64,000 nt of DNA from an uncultured Thermoleophilaceae bacterium (GCA_963771715.1 CAVYUQ010000018.1:60438-124437), one strand, 5' to 3'; positions 1 through 64,000 are shown, counted from the stretch's first letter. Translations and numbers: made by a program. The notes: generated from the sequence alone by a model not told the origin.

Positions 1-650
1 TGGCTGGCGCCGATGGAGGAGCCGGTGCCGCTGCTGCTCGCCGGGGTCGGGCTGGGCGCCGTGCTGCTGGCCGGCGCGTACGCGCTCGGCACGGTCAACC
101 GGGTCCGCGAGGGCGGCTGGCGCTGGCGCTCTACGCGCCCGTCCGGCATCGCCGGGTGCGCCCTGTTCCTGGCCGCGGGCCTGGCCGCTGCGCGGCTGGT
201 ATCTCGTCGCCTGGGATGGCTCACGGCCGGTCGCGCGTCGGTGCTCGCGCGTCGGTCGGGCTCGCGCTCGCGTTCGCCGGGCTGCTGGCCGAGGCGCGGC
301 GGCGGGGCGCCGGCATCGTGCAGGCCGTGGTCGAGACTCTTCGACGTGGTGATCCGGCTCGGCGCGAACGTGGTGTCCTTCGCCCGGCTGGCCGCGTTCG
401 GGCTGACCCACGCGGCGCTCGGCGGGATCGTCTGGAGCGGCCACGGTCGGCCTGTGGCGCACGGGGTCGGCGGGGCGGTCGCCGGCGCAGTCGTCGTGTT
501 CGTGGTCGGCAACGCCGCTCGCCTTCGCCCTGGAGGCGCTCGTCGCCGGGGTACAGGCGCTGCGCCTGGAGTACTACGAGCTGTTCTCGCGGGTCTTCCA
601 GCCGGAGGGCCGGCCGTTCCGGCCGTGGCACGTGCCCGACGTCGACCACG
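1..650 (+). pseudogene. V/A-type ATP synthase subunit I, C-terminal part (5' end outside window), frame-broken
   Basis: Frame 1 (ORF 13..990) reads [29 protein letters not shown]. The continuation [33 protein letters not shown] lies in frame 2 from about 530, so there is at least one frameshift. Confidence 0.6.
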
Positions 651-824
651 ATCGGAGGAGTGCCATGCTCGCGTGGCTGATCGCACTTGCCGGCACTGGT
701 CGGGCGCATGCGCTGCCGTCCTCGCTGTGCTGCGCCGGTCGAGGTCGCGACCGGCATCCGGCTGCTGGCGGTGGCTCGACGTCGCGATCCTGCTCGCCGC
801 CGCGCGTGACGGCGGTGGCGCTGA

Positions 825-1097
<273 letters not shown>

Positions 1098-1118
1098 CCA
1101 CCGTGAGCCCGGATCGCG

Positions 1119-1330
1119 GTGATCGGTGAGAAGGTGCGCGTGCAGGGCTACGGGCTGGCCGGTGCGCTGGTCCGTCGTCGCCGAGGACCCGGCCGCCGTG
1201 CGGCGGCGTGGCACGCGCTGCCCGCCGACGTCGGCGTGGTCGATCCTGACCGGCCGCGCGCGGCCGGCGCGATCGCCGGGCGGCCGCGGACGCGGGACGG
1301 CGCGCGGTTGATCGGTGGTGATGCCGTCAT
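1119..1330 (+). pseudogene. V/A-type ATP synthase subunit F-like, frame-broken
   Basis: KVRVQGYGLAGALV (ORF 1119..) and EDPAAVR...PTSAWSILTGRA (ORF 1126..) are split over two frames. Position in the operon fits subunit F. Confidence 0.35.
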
Positions 1331-1863
1331 GACCGGACGTACCGGCGGAGGCCATCGACGGCCGCGCTCGCGCCGAGTCCGGGAGGCGTTGCTGGCGGCC
1401 GCCCGCAGCGCGGCCGAGCGCGTCGATGCCGCGGTCGCGCGCCGGCGCCGGACGCGTGGCCGCGGCCGCGCAGCGCGAGGCCAGAGGCGCACTCCGTGGC
1501 CGACGCCCGGCGTCCGGATGCCGCGGCCGCGCAAGCGGCGGCCGTCGACGCCGGCGCACGCCGGCGGAGGCCCGCGGCGGTGATGCTGCGCGCCCGGCGG
1601 GAGGCGTACGACGAGCTGCGCGGCGCGAGGCCCGCACGGCGGTCGCGCGCGCTGCGCGACGAACCCGGGTACGCGGCCGTGCGTAGCCGCCTTGCCGACC
1701 ACGCGCGCCGCCTGCTCGGACCCGACGCCGGCATCGGCGACGCGGACGCGGCGGGGTCGTCGCCGTCGCGGCTGGACGACGCGGTCGACCTGTCGCTGCG
1801 ACCGGCGTTCGCCGACCGTGCCGCGGACATGGTTGCCGCGGAACTGGATGGACCGGTGCATGA
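1329..1863 (+). pseudogene. V/A-type ATP synthase subunit E-like (Ala/Arg-rich coiled coil), frame-broken
   Basis: ATG at 1329. REALLAAARSAAERVDAAVA... then, in another frame, [14 protein letters not shown]...[26 protein letters not shown]...[24 protein letters not shown] at 1861-1863 lies just before the atpA ATG. Confidence 0.45.
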
Positions 1864-1877
1864 TCGGACCGGACGCG

Positions 1878-3599
1878 ATGAGCACGGTCCTGCGGGTCAA
1901 CGGGCCACTGGTCGAGGTGCCGGCCGGTCCGGCATGGCCATGGCCGACCTGGTGGAGGTCGGCGTCCGCGCGGCTGCCGGCCGAGGTGGTCGCCTGCGCC
2001 CGGACCGGGTCACGCTCCAGGCCTACGAGTACACCGGGGCCTGGCTCCCGGCGATCCGGTCGCCGCGCTGGGTCGGCCGCTCGCCGCGCGGCTCGGACCG
2101 GGCCTGCTCGGCGGCGTCTTCGACGGACTGCTGCGGCCACTGGGCGGTGCCGCCACCTGGCTCACGCCGGGCACCCGCGCGACGGCCGACGACCGCGACA
2201 TGGTGCGTTCCAGCCGAGCCGCGGCACCGGGCCTGAGACTGGCCCGGGCGACCTGCTGGGCACGGTCACCGACGCGGGACCGGTGCCGCATCGGGTGCTG
2301 GTGCCACCCGGCGTCGGCGGCCGCGTGGATCGGATACGCCCCGCCGGCGCGCTACCGCGCCGACGAACCGGTCGCCACCGTCGGCGGTGTCGACATCTCG
2401 CTGGCCAGCTGGTGGCCGGTGCGGCACGCGCCGGCCGTACGCGCGAGCGCCGGCACGACGCGACCCCGCTGCTGACCGGCCAGCGGGTGCTCGACGCTGC
2501 CTACCCGGTGACCAAGGGCGGCACCGCGGCCGTGCCGGGTGGGTTCGGCACCGGCAAGACCGTGCTGCTGCAGCAGATCGCCAAATGGTGCGACGCCGAC
2601 GTGATCGTCTACGTCGGCTGCGGCGAGCGGGGCAACGAGATGGCCGACGTCGTCGGCGGAGCTGTCCGAGCTGGCCGATCCCCGCACCGGCGGGCGGCTC
2701 GCCGACCGGACGGTCGATCATCGCGAACACGTCGAACATGCCGATCATGGCCCGGGAGGCGAGCATCTACACCGGCGTCACGGTCGCCGAGTACTACCGC
2801 GACATGGGTCACGACGCGGTGGTCATCGCCGACTCGACCTCGCGCTGGGCGGAGGCGCTGCGCGAGTTCGCCTCCCGCACCGGGGCGCTGCCGGCCGAGG
2901 AGGGCTACCCGGCCGGGCTGGCCTCGGCGCTGGCCGCGTTCTACGAGCGCGCCGGCGAGGTGTCGACGCTCGGCGGCGGCGACCGGCTCGGTCACCATCG
3001 TCGGCGCCGTCTCGCCGCCCGGCGGCAGACATGACCGAGCCGGTCACCGCGCACACCCAGCGGTTCGTCCGTACACTGTGGACACTCGACCGCGACCTGG
3101 CCTACGCCCGGCACTACCCCGCGGTGGCGTGGACCGGCTCGTACTGCCGGGACGCCGACGCCGTCGGCGCCTGGTACGCCGCGCACGGCGACCCCGGCTG
3201 GGCCGGCCGCCGGGCCCGGGTCGTCGGCCATGCTCGCCGAGGCCGACCGGCTCGGCCGCGCTCGCGGAGCTGGTCGGCGTCGGCGTCGCTGCCCGGCCAC
3301 GAGCGGTGGTCATGCTGGCCGGGCGGCTGCTGCGCGAGGGCGTCCTGCAGCAGAGCGCCCTGTCGGCCACCGACGCCTACTGCTCGCCCGGGAAAACGGC
3401 CGCGCTCGTCGACGTCACCTGCTCGAGGTGATGGACCGCTGCGAGCGGCTCGTCGAGGACGGCGTGCTGGCCACCGCGGTCGAGGAGTTCGACTTCTCGC
3501 CGGTGCTGCGTGCCCGCGAGGAGCACCGGCCCGGACGACGCCGACGGCGTCCGCCGCCAGGGCGCGGACATGCTCCGACGGCTGGAGGGCGTAACATGA
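1878..3599 (+). pseudogene. atpA: V/A-type ATP synthase catalytic subunit A, multiple frameshifts
   Basis: [14 protein letters not shown] at 1878. Walker A context [62 protein letters not shown] (ORF 1692..3431). [79 protein letters not shown] is in a second frame (2387..3034). [34 protein letters not shown] is in a third (3031..). At least 5 frame changes. The stop TGA at 3597-3599 overlaps the atpB ATG. Confidence 0.85.
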
Positions 3600-4050
3600 T
3601 CCCGCGTCGAGTACACCGGCGTCACCGAGGTGCGGGGCCCGCTGCTCGTCGTGCGGGGCGTATCCGGGGTCGGCTGGGACGAGTTCGCCCGCATCCGTAC
3701 GCCTCCGGCGGCACGCGCCACGGCCTTGTGCTGGAGGTCGACCGGGACCTCGCCGTGGTGCAGGTGCTGGAGGGCACCGCCGGTATCGACGCCCGACGGC
3801 ACCGCGGTCGCGTTCGACGGCAGCCCGCTGCGGATCCCGGTCGGGCCGGGGTGGCTGGGCCGGGTCTGCAACGGCCGCGGCGAGCCGCTCGACGGCGGTC
3901 CGCCGATCCTCGCCGCGCAGACCGCCCCGGTCAGCGGATATCCGCTGAACCCGACGTGGCGTGAACCCCCGGCCGAGCCGGTCCTGACCGGGGTATCGGC
4001 CATCGACGGACTGACCACCCTGGTACGGGGCCAGAAGCTGCCGATCTTCC
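3596..4050 (+). pseudogene. atpB: V/A-type ATP synthase subunit B, N-terminal ~150 aa only, frame-broken and truncated at a junction
   Basis: [24 protein letters not shown] / [27 protein letters not shown] / [32 protein letters not shown]...[40 protein letters not shown] alternates between two frames. The Walker region and the rest of the protein are missing. Confidence 0.75.
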
Positions 4051-4529
4051 GCGAGGGCGGCAGCGTGACGGCCGGGAACGCGTCGCAGATCAACGACGGC
4101 GCGGCCTGTGTGGTGGTGGCGAGCGAGGAGCGCGCCCGCGAGCTCGGCCGCGAGCCGCTGGCGCGCATCGTGAGCAGCGCCTCGGCGGGCGTCGACCCGG
4201 CCGTGATGGGCATCGGACCAGTCCCGTCCACCCGCAGGGCGCTGGAGCGCGCCGGCCTCGAGCCGACGGACATCGACCTCGTGGAGCTGAACGAGGCCTT
4301 CGCCTCGCAGGTGCTCGCCTCGATGCGCGAGCTCGGCTTCGACCACGAGCGCCTGAACGTGAACGGCGGCGCGATCGCCCTCGGCCACCCGCTCGGCTGC
4401 TCGGGCGCGCGCCTGGTCGGCACGCTCGCCCACGAGCTGCGCCGCCGCGGCGCCCGCTACGGCGTGGCGACGATGTGCATCGGCGTGGGCCAGGGCCTCG
4501 CCGCGGTGATCGAGAACCCCGCGGCCTGA
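4051..4529 (+). pseudogene. acetyl-CoA acetyltransferase (thiolase), C-terminal ~155 aa fragment fused in frame to the atpB fragment
   Basis: [31 protein letters not shown]...[10 protein letters not shown]...[57 protein letters not shown] (ORF 3630..4529). About 240 N-terminal residues, including the active-site Cys, are absent. Confidence 0.85.
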
Positions 4530-4545
4530 GCGAGGAGAACGACAA

Positions 4546-4569
4546 CGGCCGCGCCCTGGGGCGCGGCCG
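4546..4569. terminator. GC hairpin between convergent genes (10-bp stem CGGCCGCGCC/GGCGCGGCCG, 4-nt loop)
   Basis: Perfect inverted repeat at 4546-4555 / 4560-4569. It lies 17 nt after the thiolase stop and 30 nt after the stop of the minus-strand repeat protein. There is no clear U-tract. Confidence 0.45.
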
Positions 4570-4598
4570 CTGCTGCCTTCAGCGCTGTCGTCGGCTGA

Positions 4599-5236
4599 CT
4601 AGCCGCGGCTGCGGTCGCCCGGGCCGTCGCTCGTGGCCTGCGAGCGGTTGCTCACCGACGCGCCGTGGCTCGAGTCGGTGTTGCCGCCGTTGTCGTTCGA
4701 GTTCGAGTCGTCGGACTGCTGGGCCTTGCTCGAGTCGGACGCGCCGTTGCCGTTGTCGTCCGAGTTCGAGTCGGTCACCTGCTGGCCGTGGCTCGAGTCG
4801 GTCCCACCGTTGCCGTTCTGGTCCGAGTTCGAGTCGTCGTCCTTGACGCGCTGCTCGCCCTGGTGGGTGCTCGAGTCCTGTCGCCGTCGCCGTTGTCATC
4901 GGACTCCGACTCCTGGCCCGCGGTCGTGGCGTCGTCGGTGTCGGTCTCGTCGTCGTCACCGCCGCCGCCGGGGCCCGAGTTGTCCTCGTCGTCGTCGCTG
5001 CTGCTCTTGCCGGTGGCGGCGACCGCCTTGCCGAGCAGAGCCTGGTCGATGTCGAATGCGGCCATCGCGAACAGCGACGTCCCCGAGAACAGCACGAACG
5101 CCACGAACAGCGTCAGCAGGCGGCGTGTGAGCGAGAGCTGGTCCCCGAGCAGGTCGTCGGGGCCCTCAGAGACGCGTAGATAAGCATGGGCTGGGTGCAT
5201 GTGTCGATTCATCGGCGACTCCCGGTCGAAGTTCAA
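4599..5236 (-). pseudogene. secreted/anchored acidic Asp/Ser/Asn/Gly-rich repeat protein (one frameshift near 4875)
   Basis: ORF 4775..5236 gives a signal/anchor segment RRLLTLFVAFVLFSGTSLFAMA, then SSSDDDEDNSGPGGGGDDDETDTDD...SESDDNGDGD. My manual translation of the next frame continues DSSTHQGEQRVKDDDSNSDQNGNGGTDSSHGQQVTDSNSDDNGNGASDSSKAQQSDDSNSNDNGGNTDSSHG... to a TAG at 4599-4601. Confidence 0.5.
4668..4880. repeat. imperfect 60-78 bp tandem repeats (units begin GCTCGAGTCGG at 4668, 4728, 4791; GCTCGAGTCC at 4869)
   Basis: Read directly in the sequence. They encode the DSS..QQ..DSNSD.NGNG.. repeats of the minus-strand acidic protein. Confidence 0.7.
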
Positions 5237-5269
5237 CTCAGAGCCTGAAACACGACAAATGGCGAAAAC

Positions 5270-6170
5270 TCACGCCAACTTGGCGCCTCTGCGGCCGAGC
5301 AGCAGCTTCGCGGGCAGCTCCGCGACGAGCGGCTGGAGCAGCGTCGCGAGCTCGGCGGCCGTCGGCCGCTTGGCCGGGTCCTTCTCCAGGCAGGCGAGAA
5401 TCGCGTCCGAGAGCGCGGCCGGCACCGGGCGCGGCCACGGCCGCGGCTCGTCCTCCAGCTGCGGGAAGCGGTCCTCGAGCGGAGCGTCCTCCTCGCGCGA
5501 GCGCGGCCGGCGGAAGGGAGTCTTCCCCGCCACGGCGTGGTAGAGCGTGGCGCCGAGCCCCCAGACGTCGGAGGGCGGGCCCACGTCGCCGCGCGGGTTG
5601 CACTGCTCCGGCGGCATGTAGGCGTTCGTGCCGATGTAGTCCGTCAGCCGCCTGGCCCGCTCGATCGTGCGCGCGAGGCTCAGGTCGATCACGCGCGGCG
5701 GGATGCCCATCACGAGGTTGTCCGGCTTCAGGTCGAGGTGCACCCAGCCCTCCTCGGCCATGTAGTGGATGACGGAGGCCACGTGCAGCCCGAGCGGGAG
5801 CGTCTGCTCGACGCGGCAGCGCGCCGCCCCGCTTGATCAGCCGCCGCAGCGTGGGGCCCTCGAGGTGCTCGACCACCACGTGCGGGTGCGCGCCCTCGAT
5901 GTGCGAGTCGAACGCCCGCAGCAGCACCGGGTGGGCGAGCGCCTCGAGCGCCTCCATCTCGCGCCGCAGCCCGCGCAGCGCGTACTCCTCCTCGACGAGA
6001 TCCGGGCGCAGCACCTTGGCGACCATGACGCTGAAGAGGCGCTCGTCCCAGACCAGGTAGACCTCGTAGCGGTTGCCCCCGCCGATGGCCTTCAGGCTCG
6101 TTCGGCCGGGGGCGATCTCGTGCCCCTCGGGGAAGTCCCATGACTCTTTGTCGGACACGATCTCCCGCAT
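5270..6170 (-). pseudogene. Ser/Thr protein kinase, kinase domain only (~300 aa), one frameshift near 5812
   Basis: N-lobe MREIVSDKESWDFPEGHEIAPGRTSLKAIGGGNRYEVYLVWDERLFSVMVAKVLRPD...VVEHLEGPTLRRLIKRGGA (ORF 5238..6335 from Met56). C-lobe ASVIHYMAEEGWVHLDLKPDNLVM...DLSLAR...GTNAYMPPEQ...SDVWGLGATLYHAVAGKTPF (ORF 5270..5782). Confidence 0.8.
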
Positions 6171-6189
6171 CTTGCAGAATCCGGAACAC

Positions 6190-7349
6190 ATGATCGACTT
6201 CGAACTCACTGACGAGCAGAAACTGATCCGCGAAACGGCGCGCGAATTCAGCGACAAGGAGATCGCTCCGCGAGCCCGCGAGAACGACCGCAACGAGCAT
6301 TTCGACACCGAGCTGGTCCAGAAGATGGCCGACATGGGCTTCCTCGGCGCGATCGTCCCCGAGGAGTACGGCGGCCGCGGCGCGGACTACATGACCTATG
6401 GCCTGATCGTCGAGGAGATCGGCCGCAACGACTCCGCGATGCGGACCGTGGTCTCGGTGGTGACCTCGCTCGTCTGCTCGTCGATCGTCCGCTGGGGGAC
6501 CGAGGAGCAGAAGCAGCGCTGGCTGCCGGACCTCTGCTCCGGGCGAGCCTGGGCTGCTTCGGGCTCACGGAGCCCGACACGGGCTCCGACGCCGCCAACC
6601 TGAAGACGCGCGCCGAGAAGATCGACGGCGGCTGGCGCATCAACGGCGGCAAGATGTGGATCTCGCTCGGGAACTACGCGGGCCTGGCGATGATCTTCGC
6701 CCAGACCGACCCCGAGAAGCAGCACAAGGGCCTCGCCTGCTTCCTGGTGCCGACCGACTCGGACGGCTTCTCCTCGCAGGAGATCCACGGCAAGCTCGGG
6801 CTGAAGGGCTCGGACACCGCGGAGCTCTCGCTCGACGGCGTGGAGGTCTCAGACGACGCGCTCATGGGCGAGATCGGCGACGGGTTCAAGATCGCGATGT
6901 CCGCGCTCGACTCCGGCCGCTACAGCGTGGCGGCCGGCTGCGTGGGGATCTGCCAGGCGTCGCTCGACGCGTCCGTGGCGTACGCCAAGGAGCGCACGCA
7001 GTTCGACCGCCCGATCGCCTCGTTCCAGCTCGTGCAGGAGATGATCGCCGACATGGTCGTGCAGACCGACGCGGCGCGCGGCCTCGTGTGGCGGGCGGGC
7101 TGGCTGAAGGACCAGGGCAAGCCCAACACCACGGAGACCTCGATCGCGAAGCTGTACGCGACCGAGGCGGCGGTCAATTGCGCGAACAACGCGATCCAGG
7201 TGCACGGCGGCTCGGGCTACGTGGACGACTACCCGGTGGAGCGCTACCTGCGCGACGCGCGCGTCACGACTCTCTACGAGGGCACGTCCCAGATCCAGAA
7301 GCTGATCATCGGGCGCGCGGTCACCGGCGAGAACGCGATGGTGCGGTAA
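6190..7349 (+). pseudogene. acyl-CoA dehydrogenase, one frameshift near 6547
   Basis: MIDFELTDEQKLIRETAREFSDKEIAPRARENDRNEHFD...GAIVPEEYGG (ORF 6073..6603). Then ...MWISLGNYAGLAMIFAQTD...GSDTAELSLDGVEV...YAKERTQFDRPIASFQLVQEMIADM...IQVHGGSGYVDDYPVERYLRDARVTTLYEGTSQIQKLIIGR (ORF 6654..7349). LGCFGLTEPDTGSDAANLKT is visible across the break. Confidence 0.9.
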
Positions 7350-7351
7350 CG

Positions 7352-8120
7352 ATGGCCACCGTCGCCGCCGAGACGCGCGGCGCCGTCGGCCTGGCCCGCC
7401 TCGACCGCCCGGAGGCGCGCAACGCGCTCTCGCCCGAGCTGATGGAGGAGCTGGCCTCGATCTGCGAGCGCTGGGACGACGACTCGGACGTCCGCTGCAT
7501 CGTCATCGCCGGCGGCGACGACTGGTTCGCCGCGGGCGCCGACATCAAGGCGATGGCGAAGCGGACCTTCGCCGAGGCGCTCACCTCGCCGGCCGCCCGC
7601 TTCTGGCCGCGGCTCGGCGCCCTCCGCACGCCGCTCGTGGCCGCGGTCTCGGGCTACGCGCTCGGCGGCGGCTGCGAGCTCGCGCTGGCCTGCGACATGA
7701 TCGTGGCCTCCGAGACGCGCCGAGTTCGGCCAGCCGGAGATCCTGCTCGGGATCATCCCGGGCGGCGGCGGCACGCAGCGGCTCGCGCGCGTGATGGGCA
7801 AGCAGCGCGCGATGGAGCTCGTGCTCACCGGCCGCCGGATAGACGCGGCGGAGGCGCACCAGCTCGGCATCGTCACCCAGCTGGCGCCCGAGGACGGCTG
7901 GCTGGACGCGGCGCTCGACCTGGCGGCGCGGATCGCCGAGCGCCCGCCCCTCGCCGTCCGGCTGGCTAAGCAGGCCGTGCTGGCGGCCGAGGAGACAGCG
8001 CTGTCGGCCGGCCTCGACCACGAGCGGCGGCTGTACGAGCTGGCGATGGCCACCGAAGACCGCGTGGAGGGCATGAACGCGTTCGTGGAGAAGCGCAAGC
8101 CGGAGTTCCGCGGGCGGTGA
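7352..8120 (+). pseudogene. enoyl-CoA hydratase (crotonase family), one frameshift near 7721
   Basis: MATVAAETRGAVGLARLDRPEARNALS...VIAGGDDWFAAGADIKAM...AAVSGYALGGGCELALACDMIVASE. After the break: FGQPEILLGIIPGGGGTQRLARVMGKQRAMELVLTGRRIDAAEAHQLGIV...EGMNAFVEKRKPEFRGR (ORF 7791..8120). Confidence 0.85.
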
Positions 8121-9641
8121 CGGTGCTCGGGGTCGTCGGCGCCGGGACGATGGGCGCCGGGATCGCGCAGCTCGGCGCGGCCGCGGGCATGCGGACGCTG
8201 CTGCACGACCCCGTTCCCGAGGCGCTCGAGCGCGGCGCCGAGAGCGCCCGCCGAGGTCTCGCGAAGTGGGCCGAGAAGGGGCGGCGTGGGCGAGGACGCG
8301 GCCGAGCTGCTCGAGCCCGTGGCATCGCTCGACGAGCTGGCGCCCTGCGACCTCGTGATCGAGGCCGCGCCCGAGCGGCCCGAGCTGAAGCGGGACCTGT
8401 TCGGTGCGCTGTCGCTTGTCTGCGGCGACGACGTCGTGCTGGCCACGAACACCTCTTCGATCCCCGTGACCTCGCTTGCCGGGCGCCGCGGCGAGGCCCG
8501 AGAACGTGGTCGGAATGCACTTCTTCAACCCGCCGCCGCTGATGCCGCTGCTGGAGGTGATCCGAGCCGAGCAGACGTCGGACGAGACGCTGGGGCTCGC
8601 GCAGGAGGTGGGCGCGGCGATGGGCAAGGAGGTCATCGTCGTCGCCGACGGGCCCGGGCTTCCTCGTGAACCGCTGCGGGCGCCCGTTCGGCGGCGAGGG
8701 GCTGCGGCTGCTTCAGGAGCGGATCGCCACGCACGAGCAGATCGACCGCATCTGCCGGCTGGGCGGCGGCTTCCGCATGGGGCCGTTCGAGCTGATGGAC
8801 CTGGTGGGGATCGACGTGGGCTTCGAGGTCGCGCAGTCGTTCGACGAGCTCTCGTTCGGCGAGCCGCGCTGGCGGCCGAGCCCGATCCAGGCGCGCATGG
8901 TGGCCGCCGGCCGGCTCGGGCGGAAGAGCGGCCGCGGCTGCTACGAGTATGCGGAGGACGGCTCGTACCGGCCGGACGACCCCGAGCCGCCGGCCCCCGG
9001 CGGCGGTGACGGGATGGCCGTCGCGCTGCTCGGAGAGGGCGCCGCTCGCGGACGCCCTGCGCGAGCGCGCCCGCGCCGCCGGGTACGAGCTGCGCGCGGG
9101 CGGCCCGGCGGAGCTCGTCGTGGATGCGGGCGTCGACCGGGGCGACCCGCTCGCCCGGCGGAGCGCCCGCTGGTTGCGCTGTGCGCCGGGAGCAGTCTCG
9201 CCGAGCGTGGCGAGCCGGCGCCGTCGGCTTCCACCTGCTGCCGCCGCTCGACGAGGCGAAGCTGGTGGAGCTGACGCGACTCCCGACCACGCCGTCGTTC
9301 GCCTGCGAGGCGGCCGAGCGCTTCTTCGCGCACGCTGGGCTTCGTGGCGGAGTGGGTCGAGGACGCGCCCGGCCTCGTGCTCGGGCGCATCGTCGGCCAG
9401 CTCGTGAACGAGGCGGCCTTCGCGATCGGCGAGGGGGTGGGCTCGCCCGACGACGTGGACACCGGGCTGACGCTCGGCCTCTCGCACCCGCGCGGGCCGG
9501 TGGCCTGGAGCGAGGCGATCGGGCTGGACGCACGTGCTCGCGCTGCTCGACGCGCTCTGGGACGAGCGCCACGAGGAGCGCTACCGGGCCGCCCCGCTGC
9601 TCCGGCGCGCCGCGACGCTCGGGCGTAGCCTTCGCGACTGA
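8117..9641 (+). pseudogene. 3-hydroxyacyl-CoA dehydrogenase (long form with duplicated C-terminal domain), at least 5 frameshifts
   Basis: GTG at 8117 overlaps the upstream TGA. Fragments in different frames: MTVLGVVGAGTMGAGIAQL... / DLVIEAAPERPELKRDLFGAL...LATNTSSIPVTSLAG / ENVVGMHFFNPPPLMPLLEVIRAEQTSDETL / NRCGRPFGGEGLRLLQERIATHEQIDRICRLGGGFRMGPFELMDLVGIDV / VEDAPGLVLGRIVGQLVNEAAFAIGEGVGSPDDVDTGLTLGLSHPRGPVAWSEAIGLD. Confidence 0.8.
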
Positions 9642-9958
9642 TGGCCACCGCCGACCTGACAGTCCTCGCGCTCGGGCGCCAGGGCGCGAGCGCCAGCGAG
9701 TACATCGCGGAGATCCAGCGCCGCCTGCGCAAGCAGGAGCGCGTGCGCTTCCGGATGCACGCGATGGGCACCTCCCTCGAGGGGAGCACCGAGGACATCC
9801 TCGCGGTCGTGGGCGAGCTGCACGCGGTCCCATTCGACCAGGGCGTGCCGCGCGTCTACACCGTCCTCAAGCTCGACGAGCGCCGCGACCGTCCCGGCCA
9901 GACGCTCGACGACAAGGTGCGCAGCGTCGAGGAGCGCCTCGGCGGCGACGTGGCCTAG
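9641..9958 (+). CDS. MTH1187/YkoF-like (DUF77) small ligand-binding protein
   Basis: Intact 105-aa ORF MATADLTVLALGRQGASASEYIAEIQRRLRKQERVRFRMHAMGTSLEGSTEDILAVVGELHAVPFDQGVPRVYTVLKLDERRD. The ATG overlaps the upstream TGA (TGATG). Confidence 0.7.
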   Translation: MATADLTVLALGRQGASASEYIAEIQRRLRKQERVRFRMHAMGTSLEGSTEDILAVVGELHAVPFDQGVPRVYTVLKLDERRDRPGQTLDDKVRSVEERLGGDVA

Positions 9959-10848
9959 CCCAGGTAGCCGGCGCGGCGCAGGAAGCGCTTCAGGGCGCGC
10001 AGGTACGCGGCCCCAAGGGGCGATACGTCGAAGGCCGAGCGCCGGTTGAGCTCGCCGCGCCGGATCGCCAGCCGCACGAGCCGGAAGCCGGCGCCGCAGC
10101 GGTCGAGGAGGCATAGGTCGGCGGCGTAGGGCGTGAGCGCGCCCTTCACGAAGACGGGCGCGTCCCTGCGGTGGCGCACGCGCTCGTACTGGCGCTTCAT
10201 CCGGGCCGCGTGCTCGCGGATCTGGTCGGGGAACGAGCGCGTGACGACCTCGAACCCCGTGAGCGTGTAGTGCCAGATGCGGATCGGCCGCCAGCCGCAC
10301 GCCCCGCAGGTGAAGAGGCCGCGGAAGCGGAAGTCGTCCCCGACCAGCTCCACCACGTCGTCACTCGGCGGGTAGTCGGAGTGAGTGAACCCACCGCCGG
10401 TGTCGAGCCTGGCGCGCCGGTACGTGTTCGTGACCGGGTCGAATCCGAACGCGTGGACGAGGACGCAGCAGTTTGCGCCCCCGGTGAACAGGTCGACGAT
10501 CACCTCGAACTCGCTGTCCCCGTCGAGCTCGGCCATGCCGATGTGCGCACGGGTCAACTCCGACTCCGTGGGGGTGCAGAACCGCTCGCACGGCTTGCTG
10601 ATCGGCTGGTCATAGAGCACCTGGCCGTTCCGCTGGATGCGCACGCGAAAGTCGCGGTACTCGAAAAAGCTGCGCCTACCGCTCCCCACGCGGTGCTTGA
10701 CATACGACAGTTCGGCGGTGACCGGGCCGAGCGACGCGGTCTCGACGGTCCGCTCCTGCGCAGGCGCGGCGGCCGGGACGAGCAGCGCGACCGCGACGGC
10801 GGCGCTAGCTGGCCAGCCGAACGTCCTCAGGCGTCGTGGCCCGGACAC
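9955..10848 (-). CDS. secreted Cys-rich protein of unknown function
   Basis: Intact 297-aa ORF with a signal-like N-terminus (WPASAAVAVALLVPAAAPAQE). It has Cys pairs/clusters (CERFC, GGANCC, FTCGACGW, CLLDRC). I recognise no family. Confidence 0.55.
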   Translation of the reverse strand: MSGPRRLRTFGWPASAAVAVALLVPAAAPAQERTVETASLGPVTAELSYVKHRVGSGRRSFFEYRDFRVRIQRNGQVLYDQPISKPCERFCTPTESELTRAHIGMAELDGDSEFEVIVDLFTGGANCCVLVHAFGFDPVTNTYRRARLDTGGGFTHSDYPPSDDVVELVGDDFRFRGLFTCGACGWRPIRIWHYTLTGFEVVTRSFPDQIREHAARMKRQYERVRHRRDAPVFVKGALTPYAADLCLLDRCGAGFRLVRLAIRRGELNRRSAFDVSPLGAAYLRALKRFLRRAGYLG

Positions 10849-11560
10849 GGTGATCCCCGTCGAGGAAGGGCATCGGCTCGCACATTTCGAGAATACGGGA
10901 ACAGGTGCGCTCGCCGATGTGCTCGCCGAGCGCCTCCGGGTTCCCCACGTCCGCGGTCACGAGCAGCGGGCGCCGGTCCTCGTAGCGCCTGTTGACCACG
11001 GCGTAGAGCTGCTCCAGGCGCCACTCGTTCTGCTTCGCCACGGCCAGGTCCTCCAGCACCAGGAAGTCGACGCTGCCGAGCAGGTCCAGCAGGCCGAGGT
11101 AGGTGTCCTGCGAGCGGTCCTCGTAGGTCGCGCCTATGCGCGCGAGCAGGTCCGGGCCCGAGAAGATCGCCAGCGACCGCCGCTCGCGGAGCACCTCCTT
11201 CGCCACGCACATCGCGAGGCTGGTCTTTCCGCTGCCGATCTCGCCGAAGAAGTAGAGCCCGCGGCCGCTCGCGAGGTTGTCGTCCAGCTTGCGGCAGTAC
11301 TTCCTGACCTCGCGGACGATCCGCTGGTCGAGGTTCGTGATCGGCCAGCGCTCGAAGTCGACCTCGAGGTAGCGCCGCGGGATGGCGGTGGCCAGCCGGG
11401 CCGCCCGTGCCGCGGCCACCCGCTCGACGCGGCATCCGCACTCGCGCGCCCCGTTTCCCTCCGCGACCTCGATCCAGCCGCTGCCGTCGCACTTGCCGTA
11501 GCGGCACGGCTCGGTGCGCATGCCCCTCTGGCGAAGATGTGGCGCGCCCCGTGGAACCAT
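10805..11560 (-). CDS. DnaC/DnaI/IstB-like AAA+ ATPase with an N-terminal Cys cluster
   Basis: Walker A FFGEIGSGKTSLAMCVAKE and Walker B FLVLEDLAV, then NEWRLEQLYAVVNRRYEDRRPLLVTADV. The N-terminus is CRYGKCDGSGWIEV...ARECGC. Intact 251 aa. Confidence 0.75.
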   Translation of the reverse strand: MVPRGAPHLRQRGMRTEPCRYGKCDGSGWIEVAEGNGARECGCRVERVAAARAARLATAIPRRYLEVDFERWPITNLDQRIVREVRKYCRKLDDNLASGRGLYFFGEIGSGKTSLAMCVAKEVLRERRSLAIFSGPDLLARIGATYEDRSQDTYLGLLDLLGSVDFLVLEDLAVAKQNEWRLEQLYAVVNRRYEDRRPLLVTADVGNPEALGEHIGERTCSRILEMCEPMPFLDGDHRVRATTPEDVRLAS

Positions 11561-11647
11561 CCCATCAATAAAGCACGCCCTCCGGCTGGCCCGGGCGCGC
11601 GCCCGGCGTTCTTCCCCCTCCTTGCGGCTTTCGTCTAAAACGTCGTT

Positions 11648-12193
11648 GTGCCCCTCGACGAGTTCCTACCCGACTACCACGTGAACGAGGTGCACTCGAC
11701 GCGTGTGGCCGCCCCGCCGGACGTGGTGCTCGCCGCCGCCAGGGCGCTCACGTCGCACGAGGTGCCGCTCGCGAGGGCCCTGATGGGCGTGCGAACGCTG
11801 CCCGGACGGCTACGCGGGCGCCGCCCCGCGCTCGACCTGCCGATCCTCGAGCAGTTCGTCCGCGGCGGCTTCGTCGTGCTGGCCGAGCGGCCCGACGAGC
11901 TGGTGCTGGGCGGCGTGGGCCGCTTCTGGCAGCCGAGCGCGACGGTGCGCCGGATCGACGCCGACGAGTTCGCGGGCTTCGAGGAGCCGGGCTGGGCGAA
12001 GACGGCCTTCAACTTCGAGGCACTCCCTGATCCCGGCGGCGGCACGCTGCTCACCACCGAGACGCGCATCCACGGAACCGACGAGGTGGCGCGCCGCAGC
12101 TTCAGGCGCTACTGGCTCGTCATCGGGCCGGGCAGCGCCGCGATCCGGCGCGCGTGGCTGAGGGCCATCCGGCTCCGCGCGGAGCGCGGCTAG
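11648..12193 (+). CDS. SRPBCC-like (START/polyketide-cyclase fold) hypothetical protein
   Basis: Intact 181-aa ORF with a GTG start. The general pattern ([21 protein letters not shown] ... GRFWQP ... [10 protein letters not shown]) resembles SRPBCC/DUF2867-type proteins. The assignment is tentative. Confidence 0.45.
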
Positions 12194-14448
12194 CCGGCGA
12201 GCTCGTCGAGCGTCCTGGCGCCCAGGAGCTCGGACACCACGTCCGGCGTGAGCGGACGGGCGAAGTGGAAGCCCTGCGCGTGACTGCAGTCGAGATCCGT
12301 GAGCATCGCGGCCTGGTCGGCCGTCTCGACTCCCTCGGCGATCGCGTCGAGCCCCAGCGAGCGAGCAAGGCCGATCACCGACTCGACGATCGCCCGGTCG
12401 TCCGCGTTGGCGCCGACGCCGGCGACGAACGAGCGGTCGATCTTGAGCGCGTCGACCGGGAGCAGCTCGCGCAGGTTCGCCAGCGACGAGTAGCCGATCC
12501 CGAAGTCGTCGACCGCGAGCTTCACGCCCAGGCTCTTCAGCCGGTGCAGTTTCGCGACCGCGGCCTCGGGGTCCCCGATCACGGCACTCTCGGTGATCTC
12601 GAGCCACAGCCTCGACGGCTCCAGGCTCGCGTCCTCGAGCGCGGTCGTCACCGCGTCCACGAGCCGGTCGGAGGCAAGCTGGCGCGGCGAGACGTTCACG
12701 GCCATCCACAGGTCGGGCAGCCCCCATTCGTCGAGCTGCCGGCACGCCTCGGACAGCACCCATGCGCCGATCGGGACGATCAGCCCCGTCTGCTCGGCGA
12801 GCGGGATGAACCGGTCGGGCGGGAGCAGGCCGAGCTCGGGGTGCTCCCAGCGGAGCAATGCCTCGACGCCGACGACTCGCCCGTCCTGCAGCTCCACGGC
12901 CGGCTGGTAGTGCAGGCGCAGCTCGCCGTTGTCCAGGGCGGCACGCAGTCCCCCCTCGAGCTCGAGCCGCTCGACCGCACGCGTGCGCATCGACTGGTCG
13001 AACAGCTCGCAGCGCGCCTTGCCGAGCTCCTTGGCGCGGTACATCGCCGCGTCGGCGTCCCGGAGGAGCTCCTCCGCGTCTTCACCCTGACCGCTCAGCG
13101 CCACGCCCACGCTCGCGGTCACGAACCGCTGGTGGCCGTCGATCACGAACGGCGCGCGCAGCGCCGATCCGAGCCGGTCGGCCACGCGCATGGCGTGATT
13201 GGCATCCGTCACGCCCTCGAGCAGCGCGGTGAACTCGTCGCCACCGAAGCGAGCGAGAAGGTCTGTCGGCCGGAGCACTCGGCGCATCCGCTCCGCCACC
13301 GCCACGAGCAGGCGGTCGCCCGATCCGTGCCCGAGCGAGTCGTTGATCACCTTGAAGTCGTCGATGTCCACGAATGCCACGGCGAGCATCCGCTCGGTCT
13401 CGAGCACCTGGGTCACGCGCCGCGTGAACTCCTTGCGATTCGGCAGCGCCGTCAGCGGATCGTGGTGGGCCTGGTGGCGCAGCTCGGACTCGGCGCGCTT
13501 GCGCCGCGTCACGTCGAGGAACTGGCAGACGAAGACGTCCTCGTTCTCGTGCACCCGGCTGTGCTGGAACAGGCACCAGCCGCGACTGCCGTCGGTCCGG
13601 AGGAAGCGGCGCTCCTGCTCCGTGTCCGTGACCTCGCCGGGTCGCCAGCGCCGTCCGTCGCCGTCGAGGTCGTCGAGCGCGAGCGCGAGCAGCTGGTCGG
13701 GAGTGTGGCCGGTGAGGTCAGCGAGCCGGTGATTCACCTGCATGAAGCGACCGTCCCGGTCCACGATCGCCATCCCGATCGGCGCCTCGTCGAACGCGCT
13801 CCGGAAGCGCTCCTCGCTGCGGAGCATGTTCTGGCGCACCTCCTCGTTGAGCCGCCAGCCGACGATGTTCGCCGCGCCGAGCGCGGTGATGAAGATCGCG
13901 TGCACGCCGGCCCACTTCCACGGCTGCTCGATCGCCGCCGCATGGTCGTAGACGGAGCCCGGGATGAGGCCACCGGCGATGCCGTGGTGCAGGACGACGT
14001 ACCCGACCCCCATCAGGTAGGGGAACCACTCCTCGTAGGTCGCGAGGATCGTGACCATCACGAAGAAGTGGAAGTGCGCCTCGATCCGGCCCTCCATCAG
14101 ATGGACGAGCACGGCCGAGGCCGTGAGGAGCCCGATCGCGACAGCCCCGGTGCGCGCGCGCCGCGGCAACGTGCCGGCGCCCGCCGCAAGCGCGCAGGCT
14201 GCTGACGGCACGCCCTCGACGAGGGAGTGCGGGATGGACTGCCCGGCGAGCAGCCCGTAGACGGTGAGCATCACGGCCTGTGACCAGACCAGGAGGGTCA
14301 TCCAGCGGTGACGGCGCTCCCATACCTCCGCCGGGAGGGTGCGGCCACGCGGGAGCGCGGCGACGAAGCGCTTCAGCGCGGAGGGCGCATCGACCGGCGC
14401 TCTGAGGGACGTCCGCGAAATGCACAGACCGTTAATCGGCAAAAGCAT
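12190..14448 (-). CDS. membrane-anchored PAS-GGDEF-EAL cyclic-di-GMP signalling protein
   Basis: The start is taken at Met84 of ORF 12190..14697 (MLLPING...), because the upstream part overlaps the aminotransferase gene. Hydrophobic N-terminal segments are followed by a PAS-like [25 protein letters not shown] ([11 protein letters not shown]) and EAL ([20 protein letters not shown]). Confidence 0.9.
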
Positions 14449-15613
14449 GCAGCGCCTCCAATAAACGGTCCACCTCGGCCTCGGTCGTGTAGTGGAGGAA
14501 GCCGGCCCGGACGGCGCCGCCGTCCTCGAGCCCGAGCGCCCGCATCGGCTCGAGCGCGTAGTAGTTGCCGTCCCAGACGTAGAGGTCCTGCTCCGCGAGC
14601 AGCTCGGCCACCTCGCGGGGCGGGCGGCCGTCGACGTTGAAGCAGAACGTCGGCGTGCGGCCCTCCGGGGTCCGGATCCCGTAGAGCTCGACCCCATCCG
14701 GAAGCCCGCTCAGGAAGCGCGCCGTCAGGCGCGTCTCGTGCTCCTCGATCCAGGTGAACGCCTGGTCGAGGTCGCCGCCGCCGAGCTCGCGCAGGTAGTC
14801 GATGGCGGCCGTGGCGCCGGCGATCGCCTCGTGCGACTGCGTGCCCGCCTCGAAGCGATGGCCGGGCGGCTCCTCCGCTGCCGGTCGCACGCGGTCGGCC
14901 GGCAGCGAGGCCGCGAGGTCCGGCCGGATCGCCGCGATGCCGAGGTGCGGCCCGAAGAACTTGTACGGCGAGCAGAGCACCACGTCGAGCCCGGTCTCGC
15001 GCGCGCGGAGACGCCGGTGGGGAGCCATGTGCACGCCGTCGGCCCACGCGAGAGCGCCCACGCGGTGCGCGGCGGCGGCGATCCGCTTCGCGTCCGGGAT
15101 CGACCCGACCGCGTTCGAAGCGAGCGTGAAGGCCACGACGCGGGTGCGCGCGCCGACGAGCTCCTCGAGCGCGTCGAGGTCGAGCGTCACGTCGTCCGGG
15201 CGCAGCGGCGCGGTCCGGACCACGAGCTCGTGGTCCTCCGCCACGAGCAGCCAGGGCGAGACGTTCGCGTCGTGGTCGAGCGCGGTCACGACGATCTCGT
15301 CGCCCGGCTCGAGCGTCCGCGCGACCGCGTGCGCGAGCTGGAAGTTCAGCGTCGTCATGTTCGCGCCGAACGCGATGCCCTCCGGCTCGGCGCCGATGAA
15401 GTCCGCGGCCGCCGCGCGTCCTCGCTCCATCACCTCGTCGGACTCGCGCGAGCTGCGGAAGGCGCCGCCGAGGTTCGAGTTCGAGCCGATCAGGTAGCCG
15501 CTCATGGCGTCGACGACCGCCTGTGGGACCTGCGAGCCGCCCGGGCCGTCGAAGTAGGCCGTCTCGCCGGCGAGCGCGGGAAAACGGGAGCGGATCACGT
15601 CTACGTCGAGCAC
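14432..15613 (-). CDS. class-V aminotransferase / cysteine desulfurase-like PLP enzyme
   Basis: Intact 393 aa with a GTG start: [32 protein letters not shown]...[11 protein letters not shown]...[15 protein letters not shown]...[12 protein letters not shown]. Confidence 0.8.
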
Positions 15614-15727
15614 CCGCGCGACCCTATCGCTCCAGGCTCACGCCTCCCGGCCATGAGTTCATTGACCTGGTTGATGATCACGGAGAGAGCCGTCCGTACG
15701 TAGCGGCGAGCCCATCCCTGGCGCGCG

Positions 15728-17026
15728 CTACGGCGTCGAGGTGGTCGCCGGACGAGGCTGAGGCGCTGCCGCCTCGGCCAACCACCCGGATCGCGTATTG
15801 ACCAGTTCCACAATGGCGTCCAGCACCGATGGTGCCCAGCCTTCGGCGGAGAAGCGCGCTCGCACGGCCCGCGCCGCAGGGCCAGCCTCCTGCGCAAGGT
15901 TCACAAGCCGTCGCCGAGACGGTGGAATTCCGAGCCCTGCCGCTTCGAGCATCGCGTCGATATGCCGTGCTCGGACCCAGTCAGGGCGGTATTCAGAGCC
16001 AATCTTCATCGCCATTTTCCGGGACATCGGTTGCGCGCCACGGTAGACGATCGTGCTGAGGATGTCGTAGGCCGGGGCCAGGGACGCGCGCGGCTCCTCG
16101 GGTGTGTAAAGGAGCGAGTAATTCTTGGCGTGCGCGTCGTGATTCCCCACCACGAAGCTCAGGCCAACGTAGTCGAGCAGCGAGAGAGCCTCCCGCGCCG
16201 GCACCGTGGTCGCATCCCGGATCAGATCGAAGCAGTCCACGAGACTCGGTCCGCCGTCCGCCTGGTACTTCCGCGACGTCGGCACGCCGAGTGCCTGGGC
16301 GAAATCTTCCTGGTGGAGGCGCTCGGCGATCGGCTCGCTCCCGCGGCGGTCGTAGCGCGTCACCAGTAGAAACTCCTGTTCAGCCACCCTTCGCGGTCCG
16401 GCATCAACCGTCGCGATGCCGAGCTCGCGCCCGAGGGCGAGACAGAAGGCCTCATTCGCCACGGTCCCCTCAAGGCGGTCGATCGGCGTTTTGATGATGT
16501 GAGTAGACGGGGTGTGGCCCTTAGTCAGGCCGATACGCCCGTCGTCGCCTAGAACAACCGGAAGCTTGTCCTGAGCGCCTGCCAGCGAGAGTCGGAATTC
16601 GCCGTCAGGGTCGGCATGCATCGGACGGGTTGGAAGGTCCCTGACGAGCTCCGCCAAGCCGGCGTCGTCGAGCCAATCGACCTCCGCCGCCCGTCTCTCT
16701 CGGGACAGGTCCGTGCCGGGTCGAACGAGGGTGATCGCGCCCGCGGTGTCGCCGCCGAGGTGGTCCAGAAGGGAAAAGTCGTTCTGCGCGGACACGCCCA
16801 GTTGGCGCGCCAGAAGCTGCCGCGGACGCCCTTCGGGCAGGAGGCCCCCGAACACCGCGGCAACCGCGTCCGCCTCGGTTGGACGCGACGTGGGAAGCGA
16901 GTGCGAGAGGGGCGGTCGCCCGGCCGCCGCCCAGCCGGCGTCGTATTCGAACTCGAGCCCATTGGGCCCATCGATGAGGGTCCCCGCGCGTTCATCGAAG
17001 CACCAGACCTCAAGCAGGCGGGGCAT
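15728..17026 (-). CDS. hipA: HipA-family kinase toxin (type II TA)
   Basis: Intact 432 aa: LSLAGAQDKLPVVL, THIIKTP, and the catalytic loop GNHDAHAKNYSLL. It overlaps the upstream HTH gene by 17 nt. Confidence 0.85.
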   Translation of the reverse strand: MPRLLEVWCFDERAGTLIDGPNGLEFEYDAGWAAAGRPPLSHSLPTSRPTEADAVAAVFGGLLPEGRPRQLLARQLGVSAQNDFSLLDHLGGDTAGAITLVRPGTDLSRERRAAEVDWLDDAGLAELVRDLPTRPMHADPDGEFRLSLAGAQDKLPVVLGDDGRIGLTKGHTPSTHIIKTPIDRLEGTVANEAFCLALGRELGIATVDAGPRRVAEQEFLLVTRYDRRGSEPIAERLHQEDFAQALGVPTSRKYQADGGPSLVDCFDLIRDATTVPAREALSLLDYVGLSFVVGNHDAHAKNYSLLYTPEEPRASLAPAYDILSTIVYRGAQPMSRKMAMKIGSEYRPDWVRARHIDAMLEAAGLGIPPSRRRLVNLAQEAGPAARAVRARFSAEGWAPSVLDAIVELVNTRSGWLAEAAAPQPRPATTSTP

Positions 17027-17243
17027 CGAGTGAGTCCTCGACGAGAATGTGAAGGCCGAGGGCGGCTGTTACGCGCAGCGTCTCGCCCACCCGCGCGGTC
17101 GGCTTGCCGCGCTCCAACTCGCTCAGGAACCGAATACCGACGCCTGCGGCGAGAGCGACGTCCTCGAGCCGTAGCGCCCTGTGCTGTCGCGCTCGACGAA
17201 TAGCGGTGCCGAAGTCGCTCGGGGTATTAATTTGGGTGGTCAT
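17010..17243 (-). CDS. hipB: HipB-like XRE-family HTH antitoxin
   Basis: 77 aa: FGTAIRRARQHRALRLEDVALAAGVGIRFLSELERGKPT. It lies directly upstream of hipA and overlaps it. Confidence 0.8.
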   Translation of the reverse strand: MTTQINTPSDFGTAIRRARQHRALRLEDVALAAGVGIRFLSELERGKPTARVGETLRVTAALGLHILVEDSLDAPPA

Positions 17244-17358
17244 TTTACCGATCGGGACATTTTACTCGATTATGGGCCTAAATCGGTGTGAGTTTTCCCG
17301 AGCGGGACAATTTCCCTTAATCAGAGGCAAACGGTGTGGCGTTGTCCCGCTCGGGAAA
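17244..17358. promoter_or_regulatory. three copies of a TYCCGNNCGGGACA-type operator-like site upstream of hipB
   Basis: TTTTACCGATCGGGACATTTT (17244-17264, abutting the hipB ATG), TTTCCCGAGCGGGACAA (17294-17310) and its perfect reverse complement TTGTCCCGCTCGGGAAA (17342-17358). Each site is internally dyad-symmetric. Confidence 0.45.
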
Positions 17359-17487
17359 GTTACGACGTGCGGGACCAAAGGCCTGCACCGACGCTCGAGG
17401 GACCGTCCGGCTCGCTGATCGCGGTTCCCGGGCCCGCGAGCAGCCTCTACCCGCAAGTGCCGCAAGCAGCACGCCGCACCCATTGAG

Positions 17488-20196
<2,709 letters not shown>

Positions 20197-20200
<4 letters not shown>

Positions 20201-21719
20201 TCCCTAGACGTTACCCACCGGGGGTCGGAGGGAGTCTCACGGCGCGGACGGCAGGCGAAGACGCTGACCGTGGTCGTGACCGAGTCGAAGCCGTTTCCCC
20301 GGCGCGCGCGCGTCGTGGCGGACAGGCACATGGCCGTTCGCGGGAACGCCCGTACCCGCACCGTCGCGGTTCCCCTGCGGCCCGGCTCGATCGGCCCGAA
20401 GGGGACGGCTGCGCGAGATTCGGCGCCCGCGCCGCAGATGGACCCACGACGCTTCCCTCGCAGGGCACGGTGCTCTCGACTGGACAGCGCACGCGCAGGA
20501 CCAGTGGCCGTCCCGCCCGCACCCGGCCCACCGGGCGGACCGTCACACGCGGCGCGCAGGTGCGGAAGAGGTCGAAAGCATCCGCCTCGATCGCGGGGGC
20601 GCGAGAGCGGCAGTCGAGGCGGTCGACCTCGCCGTCGGCGAGCAGCGGGCGGTCCAGCGCGCCGGCCTCGACACGATCGCGCCCGGGGCCGGCGTCCAGC
20701 TCGTCGCCGTCGCCCCACCCCATCAGCTCGTCCGCGCCTCCTCCCCCGCGAAGCACGTCCTGGCCTCCGTAGGCGATCAGGCGGTTGGCGTCGTCGTCGC
20801 CGATCAGGAGATCGTCGCCGAACCCGCCGGTGAGGCCCTCGATGTCCTCACGGATGTCGTCGCCCTCTCCCGCGGCGCCGTCGTTGGGGCCGTCGCCGAT
20901 GCTGAGCCGAAGCGGCTCGTGCCCGCCATAGCTCACCTCGTCGGAGCCGGGTCCTCCCGACAGCACGTCCGCGCCCTCGTCGCCGCCCAGGAAGTCGTCG
21001 CCCTCGCCCGCGATCAGCTCGTCGTCGCCCTCGCCCCCGTGCAGCGTGTCGCGCTCGGGGCTCCCCACGAGCCGGTCGCCGCCACCGCGGCCGAACAGGC
21101 CGCTGCCCGTGGGCCCGGCCTCGAGCACGTCGCTGCCGTCGCCGCCGGTGAGGCCGGTCACGGCGCCGAGCACGTTGTCGCCCTCGCCCGCGGCGCCGTC
21201 GTCGGGCAGGCCGTTCAGCCGGGCGGTCACGGCCTCGGTGTGGTCCGCGTACGAGACATTCGCCGTGAGCGCGCCGGTGGCGTCCATCCGGTCCGCGCCC
21301 GGGCCGCCCGTGATGGCGAAGATCGCGTTCGTCACGCGGATGTCGTCGTCCCCCGGGCCGCCTGCGATCGCCCCACCCGTCGTGGAGTGCTCGAGCCGGT
21401 CGTCCCCGTCGCCGAGCAGGACGACGACCCCGTCGTACTCGCCGCGGCAGAAGCGCCCGCCGCTGCGAGCCACCCGGCAGCGGCCGGCGAGCGGCGCGCC
21501 GCTGTCCGAGATGACGATCCCGCGCGGCACGCGCGCCACCGTGATGACGTTGGTCTCCCCCGGCCCGGCGGTCACGACGATGCCCCGCGTGTCGCTCTCG
21601 CCCGAGCTGCCGTCGCAGCCGCAGAAGTGATCCTCGATCTCGATCACGGCGGCGGTTGCGGGCGCGGCGGTGAATGCCAGAGCCAGGAGCGCGAGCGCGA
21701 GCGACCGCATGCTGTGCAA
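20197..21719 (-). pseudogene. secreted RTX-type (GGxGxD) calcium-binding repeat protein, one frameshift near 20450
   Basis: Signal peptide MRSLALALLALAFTAAPATAA. Nonapeptide repeats GGDGSDVLEAG..GGGDRLVG..GGEGDDELIAGEGDDFLGGDEGADVLSGGPGSDEV. Third-position GC, counted by hand over 20211-20280, favours the frame that ends with a TGA at 20197-20199. Confidence 0.65.
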
Positions 21720-21748
21720 ACCCGTGGGGGAGACTGAAGTCTCGGCTT

Positions 21749-22777
21749 ATGCACGACCTCGCCTGCGTGGCCCATATCCACTCGACGCACTCGGACGGGA
21801 CCGGGACGGTGCCCGAGATCGCTCGCGCGGCCGCGCGGGCGCGGGCGGACGTCGTGCTCCTTACCGACCACGACACGCTCGAGGCGCGGCGGCGCGGCGA
21901 GGAGGGCTGGTACGGCGACGTCCTGCTCCTGGCCGGTGAGGAGGTCTCGCCGCTGGGGCGCGACCACTACCTCGCGTTCGGGACCGACGAGCACACCCGG
22001 CACCGCGGCCTCGACGCGTGCGGGATCGCGCGCGCGGTGCGGGACGCGGGCGGCTTCGGCTTCGCCGCCCATCCGTTCTCCCAGGGCTCGGTCCGCTTCA
22101 AGCGCCCGGGCATGCCGTTCGGGGGACTCGACTGCGAGGCCGTGGACGGCATCGAGCTGTGGAGCTTCGCCACCGACACCGGCGAGGGCATAGGCGGCAT
22201 TCCCGCGCTGATCCGCTTCCTCGCGGCACCCGGACGCGTGCTCGACCATCCGCCCGAGCGGGGCGTCCGCGCCTGGGACGAGCTCTGCCGCGAGCGGCGC
22301 GTCGTCGCGATCGGCGGGCTCGACGCGCACCAGTTCGGCAAACGGGTCGGCCCCGTGGTGCCGCTGCGCATCATGGCCTACCACCGCACGTTCAGGTTCA
22401 TCCGCACGCACGTGCTATGCGAGGAGCCGCCGGCGCGGGAGCTGGAGCGCGACCGTGAGCTCGTGTTCGGCGCGCTGCGCGCGGGCCGCTGCTACATCGC
22501 CGTGGACGCGGTCGCGCCGGCGCGCGGATTCAGGTTCGAGGCCGCCGACGTGCCGATGGGCGGCGAGGCGCCCGCGGGCCGGCGGACGCTTCACGTGCGC
22601 ACGCCGCTGGCGGCGCGGCTCCGGCTGCTGCGCGACGGCCGCGAGATCGCGAGCGCCGACGGCACCACCCTCGACGCCGAGGTCGAGGAGCCCGGCGCGT
22701 ACCGGGCGGAGGCGCTTCGCCGGGCGAAGGGCCGCGAGCGCACCTGGATCCTCTCCAACCCGGTCTACCTGCGGTGA
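21749..22777 (+). CDS. PHP-domain metal-dependent phosphoesterase (CehA/McbA-like)
   Basis: The start is taken at MHDLACVAHIHSTHSDGTGT... (ATG 21749). H-x-H...SDG PHP motif; LLTDHDTLE. The frame is intact to the TGA at 22777. Confidence 0.7.
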   Translation: MHDLACVAHIHSTHSDGTGTVPEIARAAARARADVVLLTDHDTLEARRRGEEGWYGDVLLLAGEEVSPLGRDHYLAFGTDEHTRHRGLDACGIARAVRDAGGFGFAAHPFSQGSVRFKRPGMPFGGLDCEAVDGIELWSFATDTGEGIGGIPALIRFLAAPGRVLDHPPERGVRAWDELCRERRVVAIGGLDAHQFGKRVGPVVPLRIMAYHRTFRFIRTHVLCEEPPARELERDRELVFGALRAGRCYIAVDAVAPARGFRFEAADVPMGGEAPAGRRTLHVRTPLAARLRLLRDGREIASADGTTLDAEVEEPGAYRAEALRRAKGRERTWILSNPVYLR

Positions 22778-24009
22778 GGCCGAGCCTCGGCGAGAGCCTC
22801 CAGGTCCTGCGCCTGCGCAACTTCCGGCTGCTGTTCGCAGGCCAGGGCATCTCTGTGCTGGGCGACCGCATGGTCGCGGTGGCGCTCGCGTTCGCCGTGC
22901 TGGAGCTCGGTGGGTCCGCGTCGGAGGTGGGGCTCGTCCTCGGGGCGGCGTGGGGGCCGCTCGTCGTGACGGTGCTCGTGGGCGGCGTGGTGGCGGACCG
23001 GACCTCGCGCCGGGCCGTGATGGTCGGCGCCGACCTGGCGCGCATCGTCACCCAGGGCACGATGGCCGTCCTCGTGATCAGCGGCGCCGCGGAGATCTGG
23101 ATGCTGGCCGCGCTCGCCGGAGTCACGGGAGCGGCAACGGGCTTCTTCAACCCGGCCTCCACCGGTCTCCTCCCAGAGGTGGTGCCGGCCGACGAGCTCC
23201 AGCCCGCGAACGCCCTCCGCGCCACGGCGGTGTCCGGGAGCGAGATTCTCGGGCCGCTCGTGGCCGGCATCCTCGTGGCCGCCGCCGGCGCGGGCTGGGC
23301 GATCGCGGTCGACGCGGCGACGTTCGCGATCAGCGCCGTCTGCCTGGCGATGCTTCGCCCGCCCCCACGCGAGCGACGGACGTCCACCTCGTTCCTGGGC
23401 GACATGCGCGACGGCTGGAAGGCCTTCCGGTCGCGGCGCTGGGTGTGGACGTTCATCTCCTATTTCGCGATCGCGAACATGCTCTGGGGCGCGTGGAGCG
23501 CGCTCGGCCCGGTGGTCGCGGACCGCGATCTCGGCGGCGCGGCGGTTTGGGGAACCGTCCTGGGTGCGCTCGGGGTCGGGGCGCTCGCCGGCAGCCTCGT
23601 GGCGACCCGTGTGCGGCCGCGGAGGCCGCTCCTGTTCGTCGCGTCGCTCGAGGGCCTGTTCGCGCTGCCGCTCGCGTTTCTGGCCGCGGGGGCGCCGGCG
23701 CTCCTGCTGGCGTTCGCGGCATTCGTGTCGGGCTTCGGGATGATGCTGGGGATGGCCGTCTGGGAGTCAACCCTCCAGCGGCACATCCCGGCGGACACGC
23801 TCTCGCGCGTGAGCTCCTACGACTGGTTCGGCTCCTACGCCTTCTATCCGCTCGGCCTCGCCACCTGGGGAGCACTGGCGGGCGCGATCGGGCTCCACAC
23901 GGCGCTCTGGGTCGCAGCCGGCCTGATCGCCGCCGCGGCGCTCGCGCTCCTGGCCGTTCCGGACGTGCGGCGGTTCAGGGTCGATCGGGCCGGCGCGCCC
24001 TTGACATAG
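22774..24009 (+). CDS. MFS transporter
   Basis: Intact 411 aa with about 12 hydrophobic segments. FRLLFAGQGISVLGDRM...GGVVADRTSRR is typical of the MFS_3/enterobactin-exporter-like group. The GTG start overlaps the upstream TGA. Confidence 0.85.
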   Translation: MRPSLGESLQVLRLRNFRLLFAGQGISVLGDRMVAVALAFAVLELGGSASEVGLVLGAAWGPLVVTVLVGGVVADRTSRRAVMVGADLARIVTQGTMAVLVISGAAEIWMLAALAGVTGAATGFFNPASTGLLPEVVPADELQPANALRATAVSGSEILGPLVAGILVAAAGAGWAIAVDAATFAISAVCLAMLRPPPRERRTSTSFLGDMRDGWKAFRSRRWVWTFISYFAIANMLWGAWSALGPVVADRDLGGAAVWGTVLGALGVGALAGSLVATRVRPRRPLLFVASLEGLFALPLAFLAAGAPALLLAFAAFVSGFGMMLGMAVWESTLQRHIPADTLSRVSSYDWFGSYAFYPLGLATWGALAGAIGLHTALWVAAGLIAAAALALLAVPDVRRFRVDRAGAPLT

Positions 24010-24018
24010 GATCGGCCG

Positions 24019-25128
24019 ATGGACTCGCGCAGGCCGCTCGCCGCGGCGCTACTCGCGTTGGCCGCGCTCTGGCTCATGCCCGCGAGCGCGGAGGCGAAGG
24101 TCGTCTGGCTGTGCAAGCCGGGGCAGAGGGCGAACCCCTGCGAGCCGAGCCTGAAGTCGACGCTGTTCTCCCCGTCCGGCGAGCGCCTGGGCGTTCAGAA
24201 CACCAGGCGGGCGGCGAGGCGCAGGGCGGATTGCTTCTACGTCTACCCGACCGTGAGCGACCAGCAGCGGCCGCAGGCCACTCAGGTCGTGGACGACGTG
24301 CTGCGCTCGATCGCGCTCTACCAGGTCGCGCGCTACTCGCGCGACTGCCGCGTCTTCGCGCCGGTCTACCGGCAGTTCACCATCCAGGGGCTGCTCCAGC
24401 CGGACACGATCACGCCGGAGATGCGCGAGCAGGCATACGCCGACGTCCGCGAGGCGTGGCGCACCTACCTGCGCCGATTCAACAACGGCCGCGGCGTCGT
24501 GCTCGTGGGGCACTCGCAGGGCACGTTCGTGCTGCGCCAGCTGATCCGCGAGGAGATCGACCCGAGGCGGGCGATGCGCCGGAAGCTCGTGTCGGCGCTG
24601 CTGCTCGGCGGGAACGTTCTCGTGAAGAAGGGCAGCGACCGCGGGGGCGACTTCGAGCACGTTCGCGCGTGCCGCGCGCCCCGGCAGGTCGGCTGCGTGG
24701 TCGCGTTCTCGGGCTTCAACGGTCCCGTCCCGGCCGGCGCAGTGTTCGGACGCAGCGCGGATCCGGAGCTCCAGGTGCTCTGCACCGCTCCGGGCGCGCT
24801 ACGCGGAGGATCTGAGGCCGTGACGTCCATCTATCCCACGAAGCCGTTCGCCCCCAGCGTGATCGGCCTGGCGGCGAACGCCGCGGTCAGCGGCCTTCCC
24901 CGGCCGAAGACGCCCTGGGCGGAGTTCCGAGGCGCGTACTCCGCGCGCTGCTCGGACGCCGACGGGGCGAGCGTCCTTCAGCTAGAGCCGAGGGGAAGCA
25001 TCTTCAACCTCACCCCCGTCCCGGACGCGAACTGGGGCCTCCATCTCGCGGACGCCAACATCGCGCTCGGCAACCTCGCGAACCTCGTACGGCGCCAGAT
25101 CGCCGAACACGCGAGAGTGAGGAACTAG
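24019..25128 (+). CDS. secreted alpha/beta-hydrolase, DUF3089-like lipase
   Basis: Signal peptide MDSRRPLAAALLALAALWLMPASAEA and nucleophile-elbow context VVLVGHSQGTFVLRQLI. Intact 369 aa. Confidence 0.55.
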   Translation: MDSRRPLAAALLALAALWLMPASAEAKVVWLCKPGQRANPCEPSLKSTLFSPSGERLGVQNTRRAARRRADCFYVYPTVSDQQRPQATQVVDDVLRSIALYQVARYSRDCRVFAPVYRQFTIQGLLQPDTITPEMREQAYADVREAWRTYLRRFNNGRGVVLVGHSQGTFVLRQLIREEIDPRRAMRRKLVSALLLGGNVLVKKGSDRGGDFEHVRACRAPRQVGCVVAFSGFNGPVPAGAVFGRSADPELQVLCTAPGALRGGSEAVTSIYPTKPFAPSVIGLAANAAVSGLPRPKTPWAEFRGAYSARCSDADGASVLQLEPRGSIFNLTPVPDANWGLHLADANIALGNLANLVRRQIAEHARVRN

Positions 25129-25133
25129 GGGCC

Positions 25134-25161
25134 AGACCCCATTCATTCGTCTATGGGGTCT
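25134..25161 (+). terminator. hairpin after the DUF3089-like gene (9-bp stem AGACCCCAT/ATGGGGTCT, 10-nt loop)
   Basis: Perfect inverted repeat 6 nt after the TAG at 25126-25128. There is no U-tract. Confidence 0.3.
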
Positions 25162-25180
25162 CGCCCCTATTGGACGATCG

Positions 25181-25387
25181 GTGGATGTTGCCGAGAATCT
25201 GGACATGGCCCACTACCTCTGTCCCCACTGTGAAGACGTGGTCGACTTTGACGGCCTCGCACGCGTTACCTGGTGCAACGGGTGCGGCCAGCCGCTCAGC
25301 ATGTTCGACCTGCTCCCCCTCCGGCCCGCAATCACGACTCGCGGACCGGCGGACGCCCAGGAGGAAGCGCCCCCCGCGCTCGCCTGA
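25181..25387 (+). CDS. small zinc-ribbon-like protein (CxxC...CxxC)
   Basis: 68-aa ORF ...HYLCPHCEDVVDFDGLARVTWCNGCGQPL... sits in an otherwise non-coding gap. The start is GTG 25181 or ATG 25184. Coding status is unproven. Confidence 0.35.
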   Translation: MDVAENLDMAHYLCPHCEDVVDFDGLARVTWCNGCGQPLSMFDLLPLRPAITTRGPADAQEEAPPALA

Positions 25388-25395
25388 GACGGGCC

Positions 25396-26253
25396 TTAGG
25401 CGTCCCGTGGCGGCACCTTCGTGCCTGTCGCCGCACCGGCACTGGCTGCCACCACGAGCACGATCGCGACGAGCTCGCGCGCGGCAAGGCCCTCGTCGAG
25501 GACGATGAACCCGGCGAGGGCCGCCATGGCCGGCTCCAGGCTCATCAGCACGCCGAAGACGCCGGCCGGCATTCGCCGAAGCGCCTCCATCTCGAGTCCG
25601 TAGGGGATCGCCGACGACAGGATCGCCACGGCGAAGCCGATCGCCAGCACGGCGGGCGCGAGCAGGTCGGCGCCCCCGTCCGCCACTCCGACGGGCGCGA
25701 GCATCAGCGCTCCCGCGCCCATCGCCAGAGCAAGTCCCTGTCCGCCCTCGTAGGCGCGCCCGACCCTCACCGCCAGCAGGATGTACGCGGCCCAGAAGCA
25801 GCCGGCCAGCAGCGCCAGCGCCACCCCGAGCGTGTCGAGGTCCGCCGTCCCGAAGTCGGACAGGAGCAGGATCCCGGCAGCCGCGAGCACGACCCAGACG
25901 AGGTCGAGCGCGCGGCGCGAGCCCGCGACCGCGACGCCGAGCGGGCCGACGAACTCGATCGTCACCGCGACCCCCAGCGGGATGCGCTCGAGCGCCTCGT
26001 AGAAGGACAGGTTCATGGCTACGAGCGCGAACCCGAACGAGACGACCAGCCGCCAGTCGGCGCGCGAGTGCCCGGCCAGGGCCGGCCGGAAGAGCACCGC
26101 GAGGACGGCGGCAGCGAACAGGACACGCAGGAAGACCGTGCCGCCGGGGCCGACCTCGTCGAACAGCGTCTTGGCGAACGCCGCCCCGAACTGGACCGAC
26201 GCCACGCCGCCCAACACCAGGAGTGTCGGGGGTATACGGTCGGCCCGGACCAT
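25396..26253 (-). CDS. EamA/DMT-family transporter
   Basis: The start is taken at Met56 of ORF 25396..26418 (MVRADRIPPTLLVLGGVASVQFG...). There are ten hydrophobic segments; FYEALERIPLGVAVTIEFVGPL is typical of EamA repeats. Confidence 0.85.
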   Translation of the reverse strand: MVRADRIPPTLLVLGGVASVQFGAAFAKTLFDEVGPGGTVFLRVLFAAAVLAVLFRPALAGHSRADWRLVVSFGFALVAMNLSFYEALERIPLGVAVTIEFVGPLGVAVAGSRRALDLVWVVLAAAGILLLSDFGTADLDTLGVALALLAGCFWAAYILLAVRVGRAYEGGQGLALAMGAGALMLAPVGVADGGADLLAPAVLAIGFAVAILSSAIPYGLEMEALRRMPAGVFGVLMSLEPAMAALAGFIVLDEGLAARELVAIVLVVAASAGAATGTKVPPRDA

Positions 26254-27466
26254 GGCGGTGCACCGTACAGAGGCGCGCGAGCGGAGCCACGCGGAGCTCG
26301 AGCGGATCTTCGCGGACGTGGACGCGCCGTTCGCGCTGGTGGACCTCGACGCGATGTGGGCCAACGCCGGCGAGATGCTGGCCCGGGCGCGCGGCACCCC
26401 CATCCGCGTGGCCAGCAAGTCGGTCCGCTGCCGGGCCCTGCTCGAGGCGATCCTCGATCACGACCCGGGCTTCCGCGGCCTGATGACGTTCACGCTGCCG
26501 GAGTCGCTCTGGCTGCACGAGCACGGCTTCGACGACCTCCTGCTCGCCTACCCGACCGCCGACCGCGGCGCGCTCGCCGAGCTCGGCCGGCTGGACGCCG
26601 ACGGCGCGCCGATCCTCATGGTCGACTCCGTCGAGCACCTCGACCTGATCGAGGGCGCCGCGGGTCAGCCGGCTCGGCCCTTCAGGGTCTGCATCGAGCT
26701 CGACGTGAGCTGGTGGCCGCTGGGCGGGCGGGTCAAGATCGGGGCGAAGCGCTCCCCCGTGCGAACGCCCGAGCAGGCGCGGGCGCTCGCGCACGAGATC
26801 GTCCGCCGGCCGGCCTTCGAGCTCGCGGCGCTGATGGGCTACGAGGCGCACATCGCGGGACTCGGCGACAGACCGCTGGGAAAACGTGTCCAGCCGCCCG
26901 CCATCCGCCTGATCAAGCGCCGCTCCGCGGCCGAGATCGCCGAGCGGCGCGCGGCGGTCGTGGCCGCGGTCCGGGAGGTCGCGCCGGTGCCGATCGTGAA
27001 CGGCGGCGGCACCGGGAGCATCCACACCACCAGGCAGGAGGACGCGATCACGGAGATCACGGCCGGCTCGGGCCTCTACGCGCCGACGCTGTTCGACCGC
27101 TACGACGACTTCTCGCCCACCCCGGCGGCGATGTTCGCCATGCCGGTGGTGCGGAAGCCGAGTGCGCGGATAGCCACCCTCCTCGGCGGCGGCTATCTCG
27201 CGTCCGGAGCCGCCGGCGCCGACCGCCTCCCCACACCGCACCTCCCGCCGGGGCTTCGTGTTGACCCACTGGAAGGTGCTGGCGAGGTGCAGACCCCGGT
27301 AACGGGTTCCGCCGCCGCTAGCCTGCAGATCGGCGCGAACGTGTATCTGCGCCATGCGAAGGCCGGGGAGCTGTGCGAGCGTTTCAACACCCTCTATCTG
27401 GTGCGCGGCGGCGAGATTGCCGACGAGGTGCCCACCTACCGCGGCGAGGGCCGCTGCGAGCTGTAG
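26252..27466 (+). CDS. PLP-dependent alanine-racemase-fold enzyme (amino-acid deaminase/aldolase, DSD1-like)
   Basis: The start is taken at MAVHRTEARER... (ATG 26252). FALVDLDAMWANAGEMLARARGTPIRVASKSVRC (candidate PLP Lys) ...MGYEAHIAG...NGGGTGS. Confidence 0.65.
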   Translation: MAVHRTEARERSHAELERIFADVDAPFALVDLDAMWANAGEMLARARGTPIRVASKSVRCRALLEAILDHDPGFRGLMTFTLPESLWLHEHGFDDLLLAYPTADRGALAELGRLDADGAPILMVDSVEHLDLIEGAAGQPARPFRVCIELDVSWWPLGGRVKIGAKRSPVRTPEQARALAHEIVRRPAFELAALMGYEAHIAGLGDRPLGKRVQPPAIRLIKRRSAAEIAERRAAVVAAVREVAPVPIVNGGGTGSIHTTRQEDAITEITAGSGLYAPTLFDRYDDFSPTPAAMFAMPVVRKPSARIATLLGGGYLASGAAGADRLPTPHLPPGLRVDPLEGAGEVQTPVTGSAAASLQIGANVYLRHAKAGELCERFNTLYLVRGGEIADEVPTYRGEGRCEL

Positions 27467-29185
27467 CGGCGGCGCTTGCCGCCGGCGCGGCCGCGCTCGT
27501 CCTCGCCTCCCCCGCTTCCGCGCGCGAGAACGTCGTCGTGATCATGACCGACGACCAGACCGCGGCCTCGCTGCCGACGATGCAGAACGTGAACAACCTG
27601 CTTACGGGCGACGGCACGAAGTTCGACCAGGCCATCGCGAGCTTCCCGCTCTGCTGCCCTTCGCGGGCCACTCACCTGACCGGGCAGTACGCCCACAACC
27701 ACGGGCGTGCTGCACAACAATCCGCCCTTCGGCGGCTTCATTCAGCTCGACCACGCGAACACCCTGCCGGTCTGGCTCGAGGGCGCCGGCTACCGGACGA
27801 TGCACGTGGGCCGCTACCTGAACGGCTACGAGTTCCGGCACGGAATCCCGCCCGGCTGGACGGACTGGTACGGGAGCCCGCACTCGGGCGCCTTCAACTA
27901 CGCCTCCTGGAAGGTGAACGAGAACGGCGTACTGAGGAGCTATCCCGAGCCGAGCAACCCGGGCGAGCACCAGACCGACCAGTCGACCCGGCGCGCTGTC
28001 GAACTGATCGACGACGCCTCGCCCGGTGACCGGCCCTTCTTCCTGTCGCTCTGGTACGTGGCGCCCCACCGAGGCGGCCCGCGCGACCCGGATGACCCGC
28101 GCCGCCCCGGCACGCCCTCGCCCGCTCCACGGCACCGCGACGCGTACGCCGGCGTGCGGATGCCGCGCCACCCGAACTTCAACGAGGCGAACATGTACGA
28201 CAAGCCGCAGGTGGTGGCCGACCGGCCGCGCATCTCCCCGGAGTTCGCCGGCGGCATCCAGGAGAACTGGCGCCAGGAGATCGAGACGCTCATGGGCGTC
28301 GACGAGGGCGTGGCCCAGATCGTCGAGGCGCTGCGCCGGAACGGCGAGCTCGAGAACACGCTGATCGTCTACATGTCTGACAACGGGTACATGCACGGCG
28401 AGCACCGGGCGCTGGCCGAGAAGGTCCTTCCCTACGAGGAGTCGATCCGGATCCCGCTCGTGATGCGCGGCCCCGGCGTGCCCCGCGGCCGCCTCGACCG
28501 GCGCCTCGTGGGCAACCTCGACGTGCCCGCCACGATCCTCGACGCGGCCGACGTGCTGCCGGGCCGCGTGCCCGACGGCCGCTCGCTGCTCGAGCTGCTG
28601 GCCGACCCGGGCGCCGAGTGGGGCCGCGACATCCTGATCGAGAACGGCAACGGCGCCAACGCGGTGCCCGCCTACCGCGGCATCCGGACCTATCGCTTCA
28701 TGTACGTCGAGCACCGCACGACGGGCGAGTACGAGCTGTACGACCTCGAGAACGACCCCTTCGAGATGCAGAGCGTGGACGGGTTCGCGCGCTACTCAAA
28801 GGTGCAGCGCGACCTCAGGTCACGGCTGCGCGAGCTTGTCTCGTGCGCGGGCGTGGACTGCCTGGCCCGCCCGCACCTGACGCTCGCGGTGCGCTCGGGC
28901 GGGCGCCCCGTGCGCGGCTGCTTCCGGAAGGACTTGGGCGTTCAGGTGCGCGGCTCGAAGCGGTCGCGGCTCCTGCACGCCGACGTGCTGATCGGCCGCC
29001 GCCGGGTCGAGCGCCTGCTCAACATCCCCACGGCGCGCGGGCACCGCGGCGGCCCCATAACGCTCACCGGCCGCGTGCGCCGTCAGCAGATCCGCCGCCG
29101 CGGCAGCTTCCGCCTGCGCGTGCTGGCGGAGACCGAGGACGGCCGCAAGCTCACGCTCGACCGCGTGCTCAGGCGCTGCGGCTGA
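27373..29185 (+). pseudogene. sulfatase (formylglycine type), one frameshift near 27700; start uncertain
   Basis: Signal-like AALAAGAAALVLASPASA; VVVIMTDDQ...FPLCCPSRATHLTGQYAHNHG (C-x-P-x-R motif) in ORF 27373..28029. It continues as VLHNNPPFGG...YMSDNGYMHGEHR... in ORF 27707..29185. Confidence 0.85.
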
Positions 29186-30443
29186 GGACGCGCCTCAGGT
29201 AGTCGTTCTCGAAGCGCCGCTCCGGGTCGAAGCGCTCGCGCAGCTCCTGGAAGCGCTCCCATTCGGGGTAGCGCGGCTCGAGCGTCGCGGCCGACTGGTA
29301 GTGGCGCTTGCCCCAGTGCGGCCGGCCTCCGTACTGGTCCATGATCGCCTCCACGGCGCGGAAGTAGGTCTCGAACTCCATTCCGACGTACTGGTGCACC
29401 GCGATGTAGGCGGTGGGGCGCTCGTAGGCGGTCGAGAGGAGGGCGTCGTCGGGCTGCACCACGCGCAGCTCGATCGGGAAGCCGATCGGCAGGCGGCGGC
29501 GCTCGATCAGGGCAAGCACGCGCTCGAGCGCCTCCGCGGCGTGCTCGCGCGGGATCGCGTACTCCATCTCGGTGAAGCGCACCAGCCGCGTGTTGGCGTA
29601 GACCCGGTTGCTGGCGTCGAGCTGCTCCGTCCGGCTCATCAGCCCGGCGAGGCGCCTGTTCAGGAACGGGATCAGGCGCGGAAACGCCCGCCCCGTGCGG
29701 CAGAACAGGCCAAGCACCGCGTTCTCCACCACCAGGTCGCGCACGAGCTCGGCCACGCGCCCGGGCGGCTCTGGGGCGCGGTCGGTGCGCTCGGAGGTGA
29801 GCGTCAGGGCCCGTCGCGTATAGGGCATCACGAACGCCTCCCAGTGGTCGTTCGCATCGACCAGCTCGTCGAGCCGCGGCAATACGTCGTCGAGCGGCCG
29901 CGGCTCGTCGATGCGGTGGATGGTGAAGGCGGGCACGCAGCGAAGCGTCACCGCGGCGATCGCGCCGAGCGCCCCCAGGCTCACGCGCGCGGCACGCAGC
30001 TCGTCGCCGTCGCGGAGCTCGCGCAGCTCGCCCGTCCCGTCCACGAGCCGGACGCCGGCAACCTGCGACGAGAGGTTCCCGAAGCGCCCGCCGGTGCCGT
30101 GCGTGGCCGTGGAGATGGCGCCGGCGATCGTCTGCGGGTCCACGTCCCCCTGGTTCTCCATGGCCAGGCCGCGGGCGCGCAGCTCCTCGCCGAGCTCGCG
30201 GAGCGTGATGCCGGCCTCGACGGTGACCTCGTCGCCGTCCACCTTCAGCACGCGCCGCATCCCCGCCATGTCGACCATCACGCCGTCGGTGCAGGCGATG
30301 TCGGTGAACGAGTGGCCCGCGCCGGCGACCTTCACGCGGCGCGCTCCGGCCACCACGCGCGCGAGCTCCTCCTCAGACTCCGGTGTCTCGACGCGCTCCG
30401 GCGCGCACCTCTGCTGTCGCGCCCAGTTGGTCCAGGTGGGCAA
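29169..30443 (-). CDS. FAD-linked oxidase of the D-arabinono-1,4-lactone / L-gulonolactone oxidase family
   Basis: Intact 424 aa: VKVAGAGHSFTDIA...GAISTATHGTG...GRPHWGKRH. The TTG start at 30443 directly abuts the trxB TAG. Confidence 0.85.
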   Translation of the reverse strand: MPTWTNWARQQRCAPERVETPESEEELARVVAGARRVKVAGAGHSFTDIACTDGVMVDMAGMRRVLKVDGDEVTVEAGITLRELGEELRARGLAMENQGDVDPQTIAGAISTATHGTGGRFGNLSSQVAGVRLVDGTGELRELRDGDELRAARVSLGALGAIAAVTLRCVPAFTIHRIDEPRPLDDVLPRLDELVDANDHWEAFVMPYTRRALTLTSERTDRAPEPPGRVAELVRDLVVENAVLGLFCRTGRAFPRLIPFLNRRLAGLMSRTEQLDASNRVYANTRLVRFTEMEYAIPREHAAEALERVLALIERRRLPIGFPIELRVVQPDDALLSTAYERPTAYIAVHQYVGMEFETYFRAVEAIMDQYGGRPHWGKRHYQSAATLEPRYPEWERFQELRERFDPERRFENDYLRRVLSRSA

Positions 30444-31466
30444 CTAGCCGGCGGCCGACTCGGCCGCGGCTTCCACCCGGTCCGGCTCAGGGGCCCAGTG
30501 GGCCTCTGGGTCGATCGGGGTGTCGCGCAGGTAGGCCTCCGCGTCCAGGGCCGCCATGCAGCCCGTGCCGGCGGCCGTCACGGCCTGCCGGTACACGCGG
30601 TCGGTGAGATCGCCCGCGGCGAACACGCCGGGCAGCTTCGTCTTCGTCGAGCGGCCCTCGACGAGCACGTAGCCCTCGTCGTCGAGGTCGAGCTGCCCCT
30701 CGACCAGCTGCGAGTTCGGCTTGTGCCCGATGGCCACGAACGCGCCGGTGACCGGGATCTCCTTGGTGGAGCCGTCGTCGGCGTTCTCGAGCACCGCGTG
30801 GCCCAGCGACCCGTTCTCGCCGGCCTGGAAGCTCTGCACGACGTAGGGCGTGACCAGCTCGATGTTGTCGGTCTGGCGAGCGCGGTCGAGCATGATCGCC
30901 GAGGCGCGGAACTCCGGCCTCCGGTGGACGATGCTCACCTTGCCGGCGAACTTCGACAGGAACGTGGCGTCCTCCATCGCGGTGTCGCCGCCGCCGACCA
31001 CGATCGTCTCCGCGTCGCGGAAGAAGGCCGCGTCGCAGGTGGCGCAGTAGGAGACGCCGCGCGCCGACAGCTCCTCCTCGCCCGGCACGCCGAGCTTCTT
31101 CGGCTCGGCTCCCATCGCGAGGATCACCGAGCGCGCCGGGATCTCCTTGCCGCCCACGTGCACCACGTGCGTGCCGCCCTGCTCGGAGGCCAGCTCGATC
31201 TTCGTGGCGTCGTCCGTGATGAAGCGGGTACCGAAGCGCTCCGCCTGGTCGCGCAGGTCCTGCATCATCTGCGGGCCCATCACGCCCTCGGGATAGCCGG
31301 GGTAGTTCTCCACGTCGGTCGTCTGCTGGAGCAGGCCGCCCCAGGCGAACCCCTCGATCAGCAGCGGGTGAAGGTCCGCGCGCGAGGTGTAGAGCGCAGC
31401 CGTGTAGCCGGCAGGGCCGCTGCCGACGATCACCACGTCCTCGATCTTCCTCGTCTCCACGCTCAT
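30444..31466 (-). CDS. trxB: thioredoxin-disulfide reductase
   Basis: MSVETRKIEDVVIVGSGPAGYTAALY..., redox CATCDAAFF, GGGDTAMEDA, GVFAAGD. 340 aa. The ATG overlaps the upstream TAA (TAATG). Confidence 0.95.
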   Translation of the reverse strand: MSVETRKIEDVVIVGSGPAGYTAALYTSRADLHPLLIEGFAWGGLLQQTTDVENYPGYPEGVMGPQMMQDLRDQAERFGTRFITDDATKIELASEQGGTHVVHVGGKEIPARSVILAMGAEPKKLGVPGEEELSARGVSYCATCDAAFFRDAETIVVGGGDTAMEDATFLSKFAGKVSIVHRRPEFRASAIMLDRARQTDNIELVTPYVVQSFQAGENGSLGHAVLENADDGSTKEIPVTGAFVAIGHKPNSQLVEGQLDLDDEGYVLVEGRSTKTKLPGVFAAGDLTDRVYRQAVTAAGTGCMAALDAEAYLRDTPIDPEAHWAPEPDRVEAAAESAAG

Positions 31467-32659
31467 TACTTTACTTTCTGAAGTGTAGCCATCGGGGAGG
31501 CGGGAGCACCGCGCTCCTGCTCCCACCGCGCCACCGTACCGCGAAGCTGGACGAACGCGACGATACCCGGCGGTATCGGCAGCCAGAAGGCGATCACCCT
31601 GTAAGTGAGCACGGCCGGGAACACGACCGAGTCGTCGATGCCGAAGATCGAGAAGGCGCCGATCATGCCGGCGTCCACCGCCCCGACGCCGCCGGCGGGC
31701 GACGGGATCAGGTTCGCCGCCATGCCCACGAAGAACCCCTGCACGAGCACGGCGAACGGGACATGGCCGCCGAACGCCTCGAAGCTGGCCCACAGGATGC
31801 CGATGTTCGCGGCCCAGAAGCCGGCCGCGCCGCCCACGGCAAGGAGCCCGCGGCTCGGGTGCCTGACGTACGCGATCGCGGTGCGCGTTCCCATGGCGAG
31901 CGTCGCCGGCCCCTTCGCGATGCGCCGGAGGTAGCGCGCCCGCCGGTAGCCGCCCGCGTAGTGCTCGATCCGCCGCTCGAAGTCGTCGCGGGATCGCGCG
32001 ATCAGCAGGAACAGGATGATGATCCCGCCGGAGATGGCGGCCGGGACGACCGTTCCGGCGAGCGGCGCGCCGGCCGGCCAGCACGCCGGAACGCGCAGCA
32101 GCACGCCGAAGACCACGAGCGCGGACAGGTAGACGAAGTAGGTGAGTACGAGGAAGGCGACCATCCGGCAGGCCGCGCGCCGGCGCGGCACGCCCGCCTT
32201 GCGAAGCGCCCAGTAGGTGAGCACGATGCCGCCCGCCCCGGCCGCCGAGAAGATCCGCGTGGCCGCGAGCCCGGCCATCGTGATCTGGTACGAGGCGCGC
32301 AGGTCGAGGCGGCGGTGGACGTCGTCGTCGCGCGTGCCGCCGAGCACGCCGCGGAAGAGCGCGACGTAGGCTCCGAAGGCGAGCACGTTGAACCCGATCG
32401 CGACGAGGATCCAGTACCACTTCGCCTCGTCGAAGTTCGCTGAGCGCCTCGTCGGCGCCGACGATCTTCGGGAACAGCACGTAGATCGCCACGATGAGCA
32501 GGAGCACGAGCAGGAGCCCCGACCCGAGCTTGCGCCGGTCCTGGAGCAGCGCCTGGAAGCGGCCGACCTCGCAGCTCCTCGTCGGCGTCGACGCCCTCCA
32601 CGGACTCGACGCCCTCGAGATCGAAGTCGCTCTTCGCGGCGGCGGTCGTCCGCCGCCAT
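31466..32659 (-). pseudogene. flippase-like / lysyl-phosphatidylglycerol-synthase transmembrane-domain (UPF0104) protein; at least 2 frame changes near 32440-32600
   Basis: FDEAKWYWILVAIGFNVLAFGAYVALFRG...GMAANLIPSPAGGVGAVDAGMIGAF... (ORF 31466..33697). The N-terminal helix LLLIVAIYVLFPKIVGADEALSE is in another frame (ORF 30444..32507). The upper boundary is approximate. Confidence 0.65.
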
Positions 32660-33620
32660 CAGCCGGCCCGCGGCTCCAGTCGATGCACGGCCGCGGCGAT
32701 CATCCGGATCGCCGGCTCCGCACGCGGGCGCGACCCGCCAGATGCCCTCCGCCAGCGCAAGGCCGGCCAGGAGGTCGATGACGTAGTGCTCGCCGAGATA
32801 CACCAGGCCGAACCCGAGCGTCAGCGCGTACGCCCAGCCCGCCGCCGCGTGGCCCCGCCCGACCTGCGAGAGGATCCGCGCTGCCATCACTGAGGTACCG
32901 AAGTGGAGGGAGGGCATGGCTGCAAAGGGGTTGCCTTGCAGCGAATGGTAAAGCGGGTGCCAGAGACGTCTCCAGAAGCGCTCGCCCGCCTCGGCCATGA
33001 TCCGCCGGACCGGCGGCATCTGCCCGTTCGCGCCCGCGTACCAGGGCGGCGCGGTCGGGACGAGCCAGTAGACGACGCAGCCGAGGTCGAAGCAGGCCGA
33101 CATCAGCACCGCCGAGCGGGGGAACAGGTCGCGGTGGCGCACGAGCATGTAGGCGAGCGTCCCGTGCGGGACGAGGAACCAGCTCCAGTGGACGGCCGAC
33201 AGCGCCGTACTCGAGCGCGCCCACGTGGCCCTCGCGGCCCGAGCGCGCGCTGGAGCCGGTGGTGGGGCAGGTCGCCGAGCCCGATCGCGCGGTCGCAGCG
33301 GATCGGATAGTTCGACCTTCAGCCGCGCCGAGCAGCGCGTCCGGGTCGTCGTCGGGCATGTCGAAGTGCGCGAAGTAGACCCACATCTGGAGGGCGTAGA
33401 TGCCCGCGTCGCGCACCGGGGTGCGTGGAGCGGCGAGCGCGAGCGCGGCGGGGGCGGGCCATGACAGCGCCGACACCGCCGCGGGCCGGAGCCGCAGCCG
33501 GTGCCGGACCAGGGGCGTGGCGACGCCCACCGCCACCGCGCCCCACGCGAGCGTTCGCAGGGCGCGAGTACTTCGCAAAGCCGCGCCAGCATAACCGCAA
33601 CCTCCGCTGCATCGACGGAG
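32659..33620 (-). pseudogene. PAP2-superfamily membrane phosphatase/phosphotransferase (PAP2_C type), at least 3 frameshifts; boundaries approximate
   Basis: HWSWFLVPHGTLAYMLV...VPTAPPWYA...FAAMPSLHFGTSVMAA...YLGEHYVIDLLAGLALA (ORF 31466..33697). The N-terminal part AVSALSWPAPAALALAAPRTPVRDAGIYALQMWVYFAHFDMPDDDPDALLG is in ORF 32700..33764. Confidence 0.6.
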
Positions 33621-33653
33621 GATCCGCGCGCGGCGGCGAAGAGCGGCGCAGAG

Positions 33654-34075
33654 ATGAACTTCAAGCGCCTCCTCATGGCTCGCGCGCTGTCTCGCATGCC
33701 TGCTCGCTGGCCGCGCCGGCCGCCGCCGGACGACGGTCGGCGGCGGTGCGGCCGCGCCCGCCACCGCGGACCCGGCGGCGAGCCGTCCGCCGCGGCCGAG
33801 CGCGCCCGTTCAGGCGGAGCCGGCGCCGGACGCCGAGCCCGCGCAGGACGCCCACGACGCCCGGAGGGCGAGGAGCAGCCGCCCGGCGAGGAGCAGCCCG
33901 ACGGCGAGCAGCCGCCACGGCGAGGAGGACGGCCAGGAGGACGCGCCGACCGGCGGCGGACGCCCGGCGGCGAGGCGGCGGCCGGCGACGCCTCCCGCGC
34001 ACCGGCCTCGAGCTCGCTGGCGCTGGCGATGATCGGTCTCGGCCTGCTGCTGGCCGGCGCCGCGCTCTGGCCTGA
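33654..34075 (+). pseudogene. possible small Pro/Glu/Ala-rich surface protein with an LPXTG-type sorting signal split across frames
   Basis: ATG at 33654 (MNFKRLLMA...). LPRTG at 33992-34006 (frame of ORF 33425..34075). The hydrophobic LALAMIGLGLLLAG is in the neighbouring frame (34017-34058). The basic tail RRRALA* is back in the first frame (stop 34073-34075). All frames are low-complexity. Confidence 0.25.
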
Positions 34076-34127
34076 CGAGCTCGTGGCCGCCGCCTCGAGA
34101 TCGCCTGAGCCGTTCGACGCCGCGCCG

Positions 34128-35127
34128 TTAGGCGGCCGCCTCCGGCCGGCGCGCGGGCACCGCCGCGAACTCGGTCGTCCCGTCGATCGGCCCCGGCATC
34201 AGCTCGTCCGCGGTCGGGATCTCGATGCCGAGCACCTTCATGCGGCGCTTCAGCGTGCGGTAGGCGAAGCCGTAGATCTGGCGCGAGGTGTAGCCGTAGG
34301 AGACGTATCCGAGGCGTCCGTCACGTAGGGCGGCGCGAACACGTAGGCCGCCTTCGGGGCGAGGTCCAGGACCACCCGCTCGACGGTCGCGCGGTGGCGC
34401 TCGTCCTCGCGGATCGCGTCGCGCAGGAAGCGCACGCCGAAGGCCACGTGGCGGTGCTCGTCGCGCTCCACGAGGCCGAAGCCCTCGCAGAAGCCCGGGT
34501 ACATCGCGTGCTCGAGCATGTAGTCGCGGATCAGCGTCTGCCCGGTCACCGCCAGGAAGCCCTCCACGACCATGTGGTAGGTCGTGATGCCCTCGACGAA
34601 CAGGTCGAGGTCGTCGGGCTTCGCCTGGATCCGCTTCGCCACGCCGCGCAGGCCGTCGTCGAAGACCTCGCGCCAGGGCGAGAGCAGGATCTCCTCCACC
34701 TCGCGCATGCGGCCGCGGAAGTCGTCCGCGGAGAGGCACATCACCTCGGCGCCGAAGCGGTCGAAGAAGGCGGCGTGGCGGGCCTCGTCGACGAGCTGGG
34801 TCGCGAGGAACAGCTCGATCTCCCCGGTGGGGGCGGCCTGCAGGAAGGGCGCGAGGTCGGCCGTCACGCGCTCCTCGCCCACGTAGAAGGAGCCGAGGCT
34901 CCAGATCGTGCTCTCCTGCGCCTCGCGCGGGCTCGTGACCCACTGCTCCCTGTCCACCGAGAAGTCGAGCTCCGTGGCCTTCCAGTTCTGGCGCTCCCAG
35001 AGCGCGTAGAGCTGGCGGTAGTCGAGCAGCCCGTCGCCGTCCCGGTCGCCGCCCGGTCGCGTAAGGCCGGCGCGCTCCTCCTGGAGCCGGCGCTGCCGGC
35101 CTCGCGCTCGAGCTCGGCGTCGTCCAT
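34128..35127 (-). pseudogene. R2-like (ribonucleotide reductase small-subunit fold) diiron oxidase, about 2 frameshifts; N-terminal boundary uncertain
   Basis: LDYRQLYALWERQNWKATELDFSVD...ATQLVDEARHAAFFDRF...EGFLAVTGQ...GLVERDEHRHVAFGVRFL (ORF 34250..35335). The C-terminus YGYTSRQIYGFAYRTLKRRMKVLGI... is in ORF 34128..34943. Confidence 0.7.
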
Positions 35128-35821
35128 GCCCTGGGCGCGGGCGATCCAGCGGCCGAGCAGCGTGACCGGGTGGATCTCGCCGTCGATCATGGTGAGCTGG
35201 TTCTGCATCGCGATCGACGGGCTGACCTGCCCCGAGGCGAGCTGCTGGTAGGTGTCGAACGAGACCGTCGCCGTGCCGTCGTCGCGGCCGTCGGGCGCCG
35301 TCGCGGCTCACCTCGAGCGGCTCGCCGTCGTTCACGCCTCACGTACCAGGTCCGCCGCCCTCGCCGCGTCACGACGTACGCACCGTGAAGTCGTGGCCCT
35401 TCGTCCACTCCGGGTCGATCATGTACGGCAGAGAGCGGTAGAGGACGTCGGGGTCGAGCGTGCCGCCGTTCTCGACGACCGCGGCCAGGTCCAGCCCGCC
35501 CTCCGACATCTGCCTCAGCTTCATGCGCCTTGCTTCGCTTGCCGCGGATGCGGAGCTTGCCGCGCAGCATCAGGCCCGAGCGGGCCCGAGGCACCCGTGG
35601 CGAGCTCGACGAGCGTTCGCGGGTCGGTGCTGAGGCGGAAGTCCGGCTTCGCCGTCGCCCACGTGTGTGCTCTACCGAACCCCTCGACCTCGAGCGCGTA
35701 CGTAGACGTCGCGGCCGCCGGCCGCGGGCAGCGTCATCAGGATCAGCCGCGCGGCGAGCTCCGGGTCGTCCGCCGCGATTCGCCGCAGAGCCGCCCGCTG
35801 GCGGTTGCTCGCCTTGCTCAC
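35128..35821 (-). pseudogene. SCP2 (sterol-carrier-like) domain protein, at least 3 frameshifts; may be continuous with the R2-like gene
   Basis: The GTG at 35821 overlaps the MBL gene TGA. My manual translation gives ...AADDPELAARLILMTLPAA... / LMLRGKLRIRGKRSKA / MKLRQMSEGGLDLAAVVENGGTLDPDVLYRSLPYMIDPEWTKGHDFTV / SFDTYQQLASGQVSPSIAMQNQLTMIDGEIHPVTLLGRWIARAQG, spread over three frames. Confidence 0.45.
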
Positions 35822-36467
35822 TGAGCCTTCTCCATGATCCGCACCTCCACGGGAGCGTTCTCGGCGAACGTGCGCGCGTCGTGCTCGGTGCCGATGTGCG
35901 AGCCCCAGTGCATCGGGACCGCCACGCGCGGCTGGATGCGGCGGGCCGCCTCGGCGGCCTCCTGCGCGGTCATCACGTAGACGCCGCTCACCGGCAGCAG
36001 CGCCACGTCGACCCCGGTGACGCTGTCCATCTCCGGAATCACGTCGGTGTCGCCGGAATGGTAAAGCCGCTCCCCGCGGACGTTGAGCTCGTAGCCCACC
36101 CATCCCGCATCACGCGGATGAAAGGGCTTGCCGTCGGCGTCGCGCTTCGAAGTGTTGTAGGCCGCGACGGCGCGACGTGGACGCCGCGCACGAGCTCGTC
36201 GTCGAGCATCTCGCCCGGGCCGATCCGGTGGACCTGGCCGCTCACGCGCTCGGCCACCGCCGCCGGGCCGACGAGCCAGGTCTCGCGCTTCGAGAGCCGC
36301 TCGACGTCCTGCGGCGAGAAGTGGTCGTAGTGGCCGTGGGTGACGAGGATCAGGTCGGCCGGCGGGGCGTCCTCGGCGACGCGGTAGGGGTCGATGTAGA
36401 CGAAGGCGCGGCCGACGGCGACCCGGAAGCCCGAGTGGCCGAGCCATTCGAGGGCGTCGAGGAGCAT
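35818..36467 (-). pseudogene. MBL-fold metallo-hydrolase (UPF0173-like), one frameshift near 36170
   Basis: MLLDALEWLGHSGFRVAVGRAFVYIDPY...DLILVTHGHYDHFSPQDV (ORF 36039..36467). Then GERLYHSGDTDVIPEM...ALLPVSGVYVMTAQEAAEAARRIQPRVAVPMHWG (ORF 35818..36447). Confidence 0.8.
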
Positions 36468-36507
36468 GCGGCGAAGGTTGGCAGGTCCGTGCGGAGCGCC
36501 TCCTCAG

Positions 36508-36600
36508 GCGAACGACGGCATTGAAGGGGGGTCCGACGTCAGTTAGACCGCGTATACGCGGTCAAATCGACGGAAGACCCCCCTTTACGCCGTCGTTCGC
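36508..36600 (+). repeat. nested-palindrome intergenic element, copy A (93 nt)
   Basis: Perfect 12-nt terminal inverted repeats GCGAACGACGGC (36508-36519) / GCCGTCGTTCGC (36589-36600). Inner clamp GGGGGGTC (36526-36533) / GACCCCCC (36576-36583). Central perfect 18-nt palindrome GACCGCGTATACGCGGTC (36546-36563). It resembles copy B at 44682-44784. Confidence 0.75.
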
Positions 36601-36616
36601 CCCGAAAGCGCGGCCC

Positions 36617-39023
36617 TCAGGCCTCCGCCGGCCACCCGGTCCGGCGCCAGAGCTCCGCGACATCCGCACCGCCGTCCCGCTGCCTTCGTGCGTCAGCTCG
36701 ACGGAGTCCATGAGCGCCTGCATCAGCGGCAGGCCGTTGCCCGCGGTAGCGCGGCGGGCCGTCCGGGCGCTCGATCCAGTGGCCCTCGTCGCGCACCGTC
36801 AGGACCACGCGCCCCTCGTCGCAGCTCGGCGTCGACCCACAGCCGCCCGGCCCGAACGAGTAGCCGTGCTCGATCGAGTTGGAGCAGGCCTCGTGGCAGG
36901 CGATCTGGATCGACCTCGACCGCCTCGCCCGCGGCGCCGGCGTCGCGGAGCCAGCGGCCCAGCTCGCGCCGCATCTGGCCGAGCTCGGTCGGGGTCCGAG
37001 CGGCAGCTCGAGGTGCAGCGGCGGCGGCGCGGTCGGGAGCGCGCGCAGCGCCAGCACGCGCGATGTCGTCGTTCGCCGGGTGGATCGCGAGCATCGCGTC
37101 CACCAGCCGGTCGCAGAGCTCGTCCGGGTGGCACGGGATCCTGCGAGGCCGCCACCCGCAGCGCCTCGAGGCCCACGTCGATCGAGACGCCGCGCTGCTC
37201 GACGAGGCCGTCCGTGTAGAGGACCAGCGTCGAACCCGGCTCGAGCTCGATGTCGACCTCGCTGTGCGCTCGGGCTCTCGAACACGCCGAGCGGCGGGTT
37301 CGGGGCGCCCTCGAGGTAGCCGGCCTCGCCGTCCGGGCTGATCACGAGCGGCGGCACGTGGCCGGCGCTCGCGAGCGCGCGGTGGAGCGGTCGGGCTCGA
37401 CCACCAGATACAGCAGCGTCGCCATCTGGCCGCCCTCGAGGCTGCGCACGAGCCGGTCGAGCCGGTCGAGCACGCCCGCGGGCGGGTGCCCCTCGAGCGC
37501 GTAGGCGCGCATCGCGTGGCGCAGCTGCCCCATCAGCGCGGCCGCGCCGATGCCCGTGCCCGACCACGTCGCCCATCGCCACGCCGAGGCGGCCGCCCTC
37601 GAGCTGGAGCGCGTCGTACCAGTCGCCGCCCACGTCGGCGCCACCCGGCATGTAGCGGGCGGCCACCTGGACGCCCTCGAGCTGCGGCAGCCGGTCGGGC
37701 AGCAGGCTGCGCTGGAGCGTCTCGACGTTCGACAGCTCGCGCTCGTACGCGCGCGCGTGCTCGATCGCGAGGCCGGCGCGGTCGGCCATCAGGATCAGGA
37801 GGCTCTCCTCCTCGAGCGTGAAGCGGCGCGCCGCGCGCGCGCCGACCTCCACCGCCCCGGCGAGCCGGCCCCTGACCATCAGCGGCGCGGCCATGACCGA
37901 GCGAGACGCCCGCGGCCTCCGAGCGCCGGATCGAGGCCGGCGCCGCGAGAAGTCGGCGATCGTGACGGGCCGGCTGCGCTCGACGACCTCCGCGAGCGCG
38001 CTCGGCGAGCGCCACCGGCGTCGCCGGCCTCGAGCCTCGAAGCCGCGCGGCCGCGCCCACGGTGAGCCGCTGCGTCGTCCTCGCTGCGTCGCGCAGCAGG
38101 ATGCGCGACGGCGTCCGCCCCGAAGACCTCGCGGACGCGCTCGACGAGCACGCTGGAGCAGCTCGTCCAGCTCGAGGTGCCCGAGCGCCGCCTCGGTTAC
38201 CTGCTGCAGCTTCGCGATCGTCTGGACCACGGCCTCCGCCTCGGCGCGCGCGGCGCGCTCCGCCTCGGCGCGGCGCTGCTCGGTCACGTCGACGACCTGC
38301 CAGATGTAGCCCTGCGGGCGGTCGTGGCTGTCGGCGGTGAGCGAGACGCTCACGATCGCGTGCACGAGCTCGCCGTCGTTGCGCATGAAGCGCTTCTCCG
38401 ACTGGTGCGAAGAGCGGGCGGTCGTGGAGCGAGCCGCGCGCACGGCGTCGCGCTCGCGTCTCGCGGTCGTCCGGGTGCACGAGGTCCCAGAGCGGCTGCG
38501 CGGAGCAGCTGCGTCTGCGAGCGGCCGAGCAGCTCGCAGAGCGCGTCGTTGACCTCGAGCCAGCGCCCGTGGACCGTGCTCAGCCCCATCCCGATCGGGG
38601 CGCCCTCGAAGGCGGCCCGGAAGCGCTCCTCGGACTCGCGCAGCTCGGCGCTCTTCTGCTGCGAGCTCGAGCAGCATCGCCACCTTGGAGCGCAGCATGT
38701 CGGGGTCGACCGGCTTGAGCATGTAGTCGACGGCGCCGGCCGAGTAGCCGCGCGTGATCTGCTCGGTGTCGGCGTCGCCGGCGGTGAGGAAGATGACCGC
38801 GGTGTCCTCGTGGCGGTCGCGGCGCTTGATCAGCTCGACGGTCTGGAAGCCGTCGAGCCCGGGCATGCGCACGTCCATCACGATCACGCCGAAGTCGTCG
38901 TGGAGCAGCCGCTGGAGCGCCTCCTCGCCGGACGGCGCGGTGACCACCTCGCGGCCGAGCGGCTCCAGCACGGTGCGAGCGCCACCAGGCTCTCCGGCTG
39001 GTCGTCGACGACGAGTATGGCGC
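36617..39023 (-). pseudogene. REC-PAS-GAF-PP2C(SpoIIE)-RsbW-like HATPase multidomain regulator (OsaC-like output protein), at least 10 frameshifts; start codon unresolved
   Basis: REC: [15 protein letters not shown] / [50 protein letters not shown]...YMLKPVDPDMLRSKV. PAS: SEERFRAAFEGAPIGMGLSTVHGRWLEVNDALCELLG...EKRFMRNDGELVHAIVSVSL. GAF fragments. PP2C: SLLPDRLPQLEGVQVAARYMPGGADVGGDWYDAL...GVAMGDVVGHG...ASAGHVPPLV. HATPase N-box: IQIACHEACSNSIEHGY...VVLTVRDEG. The pieces are spread over all three minus frames. Confidence 0.8.
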
Positions 39024-39026
39024 CGC

Positions 39027-40186
<1,160 letters not shown>

Positions 40187-40199
<13 letters not shown>

Positions 40200-43100
40200 C
40201 CGCTCGCCGGCGGGCAGGTCGGCGCGGTCGTCCGTGAGCGGCTCGGGCAGCGCGGCGCTCTCGGCGCGCCGCCGCGACCTTGTGGCCGCCAGCTGACGGC
40301 GGGACGGTCCCCTCGAGCGCCTGCGTCGGGCGGCGCCGGCGCGGTGCTCGGCAGGAAGAGCGTGAACGCCGAGCCCTCGCCCTCGGTGCTGTCCACATGG
40401 ATCTCGCCGCCCAGCAGGCGCGCGATCTCGCGGCTGATCGAGAGTCCGAGCCCGGTGCCGCCGAAGCGGCGGCTGATCGAGCCCTCCGCCTGCTGGAACG
40501 CCTCGAAGATCAGGCGCAGCTTGTCGGGCGGGATGCCGATGCCGGTGTCGATCACGGAGAACGCAACGACGCTCTCTGAGCGGGCGAGCGCGTCGGTGCC
40601 GAAATGCGCGTCCGGCGCCGGGCGTCCGATCTTGAGCCGGACGGAGCCCGAGTCGGTGAACTTGAACGCGTTCGAGAGCAGGTTCTTCAGCACCTGCTGG
40701 AGGCGCTGCTCGTCGGTCGAGATCTGCTCCGGCGCGTCGGGCGCCAGGACGATCGAGAAGTCGAGGCCCTTCTCGTCCGCGATCGGCGAGAACGAGCGCT
40801 CCACGAACTCGCGCACCGACCTCAGCTCGGTGCGGCCGGCGTGCACGTCCATCTTCCCGGCCTCGACCTTGGACAGGTCGAGGATGTCGTTGATCAGGGC
40901 GAGCAGGTCCGAGCCCGCGTTGTGGATCGTCGCGGACGCGTCGACCTGCTTCGCGGTGAGGTTCCCCGTCTCGTTCGCCGACAGCACCTTGGAGAGGATC
41001 AGCAGCGAGTTCAGCGGCGTGCGCAGCTCGTGCGACATGTTCGCGAGGAACTCGGACTTGTACTTCGAGCTCAGCGCGAGCTGCTCCGCCTTCTCCTCCA
41101 GTGAGCTGCGGGCCAGCTCGATCTCGCGGTTCTTGATCTCGATGTCGCGGTTCTGGCGCTCGAGCTGCTCAGCCTTCTCCTGGAGCTCCTCGTTCGTCGC
41201 CTGCAGCTCCATCTGCTGGCGCTGGAGCGCCTCGGACTGCTCCTGTAGCTCCTGCGACTGGGACTGGGACTGCTGGAGCAGCTCCTCGGTCCGGACGTTC
41301 GCGGTGATCGTGGCGAGCACGACGCCGATCGTCTCCGTCAGCTGGTCGAGGAACTGGAGGATGATCTCGCTGAACGGCGTGAACGACGCCAGCTCGATCA
41401 CGGCCAGCACCTGCTCCTCGAAGAGCACCGGGATGACGATGATGTCGCGCGGCGCCGAGCTGCCGAGGCCCGACCCGATCTGCGCGTAGTCCGCCGGCGG
41501 GTCGGCGATCCGGATCGGCTTCTTCTCGTGGGCGGCCTGGCCGACCAGGCCGTCGCCGGGGGCGAAGCGCGGCGTGAGGGCGTCCTTCTTCGTGTAGCCG
41601 TAGCTCGCGAGCAGCATCAGGTCGTAGCCGGCCCCGTGCTCGTCGTGGTCGGCGAAGAAGAACGCGCCGTGCTGGGCGCCGACCGCCGGCGACAGCTCGG
41701 ACATGATCAGCTGCGAGACCGTCTCGAGGTTGCGCTGGCCCTGCATCAGGCCCGAGATCCGCGCGAGGTTCGTCTTCAGCCAGTCCTGCTCCTCGTTCTG
41801 GCGGGTCGTCTCGCGCAGGTTGGCGATCATCTGGTTGATGTTGTCCGAGAGGTCCGCGACCTCTCCGCTCGCCTCCACCTCGATCGCCCGCGTCAGGTCG
41901 CCCTGGGTCACCGCGGTGGACACCTCGGCGATCGCGCGCACCTGAGTCGTCAGGTTCGACGCGAGCTGGTTCACGTTCTCCGTGAGCCCGCGCCAGGTGC
42001 CGGACACGCCCTCGACCTGCGCCTGGCCGCCGAGCTTGCCCTCGGTGCCGACCTCCTTGGCCACTCGCGTGACCTCGTCGGCGAACGAGGACAGCTGGTC
42101 GACCATCGTGTTGAGCGTGTCCTTCAGCTCCAGGATCTCGCCCTTGGCGTCGACCGTGATCTTCTGGGTGAGGTCGCCGCGCGCCACGGCCTGTGCGACC
42201 TGGGAGATGTTGCGGACCTGGTCGGTCAGGTTCGAGGCCATGAAGTTCACCGACTCGGTGAGCCCGCGCCACGTGCCCGAGACGCCGGCCACCTCGGCCT
42301 GGCCGCCGAGCTTGCCCTCGGTGCCGACCTCCTTGGCCACTCGCGTGACCTCCGCGGCGAACGAGTTGAGCTGGTCGACCATCGTGTTGATGGTCTCCTT
42401 CAGCTCCGCGATCTCGCCCTTGGCGTCGACGGTGATCTTCTTCGACAGGTCGCCGTTCGCCACGGCCGTCGTGACCTGAGCGATCGAGCGCACCTGGTCG
42501 GTCAGGTTCGAGGCCATGAAGTTCACCGACTCGGTGAGGCTGCGCCACGTACCGGCCACGTCCTCGACCTCGGCCTGGCCGCCGAGCTTGCCGTCCGTGC
42601 CGACCTCCTTGGACACGCGCGTGACCTCGGCCGCGAACGAGTTGAGCTGGTCGACCATCGTGTTGACGGTGTTCTTCAGCTCGAGGATCTCGCCCTTGGC
42701 GTCGACGGTGATCTTCTTCGACAGGTCGCCGTTCGCCACCGCGGTCGTGACCTCGGCGATGTTGCGGACCTGATCGGTCAGGTTCGAGGCCATCGAGTTC
42801 ACGTTCTCCGTGAGTCCGCGCCAGGTGCCGGACACGTCCTCGACCTCGGCCTGGCCGCCGAGCTTGCCCTCGGTTCCCACCTCGCGCGCCACGCGCGTGA
42901 CCTCGGCAGCGAACGAGCGCAGCCGGTCGACCATCTTGTTGATCGTGTCCGCCAGCGCGGCCACCTCGCCCTTGGCCTCGACGGAGATCTTCTGCGAGAG
43001 GTCGCCGTCGGCGACCGCCGTCGAGACCTGCGCGATCGAGCGCACCTGGTCGGTCAGGTTGGAGGCCATGAAGTTCACCGACTCGGTCAGGTCGCGCCAC

Positions 43101-44566
43101 GTTCCGGAGACGCCCTTCACCTCCGCCTGGCCGCCGAGGATGCCCTCGGTGCCGACCTCGCGCGCCACGCGCGTGACCTCGTCCGCAAACGAGGAGAGCT
43201 GGTCGACCATGGTGTTCACGGTCTCCTTCAGCTCCGCGATCTCGCCCTGCACGTCCACGGTCACCTTCTGCGAGAGGTCGCCCTCGGCCACCGCGGTCGT
43301 CACCTGGGCGATGTCGCGCACCTGGCTCGTGAGGTTCGAGGCCATCAGGTTCACGGAGTCCGTCAGGTCCTTCCAGGTGCCCGCCACGTTCGGGACCTCC
43401 GCCTGGCCGCCGAGCTTGCCCTCCGTTCCGACCTCGCGCGCGACGCGCGTGACCTCGTCGGCGAACGACGAGAGCTGGTCGACCATCGTGTTCGTCGTGA
43501 CCTTGAGCTCGAGGATCTCGCCCTTCACGTCCACGGTGATCCGCTGCGTCAGGTCGCCGCCGGCCACCGCCGTCATGACCTGGGCGATGTTGCGGACCTG
43601 GCTCGTGAGGTTCGAGGCCATTCCGTTCACCGAATCCGTGAGGTCCTTCCACGTGCCCGAGACGTTCGGCACCTCGGCCTGGCCGCCGAGCTGGCCCTCG
43701 GTTCCGACCTCGCGCGCGACGCTCGTGACCTGCTCGGCGAAGATCGCGAGCGTGTCGGTCATCTCGTTCATCGTGTCGGCCAGCTCGGCGACCTCGCCCT
43801 TGGCCTCCACGGTGATCTTCTGGCTCAGGTCGCCGCGCGCGACGGCCTGCGCGACGTGCGAGATGTTCCTCACCTGGTCGGTGAGGTTGGACGCCATGCC
43901 GTTCACCGACTCCGTGAGCGCGCGCCAGGTCCCCGACACGCCCTTCACCTCGGCCTGGCCGCCGAGCTTGCCCTCGGTGCCCACCTCGCGCGCCACGCGC
44001 GTGACCTCGTCCGCGAACGACGAGAGCTGGTCGACCATCGTGTTCACGGTGGTGCCGATCCGGAGGAACTCGCCCTTCACCGGCTGGCCTTCGATGGTGA
44101 GAGCCATCTTGCGGTCGAGGTCGCCGTCGGCGACCGCGTCGAGCACCGACGCAACCTCGGTGGTCGGGCGCACGAGGTCGTCGATGAGCGCGTTCAGCGA
44201 CTCGACGCTCGAGTTCCAGCCGCCGCCCGCGGAGCCGAGCGACGCGCGCTGGTCCATCCGTCCCTCGCGGCCGATCACGCGGCGCATGCGGCCGAGCTCC
44301 TTCTCCATGCTCCCGTTCATCGCGACGAGGTCGTTGTAGGCGGCCGCGATCTCGCCGAGCAGGCCGCGGCGGCGCCGCGAGAGGCGCCGCGAGAAGTCGC
44401 CGTCGCGCGCGGCGACCAGGGCGTCGAGGATCTCCTCGAGCACGGCCGGCTCGGTGCCGGCGCCGTTCCCGGCAGAGGGCTGTTCGGTGGCGGTTCGGCC
44501 GGCCCCATTCGCCTTGCCGGGCGTCGAGCGCCTCGTGGCGGACCCTTCGGTCTTGGTACCGGCCAA
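40187..44566 (-). CDS. soluble poly-HAMP / GAF / coiled-coil / HisKA-HATPase sensor histidine kinase (OsaA-like); the true 3' end is probably further downstream
   Basis: The start is proposed at TTG 44566, preceded by GGAGGAAGG; the upstream part of ORF 40187..45523 is antisense to the enoyl-CoA hydratase gene. Eight 92-aa double-HAMP units (FA.EVTRVA.EVGTEG.LGGQA.V..V.GTW..LT.SVN.MASNLT.QVR.I..V..AVA.GDL..KI.V...GE) have extra HAMPs at both ends. GAF (...[14 protein letters not shown]...[19 protein letters not shown]). A Q/E-rich coiled coil. H-box [15 protein letters not shown]; G2 [14 protein letters not shown]. There are no TM segments. The frame is intact for 4.38 kb. Confidence 0.9.
41826..44032. 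repeat. eight tandem ~276-bp coding repeats (double-HAMP units)
   Basis: The period is visible at the DNA level, e.g. GGTCGGTCAGGTTCGAGGCCATGAAGTTCACCGACTCGGTGAG recurs. Boundaries are calculated from the protein repeat positions. Confidence 0.8.
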
Positions 44567-44681
44567 CCTTCCTCCTCGGACCAGTGCTGCGTTTGAAGCC
44601 CAGGGGCCAGCTGGGCCGATGGTTTTCGGCGCCTGGAAGGAAACCACCGTCTTGCATAACGCGCAAGCGCGTGGTGGACAG

Positions 44682-44784
44682 ATGAACGACGGCACTGAAG
44701 GGGTGCTTCGGGGGTCCGAGGCAATCTGACCGCGTATTACGCGGTCAAGTGACCTAACACCCCCCTTACCGCTGCCGTTTACGC
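44682..44784 (+). repeat. nested-palindrome intergenic element, copy B (103 nt, more degenerate, with a 10-nt insertion)
   Basis: It shares with copy A, in the same order and orientation: GAACGACGGCA(C/T)TGAAGGGG, GGTCCGA, GACCGCGTAT(T)ACGCGGTCAA, CCCCC(C)TTAC and GCCGT. The central dyad is GACCGCGTA-T-TACGCGGTC. Confidence 0.65.
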
Positions 44785-44791
44785 TGGCGCC

Positions 44792-45577
44792 ATGAACGTC
44801 ATCTGGGAACAGGACGGCGGCATCGGCCGCGTCACCCTCAACCGCCCGGACTCGCTGAACGCCTGGACCGAGGAGTTCGGCCAGGAGCTCAAGCAGGTCA
44901 TCACCGGCGACGCCGCCGACGAGGGCGTCCGCGCGGTGCTGATCACGGGCGCGGGGCGCGGCTTCTCGTCCGGCGCCGACCTGAAGGCCGGGTTCGACCC
45001 CGATCCCGACGACGGCATGCCGGACATCCGCAAGGAGCTGACCGACGTCTACCACCCCATCATCGCGGGCGTGCGGCGGCTCGAGAAGCCGGTCGTGGCC
45101 GCCGTCAACGGCCCGGCGGTCGGGATCGGCGCGTCGCTCGCGTTCGCGTGCGACCTCGTCCTGGCTGCCGAGTCGGCCTACTTCGGGCTCGCCTTCGTGA
45201 ACATCGGCCTCATGCCCGACGGCGGCTCGACGCTGTTCGTGCCGGCGGCCGTGGGCAAGGCGCGGGCGTTCCAGATGGCCCTGCTCGGCGAGCGCGTCCC
45301 GGCGGAGCGGGCGCTCGAGTGGGGGCTCGTGAACCACGTCCACCCGGACGACCGGCTCATGGACGAGGCGAACGCGCTGGTGGCGAAGCTCGCGGAGGGC
45401 CCCACACGCTCGTACGCCGGCTCGAAGCAGGCGCTCAACCGGATGCTCTACCCGGACCTCGACGGGCAGCTCGACCTGGAGGCCGAGCTTCAGCACGCGC
45501 TGGCCAGGACGCAGGACTTCCAAGAGGGCGTGACGGCCTTCGTCGAGAAGCGGGAGCCCGCCTTCCAGGGGGTCTGA
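44792..45577 (+). CDS. enoyl-CoA hydratase/isomerase family protein
   Basis: Intact 261 aa: [25 protein letters not shown]...[15 protein letters not shown]...[20 protein letters not shown]...[18 protein letters not shown]. Confidence 0.9.
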
Positions 45578-45629
45578 CCCCGTGGGAGACCCGGCCGCAG
45601 CGCTCGCGCCAACACGGGGTCAGACCCCC
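45568..45629. repeat. perfect 17-bp inverted repeat / long hairpin (GGGGGTCTGACCCCGTG ... CACGGGGTCAGACCCCC, 28-nt spacer)
   Basis: The arms are at 45568-45584 and 45613-45629. The left arm contains the hydratase TGA (45575-45577). It ends 2 nt before the first possible ctaC start. It could be a terminator, an attenuator or a REP-like element. Confidence 0.6.
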
Positions 45630-45631
45630 GA

Positions 45632-46579
45632 GTGCCATCGGGCACGAAGTGGAGCCCGTTCCGGGGCCGGAGATATGATGCCGCGGCCTTGCCCGCCGGC
45701 ACGCCAAGACGCCTGCTCCTGACCGCCCTCGGTGCGGTCTTTCTTGCGTCCCTGATCTGGGCTCCGTCCGCGTTCGCTGACGCGCTCACGCCCGAGTCGG
45801 GCGGGTCGCAGAACGCGGACGACATCGACACGCTCTACAAGCTCACGTTCTACATCGGGATCGTGATCTTCCTGCTGGTCTGGGGCACGCTGATCTGGTC
45901 GCTCGTCAAGCACCGCGCCCGGCGCGGCGGGCGGGCCGACCAGATCCGCGGCAACACGCCGCTCGAGATCGGCTGGACCCTGGGCGCCGCGTCGATCCTC
46001 GTGGTGCTGACCGTCGTCACGTTCCTCTACCTCGACGACATCGAGAACCCGCCCGCCTCGGGCCCCAACGGGCTCAGCGCGTCACAGGCGCAGTTCGCCT
46101 CGATCGACCAGCCCGACCCGCCGAAGGACGGCGGCCCGGTGCTCAGCATCCGCGTGAACGGCCAGCAGTACATCTGGCGCTACGACTATCCCGGCGAAGG
46201 CCAGCTCTTCTCCTACAACGAGATGGTGGTCCCCACCGACACCACGGTCGTCCTCGAGATCGAGGCCTCCGACGTGATCCACTCCTGGTGGATCCCCAAG
46301 TTCGGCCCGAAGGCGGACGCCGTGCCGGGCCACGTGAACGAGAGCTGGTTCAAGGTCCCGGCGGGCAGGGAGGGCGTCTACCGCGGCCAGTGCGCGGAGC
46401 TGTGCGGGCCGAACCACGCCGACATGCGCGCCTCGGTCCGGGCGGTGACGCCCGACGAGTTCCAGAGCTGGGCGCAGGACAAGCGTGACGAGATCCAGGC
46501 GGCCGGCGAGGCGCTCGCCGAGCAGCGCAAGCAGCGCGAGGGGTCCGAGGAGAACGCTAGTGCGCGCCCGGAGATCGTC
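45632..46579 (+). CDS. ctaC: cytochrome c oxidase subunit II (CuA); no in-frame stop before ctaD as sequenced; start uncertain
   Basis: Signal/TM LLLTALGAVFLASLIWAPSAFA plus two TM helices. CuA site DVIHSWWIPKFGPKADAVPG...GQCAELCGPNHADM. Confidence 0.85.
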
Positions 46580-48232
46580 ATGCACGGGCTGCGCCCGCAG
46601 CAGAGCGGCTGGCTCCGCTGGCTGACGACGACCGACCACAAGAAGATCGGGATCCTCTACCTGGTCGCCACCTTCATCTTCTTCATCCTGGGTGGCGTCG
46701 AGGCGCTGATCATGCGCCTCCAGCTGGCGCAGTCGAGCAACACGCTCGTCAGCCCGGAGACCTACAACGGGCTGGTCACGATGCACGGCACGACGATGGT
46801 CTTCCTGTTCGTCGTCCCCGTGCTCGCGGGCTTCGGCAACTACATGGTCCCGCTGATGATCGGCGCGCGGGACATGGCCTACCCGAAGCTCAACGCGCTC
46901 TCGTTCTGGCTGCTCCTGTTCGGCGGCGTCGCGTTCTACGCGAGCATCTTCTTCGAGCCCCCGCAGGCCGGCTGGACGATGTACCCGCCGCTCTCCGACG
47001 ACGCGTTCAGCGGCGGAGGCGGCGTGGACGCCTGGATCTTCCTGATCCACCTCACGGGCCTCTCCTCGATCCTCGGCGCGATCAACTTCATCGCGACGAT
47101 CCACAACATGCGCGCACGCGGCATGGGCTGGGGCCGCATGCCGCTGTTCATCTGGTCGATCCTCGTCTACAGCTACCTGCTGGTGGCCGCGCTGCCCTCG
47201 ATCGCGGCCGGCGTGACGATGCTCCTGACGGACCGCCACTTCGGCACCGGCTTCTTCGATCCGGCCGCCGGCGGCGACCCGCTGCTGTGGCAGCACCTGT
47301 TCTGGTTCTTCGGGCACCCCGAGGTCTACATCATGATCCTGCCCGTCTTCGGGATGATCTCGGAGATCCTGCCGGTGTTCGCCCGCAAGCCGATCTTCGG
47401 CTACAAGGCGATCGCCGCGTCCACGGTGGCGATCGCGTTCCTCGGCCTGCTCGTGTGGGCGCACCACATGTTCACGACGCCCACGCCGACCGTGGTGCTC
47501 GCCTTCTTCATGCTCGCGTCGTTCACGATCGCGGTGCCCACGGGCATCAAGATCTTCAACTGGATCGCGACGCTCTGGCGCGGCCAGATCGTGATGAAGA
47601 CGCCGCTCCTGTTCGCGGCCGCGCTCCCCGCCCTGTTCACGATCGGCGGGATCTCGGGCGTGATCCTCGCGATCTTCCCGGTGGACTGGTACCTCCACGA
47701 CACCTACTTCGTCGTGGCGCACTTCCACTTCGTGCTCTTCGGCGGCTCGGTCTTCGGGATCTTCGCCGGCCTCTACTACTGGTTCCCGAAGATGACCGGC
47801 CGGCTGATGTCGGAGTTCCTCGGAAAGCTCTCGTTCGGCCTCATGTTCGTGGGCTTCCTCGGGACCTTCCTCGTCCAGCACTCGATGGGGCTCGAGGGCA
47901 TGCCGCGCCGCATCTACGACTACGACGACGCGCTCGGCGTGGAGGTCTACAACCTGATCTCGACGATCGGCGCGTTCATCCTCGGCGTGGGCGTGCTGGT
48001 GACCGTCGTCAACGTGCTTCTGAGTCTCAAGAACGGGCAGAGGGTGGGCAATGACCCATGGCGCGGCAACACGCTTGAGTGGTTCACCAGCTCGCCCCCG
48101 CCGCCCAACAACTTCGACGTGGTCCCGCGCGTGCGCAGCGTGGAGCCGATGAAGGACATCCGCCGCGAGGTGGCCGCCGCGGCACGGCCGGCCGAGACCG
48201 TCGCGCAGCCCGTCGCGCCGCGCAGCCTGTAA
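46580..48232 (+). CDS. ctaD: cytochrome c oxidase subunit I
   Basis: The ATG at 46580 is preceded by GGAG (46570-46573) with a 6-nt spacer. WLTTTDHKKIGILYL...GGDPLLWQHLFWFFGHPEVYIMILP...HHMFT...YFVVAHFHFVLFGG. Confidence 0.9.
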   Translation: MHGLRPQQSGWLRWLTTTDHKKIGILYLVATFIFFILGGVEALIMRLQLAQSSNTLVSPETYNGLVTMHGTTMVFLFVVPVLAGFGNYMVPLMIGARDMAYPKLNALSFWLLLFGGVAFYASIFFEPPQAGWTMYPPLSDDAFSGGGGVDAWIFLIHLTGLSSILGAINFIATIHNMRARGMGWGRMPLFIWSILVYSYLLVAALPSIAAGVTMLLTDRHFGTGFFDPAAGGDPLLWQHLFWFFGHPEVYIMILPVFGMISEILPVFARKPIFGYKAIAASTVAIAFLGLLVWAHHMFTTPTPTVVLAFFMLASFTIAVPTGIKIFNWIATLWRGQIVMKTPLLFAAALPALFTIGGISGVILAIFPVDWYLHDTYFVVAHFHFVLFGGSVFGIFAGLYYWFPKMTGRLMSEFLGKLSFGLMFVGFLGTFLVQHSMGLEGMPRRIYDYDDALGVEVYNLISTIGAFILGVGVLVTVVNVLLSLKNGQRVGNDPWRGNTLEWFTSSPPPPNNFDVVPRVRSVEPMKDIRREVAAAARPAETVAQPVAPRSL

Positions 48233-49167
48233 TGCGGCGGCTCGTACTCGCCACGGGGATCGCCACATTCGTCCTCATCGTCGTGGGCGGTGTGGTGCGC
48301 GTGTCGGATTCGGGCCTCGGCTGCGGGCCGGCGGGCTCCGGGTTCCACGGCTGGCCGTTCTGCAACGGCGACGTCGTGCCGGGCGTGGACCTCAACTCGA
48401 TCGTCGAGTACACGCACCGGGTCCTCGCGATCATCGTGGGCTTCATGATCCTCGCGATCTTCGTGCTGGCCTGGCGCAGGCAGCGCGCCTTCCTCGCGCC
48501 CGCGGCCGCGCTGCTCGTGCTCGTGATCGCCCAGGGGGCACTCGGCGGCGCGACCGTCGAGGAGAACCTCGAGGAGGTCTACGTCGCGGCGCACCTCGGG
48601 CTCGCGATGCTGCTGCTGGGGCTGTTGCTCCACCTGTGGCGCGGCGTCAGCGGAGCGAGCGTCACTAACGGAGGGCCGCGCATGCGCGCGCTCGGCATCG
48701 CCGCCTCCGTGGCGGTGCTCTGCACCGTCGTGGCGGGCGGCTACATGGCCGGCACGCAGAACTACGGCCGCGCCGACTACCAGCTCGGCGACGGCGCGCA
48801 CCACGCCTGCGGCAAGGAGTTCCCCACCTGCAACGGCGAGCTCATGCCGTTCGGCAAGGCCGAGCTGGTGGACATCCACCTGACGCATCGCGCCTTCATG
48901 TACCTGGCCTCTCTGCTCGTGATCGCGCTCGTGGTCGTGGCGGTGCGCCGCGGCCTGCTCACGCGCCACGCCTGGGCGCTCGCCGGGCTGCTCGCCGTAC
49001 AGGTCCTCGTCGGCGCCCTGAACGTGTGGCTCGACGAGTACGAGCTCCTGATCCTGCTGCACCTCATGCTTGGCACGCTGCTCTGGGCCACGACGCTCGG
49101 CATCACGCTCCAGCTCGCGCCAGCGCGCGAGCGCGCCCCGCGGCACGCCGAGGCGGTGGCCGCCTGA
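48232..49167 (+). CDS. ctaA: heme A synthase (COX15/CtaA)
   Basis: Intact 311 aa. VVGGVVRVSDSGLGCGP...WPFCNG...YTHRVLA, with a second-half HLTHRAFMY. The ATG overlaps the ctaD TAA (TAATG). Confidence 0.85.
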   Translation: MRRLVLATGIATFVLIVVGGVVRVSDSGLGCGPAGSGFHGWPFCNGDVVPGVDLNSIVEYTHRVLAIIVGFMILAIFVLAWRRQRAFLAPAAALLVLVIAQGALGGATVEENLEEVYVAAHLGLAMLLLGLLLHLWRGVSGASVTNGGPRMRALGIAASVAVLCTVVAGGYMAGTQNYGRADYQLGDGAHHACGKEFPTCNGELMPFGKAELVDIHLTHRAFMYLASLLVIALVVVAVRRGLLTRHAWALAGLLAVQVLVGALNVWLDEYELLILLHLMLGTLLWATTLGITLQLAPARERAPRHAEAVAA

Positions 49168-50052
49168 TGGAAGCCCTCGTCGCCACACGCGGCGCCTGGC
49201 GCACGGCCGTCTCGGACTACCTCGAGATGACCAAGCCGAGGGTGCAGTCGCTCCTCCTCTTCATCACCGTGACGACGATGTACGTGGCCGGCGACCCCTC
49301 GCTCGGCCTGGTCGCGCTCACATGCCTCGGCGGGGCGCTCTCCGCCGGCGGCGCGGGCGCCATCAACCACGTGCTCGACCGCGACCTCGACCGCGCGATG
49401 GCACGCACCGCGGACCGCCCGGTGGCCTCGGGACGGGTATCGCCGGCGGCCGGGCTCGTCTACGGGATCGCCCTCGGCACCGCCGCGTTCGTGCTGCTCG
49501 CGACCACCGTCAACCTGCTCGCGGCCGCGCTCTCGCTCTCCGGGCTGCTCGGCTACGTCCTCGTCTACACGCATGTGGCTGAAGCGCACGACGCCGCAGA
49601 ACATCGTCATCGGCGGCGCCGCGGGCGCCGTGCCGCCGCTGGTGGCCTGGGCCGCGGTCACCGGTGAGCTGGCGGGCACCCCGCTCTACCTGTTCGCGAT
49701 CGTGTTCTTCTGGACGCCGCCGCACTTCTGGGCGCTGTCGCTCCTGATGAAGGACGACTACGCGCGCGCGGGCGTGCCGATGCTGCCCGTCGTGCGCGGC
49801 GAGCGCGAGACGCGCCGCCAGATCCTGCTCTACACCGTGCTGCTCTACGCGGTGAGCCAGCTGCCCTTCTGCGCCGGCGCGTTCGGCGCGACCTACCTGG
49901 TGGCCTCCGTGCTGCTCGGCGCCGCGTTCATCTACGGCGCCGTTCGCCTGACGCGCCACCCCGAGCGCCGCAACGCGCTCCGCCTGTACCTGTTCTCGCT
50001 TGGCTACCTGGCCGCGCTGTTCGCGGCGATGGTGGCGGACGTCCGCCTCTAG
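49167..50052 (+). pseudogene. ctaB: protoheme IX farnesyltransferase (heme O synthase), one frameshift near 49571
   Basis: [26 protein letters not shown]...[27 protein letters not shown] (ORF 49026..49667). Then [31 protein letters not shown]...[13 protein letters not shown] (ORF 49573..50052). The ATG overlaps the ctaA TGA. Confidence 0.9.
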
Positions 50053-50057
50053 GCCAC

Positions 50058-50384
50058 ATGCCGCCCACGCCCGCAAGAAAGCTCGCGGTCGTCACCTGCA
50101 TGGACGCGCGCGTCAACGTCGAGCGTGCCCTGGGCCTCGAAGTGGGTGACGCACACGTGATCCGCAACGCCGGGGCGCTGGTGACCGAGGACGTGCTGCG
50201 CTCGCTGGAGGCGTCACGCTCGCTCGGGACCGAGAAGGTCGCCCTGATTCTCCACACGGACTGCGCGGCGCGGGACGGCGACCTCGACGACGACGCACGC
50301 GCCGAGCTCGCGCTGCTGCCGGACGGCGCGCGCGCCTACGTCTACGACGTGGACACCCACGAGCTGCGCGAGGTCGCCGCCTAG
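50058..50384 (+). CDS. short beta-class carbonic-anhydrase-like protein (108 aa)
   Basis: VVTCMDARVNVERALGLEVGDAHVIRNAGALVTEDVLRSLEASRSLGTEKVALILHTDCA carries the C-x-D-x-R and H-x-x-C zinc-ligand motifs. It is shorter than typical beta-CAs. Confidence 0.5.
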   Translation: MPPTPARKLAVVTCMDARVNVERALGLEVGDAHVIRNAGALVTEDVLRSLEASRSLGTEKVALILHTDCAARDGDLDDDARAELALLPDGARAYVYDVDTHELREVAA

Positions 50385-50414
50385 GACGACCGGGCGGGCG
50401 GCTAGCTTGCGGGC

Positions 50415-51084
50415 GTGCTCTCGCTCGCACGCCGCCAGCCCTCCGCGATCCTGCTCGCGGCTCAGCTCGCGGGCGTGCTCATCTATCCGGCGATGGAGGG
50501 CAGCGACGTCGGCCGCGCCCTCTTCAGCGTGTTCGGCATCGCGATCCTCGGGCTCGTGGTGCTGGCCGTGCGGAGCTCACCCGGCCTCACCTGGGTCGGC
50601 GATCCTGCTCGGCACGCCGGCGACGGTGCTGCTGCTGATCCAGGCGGTCACGCAGGACGACACGCTGCTCCCCTACTCCTCCGCGCTCGAGGCCGTCCTC
50701 TACTTCTACGCCGCCGGCGCCCTGATCGCGTACATGCTCGAGGACCACGTGATCACCCGCGACGAGCTGTTCGCCGTCGGCGCGACGTTCACGCTCGTCG
50801 CGTGGGGCTTCGCCTACCTGTTCACCGTCTACCAGGCGATCGAGCCCATGGCCTTCACAGCCGCGATGAACCCGAACGGCGAGCGCACCTGGGTCGAGCT
50901 CCTCTTCCTCAGCTTCACGACCCTCTCCAGCACCGGGCTCAGCGACGTGATCCCAATCAAGCCGTTCGCGCGCGGAATCGTGATGATCGAGCAGCTCGCG
51001 GGCGTGGCCTACATCGCGATGGTGGTCTCGCGGCTCGTCGGCCTCACCGTCCTGCACGGCCGGGGAAACATCGAGCGCCAGTGA
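50415..51084 (+). pseudogene. small ion-channel (K-channel-like pore, Ion_trans_2-type) membrane protein, one frameshift near 50590
   Basis: N-terminus MLSLARRQPSAILLAAQLAGVLIYPAMEGSDVGRALFSVFGIAILGLVVLAV (ORF 50415..). Pore-like WVELLFLSFTTLSSTGLSDVIPI and the final TM (ORF 50407..51084). Confidence 0.55.
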
Positions 51085-51566
51085 CGGGCGCCATCCGTCC
51101 CTGCCGGGACGACGAGCGCGACGCCATCCTGGCGATCGTCAACGCCGCCGCCGTGGCGTATCGCGGCGTCATCCCCGCCGATTGCTGGCACGACCCGTAC
51201 ATGCCCGCGGAGGAGCTGGACGGCGAGATCGCCGCCGGCGTCGCGTTCTGGGGCTACGAGGCCGACGGCGAGCTCGTCGGGATCATGGGCATCCAGCGCG
51301 TGCGCGAGGTCGACCTGATCCGCCACGCCTACGTCTGGCCAGAGCATCAGGGCCGGGGGGTCGGCGGCAGGTTGCTCGAGCACATCGCCTCATCCGCCAC
51401 CCGGCGCATGCTGGTCGGGACCTGGGCCACGGCCGAGTGGGCGATTCGGTTCTACCGCCATCACGGCTTCGAGCTGCTGAGCCGCGAGGACGGCGCCGCG
51501 CTGCTCAGGGACTACTGGGACATCCCGGAGCGCCAGGTGGAGACCTCGGTCGTGCTCGAGCGCTAG
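51081..51566 (+). CDS. GNAT-family N-acetyltransferase
   Basis: The GTG at 51081 overlaps the upstream TGA. IRPCRDDERDAILAIVNAAA...LVGIMGIQRV...VWPEHQGRGVGGRLLEH...FYRHHGFEL. Confidence 0.8.
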   Translation: MTGAIRPCRDDERDAILAIVNAAAVAYRGVIPADCWHDPYMPAEELDGEIAAGVAFWGYEADGELVGIMGIQRVREVDLIRHAYVWPEHQGRGVGGRLLEHIASSATRRMLVGTWATAEWAIRFYRHHGFELLSREDGAALLRDYWDIPERQVETSVVLER

Positions 51567-54500
51567 CCCTGCGACAGCTCCCACCTGAGGACAGACGCAC
51601 CTGACGCCCCGAGGTATCCGTCGATCGCGATGTAGTACTCGTCGCCCGCCTCTGCCGCGAGCTCCACCCTGCTGTATTCGCCCACCACGTCGGCGTCGTC
51701 GTTGGCGGCGACTTCCTCGAGTTCGCCGAGGCTCGACCCGCGGTAGACGGCCAGAAGCGTGTCGAAGCGGCTCCCGTAGGTGTCGAACACCGCCGCCCCG
51801 GCATGAGGTGCCTGCCAGCGGTACCAGATGGACGCGCCGCCGGGCCTGTCGGCATGGACCGGCTCGTCCGGTTCGCGCCCCGCTCCCCTGTTGGTGCCTC
51901 GCACCGTTCCGCTGGACCCGGAGATCCGGGCCGCGTCGGCAAAGTCGTGGTTGCCAGGCGGGGCGACGAGAACCCAGTTGAGGGCGACATCCCCCGAGCG
52001 ACCTTCGTAGCCGGCCACCGCGATCGCGTACTCGGTTCCCTTCTCTGCCGCAAAGCGGACCAGGCTCAGGACGCCGAGCCCGGGCGCATCGTCGTTGGCC
52101 GCGACCGGCTCCAGGTCATCGATCGCATCGCCTCTGTAGACGGCAAGCAGCGTGTCGAAGCCGCTCCCCACCGTGTCGAACGTCGCCTCGCCGTCCCCGG
52201 GGGACCGCCAGCGGTACCAGATGGATCGACCGCCGACCGTGTCGGCGTGGAGCGGCTCCCCCTCCTGTTCGCCTGCCCCGCGGTTGTGCCCGTGTGCCGT
52301 GCCGTGCTCGCCGTGGATCGCCTCGGCCGCCTCGAAGTCGTCGTTCGACGGCGGCGAGTGCCACCTGAGCACGATCTCGCCCATCTGCCCTTCGTCCCCG
52401 TCAACCGCAATGAGGTACGTCTCGCCCTCGCTCGCCTCGAAGCGAACGGGCGCCGAAAAGTCCGGCGGGGAGTTGGAGGCCACCTCCTCCAAGGTCTCCA
52501 TTTCGGACCCGCGATAGACCGCGAGAAGCGTGTCGAAGCCGCTCCCCGCCGTCTCGAACGTCACTTCACCGGCAACGGGCGCTCGCCACCGGTACCAGAC
52601 CGACGGCCCACCGGCACTACCGGCGTGATCCGGTTCACCCTGCTCTTTGGTCGCGCCTCGGTTATGCCCCTCCAGGAGCCCGCTCGGGTTCTCGATCTCC
52701 TCGGCTGCCTCGAGCCTGTCGTTCGGCGGGGGGTAGTACCACCCGAGCCACACCGCACCGGTTGCGCCGTTGTAGCCGTCGATTGCGATGACGTACTCGA
52801 CCGACTCCTCGGCGACGATCGTGACCTCGCTGTGGGCCGAGCTGTGGAGTGCGTTGCGGTCGGCGTCGACCTCGGTCAGCCCGCCCTCCGCCCGAGTGCG
52901 GTAGACGGAGAGCAAGGTCTCGAAATCCATGCTGCCGGAACTGAAGGTGACGATGCCGTCTGCCGGGGCACGCCAGCGGTACCAGATGGACGCGCCGCCG
53001 GGCAGGCCCGCGTGCTGAGGCTCCCAGTCCTCGCTCGAGGCGCCCGTCGTATTCCCGTCGGGGACGTACCCGAAACGGCCCTCCAGCGGCTGCGCGGTGG
53101 CCAGCGAGCCGTTCGCGGGCGGTCCCCAGTTCAGCACCACCGCGCCCGTGGCCCCCTCGTGGCCGTCGACCGCGATCAGGTACTCCTCCCCCTCCATCAC
53201 ATCGAGGTCGACGCGGCTCTGGAGGCCGAGCTCGTCGTCGTCGTCGTTCGACTCGATCTCCTCGAGCTCCTTCATGCTCGGGCCCTGATACACCGCGAGC
53301 AGGGTGTCGAAGCTGCTCCCGGCGGTGTTGAACGTCGCCCTGCCCGTCGCCGGCGCCGTCCAGCGGTACCACACGGATGCCCCGCCGGCCATGCCCGCGT
53401 GCTGGCGCTCGCCGGCCTCCCTCTTGGCGTGCCGGTTGTGCCCGTGCACGCTGCCGCTCGCGCCCCGGAGCGGGAAGGCCGCGCTCAGCTCGTCGTTGAG
53501 GAGCCAGCTGAACTGGATCGCCTCGTCCTCGGGGTCCGCGCTGTCCTTGAAGCCGTCGACCATGATCCGGTAGTCCGTGCCCGCCTTGGCTTCGAAGCTG
53601 AAGCGCCCGCTCGCGTGGCCTGGGGTCTCACGGTCCACCGGTGTCAGCCGGTCTCCATGGACATACACGGCGATTGACGTCTCCCAGCCTTTGGCGTCCG
53701 CGCCGAACCAGACCCTGCCGGTGTCCTCCGCCTTCCAGGCGTACCACCGTGCCGCCCTGCCCGGGCTCACCAGCTCGAGCTTGGGAGTGGGGATTCCCGA
53801 GACCGTCTCGGATCCGCTCGGACCCTCGATCGGGTGGAGCGTGGACCGCCCACCGTCCGCGAAGAGCTTCGCGAACGGCACCGCGAGCGCCAGGCAGCGC
53901 TGGACCGGCCCTCTCGTCGCGCTCTGCTGGAAGGCCGTCTCCATCTCCTGCGTAGTGATGACGAGAGCGAGGAAGATCGCCGTGGAGATGACCGCCATGA
54001 CGCTCGCGACCCACAGATGCGGCCCGGTGGGCACGGCGAACCCGAACCAGGTGTCGAGCGTCGAGACCGTCGCGTGGCCGGTCCAGATACGCGCGCGTTC
54101 CGCGGAGATCGCGATCCCCGCGATCGTGTAGATGTAGAGGGTCGACCCGATCAGGACTGCGCAGACGAGGAGGAGAATGCGGGTGACCATTTGGAGCCCG
54201 AAGGTGCCCCTCAGGTGCGCGCCGACGTAACTGACGTAGTAGTCGAACGCCGGCGCCCGGTAGGACTCTTCAAGCGTCCGCGTGGCCGCCGCGGCGTCGA
54301 GGTCCTCGGGCTTCGAGGAGCTCCCGCCGAACACTCGGCGCCAGGCCCGGCTGACATCCGCGCCAAGGCGACCGAGCCCGGTGATACGGCGGCTCTTCAG
54401 CGCGATCTCGTCGATCACCTCTCGTACCGCCTCCGAGGGCCGCTCCGCGACCGTGGCCGCCGCGCGCTTGACGACGTCGTCGAACTGCTGAACCAGCAGC

Positions 54501-55174
54501 CGCCACAGAACGAAGACCACCATCGGAACGACCGTGACCGAGGCGAGCTCGACGACCCGTAGGAAGCTCACCTCGGAGGCGAGGCGCCAGAGGTCCTCGC
54601 TGAAGAGCGGGACCACCACGATCAGCAGCGTGATCGGCACCAACCAGGGCGCCGCCGCCAGGACGTTCCCGATGCGAGAGACCCGCGAGCCAGACGGCCG
54701 CTGGATGCGCGAAAGCGGGGATAGGAGCAGCGCCGCCGCCGCGATCGTGAGTGGAAGAAGGTGGGTCGTGCGCGTCGATTCGATCCCGTCGGCGATCCAT
54801 TGCCATGCGAACGTGGCGGGAATCAGCAACAGGACTATCCACACGAGGATGTCGGCGCCCGCCTCCCAGACGCGAACGAGTGCGACCCCCGCCGCGAAGA
54901 TCGCCGCGAACAGCGCCGCTCCCATCAGGAGCGCGATTCCCACGTCGGCCCCACCGAGAGCGTCGGCCGTGACCAGCGCGACGCTGAACGCCGACCAGAG
55001 CATCACGGTGAGGCCGGCCCACCTCGACACATCCAGCGTCGAGCCGAGGCTGCTGGGATCGCTGCAGAGCTTCGCGTAGCCCTCGCGCTTGAGGATCTCG
55101 CCGAGGTCGCCGAGGAGCTGCAGGTCGGGGCGATGCTGGTATTGCTGCTCGGGAGTTGACCCGCTCAGAGACAT
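51563..55174 (-). CDS. 1203-aa polytopic membrane protein with six tandem PPC-like (pre-peptidase C-terminal-like) beta-sandwich repeats
   Basis: Intact ORF. ATG at 55174 with GGAGG 5 nt upstream. The N-terminal ~470 aa contain several hydrophobic helices. The C-terminal ~730 aa contain one degenerate and five clear ~125-aa repeats (..GHNRGA..E.GEP.HAG..GG.S.WYRW.AP..G..TF.T.GS.FDTLLAVY.G.....LE.VA.NDD.....S.V.F.A..G..Y.IAVDG..G..G...L.W). The domain-family assignment is tentative. Confidence 0.7.
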   Translation of the reverse strand: MSLSGSTPEQQYQHRPDLQLLGDLGEILKREGYAKLCSDPSSLGSTLDVSRWAGLTVMLWSAFSVALVTADALGGADVGIALLMGAALFAAIFAAGVALVRVWEAGADILVWIVLLLIPATFAWQWIADGIESTRTTHLLPLTIAAAALLLSPLSRIQRPSGSRVSRIGNVLAAAPWLVPITLLIVVVPLFSEDLWRLASEVSFLRVVELASVTVVPMVVFVLWRLLVQQFDDVVKRAAATVAERPSEAVREVIDEIALKSRRITGLGRLGADVSRAWRRVFGGSSSKPEDLDAAAATRTLEESYRAPAFDYYVSYVGAHLRGTFGLQMVTRILLLVCAVLIGSTLYIYTIAGIAISAERARIWTGHATVSTLDTWFGFAVPTGPHLWVASVMAVISTAIFLALVITTQEMETAFQQSATRGPVQRCLALAVPFAKLFADGGRSTLHPIEGPSGSETVSGIPTPKLELVSPGRAARWYAWKAEDTGRVWFGADAKGWETSIAVYVHGDRLTPVDRETPGHASGRFSFEAKAGTDYRIMVDGFKDSADPEDEAIQFSWLLNDELSAAFPLRGASGSVHGHNRHAKREAGERQHAGMAGGASVWYRWTAPATGRATFNTAGSSFDTLLAVYQGPSMKELEEIESNDDDDELGLQSRVDLDVMEGEEYLIAVDGHEGATGAVVLNWGPPANGSLATAQPLEGRFGYVPDGNTTGASSEDWEPQHAGLPGGASIWYRWRAPADGIVTFSSGSMDFETLLSVYRTRAEGGLTEVDADRNALHSSAHSEVTIVAEESVEYVIAIDGYNGATGAVWLGWYYPPPNDRLEAAEEIENPSGLLEGHNRGATKEQGEPDHAGSAGGPSVWYRWRAPVAGEVTFETAGSGFDTLLAVYRGSEMETLEEVASNSPPDFSAPVRFEASEGETYLIAVDGDEGQMGEIVLRWHSPPSNDDFEAAEAIHGEHGTAHGHNRGAGEQEGEPLHADTVGGRSIWYRWRSPGDGEATFDTVGSGFDTLLAVYRGDAIDDLEPVAANDDAPGLGVLSLVRFAAEKGTEYAIAVAGYEGRSGDVALNWVLVAPPGNHDFADAARISGSSGTVRGTNRGAGREPDEPVHADRPGGASIWYRWQAPHAGAAVFDTYGSRFDTLLAVYRGSSLGELEEVAANDDADVVGEYSRVELAAEAGDEYYIAIDGYLGASGASVLRWELSQG

Positions 55175-55242
55175 GGGACCCTCCAGATATGTGCAGGTTC
55201 ATCGAATGCTAAGGCCTATTCGCGGCGGGCGCGAGTGCCTGG

Positions 55243-57178
55243 CTAGCTCTGCGAGGAGCGCTGCCTGGTCAGCTCGCGGCCCAGCGGCAGGTGGCCGAGC
55301 TCGAGCCCCTGGTCGGCGCGGATCACGTGCATGACCGCGTTGATCAGCGCCAGGTGCGTGAAGGCCTGCGGGAAGTTCCCGAGATGGCGGCCTGAGCGAG
55401 GGTCGATCTCCTCGGCGTAGAGCCCGAGCGGGCTCGCGTACGAGAGCAGCTTGTCGCACAGGTCGCGGGCGCGCCGCACCTCGCCGATCTCGACGAGCGC
55501 TGACACGAGCCAGAACGAGCAGATCGCGAAGCTGCCCTCCTCGCCCGACAGCCCGTCGTCGGTCTCGTCGGTGCGGTAGCGGAGGACCATGCCCTCCTCG
55601 GTCAGCTCGTCCGCGATTGCGAGCACGGTCTTCACCACGCGCTCGTCGTCCGAGGGGAGGAAGCGGGTGAGCACGGTCAACAGGAGGGAGGCGTCCAGCG
55701 CCTCGGTGTCGTAGTGCTGGGTGAACACGCCGCGCTCGTCGAGGCCGTTCTCGAGGATGTCCTCCTGGATCTCGTCCGCCGCCGACTGCCAGCGCGCCGC
55801 ATGCTCCAGCTCGCCGCGGATCTCCGCGAGGCGCGCGCCGCGGTCGGCCGCCACCCAGCACATCATCTTCGACGAGGTGAAGTGCTTCGGCTCCCCGCGG
55901 ATCTCCCAGATGCCGCGGTCGGGCTCCTTCCACTTGGTCAGCGCCGCCTCCACCTGGTGCTTGACGATCGGCCAGATCCGGTCGTCGAGGTGGTTGCGCG
56001 ACTTCGTGTGCAGGTACATCGAGTCGAGCAGCGCGCCCCAGACGTCGTGCTGCTCCTGCCTGTAGGCGCCGTTCCCGACGCGCACGGGCCGCGCGCCCTC
56101 GTAGCCGGAGAGATGGTCGAGCGTCAACTCCGGAATCTCGCCGTTGCCGTCGATCGCGTACATGATCTGGAGGTCGTCCTGCTCGCCCTCGGCGATGTCC
56201 GCGATGAAGTAGAAGAAGTCGTTGGCCTCCCAGTCGAAGCCGAGCGTGTAGAGCCCCCAGAGCATGAAGGTGGAGTCCCGGATCCACGAGAAGCGGTAGT
56301 CCCAGTTGCGCTCGCCGCCCGGGGTCTCGGGGAGCGAGGTGGTGGCCGCCGCGACCAGCGCGCCCGTCGGCGCGTAGGAGAGCCCCTTGAGTGTCAGCGC
56401 CGAGCGCTGGAGGTGTGTGCGCCACGGGTGGTCGGGGAAGTTGCCGTGGTCGAGCCAGTGCTGCCAGTGGTGCGCGGTCCAGACGAGCCTGTCGTAGGCG
56501 TCCTCGTAGGTCTGCGGGGCGGGGTGCTCCGACCACGAGAGCGCCACGAAGACGGTGTCGCCCTCGTGCATCAGCGTCCGGGCGGTCGCGCGCGGCCCCT
56601 CGAAGCCCATGTTCATGTCGCTCGTGAGCCTGCAGCTCCACGTCGCAGTCCTCGGCGCGGCAGACGGCCTCGTGATAGCCGGAGCCGGTGAACTCCCACG
56701 AGCCCAGCTTGCTCCCGTAGTCGAAGCGCGGGTCGCAGTCCATCGTCACCTGGATCTCGCCGTTCACGCAGCGGATCATCCGCAGCAGCACGTGGTCGGC
56801 GTCGTAGTCGGTCGGCGCGCGGCGGTGGGTCTCCGAGCGGTCGCGCTCGTGGTGCCACGGCCCGATCAGGAGCACGTCGCGCACGATGATCCAGCCGCCG
56901 GTGGTGCCCCAGCTCGTCTCGAGCACGTTCGTTCCCGGCAGGTAGCGGCGCGCCGCCGGCACCTCGACGTCCGCCGGGCCGAGCCGGAAGCCGCCGGCGT
57001 CGCGGTCGAGGACCGCGCCGAACACGCTGGGCGAGTCGAAGCGCGGCAGGCACAGCCACTCCACGTTCCCGTTCGGCGCCAGCAGAGCGCAGGTCTCGCA
57101 GTCGGACAGGAAGCCGTACTCGGCGATCGGCGGGAACGGGCTGGCCGTGACGCCCCTGTCCGGAGCCCACTCGGTCAT
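55243..57178 (-). pseudogene. glycoside hydrolase family 15 (glucoamylase/trehalase-like), one frameshift near 56630
   Basis: N-terminus IAEYGFLSDCETCALLAPNGNVEWLCLPRFDSPSVFGAVLD (ORF 55199..57178). Catalytic domain ...TTSLPETPGGERNWDYRFSWIRDSTF...VWGALLDS...GIWEIRGEPKHFTSSKMMCWVA...PLGLYAEEID...LGNFPQAFTHLALINA (ORF 55243..56616). Confidence 0.85.
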
Positions 57179-57831
57179 AGCCGCGCGGCCGCCGCCGGGT
57201 CGAGCAGCGCGACGGCCTCTCCGTCGACGAGCGAGCCCGGCGCCTGCGGGTCGGGCGGCCCGGAGAAGACACGCCGGACGGCGTCGGCCTTGTCCTCGCC
57301 GGTCACGAGGAAGACGATACGCGCGCTCGCGTTCACCACCGGCAGCGTGAGCGTGATCCGCGACACGAGCGGAGCCATCCCGGGCGTCTCGACGCCCACC
57401 ACCCGCCGCTCGCGCTCCCCGAGCGCGTCGTCGCCCGGGAACAGCGAGCAGATGTGCGCGTCCGGGCCCAGGCCGAGCAGGATCAGGTCGAGCGCGCGCG
57501 GCCCGAGCTCGCCGAGCTCGTTCTCGTAGGCGGCGGCGCCGTCCTCGGGCCCGAGCTCGCCGCGCATGCGGTGAACGGTCGCGCCACGCGCCGCCGAGAG
57601 CAGCGCACGGTCGGCCATCCCGAAGTTCGAGTGCTCGTGATCCGGCGCCACGCAGCGCTCGTCCGTGAACCAGAAATCGACCCCCGACCAGTCGTCGCGA
57701 AGCTCCGCGGCGCGCTCGTAGGCCGCGCGCGGCGTCGAGCCGCCGGTGAGCGTCACGTGCCCGGTGGCCGCGGCCAGGAGCTCGGCCGCCTCCTGCGCCG
57801 GGTCGTCGAGGACCCGAACGTCGGCGTTCAC
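57175..57831 (-). CDS. pgl: 6-phosphogluconolactonase
   Basis: The GTG at 57831 overlaps the opcA TGA. VTLTGGSTPRAAYE...VDFWFTDERCVAPDHEHSN...LDLILLGLGPDAHICSLFPG...RITLTLPVVN. Confidence 0.85.
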   Translation of the reverse strand: MNADVRVLDDPAQEAAELLAAATGHVTLTGGSTPRAAYERAAELRDDWSGVDFWFTDERCVAPDHEHSNFGMADRALLSAARGATVHRMRGELGPEDGAAAYENELGELGPRALDLILLGLGPDAHICSLFPGDDALGERERRVVGVETPGMAPLVSRITLTLPVVNASARIVFLVTGEDKADAVRRVFSGPPDPQAPGSLVDGEAVALLDPAAAARL

Positions 57832-58911
57832 CGGAGCAGGGCCTCGCCGCACTCGAGAGCGTGGCGATAGGCCGGATCGCGGAGGAGCGCCTGGCGGATG
57901 CCCTCGCCGAGGATCCCTCCCTCGCCCCGCGAGGCGCCCAGGATCGTCCAGCTCTGCTCCCGTCCCTTGCGGTCGCGGCGGCTGGCCGCGAGCCCGCCCG
58001 GCCCGCGGTCGAGCGAGATCGTCATCCCGGACGACGTGCCGATCTCGATCCCGGCCAGGCCGGGCACGTCCTGCGCGGGGTCGGCCTCGAGCATGAGCGT
58101 CACGTCGTGGCGGTGAGCCTTGGCGCGGCCGCGCGCCGAGCCGTTCGCGATCACGAGCGACCCGCCGCCCCAGCCGAGCTGCGACGCCAGCCAGCCGCAG
58201 AACAGCACGCCCGCCACGCCGGAGTCGGCGCGGTGGCGAACGGTCACGGAGTCGATCCGCGCGAGCTCCTCGCGCCAGCGCGGCGGGTCGAAGGTCGAGG
58301 CCACGCGCTCGCGCCACGGCGTCGTGCGCAGCCAGGCGAGGTCGACGACGTACGCGCCCGCGGCCAGCTCCTTGCGCGCGCCTCAGCGCCGCGACCTTGT
58401 CGGGCTCGTTCACGGAGTCGATCAGCACCACCTGAACGAGCCGGAGCACCGCGTCGACCGCCTCGGGATGGCCGTGGGGCGACCAGACGACGGTCGGCAG
58501 GTCGGTCACGACGAGCGGGTCGACGATCGTGTCGAGGTTCGCGAGGTGCTTCTCGCCGACGTCCAGCAGGACGAGCTCGCGCATGAGCTTGGGCTCCCCC
58601 GGCCGGGCGTCGGCGGCCACGGTCATGGCCACGGAGGCGTCGATCGTGTCGCGTCCGGCCTCGACCGCGCACACGATCGTGCGCGAGGCGTGGTAGCGCC
58701 CCACCTGCTCGAGCCGGTTCATGATCTCGCCGCGCCACTCGCGGTCGAGCACCACCACGAGATTGAGCACGCGCGCGGGGGCCGACGCGCCGTCGCGCGC
58801 GTGCTCATGCTGGAGCATGTGGCGCAGCGCCTCCTCGATCTCAGCCGGCGCGGTGTCCTCGGCGGACCAGACCGCGCGCCTGTCGGGAACCTCAGGGGCG
58901 TCCCGCGACAC
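57828..58911 (-). pseudogene. opcA: glucose-6-phosphate dehydrogenase assembly protein OpcA, frameshift near 58370
   Basis: VWSAEDTAPAEIEEALRHMLQ...RVLNLVVVLD...GRYHASRTIV...DLPTVVWSPHG (ORF 57175..58911). The C-terminus ...DLAWLRTTPWRE...GVLFCGWLASQLGW... is in ORF 57828..58304. Confidence 0.8.
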
Positions 58912-60426
58912 CTAGACCCCCCGCCACCTGTGCCCCGGCGCGAGGATTCCGTCGGCCTCCTCGGGGCCGTGCGACCCGGCGGGGTACTCCGCCAGCGGCG
59001 TGTCGTCCTCCTCCCACGACGCGAGGATCGGGTCGATGATCCGCCACTGCGCCTCGACCTCGTCGTCGCGGGTGAAGAGCGTGGCGTCGCCGCGCATCGC
59101 GTCCATGATCAGCCGCTCGTAGGCCTCCGGCGACTGCGACAGGAACGACGTGCCGTAGAGGAACTCCATGTTCACCGGGCGGATCCGCATCCGCGTGCCG
59201 GGGATCTTCGCGCCGAGCGAGATCGAGACGCCCTCGTTCGGCTGAACCGTGAGGATCAGCTGGTTCGGCTGCACGCCGACCGATCCCTCGGCCTGGAAGG
59301 CGAGGTGCGGCACGGGCTTCAGCGTCACTGCGATCTCGGTGACCTTGCGCGCCAGCCGCTTGCCGGTCCGCAGGTAGATCGGCACGCCGGCCCAGCGCCA
59401 GTTGTCCACCTCGAGGCGCAGCGCCGCGTAGGTCTCGGTCTTCGAGTCGTCGGGCACGCCCTCCTCGTCGAGGTAGCCCACCGCATCCTTCCCCTCGGCC
59501 ATTCCCGCCGTGTAGCGGGCGCGCACGACCGCCTCCGGGGCCGGCGGCTCGACCGCGTGCAGCACCTTGACCTTCTCGTCGCGCACCTCGTCGGCCTCGA
59601 ACGTCACGGGCGGCTCCATGCAGAGCAGGCTGAGCAGCTGGAGCATGTGGTTCTGGACGAGGTCGCGGAGCGCCCCGAGCTGTCGTAGTAGCCCGCGCGG
59701 CGGCCGATGCCGATGTCCTCGGCGGCGGTGATCTGCACGTAGTCGATGAAGTTGCGGTTCCAGATCGGCTCGAACATGCCGTTGGCGAACCGGAACGCCA
59801 GCACGTTCTGGACCGTCTCCTTCCCCAGGTAGTGGTCGATCCGGTAGACCTGCGACTCGTCGAGCACCGACAGCACCTGGCGGTTCAGGTCCAGGGCCTC
59901 CGCGAGCCGGGTGCCGAAGGGCTTCTCGATCACCACGCGCACCTCGGCGTCGTCGTGCCGGTCGAGGCCGTGCTCGCCGAGCTTCCCGACGATCACGCGC
60001 GAAGAAGCTCGGCGCGGTCGAGAGGTAGAAGATGCGGTTGAAGGCGATCCCCGCCTCCTCGTCGAACCTGCCGAGCTCCTCCTCGAGCTTGTCGAACATG
60101 GCGTCGTCGTCGAACGTGCCCGGCACGTAGCGCACCTGCTCGAGCAGCTTGTCGAGCACCTGCGCGTCGGGCTTCCGGCGCGAGTACTCCTCGATCGACT
60201 TGCGCGCCATCTCGCGGTACTCGTCGCTCGGCATGTCCGAGCGCGAGACGCCGATCAGGTTGAAGCGCTCGGGGAGCGCCCCCTCGTGCGCGAGGTTGTA
60301 GATCGCCGGCAGCAGCTTGCGGTGCGCGAGGTCGCCCGTGCCGCCGAAGATCACGAGCGTTGTCGGATGCACCGGTAGGCGCTCCAGCCCCTGGACCAGC
60401 GGGTTCTCCTGCTCGGCTACCGCCAT
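58912..60426 (-). pseudogene. zwf: glucose-6-phosphate dehydrogenase with two compensating frameshifts (about 59995 and 59680)
   Basis: LVIFGGTGDLAHRKLLPAIYNL... and ...[15 protein letters not shown]... to the C-terminus are in ORF 58912..60426. The central VVIEKPFG...[48 protein letters not shown] is in ORF 59604..59996. Confidence 0.95.
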
Positions 60427-60430
60427 GGCC

Positions 60431-61384
60431 CTACTCCGCGTGCGGCTGCCCCTGCGCCGCCGAGTCGGCGGCGACCACGGAGTGGCCGCCGAACTGGTTG
60501 CGCAGCGCGGCGTTCACCTTCGCTGCGAACTCGCCCTGGCCGCGCGACGAGAAGCGCTCGTACAGCGAGGCGGTGATCACCGGAGTGGGCACGCGCCGGT
60601 CGATCGCGTCCTCGATCGTCCAGCGGCCCTCGCCGGAGTCCTCCACGTAGGGCGCGATCGAGGCGAGGTCGTTGCCCTCCTGCTCGAATGCGAGCGCGGC
60701 GAGCTCGCAGAGCCACGAGCGGACCACCGAGCCCTGCATCCACAGGTGCGCGATCTTCGCGTTGTCGAGCTCGTACTCGCACGAGTCGAACAGCGCGAAG
60801 CCCTCGGCGTAGGCCTGCATCATCCCGTACTCGATCCCGTTGTGGACCATCTTCACGTAGTGGCCCGCGCCGGTCGGGCCGAAGTGGCCCCACCCCGGCC
60901 CGTGCTCCTCGGTGGAGGGCGGAGCGAGCACGTCGAGGATCGGGCTGAGCCGCTCGACGGCCTCGTCGTCGCCACCGACCATCATGCAGTAGCCCACGCT
61001 GATGCCCCAGACGCCGCCGCTCGTCCCGACGTCCACATAGTGGATGCCGTGCGGCCTCAGCTCCTCCTGGCGGCGCTTGTCGTCCGTCCAGCGGGAGTTG
61101 CCGCCGTCGACGATCGTGTCGCCCTCGTCGAGCAGCCCGGCCAGCTGCTCGACCGTGCCCTGCGTCGCGTCGCCGGCCGGGACCATGATCCAGACCGTGC
61201 GCGGCGCGTCCAGGCGCGACACGAGCTCCTCGAGCGAGCCGGCGCCGCCGGCCCCATGGCCCTCGGCCGCGCTCACCGCCTCCTTGTCGAAGTCGAACAC
61301 CACGCATTCGTGCTCCGAGTCGCGGTGGATGCGGTGAACCATGTTCCCGCCCATCCTTCCGAGGCCGACGAAACCCAGCTGCAT
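60431..61384 (-). CDS. gnd: 6-phosphogluconate dehydrogenase, decarboxylating (short Gnd-like form)
   Basis: MQLGFVGLGRMGGNMVHRI...VDGGNS...GTSGGVWG...GAGHYVKMVHNGIEYGMMQAYAEG. The ATG at 61384 overlaps the tal-pgi TGA by 1 nt. Confidence 0.9.
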   Translation of the reverse strand: MQLGFVGLGRMGGNMVHRIHRDSEHECVVFDFDKEAVSAAEGHGAGGAGSLEELVSRLDAPRTVWIMVPAGDATQGTVEQLAGLLDEGDTIVDGGNSRWTDDKRRQEELRPHGIHYVDVGTSGGVWGISVGYCMMVGGDDEAVERLSPILDVLAPPSTEEHGPGWGHFGPTGAGHYVKMVHNGIEYGMMQAYAEGFALFDSCEYELDNAKIAHLWMQGSVVRSWLCELAALAFEQEGNDLASIAPYVEDSGEGRWTIEDAIDRRVPTPVITASLYERFSSRGQGEFAAKVNAALRNQFGGHSVVAADSAAQGQPHAE

Positions 61385-64000
61385 CAGATCAACCCCCTCA
61401 CGTCGTCCGGTCCGTCGACTTCGACTCTCACCACTTCCAGCCCATGCGCGCGGAGCGTCTGCATGTCCCCGAGCGCCTGCGCGCTCTTCAGGTGCTCGAA
61501 CGAGTAGCCCGCCTCGGGAATCTCCACGTCGTCGCTGCCGGGCTGATAGAGCTGGATGAACAGGCCATTCGGCGGGCCACCCTTGTGGTACTGCCCGGTC
61601 GAGTGGAGGTAGCGCGGGCCGTAGCCGAACGTGGTCGTGCACTTCGTGCGCTCCCGCAGCGCCACCCGCAGGTCCGTGACCGCGGCGTCGTACTCCTCCG
61701 ACGGGGTCACGTAGCCGAGGATGGCGATGTACTTCGGCGGCGACGCCTTCGCGAGCAGGTCATCGAGGGAGCCGGGATCCACGTCGGGCAGGCCCTCCTT
61801 CAGGATGCGCCCGGTGTTGTCCTTCGCCTCCTGCACGTTCGGCTGGTCGAACGGGTTGATCCCGAGCGCCCAGCCCGCGACGGCGGTGGCGAACTCGGTG
61901 ACGAAGAAGATCCGCCCGAGGTCCGCGGCGCCGCCGATCACCCGCCCGGTGGTGACAGGGTGGCCCGCACGGCCGAGCGCCTCCACCGCGTCGTCCAGCT
62001 CGGCATCTGGCTCGTCCTCGTTGCGCAGGTAGGCGAAGACGCGATCGTCGCCGTAGACCTCCGGTGGCCCGAGCGGCTCGTCGGCCACGGGCAGGATGCC
62101 CTTGCCGTGCTTCCCGGTCGACTCGGCGATCAGCTGCTCGACCCAGAGCCCGAGGCTGGAGATCGGCTCCGAGACCACATAGGTGAGCTTGTCGCGGCCG
62201 TGCTGGGCCAGCTCGCCGATCACGCAGCCGAGCCAGAGCCCGGAGTTGCTCTGGAAAGAGCCGTACTGGGCGCAGTTCTGCTCGGCCACCTGCGCCTGGC
62301 GGAGCATGCCCTCGATGTTCACGCCGGCGAGCGCCGCCGGCACGAGGCCGAAGTACGAGAGCACCGAATAGCGGCCGCCGATGTCCGGGTCGTTCTCGAA
62401 GACACGGCGGAAGCCGCGCTCGCGCGCGAGCTCCGCGAGCGGACTGCCCGGATCCGTGACGGCGCAGAAACGTGAGCCGTCGCCGCCGGTGCGCTCGAAG
62501 AAGTAGCGCATGTGCGAGAGCGTCTCGATGGTGCCGCCGGACTTCGAGGACACGATGAAGAGCGTCTTGTCGAGGTCGATCGCGCGCTCCGCGGCGAGCA
62601 CCGCGCCCGGATCGGTCGAGTCGAGCACGTGGAGGCGCATCCCGCCCGGCACTTCGCCGTAGGAGCGGCGTATCACCTCCGGGCCGAGGCTCGAGCCGCC
62701 CATGCCCAGAAGCATCGCGTGCTCGAGGCCGTCCGCCCTGGCCGCCTCCGCGAATGCCTGCAGCTCGCTCGCGTGCTCCAGCATCTTGTCGCTGATGTTC
62801 AGCCAGCCGAGCCGGTTCCCGATCTCGGCAACGCCGGGGCCGCCCCAGAGCGACTCGTCGTGGGCCCAGACGCGCTTCGCCACGCTCTCGGCCTCGGCGG
62901 TGTTGAGGCGCTCGATGATCGCGGGCTCGAGGTCGTCCGGGAGCACAGACTTGATGGTCTTCGGCCGCCCGGTGACGATCCCCTCGCGCGCGAGCTCGAT
63001 CCCGGCGATCAGGTCGTCGAAGGGCTCGACGAACTTGTCGATGCCCTGCTGGAGCAGCGTCTTCGTCACGTCGCCCATGTCGATGCCGGCTTCCGCAAGG
63101 CGCTCCAGGTCGGCCGACGGGTCCTGGTCCGCCGTGGGACCGGTCACCTCGAGCTGCTCGGCGCAGGCGAGCAGCGTGGGCATCGGCATCGTGTTCACGG
63201 TGTCCGGCGCCACGAGCGAGTCCACGTACTTGGTCTCGGGGTAGAGCGGGTCCTTGACGCCCGTCGAGGCCCAGAGCGGGCGCTGCACGGGCGCGCCGGC
63301 CTCCAGCAGCTGCGCGTAGCGCTCGCCGCGGAACAGCTCCTCGAAGCGCTTGTAGGCCGCGCGCGCGTTCGCGACCGCCGCGATGCCGCGCAGCTCCTCC
63401 TTGCCCAGCTCGGCGAGCCGCTTGTCCACCTCGGTGTCCACGCGCGAGACGAAGAAGCTCGCCACGGAGTGCACGTCGAGCGACTCGCCCGCCTCGTGGC
63501 GGCGCTCCATGCCGCGGATGTAGGCCTCCGCGATCGCGGAGTAGGACTCCACCGAGAACAGGAGCGTCACGTTCACGTTCATGCCGGCCGCGATGGTCTC
63601 CTCGATCGCCGGGACGCCGGCCTCGGTGCCCGGGATCTTGATCAAGAGGTTCGGGCGGTCGACGCGCTCCCAGTACTCGCGCGCCTGCTTGATGGTCGCC
63701 TCGGTGTCGTGGGCGAAGGCCGGCTCGACCTCGAGCGACACGAAGCCGTCGGCGTGGTCTGCCTCGTCCCAGAGGCCGCGGAGCACGTCGCATGCGAGCT
63801 GCACGTCGAGGATGGCTATCTCGTCGTAGATCTCGCGGGCATTGATGCCCTTTTCTGCGAGCTCGGCGATCTGCTCGTCGTAGTCGTCCGAGCCGAGGAT
63901 GGCCTTCTCGAAGATCGCGGGGTTAGAGGTCACGCCCCGCAGCGACAGCTCGCGCACGAGGCGCTCGAGCTCTCCGCTCGTGATGAGGCTGCGGCGGATC
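61384..64000 (-). CDS. bifunctional transaldolase / glucose-6-phosphate isomerase (5' end outside window)
   Basis: Transaldolase: GVTSNPAIFEKA...DGFVSLEV...LIKIPGT...NVTLLFS. PGI: LGMGGSSLGPEV...FIVSSKSGGTIETLS...GGRYSVLS. This is one continuous frame, open to the window edge. Confidence 0.9.
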   Translation of the reverse strand, partial: IRRSLITSGELERLVRELSLRGVTSNPAIFEKAILGSDDYDEQIAELAEKGINAREIYDEIAILDVQLACDVLRGLWDEADHADGFVSLEVEPAFAHDTEATIKQAREYWERVDRPNLLIKIPGTEAGVPAIEETIAAGMNVNVTLLFSVESYSAIAEAYIRGMERRHEAGESLDVHSVASFFVSRVDTEVDKRLAELGKEELRGIAAVANARAAYKRFEELFRGERYAQLLEAGAPVQRPLWASTGVKDPLYPETKYVDSLVAPDTVNTMPMPTLLACAEQLEVTGPTADQDPSADLERLAEAGIDMGDVTKTLLQQGIDKFVEPFDDLIAGIELAREGIVTGRPKTIKSVLPDDLEPAIIERLNTAEAESVAKRVWAHDESLWGGPGVAEIGNRLGWLNISDKMLEHASELQAFAEAARADGLEHAMLLGMGGSSLGPEVIRRSYGEVPGGMRLHVLDSTDPGAVLAAERAIDLDKTLFIVSSKSGGTIETLSHMRYFFERTGGDGSRFCAVTDPGSPLAELARERGFRRVFENDPDIGGRYSVLSYFGLVPAALAGVNIEGMLRQAQVAEQNCAQYGSFQSNSGLWLGCVIGELAQHGRDKLTYVVSEPISSLGLWVEQLIAESTGKHGKGILPVADEPLGPPEVYGDDRVFAYLRNEDEPDAELDDAVEALGRAGHPVTTGRVIGGAADLGRIFFVTEFATAVAGWALGINPFDQPNVQEAKDNTGRILKEGLPDVDPGSLDDLLAKASPPKYIAILGYVTPSEEYDAAVTDLRVALRERTKCTTTFGYGPRYLHSTGQYHKGGPPNGLFIQLYQPGSDDVEIPEAGYSFEHLKSAQALGDMQTLRAHGLEVVRVEVDGPDDVRGLI

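Follow-up and report, generated by a model that had tools for sequence, protein, structure and literature searches.

Two similar palindromic elements, copies A and B, flank a poly-HAMP signalling operon in a 64-kb stretch of DNA from an uncultured Thermoleophilaceae bacterium (hereafter the window; Table 1), which raises the question whether they are the borders of a unit that brought the operon to this place, functional sites serving the operon, or repeats with a distribution of their own. The first-pass annotation offered three candidates, i.e. a MITE/REP-like mobile repeat, a structured RNA or terminator/insulator pair, and binding sites for a common regulator. The analysis reported here favours the first of them, based on the dispersed copies, their extragenic location, the preservation of base pairing and the polymorphism of the B site. 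We put at roughly 0.6 the probability that A and B belong to a dispersed family of compound palindromic repeats, 90-115 nt long and similar to REP, ERIC and MITE elements, in Thermoleophilaceae-like Actinomycetota, and are not the ends of a mobile operon. The family is previously undescribed.

Copies A and B and their surroundings

Both copies were found at the positions and with the shared blocks originally proposed. Read from the sequence, they have in common GAACGACGGCAYTGAAGGGG, which occurs exactly twice in the window (36510-36529 and 44684-44703; chance expectation 0.01, two occurrences in 0 of 100 shuffles), and their mean column identity is 80% (143 aligned columns). The three-level palindrome attributed to copy A can likewise be read directly: it comprises 12-nt termini (36508-36519 and 36589-36600), extended by one more G-C pair to 36507/36601, a clamp in which GGGGGGTC (36526-36533) is paired with GACCCCCC (36576-36583), and the 18-nt central dyad. 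The terminal inverted repeats of copy A, a MITE-like trait, are GCGAACGACGGC and GCCGTCGTTCGC, and the outer blocks are kept in all copies. The half-element profile matches copy A twice, at 36507-36554 on the + strand and at 36601-36555 on the - strand. Copy B is a looser relative with the same block order, in which the outer blocks and the central dyad are present and the inner arms GCAATCT and AAGTGAC are unpaired. Searches of the 64-kb window with half-element and outer-block profiles matched A and B only and revealed no third family copy.

Between copy A and the MBL ATG (36467) there are 40 nt, and between copy A and the upstream stop codon (36617) 16 nt; the corresponding gaps of copy B measure 115 nt to the kinase start (44566) and 7 nt to the ECH ATG (44792). 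All four distances reproduce the earlier values. The extent of copy B has to be corrected, as the element itself stands but its last ~7 nt as first delimited (TTTACGCT, 44778-44785) belong to the native flank and are conserved at both empty and filled B sites of relatives. This flank may be the -10 element of the ECH gene, which would then be leaderless. A signalling operon is indeed present between A and B, but it consists of two genes and not of several; compared with their orthologues both are broken into several frames in the window, the 3' quarter of the kinase (~1845 aa, 44566 down to ~39030) being split in this way. The hairpin at 45568-45629, suspected of belonging to the same family, is a real hairpin but has no match to the family profiles; the relatives L089, L090, L091 and L002 lack it, whereas L092 and the window at 25126-25168 contain a related GGGGTCWGACCCC hairpin.

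Table 1. Features of the window around copies A and B
Feature	Coordinates	Strand	Remarks
Copy A	36507..36601	.	Near-perfect 95-nt hairpin/nested palindrome between the response-regulator/PP2C stop codon and the MBL start
Copy A, left outer block	36507..36532	+	GGCGAACGACGG-CATTGAAGGGGGG; the portion of the element that lineages share
Copy A, central 18-nt perfect dyad	36546..36563	.	GACCGCGTATACGCGGTC
Copy A, right outer block	36576..36601	-	On the - strand GGCGAACGACGG-CGTAAAGGGGGGTC, with TAA inside
Copy B	about 44684..44779	.	Degenerate family member, between the divergent kinase and ECH genes
Copy B, central dyad	44728..44746	.	GACCGCGTATTACGCGGTC; one extra loop base (T)
Native flank, outside the element	44780..44794	+	TACGCT + GGCGCC + ECH ATG; abutted by copy B
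MBL-fold hydrolase gene (MBL)	35821..36467	-	Downstream of copy A; one frameshift in the window
Response-regulator-PAS-GAF-PP2C(SpoIIE)-HATPase gene	36617..38977	-	Last gene of the operon; frameshifted in the window
Poly-HAMP-GAF-HisKA-HATPase-receiver hybrid kinase gene	39030..44566	-	Single gene in relatives (1845-1849 aa)
Enoyl-CoA hydratase/isomerase gene (ECH)	44792..45577	+	Adjoins copy B
Separate hairpin, 17-bp perfect stem	45568..45629	.	Overlaps the ECH stop codon; not a member of the family

Family anatomy, dispersal and the two sites in relatives

The element is composed of two inverted half-units, the left half and the reverse complement of the right half, and all 16 half-units from 8 copies align mutually, as in the head-to-head dimers known as REPINs. 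The outer block of the half-unit reads GCGAACGACGG followed by CATTGARGGGG or CGGTRAAGGGG, with a stop codon in both variants; it is followed by a G-run/C-run clamp, sometimes with small insertions, and by a variable, self-complementary interior, which in the window is centred on GACCGCGTA(T)TACGCGGTC. The search for further copies, recommended at the outset, identified the same architecture beside unrelated genes in a Thermoleophilaceae MAG (L025, L037; exact-core copies: 2), in another Actinomycetota MAG (L023) and in the soil metagenome contigs L065, L072 and L079. In agreement with the intergenic placement claimed for A and B, family copies are extragenic or at most overlap a stop codon, and 7 of the 8 independent sites are located no more than 16 nt after a stop codon or overlap it. 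A shorter sister family with the same extended core and the same adjoining ACTT/ATCT dimorphism has at least 11 copies in the fragmented Actinomycetota MAG CP_BM_ER_R9_11, several contigs of which terminate within a copy. No family copies were found in plasmid records and viral contigs, and neither the window genes examined nor the neighbourhood of the other copies yielded a transposase, RAYT or related IS. In L024, two copies in inverted orientation enclose genes that were read by eye: one ORF is acyl-CoA-dehydrogenase-like, the other (306 aa) of unclear type. Direct repeats flank none of A, B, L037, L065 and L099, and there is no consistent target-site duplication.

The A site is occupied in all 7 distinct lineages seen, i.e. 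in every lineage carrying the operon. Its flanks and outer blocks are conserved across lineages, with GCATTGA invariant in 8 orthologous copies, while the interiors are unrelated (quite different in L096, L099, L102 and L104) and diverge far more than the surrounding intergenic DNA; each version still yields a long hairpin on folding (z = -4 to -10). At the B site, a copy is present in the window, L089/L090, L099/L100, L101 and L104, and the site is empty, with the operon retained, in L088, L092, L096 and L001, which provides the empty sites sought as a check and amounts to a presence/absence polymorphism of the MITE type. Copy B is present in 5 of 6 lineages in which the kinase N-terminus is 94-98% identical to that of the window, and in 0 of 3 at 87-90% identity. 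Judged against L104, the B copy of L096 was lost by deletion between CGTT repeats, and since L096 also lacks the ancestral flank, CGTT is better read as deletion microhomology than as a target-site duplication. The empty B sites of the outgroup already show GAACGA(C/G), in agreement with the beginning of the outer block, so that an ancient loss of B in place of a gain is conceivable. Throughout the syntenic DNA of relatives (~250 kb) and the 64-kb window, full copies occur at the A and B sites only, the sole exception being a marginal possible relic with one terminal block (L095, 13235-13254); such confinement to the same two sites is unlike the prediction for a freely proliferating element.

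Folding and the weighing of explanations

The folding energy of copy A is -72.5 kcal/mol on the + strand (z = -11.6) and -76.6 on the - strand (z = -10.3); copy B folds much more weakly (-52.7 on the + and -51.9 on the - strand, z = -3.4 each). The stem pairing, named in advance as the property that bears on a structured element, is preserved among copies of differing sequence: compensatory changes are seen in 8 of 19 consensus pairs, and in the A core of L089 (GACCGTGTAWTACACGGTC) both sides are altered with pairing retained, including a both-sides change from CG to UA in the core stem. Such 'compensation' could alternatively originate from template-switch repair inside palindromes and not from selection. 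For the copies that follow co-directional genes, the sense-strand RNA folds at least as stably as the antisense in 8 of 8 cases (difference 0.1-6.6 kcal/mol; four of the eight are A-site orthologues, hence non-independent), and G-U pairs are commoner on the sense strand in 7 of these 8, an excess that could also stem from a strand-biased mutation pattern. The family elements probably form RNA hairpins at 3' ends. Canonical intrinsic terminators are not indicated, as the hairpin is present but no U-tract follows it; at A, neither strand gave a terminator-like site in the scan. Rfam yielded zero matches at the gathering threshold over the whole window; in the local E-value scans, the only overlap with either copy was a generic long-hairpin match to plant MIR1858 over copy A (33 bits vs a threshold of 137), and the B region gave 3 weak matches located downstream of copy B (12-15 bits vs thresholds of 36-44).

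The elements might instead be host-encoded structural RNAs without mobility (terminators, 3'-end stabilisers or insulators under selection), their other copies having arisen by common descent or by duplication along with neighbouring DNA. Such RNAs would fit the location of 7 of the 8 sites directly after stop codons, the occupation of the A site in every operon-bearing lineage, the hairpin retained despite the replaced interior and the sense strand folding at least as well as the antisense in 8 of 8 copies. However, we regard this as unlikely, as the recurrence of the same 20-25-nt outer blocks at unrelated loci of different genomes is difficult to account for unless the element itself was copied, a terminator would serve no evident purpose between the divergent genes that border the B site, B is dispensable (the site is empty in four lineages), there is no U-tract, and the interiors at orthologous sites diverge far more than the intergenic DNA around them. 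Recognition by a dimeric DNA-binding protein (regulator or recombinase), with an 18-22-bp core TTGACCGCGTA(N)TACGCGGTCAA and the A/B pair regulating or looping the operon, appears very improbable. The perfect dyad core is common to A, B and the sister family in another MAG, the two copies of L089 share the symmetric variant GACCGTG...CACGGTC, and the two core flanks (ACTT/ATCT) recur in both families in a manner resembling a two-arm site; but at the orthologous sites of L096, L099, L102 and L104 the core is unconserved while the outer blocks are conserved, and the palindromy extends over 90-115 nt, far beyond the needs of a protein site. Moreover, the response regulator of the operon has a PP2C/HATPase output and no DNA-binding domain, and the neighbouring genes are functionally unrelated; a common regulator of the signalling operon, as once suggested, is unlikely because the element also flanks PKD, MFS, HAD-hydrolase, GGDEF and DNA-glycosylase genes.

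The proposal that the 8-kb operon moved as a bracketed unit, with A and B as the borders of a composite mobile unit or cassette by which it reached its place between MBL and ECH, is largely refuted and retains hardly any credibility. The MBL-ECH interval is variable (L002 carries EamA-LysE-MocR genes in place of the operon and L001 a hipBA insertion), and elements are found at both its borders, these being the only syntenic copies bar the marginal relic in L095. On the other hand, in the B-less L088, L092, L001 and L096 the kinase adjoins ECH with its leader sequence conserved, only the closest relatives, with at least 94% identity at the kinase N-terminus, possess B, the lineages differ in how the two copies are oriented and in their type (in L089 they are inverted relative to each other), no direct repeats or target-site duplication flank the A...B unit, and examination of the window genes brought no mobility gene to light. 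A composite transposon was rejected, as the genes and both repeats do not always occur together, the operon lacking B in four lineages. Since the MBL-ECH interval is replaceable and full copies occur only at the two sites, some link between the element and this locus is nevertheless possible.

If A and B are members of a dispersed repeat family, the elements would behave at the DNA level as non-autonomous repeats of the REP/ERIC/MITE kind: copies may be gained, as at the B site, or lost by deletion across the palindrome, as in L096, and interiors may be overwritten, or copies may exchange them. As RNA, the element would lie in the 3' part of the upstream gene's transcript and adopt a very stable hairpin; copy A may thus mark or protect the 3' end of the kinase-response regulator transcript and separate the operon from the MBL gene, while copy B appears to have landed directly upstream of the probable ECH -10 element and may alter the ECH promoter. 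Or perhaps the system has two tiers, in which the conserved outer hairpin (outer blocks and G/C clamp) is a fixed landing pad, and its loop is refilled or exchanged time and again with small palindromic core units by a dedicated structure-specific enzyme (HUH/Y1-type or recombinase)? The 50-nt repeat of MAG CP_BM_ER_R9_11 would be a standalone core unit. This idea is speculative and rather improbable, but if true, it would explain orthologous A-site copies with kept ends and unrelated interiors, and it would constitute an actinobacterial counterpart of the REPIN-RAYT partnership, none of which, to our knowledge, has been described in Actinomycetota.

Comparison with known repeats and terminators

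REP, BIME and REPIN elements, mobilised by RAYT tyrosine transposases, include GTAG- and CGTC-tagged super-families (Di Nocera et al. 2013, PMC3733652), and Actinomycetota, the host phylum of the present family, are unmentioned in that survey. Both REP/REPIN elements and the family are extragenic palindromes found mostly just downstream of coding regions, and both are head-to-head dimers of inverted units, which may pair into a single long hairpin; unit variants commonly combine as heterodimers, and action as an RNA hairpin is supposed. The central hairpin of the family, with a 4-5-nt loop and a 9-bp stem that opens with two A-T pairs, agrees in size with CGTC REPs (PMC3733652). However, REP units of 20-40 nt carry an unpaired 5' GTAG or CGTC tag, whereas the units of the family are about 45-55 nt long and untagged: no GTAG was found beside the A or B hairpins, and CGTC, which occurs inside two inner arms of A, is neither conserved in position nor unpaired. 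The most conserved part of the family is the outer block, unlike in REP, where it is the hairpin; REP/REPIN elements are accompanied by a RAYT gene, none of which was seen in the window genes scanned, and REPs reach tens to hundreds of copies per genome, whereas the copy number of the family appears low.

Bacterial MITEs (Correia/NEMIS of Neisseria, RUP, Nezha) are small and non-coding, possess terminal inverted repeats, exhibit presence/absence polymorphism and can supply terminators or modify neighbouring promoters. The family shares with them the terminal inverted repeats, small size, lack of coding capacity and presence/absence polymorphism, and possibly the influence on terminators or promoters of adjacent genes, but its members are palindromic throughout and not at the ends only, show no consistent target-site duplication, and yielded no parent IS with matching ends in the DNA examined. 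The 'I-shaped' hairpin-only terminators of high-G+C Gram-positive bacteria consist of a strong G+C-rich post-stop hairpin with no U-tract and resemble the family in each of these features; terminators, however, are normally unique sequences, while unrelated loci share the outer blocks of the family, and B is situated between divergent genes. The ERIC/IRU elements of Enterobacteriaceae are imperfect palindromes of ~100-130 nt in transcribed intergenic regions. They occur in low to moderate numbers, persist at orthologous sites in different species, include internal-insertion variants and are believed to form hairpins in mRNA. There is no sequence relationship between ERIC and the family, and the interiors of ERIC are conserved while those of the family change fast; the family is similar to ERIC in the size of the palindrome, the intergenic and presumably transcribed location, the probable action as an RNA hairpin, the low to moderate number of copies, the retention at orthologous sites and the occurrence of insertions.

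Architecture of copies A and B

Copies A and B, the hairpin repeats at the borders of the poly-HAMP kinase operon, lie between the stop codon of the response regulator (RR) gene and the start of the MBL-fold hydrolase (MBL) gene (A site) and between the starts of the kinase and enoyl-CoA hydratase (ECH) genes (B site). The window sequence bears out the positions, the shared blocks and all the gene distances given for them in the first-pass annotation. The window contains the 20-mer GAACGACGGCAYTGAAGGGG at exactly two places (0.01 expected), pairwise alignment of the copies yields 80% column identity over 143 columns, and the central dyad of copy B is the 18-nt dyad of copy A with one extra T. 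The hairpin of copy A is almost perfect (-72.5 kcal/mol on one strand and -76.6 on the other, z about -11); copy B folds clearly less stably, with z about -3.4 for either strand. In the 64-kb window, half-unit profiles and profiles restricted to the outer block matched only A and B. Scans for promoter and terminator consensus sequences found none inside either element, and Rfam scans of the whole window, together with sensitive scans of the A and B regions, returned nothing relevant.

Alignment of all half-units, with each arm read towards the centre, revealed that every element consists of two inverted halves with a common plan: an outer block, GCGAACGACGG followed by CATTGARGGGG or CGGTRAAGGGG; a clamp, whose G-run pairs with the C-run of the other half and which in some cases carries a small hairpin insertion; an inner arm, of which several types exist (CAGTT, CAATCT, CACTT, CGATT); and an innermost part, half of the central dyad. 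All four left/right combinations of inner arms are seen, and in B-type copies (CAATCT ... AAGTG) the inner arms do not pair with each other. Both outer-block variants contain stop codons. The central GTATTAC was considered as a nick site for a rolling-circle Rep protein and dropped, as it is absent from copy A and the motif is base-paired. That the interior had inverted in "flip-flop" fashion between the window and L101, the relative closest to it, was rejected as unprovable, because the two inner-arm types are too alike to be oriented.

A third hairpin, 3' of ECH, had been proposed as a possible further member of the family. It is real, but it has no match to the profiles and shares with A and B just the G-run and C-run. 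It is absent from the ECH 3' end in four relatives (L089, L090, L091, L002), and a related GGGGTCWGACCCC hairpin is found in another (L092) and elsewhere in the window. The GGGGTCWGACCCC hairpins are a second kind of stop-codon-overlapping hairpin, variably present at the ECH 3' end; their first 10 nt may resemble the start of Tn3-family inverted repeats.

Coordinates of the features discussed (window positions unless another contig is named)
Feature	Position	Remarks
Copy A	36507-36601	18-nt dyad at 36546-36563
Copy B	about 44684-44779	central dyad at 44728-44746
Poly-HAMP-GAF-HisKA-HATPase-receiver hybrid kinase	44566 down to about 39030	Pfam and orthologues
Receiver-PAS-GAF-PP2C-HATPase protein	about 38977 down to 36617	Pfam and orthologues
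HAMP repeats	41813-44137	276-nt units, expected in the kinase
Frame-split genes	34185-48232	kinase, RR-PP2C, MBL, RNR/SCP2-like
Kinase leader	44567-44681	hairpin GCCCAGGGGCCAGCTGGGC, then GGTTTT, at 44598-44625
ECH upstream motif	44778-44794	TTTACGCT, 6-8 nt, ATG
Third hairpin	45568-45629	
GGGGTCWGACCCC hairpins	25126-25168; L092, about 1250-1300	
COX2 and COX1	45632-48232	single 866-aa ORF
Tandem-like repeats of 378-393 nt (four to five)	51701-53443	inside a minus-strand 1203-aa ORF (PPC domain)
Unusually AT-rich intergenic region	17260-17400	perfect 17-nt inverted repeat TTTCCCGAGCGGGACAA ... TTGTCCCGCTCGGGAAA, spacing 31 nt
EamA-LysE-MocR genes	L002, 6900-10004	between MBL and ECH
hipBA toxin-antitoxin insertion	L001, 8005-9713	AT-rich; between kinase and ECH
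Candidate outer-block relic	L095, 13235-13254	CTCCTTCAATGCCGTAGTCCGAC
Inverted sister-family copies	L024, 27-44 and 2413-2430	

The operon and the two sites in relatives

By Pfam and by comparison with orthologues, the operon of the first-pass annotation comprises just two genes. The frame-split genes of the window are intact in relatives, where COX2 and COX1 are also two genes. The split frames point to an indel-prone assembly or to gene decay. The lengths of homopolymers in the G/C clamps should not be over-read. The remainder of the window carries genes of the core chromosome (aconitase, cytochrome oxidase, pentose phosphate), and no mobility genes were seen among the window ORFs scanned. 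The MBL protein of one relative is 100% identical and is named by NCBI as Thermoleophilaceae; the most similar copies of the repeat likewise come from a Thermoleophilaceae MAG.

Syntenic contigs of relatives were fetched via protein homologues of ECH and MBL. The A site is filled in every lineage in which the operon adjoins MBL, with seven distinct versions (window, L089/L095, L096-98, L099/100, L101, L102/103 and L104). Their alignment shows conservation of the MBL leader and of the outer blocks, with GCATTGA invariant; the interiors cannot be aligned across versions, and each version folds as a long hairpin (z between -4 and -10). The A- and B-site interiors of L089 are identical over 44 nt in mutually inverted orientation, and both copies carry GACCGTG...CACGGTC versus GACCGCG...CGCGGTC in the window, so that each side of the stem is altered. 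In other lineages the copies at the two sites differ from each other; homogenisation within a genome is thus frequent, not universal.

The B site is filled in the window, L089/90, L099/100, L101 and L104 and empty in L088, L092, L096 and L001. The kinase N-terminus is 94-98% identical to that of the window in the B-filled lineages and in L096, and 87-90% identical in L088, L001 and L092. An older loss at the B site keeps some probability, since the empty sites of the outgroup already read GAACGA(C/G) at the point where the outer block starts. The simplest history is nevertheless a single gain of B in the ancestor of the close group. A secondary loss of B followed in L096. Against L104, this lineage is missing the element together with 14 nt of ancestral flank, between two CGTT repeats, which is the classic result of slippage over a palindrome.

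This history bears on the suggestion that the operon moved as a unit bracketed by the repeats. The operon was in place before B and persists where B is absent, so the repeats are not the ends of a delivery unit; the operon is vertically inherited at its present position, and its reading is unchanged by the repeats. The MBL-ECH interval is a replacement hot spot, with three other genes in place of the operon in L002 and a toxin-antitoxin insertion in L001. The alternative that A and B bind a common regulator is unlikely, since the outer block rather than the dyad is conserved, the neighbours of copies elsewhere are unrelated, and the RR has no DNA-binding output. Of the explanations suggested, a MITE/REP-like repeat is the one that has gained support, as further copies were found and are dispersed, extragenic and palindromic. 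The original observation is confirmed and its interpretation partly right: the elements belong to a repeat family and are not a vehicle of the operon. The family behaves like REP/ERIC/MITE-type repeats, being gained, lost and subject to exchange of parts between copies. At the DNA level, candidate routes would be transposition by some enzyme, gene conversion between copies and self-correction of the palindrome.

Copies in other genomes

A scan with the central dyad over one genome per species identified 58 places, most of them lone coding-region matches or plain terminators. Core matches in Burkholderia, Streptomyces, Nocardia and others (single coding-region matches) were rejected, as were those in Rothia, Treponema, Flavobacteriaceae and Clostridia (ordinary terminators or an unrelated multi-hairpin element). 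The full window-type architecture was found in L025 and L037 (Thermoleophilaceae MAG) and in L023 (another Actinomycetota MAG), and a metagenome scan added three window-type copies (L065, L072, L079) and further copies of a sister family of shorter palindromes. The latter is present in at least 11 copies in the Actinomycetota MAG CP_BM_ER_R9_11, as a perfect palindrome of 50 nt that shares the extended core of the window type; the alternative core flanks ACTT or ATCT are common to both families. Several sister-family contigs start or stop within the repeat, as expected of a multi-copy sequence. Two inverted sister-family copies 2.4 kb apart on one contig (L024) are exact reverse complements, flanks included; a RAYT-like gene between them was sought by eye, and the interval holds only an acyl-CoA-dehydrogenase-like ORF and one of 306 aa whose type is unclear.

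The neighbours of window-type copies are mutually unrelated (PKD-domain protein, MFS transporter, beta-lactamase-like protein, HAD hydrolase, zinc-ribbon protein, GGDEF, methyladenine glycosylase). Seven of eight independent sites lie at most 16 nt past a stop codon or contain it, and in both L037 and L065 the gene terminates at the TGA/TAA within the outer block. In the whole window, and in about 250 kb of relatives' syntenic DNA, full copies occur only at the two borders of the operon, the sole exception being a marginal, possible terminal-block relic, solitary in a convergent intergenic region of L095 beside an unrelated small hairpin. Viral contigs, searched with the core, with the outer block and with the sister-family arm, yielded chance coding matches at most, and a plasmid search with copy A gave no match.

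Gut Clostridia contigs (L027, L059, L061, L067, L068, L071, L073, L075, L081-L085, L087) carry a multi-hairpin element of about 150 nt centred on the same TTGACCGCGTA(A)TACGCGGTCAA. The hairpins that flank this centre are of quite another kind, and a long outer inverted repeat, AGAGACGTTGGGG...CCCCAACGTCTCT, encloses them. The element probably has no relation to the actinobacterial family.

Possible roles and relation to known repeats

The family combines a potential for structure with placement after stop codons, stop codons within the outer blocks and a hairpin kept despite sequence turnover. Among eight copies that follow co-directional genes, the sense RNA fold is in every case at least as stable as the antisense one (gap 0.1 to 6.6 kcal/mol), and G-U pairs are more numerous on the sense strand in seven. 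This bias is suggestive of an RNA-level signal, although four of the eight are A-site orthologues and a strand-biased mutation pattern could also produce it. Copy A would form the hairpin at the 3' end of the kinase-RR transcript. No U-tract follows it; 3'-end hairpins of this sort are common in high-G+C Gram-positive bacteria.

Copy B directly abuts TACGCT-N6-ATG, which is conserved at filled and empty sites and, judged by sequence, resembles the -10 element of a leaderless ECH gene; B may thus influence expression of ECH. The ECH upstream motif is conserved in several lineages, and in others TAGGGT stands equally far from an alternative start of ECH. On the other side of B, the leader of about 115 nt that precedes the kinase start is conserved throughout the relatives, at empty and filled B sites alike. 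It has no Rfam match and may be a cis-regulatory leader.

For annotation, such hairpins flag gene 3' ends and can sit within promoters, as B does beside the ECH start; they also break metagenome assemblies. The family offers a useful natural system for the maintenance, exchange and deletion of long palindromes in bacteria, and it is unusual at orthologous sites in that its ends are conserved while its interiors change fast yet are always self-complementary.

We found no description of the family in the literature. In kind, it comes closest to REP/REPIN elements, ERIC/IRU and bacterial MITEs. The survey of Di Nocera et al. (PMC3733652) portrays REPs as units of 20-40 bp with GTAG or CGTC tags, mostly in head-to-head dimers and situated downstream of genes, and makes no mention of Actinobacteria. 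The present family has the same dimer architecture and placement after genes, but its units are untagged and longer, and conservation is strongest at its outer ends; unlike MITEs, it has no fixed target duplication. No named family thus fits, and these elements are best regarded as a family that is new but of known kind; it extends REP/ERIC-like palindromic repeats to uncultured soil Thermoleophilaceae.
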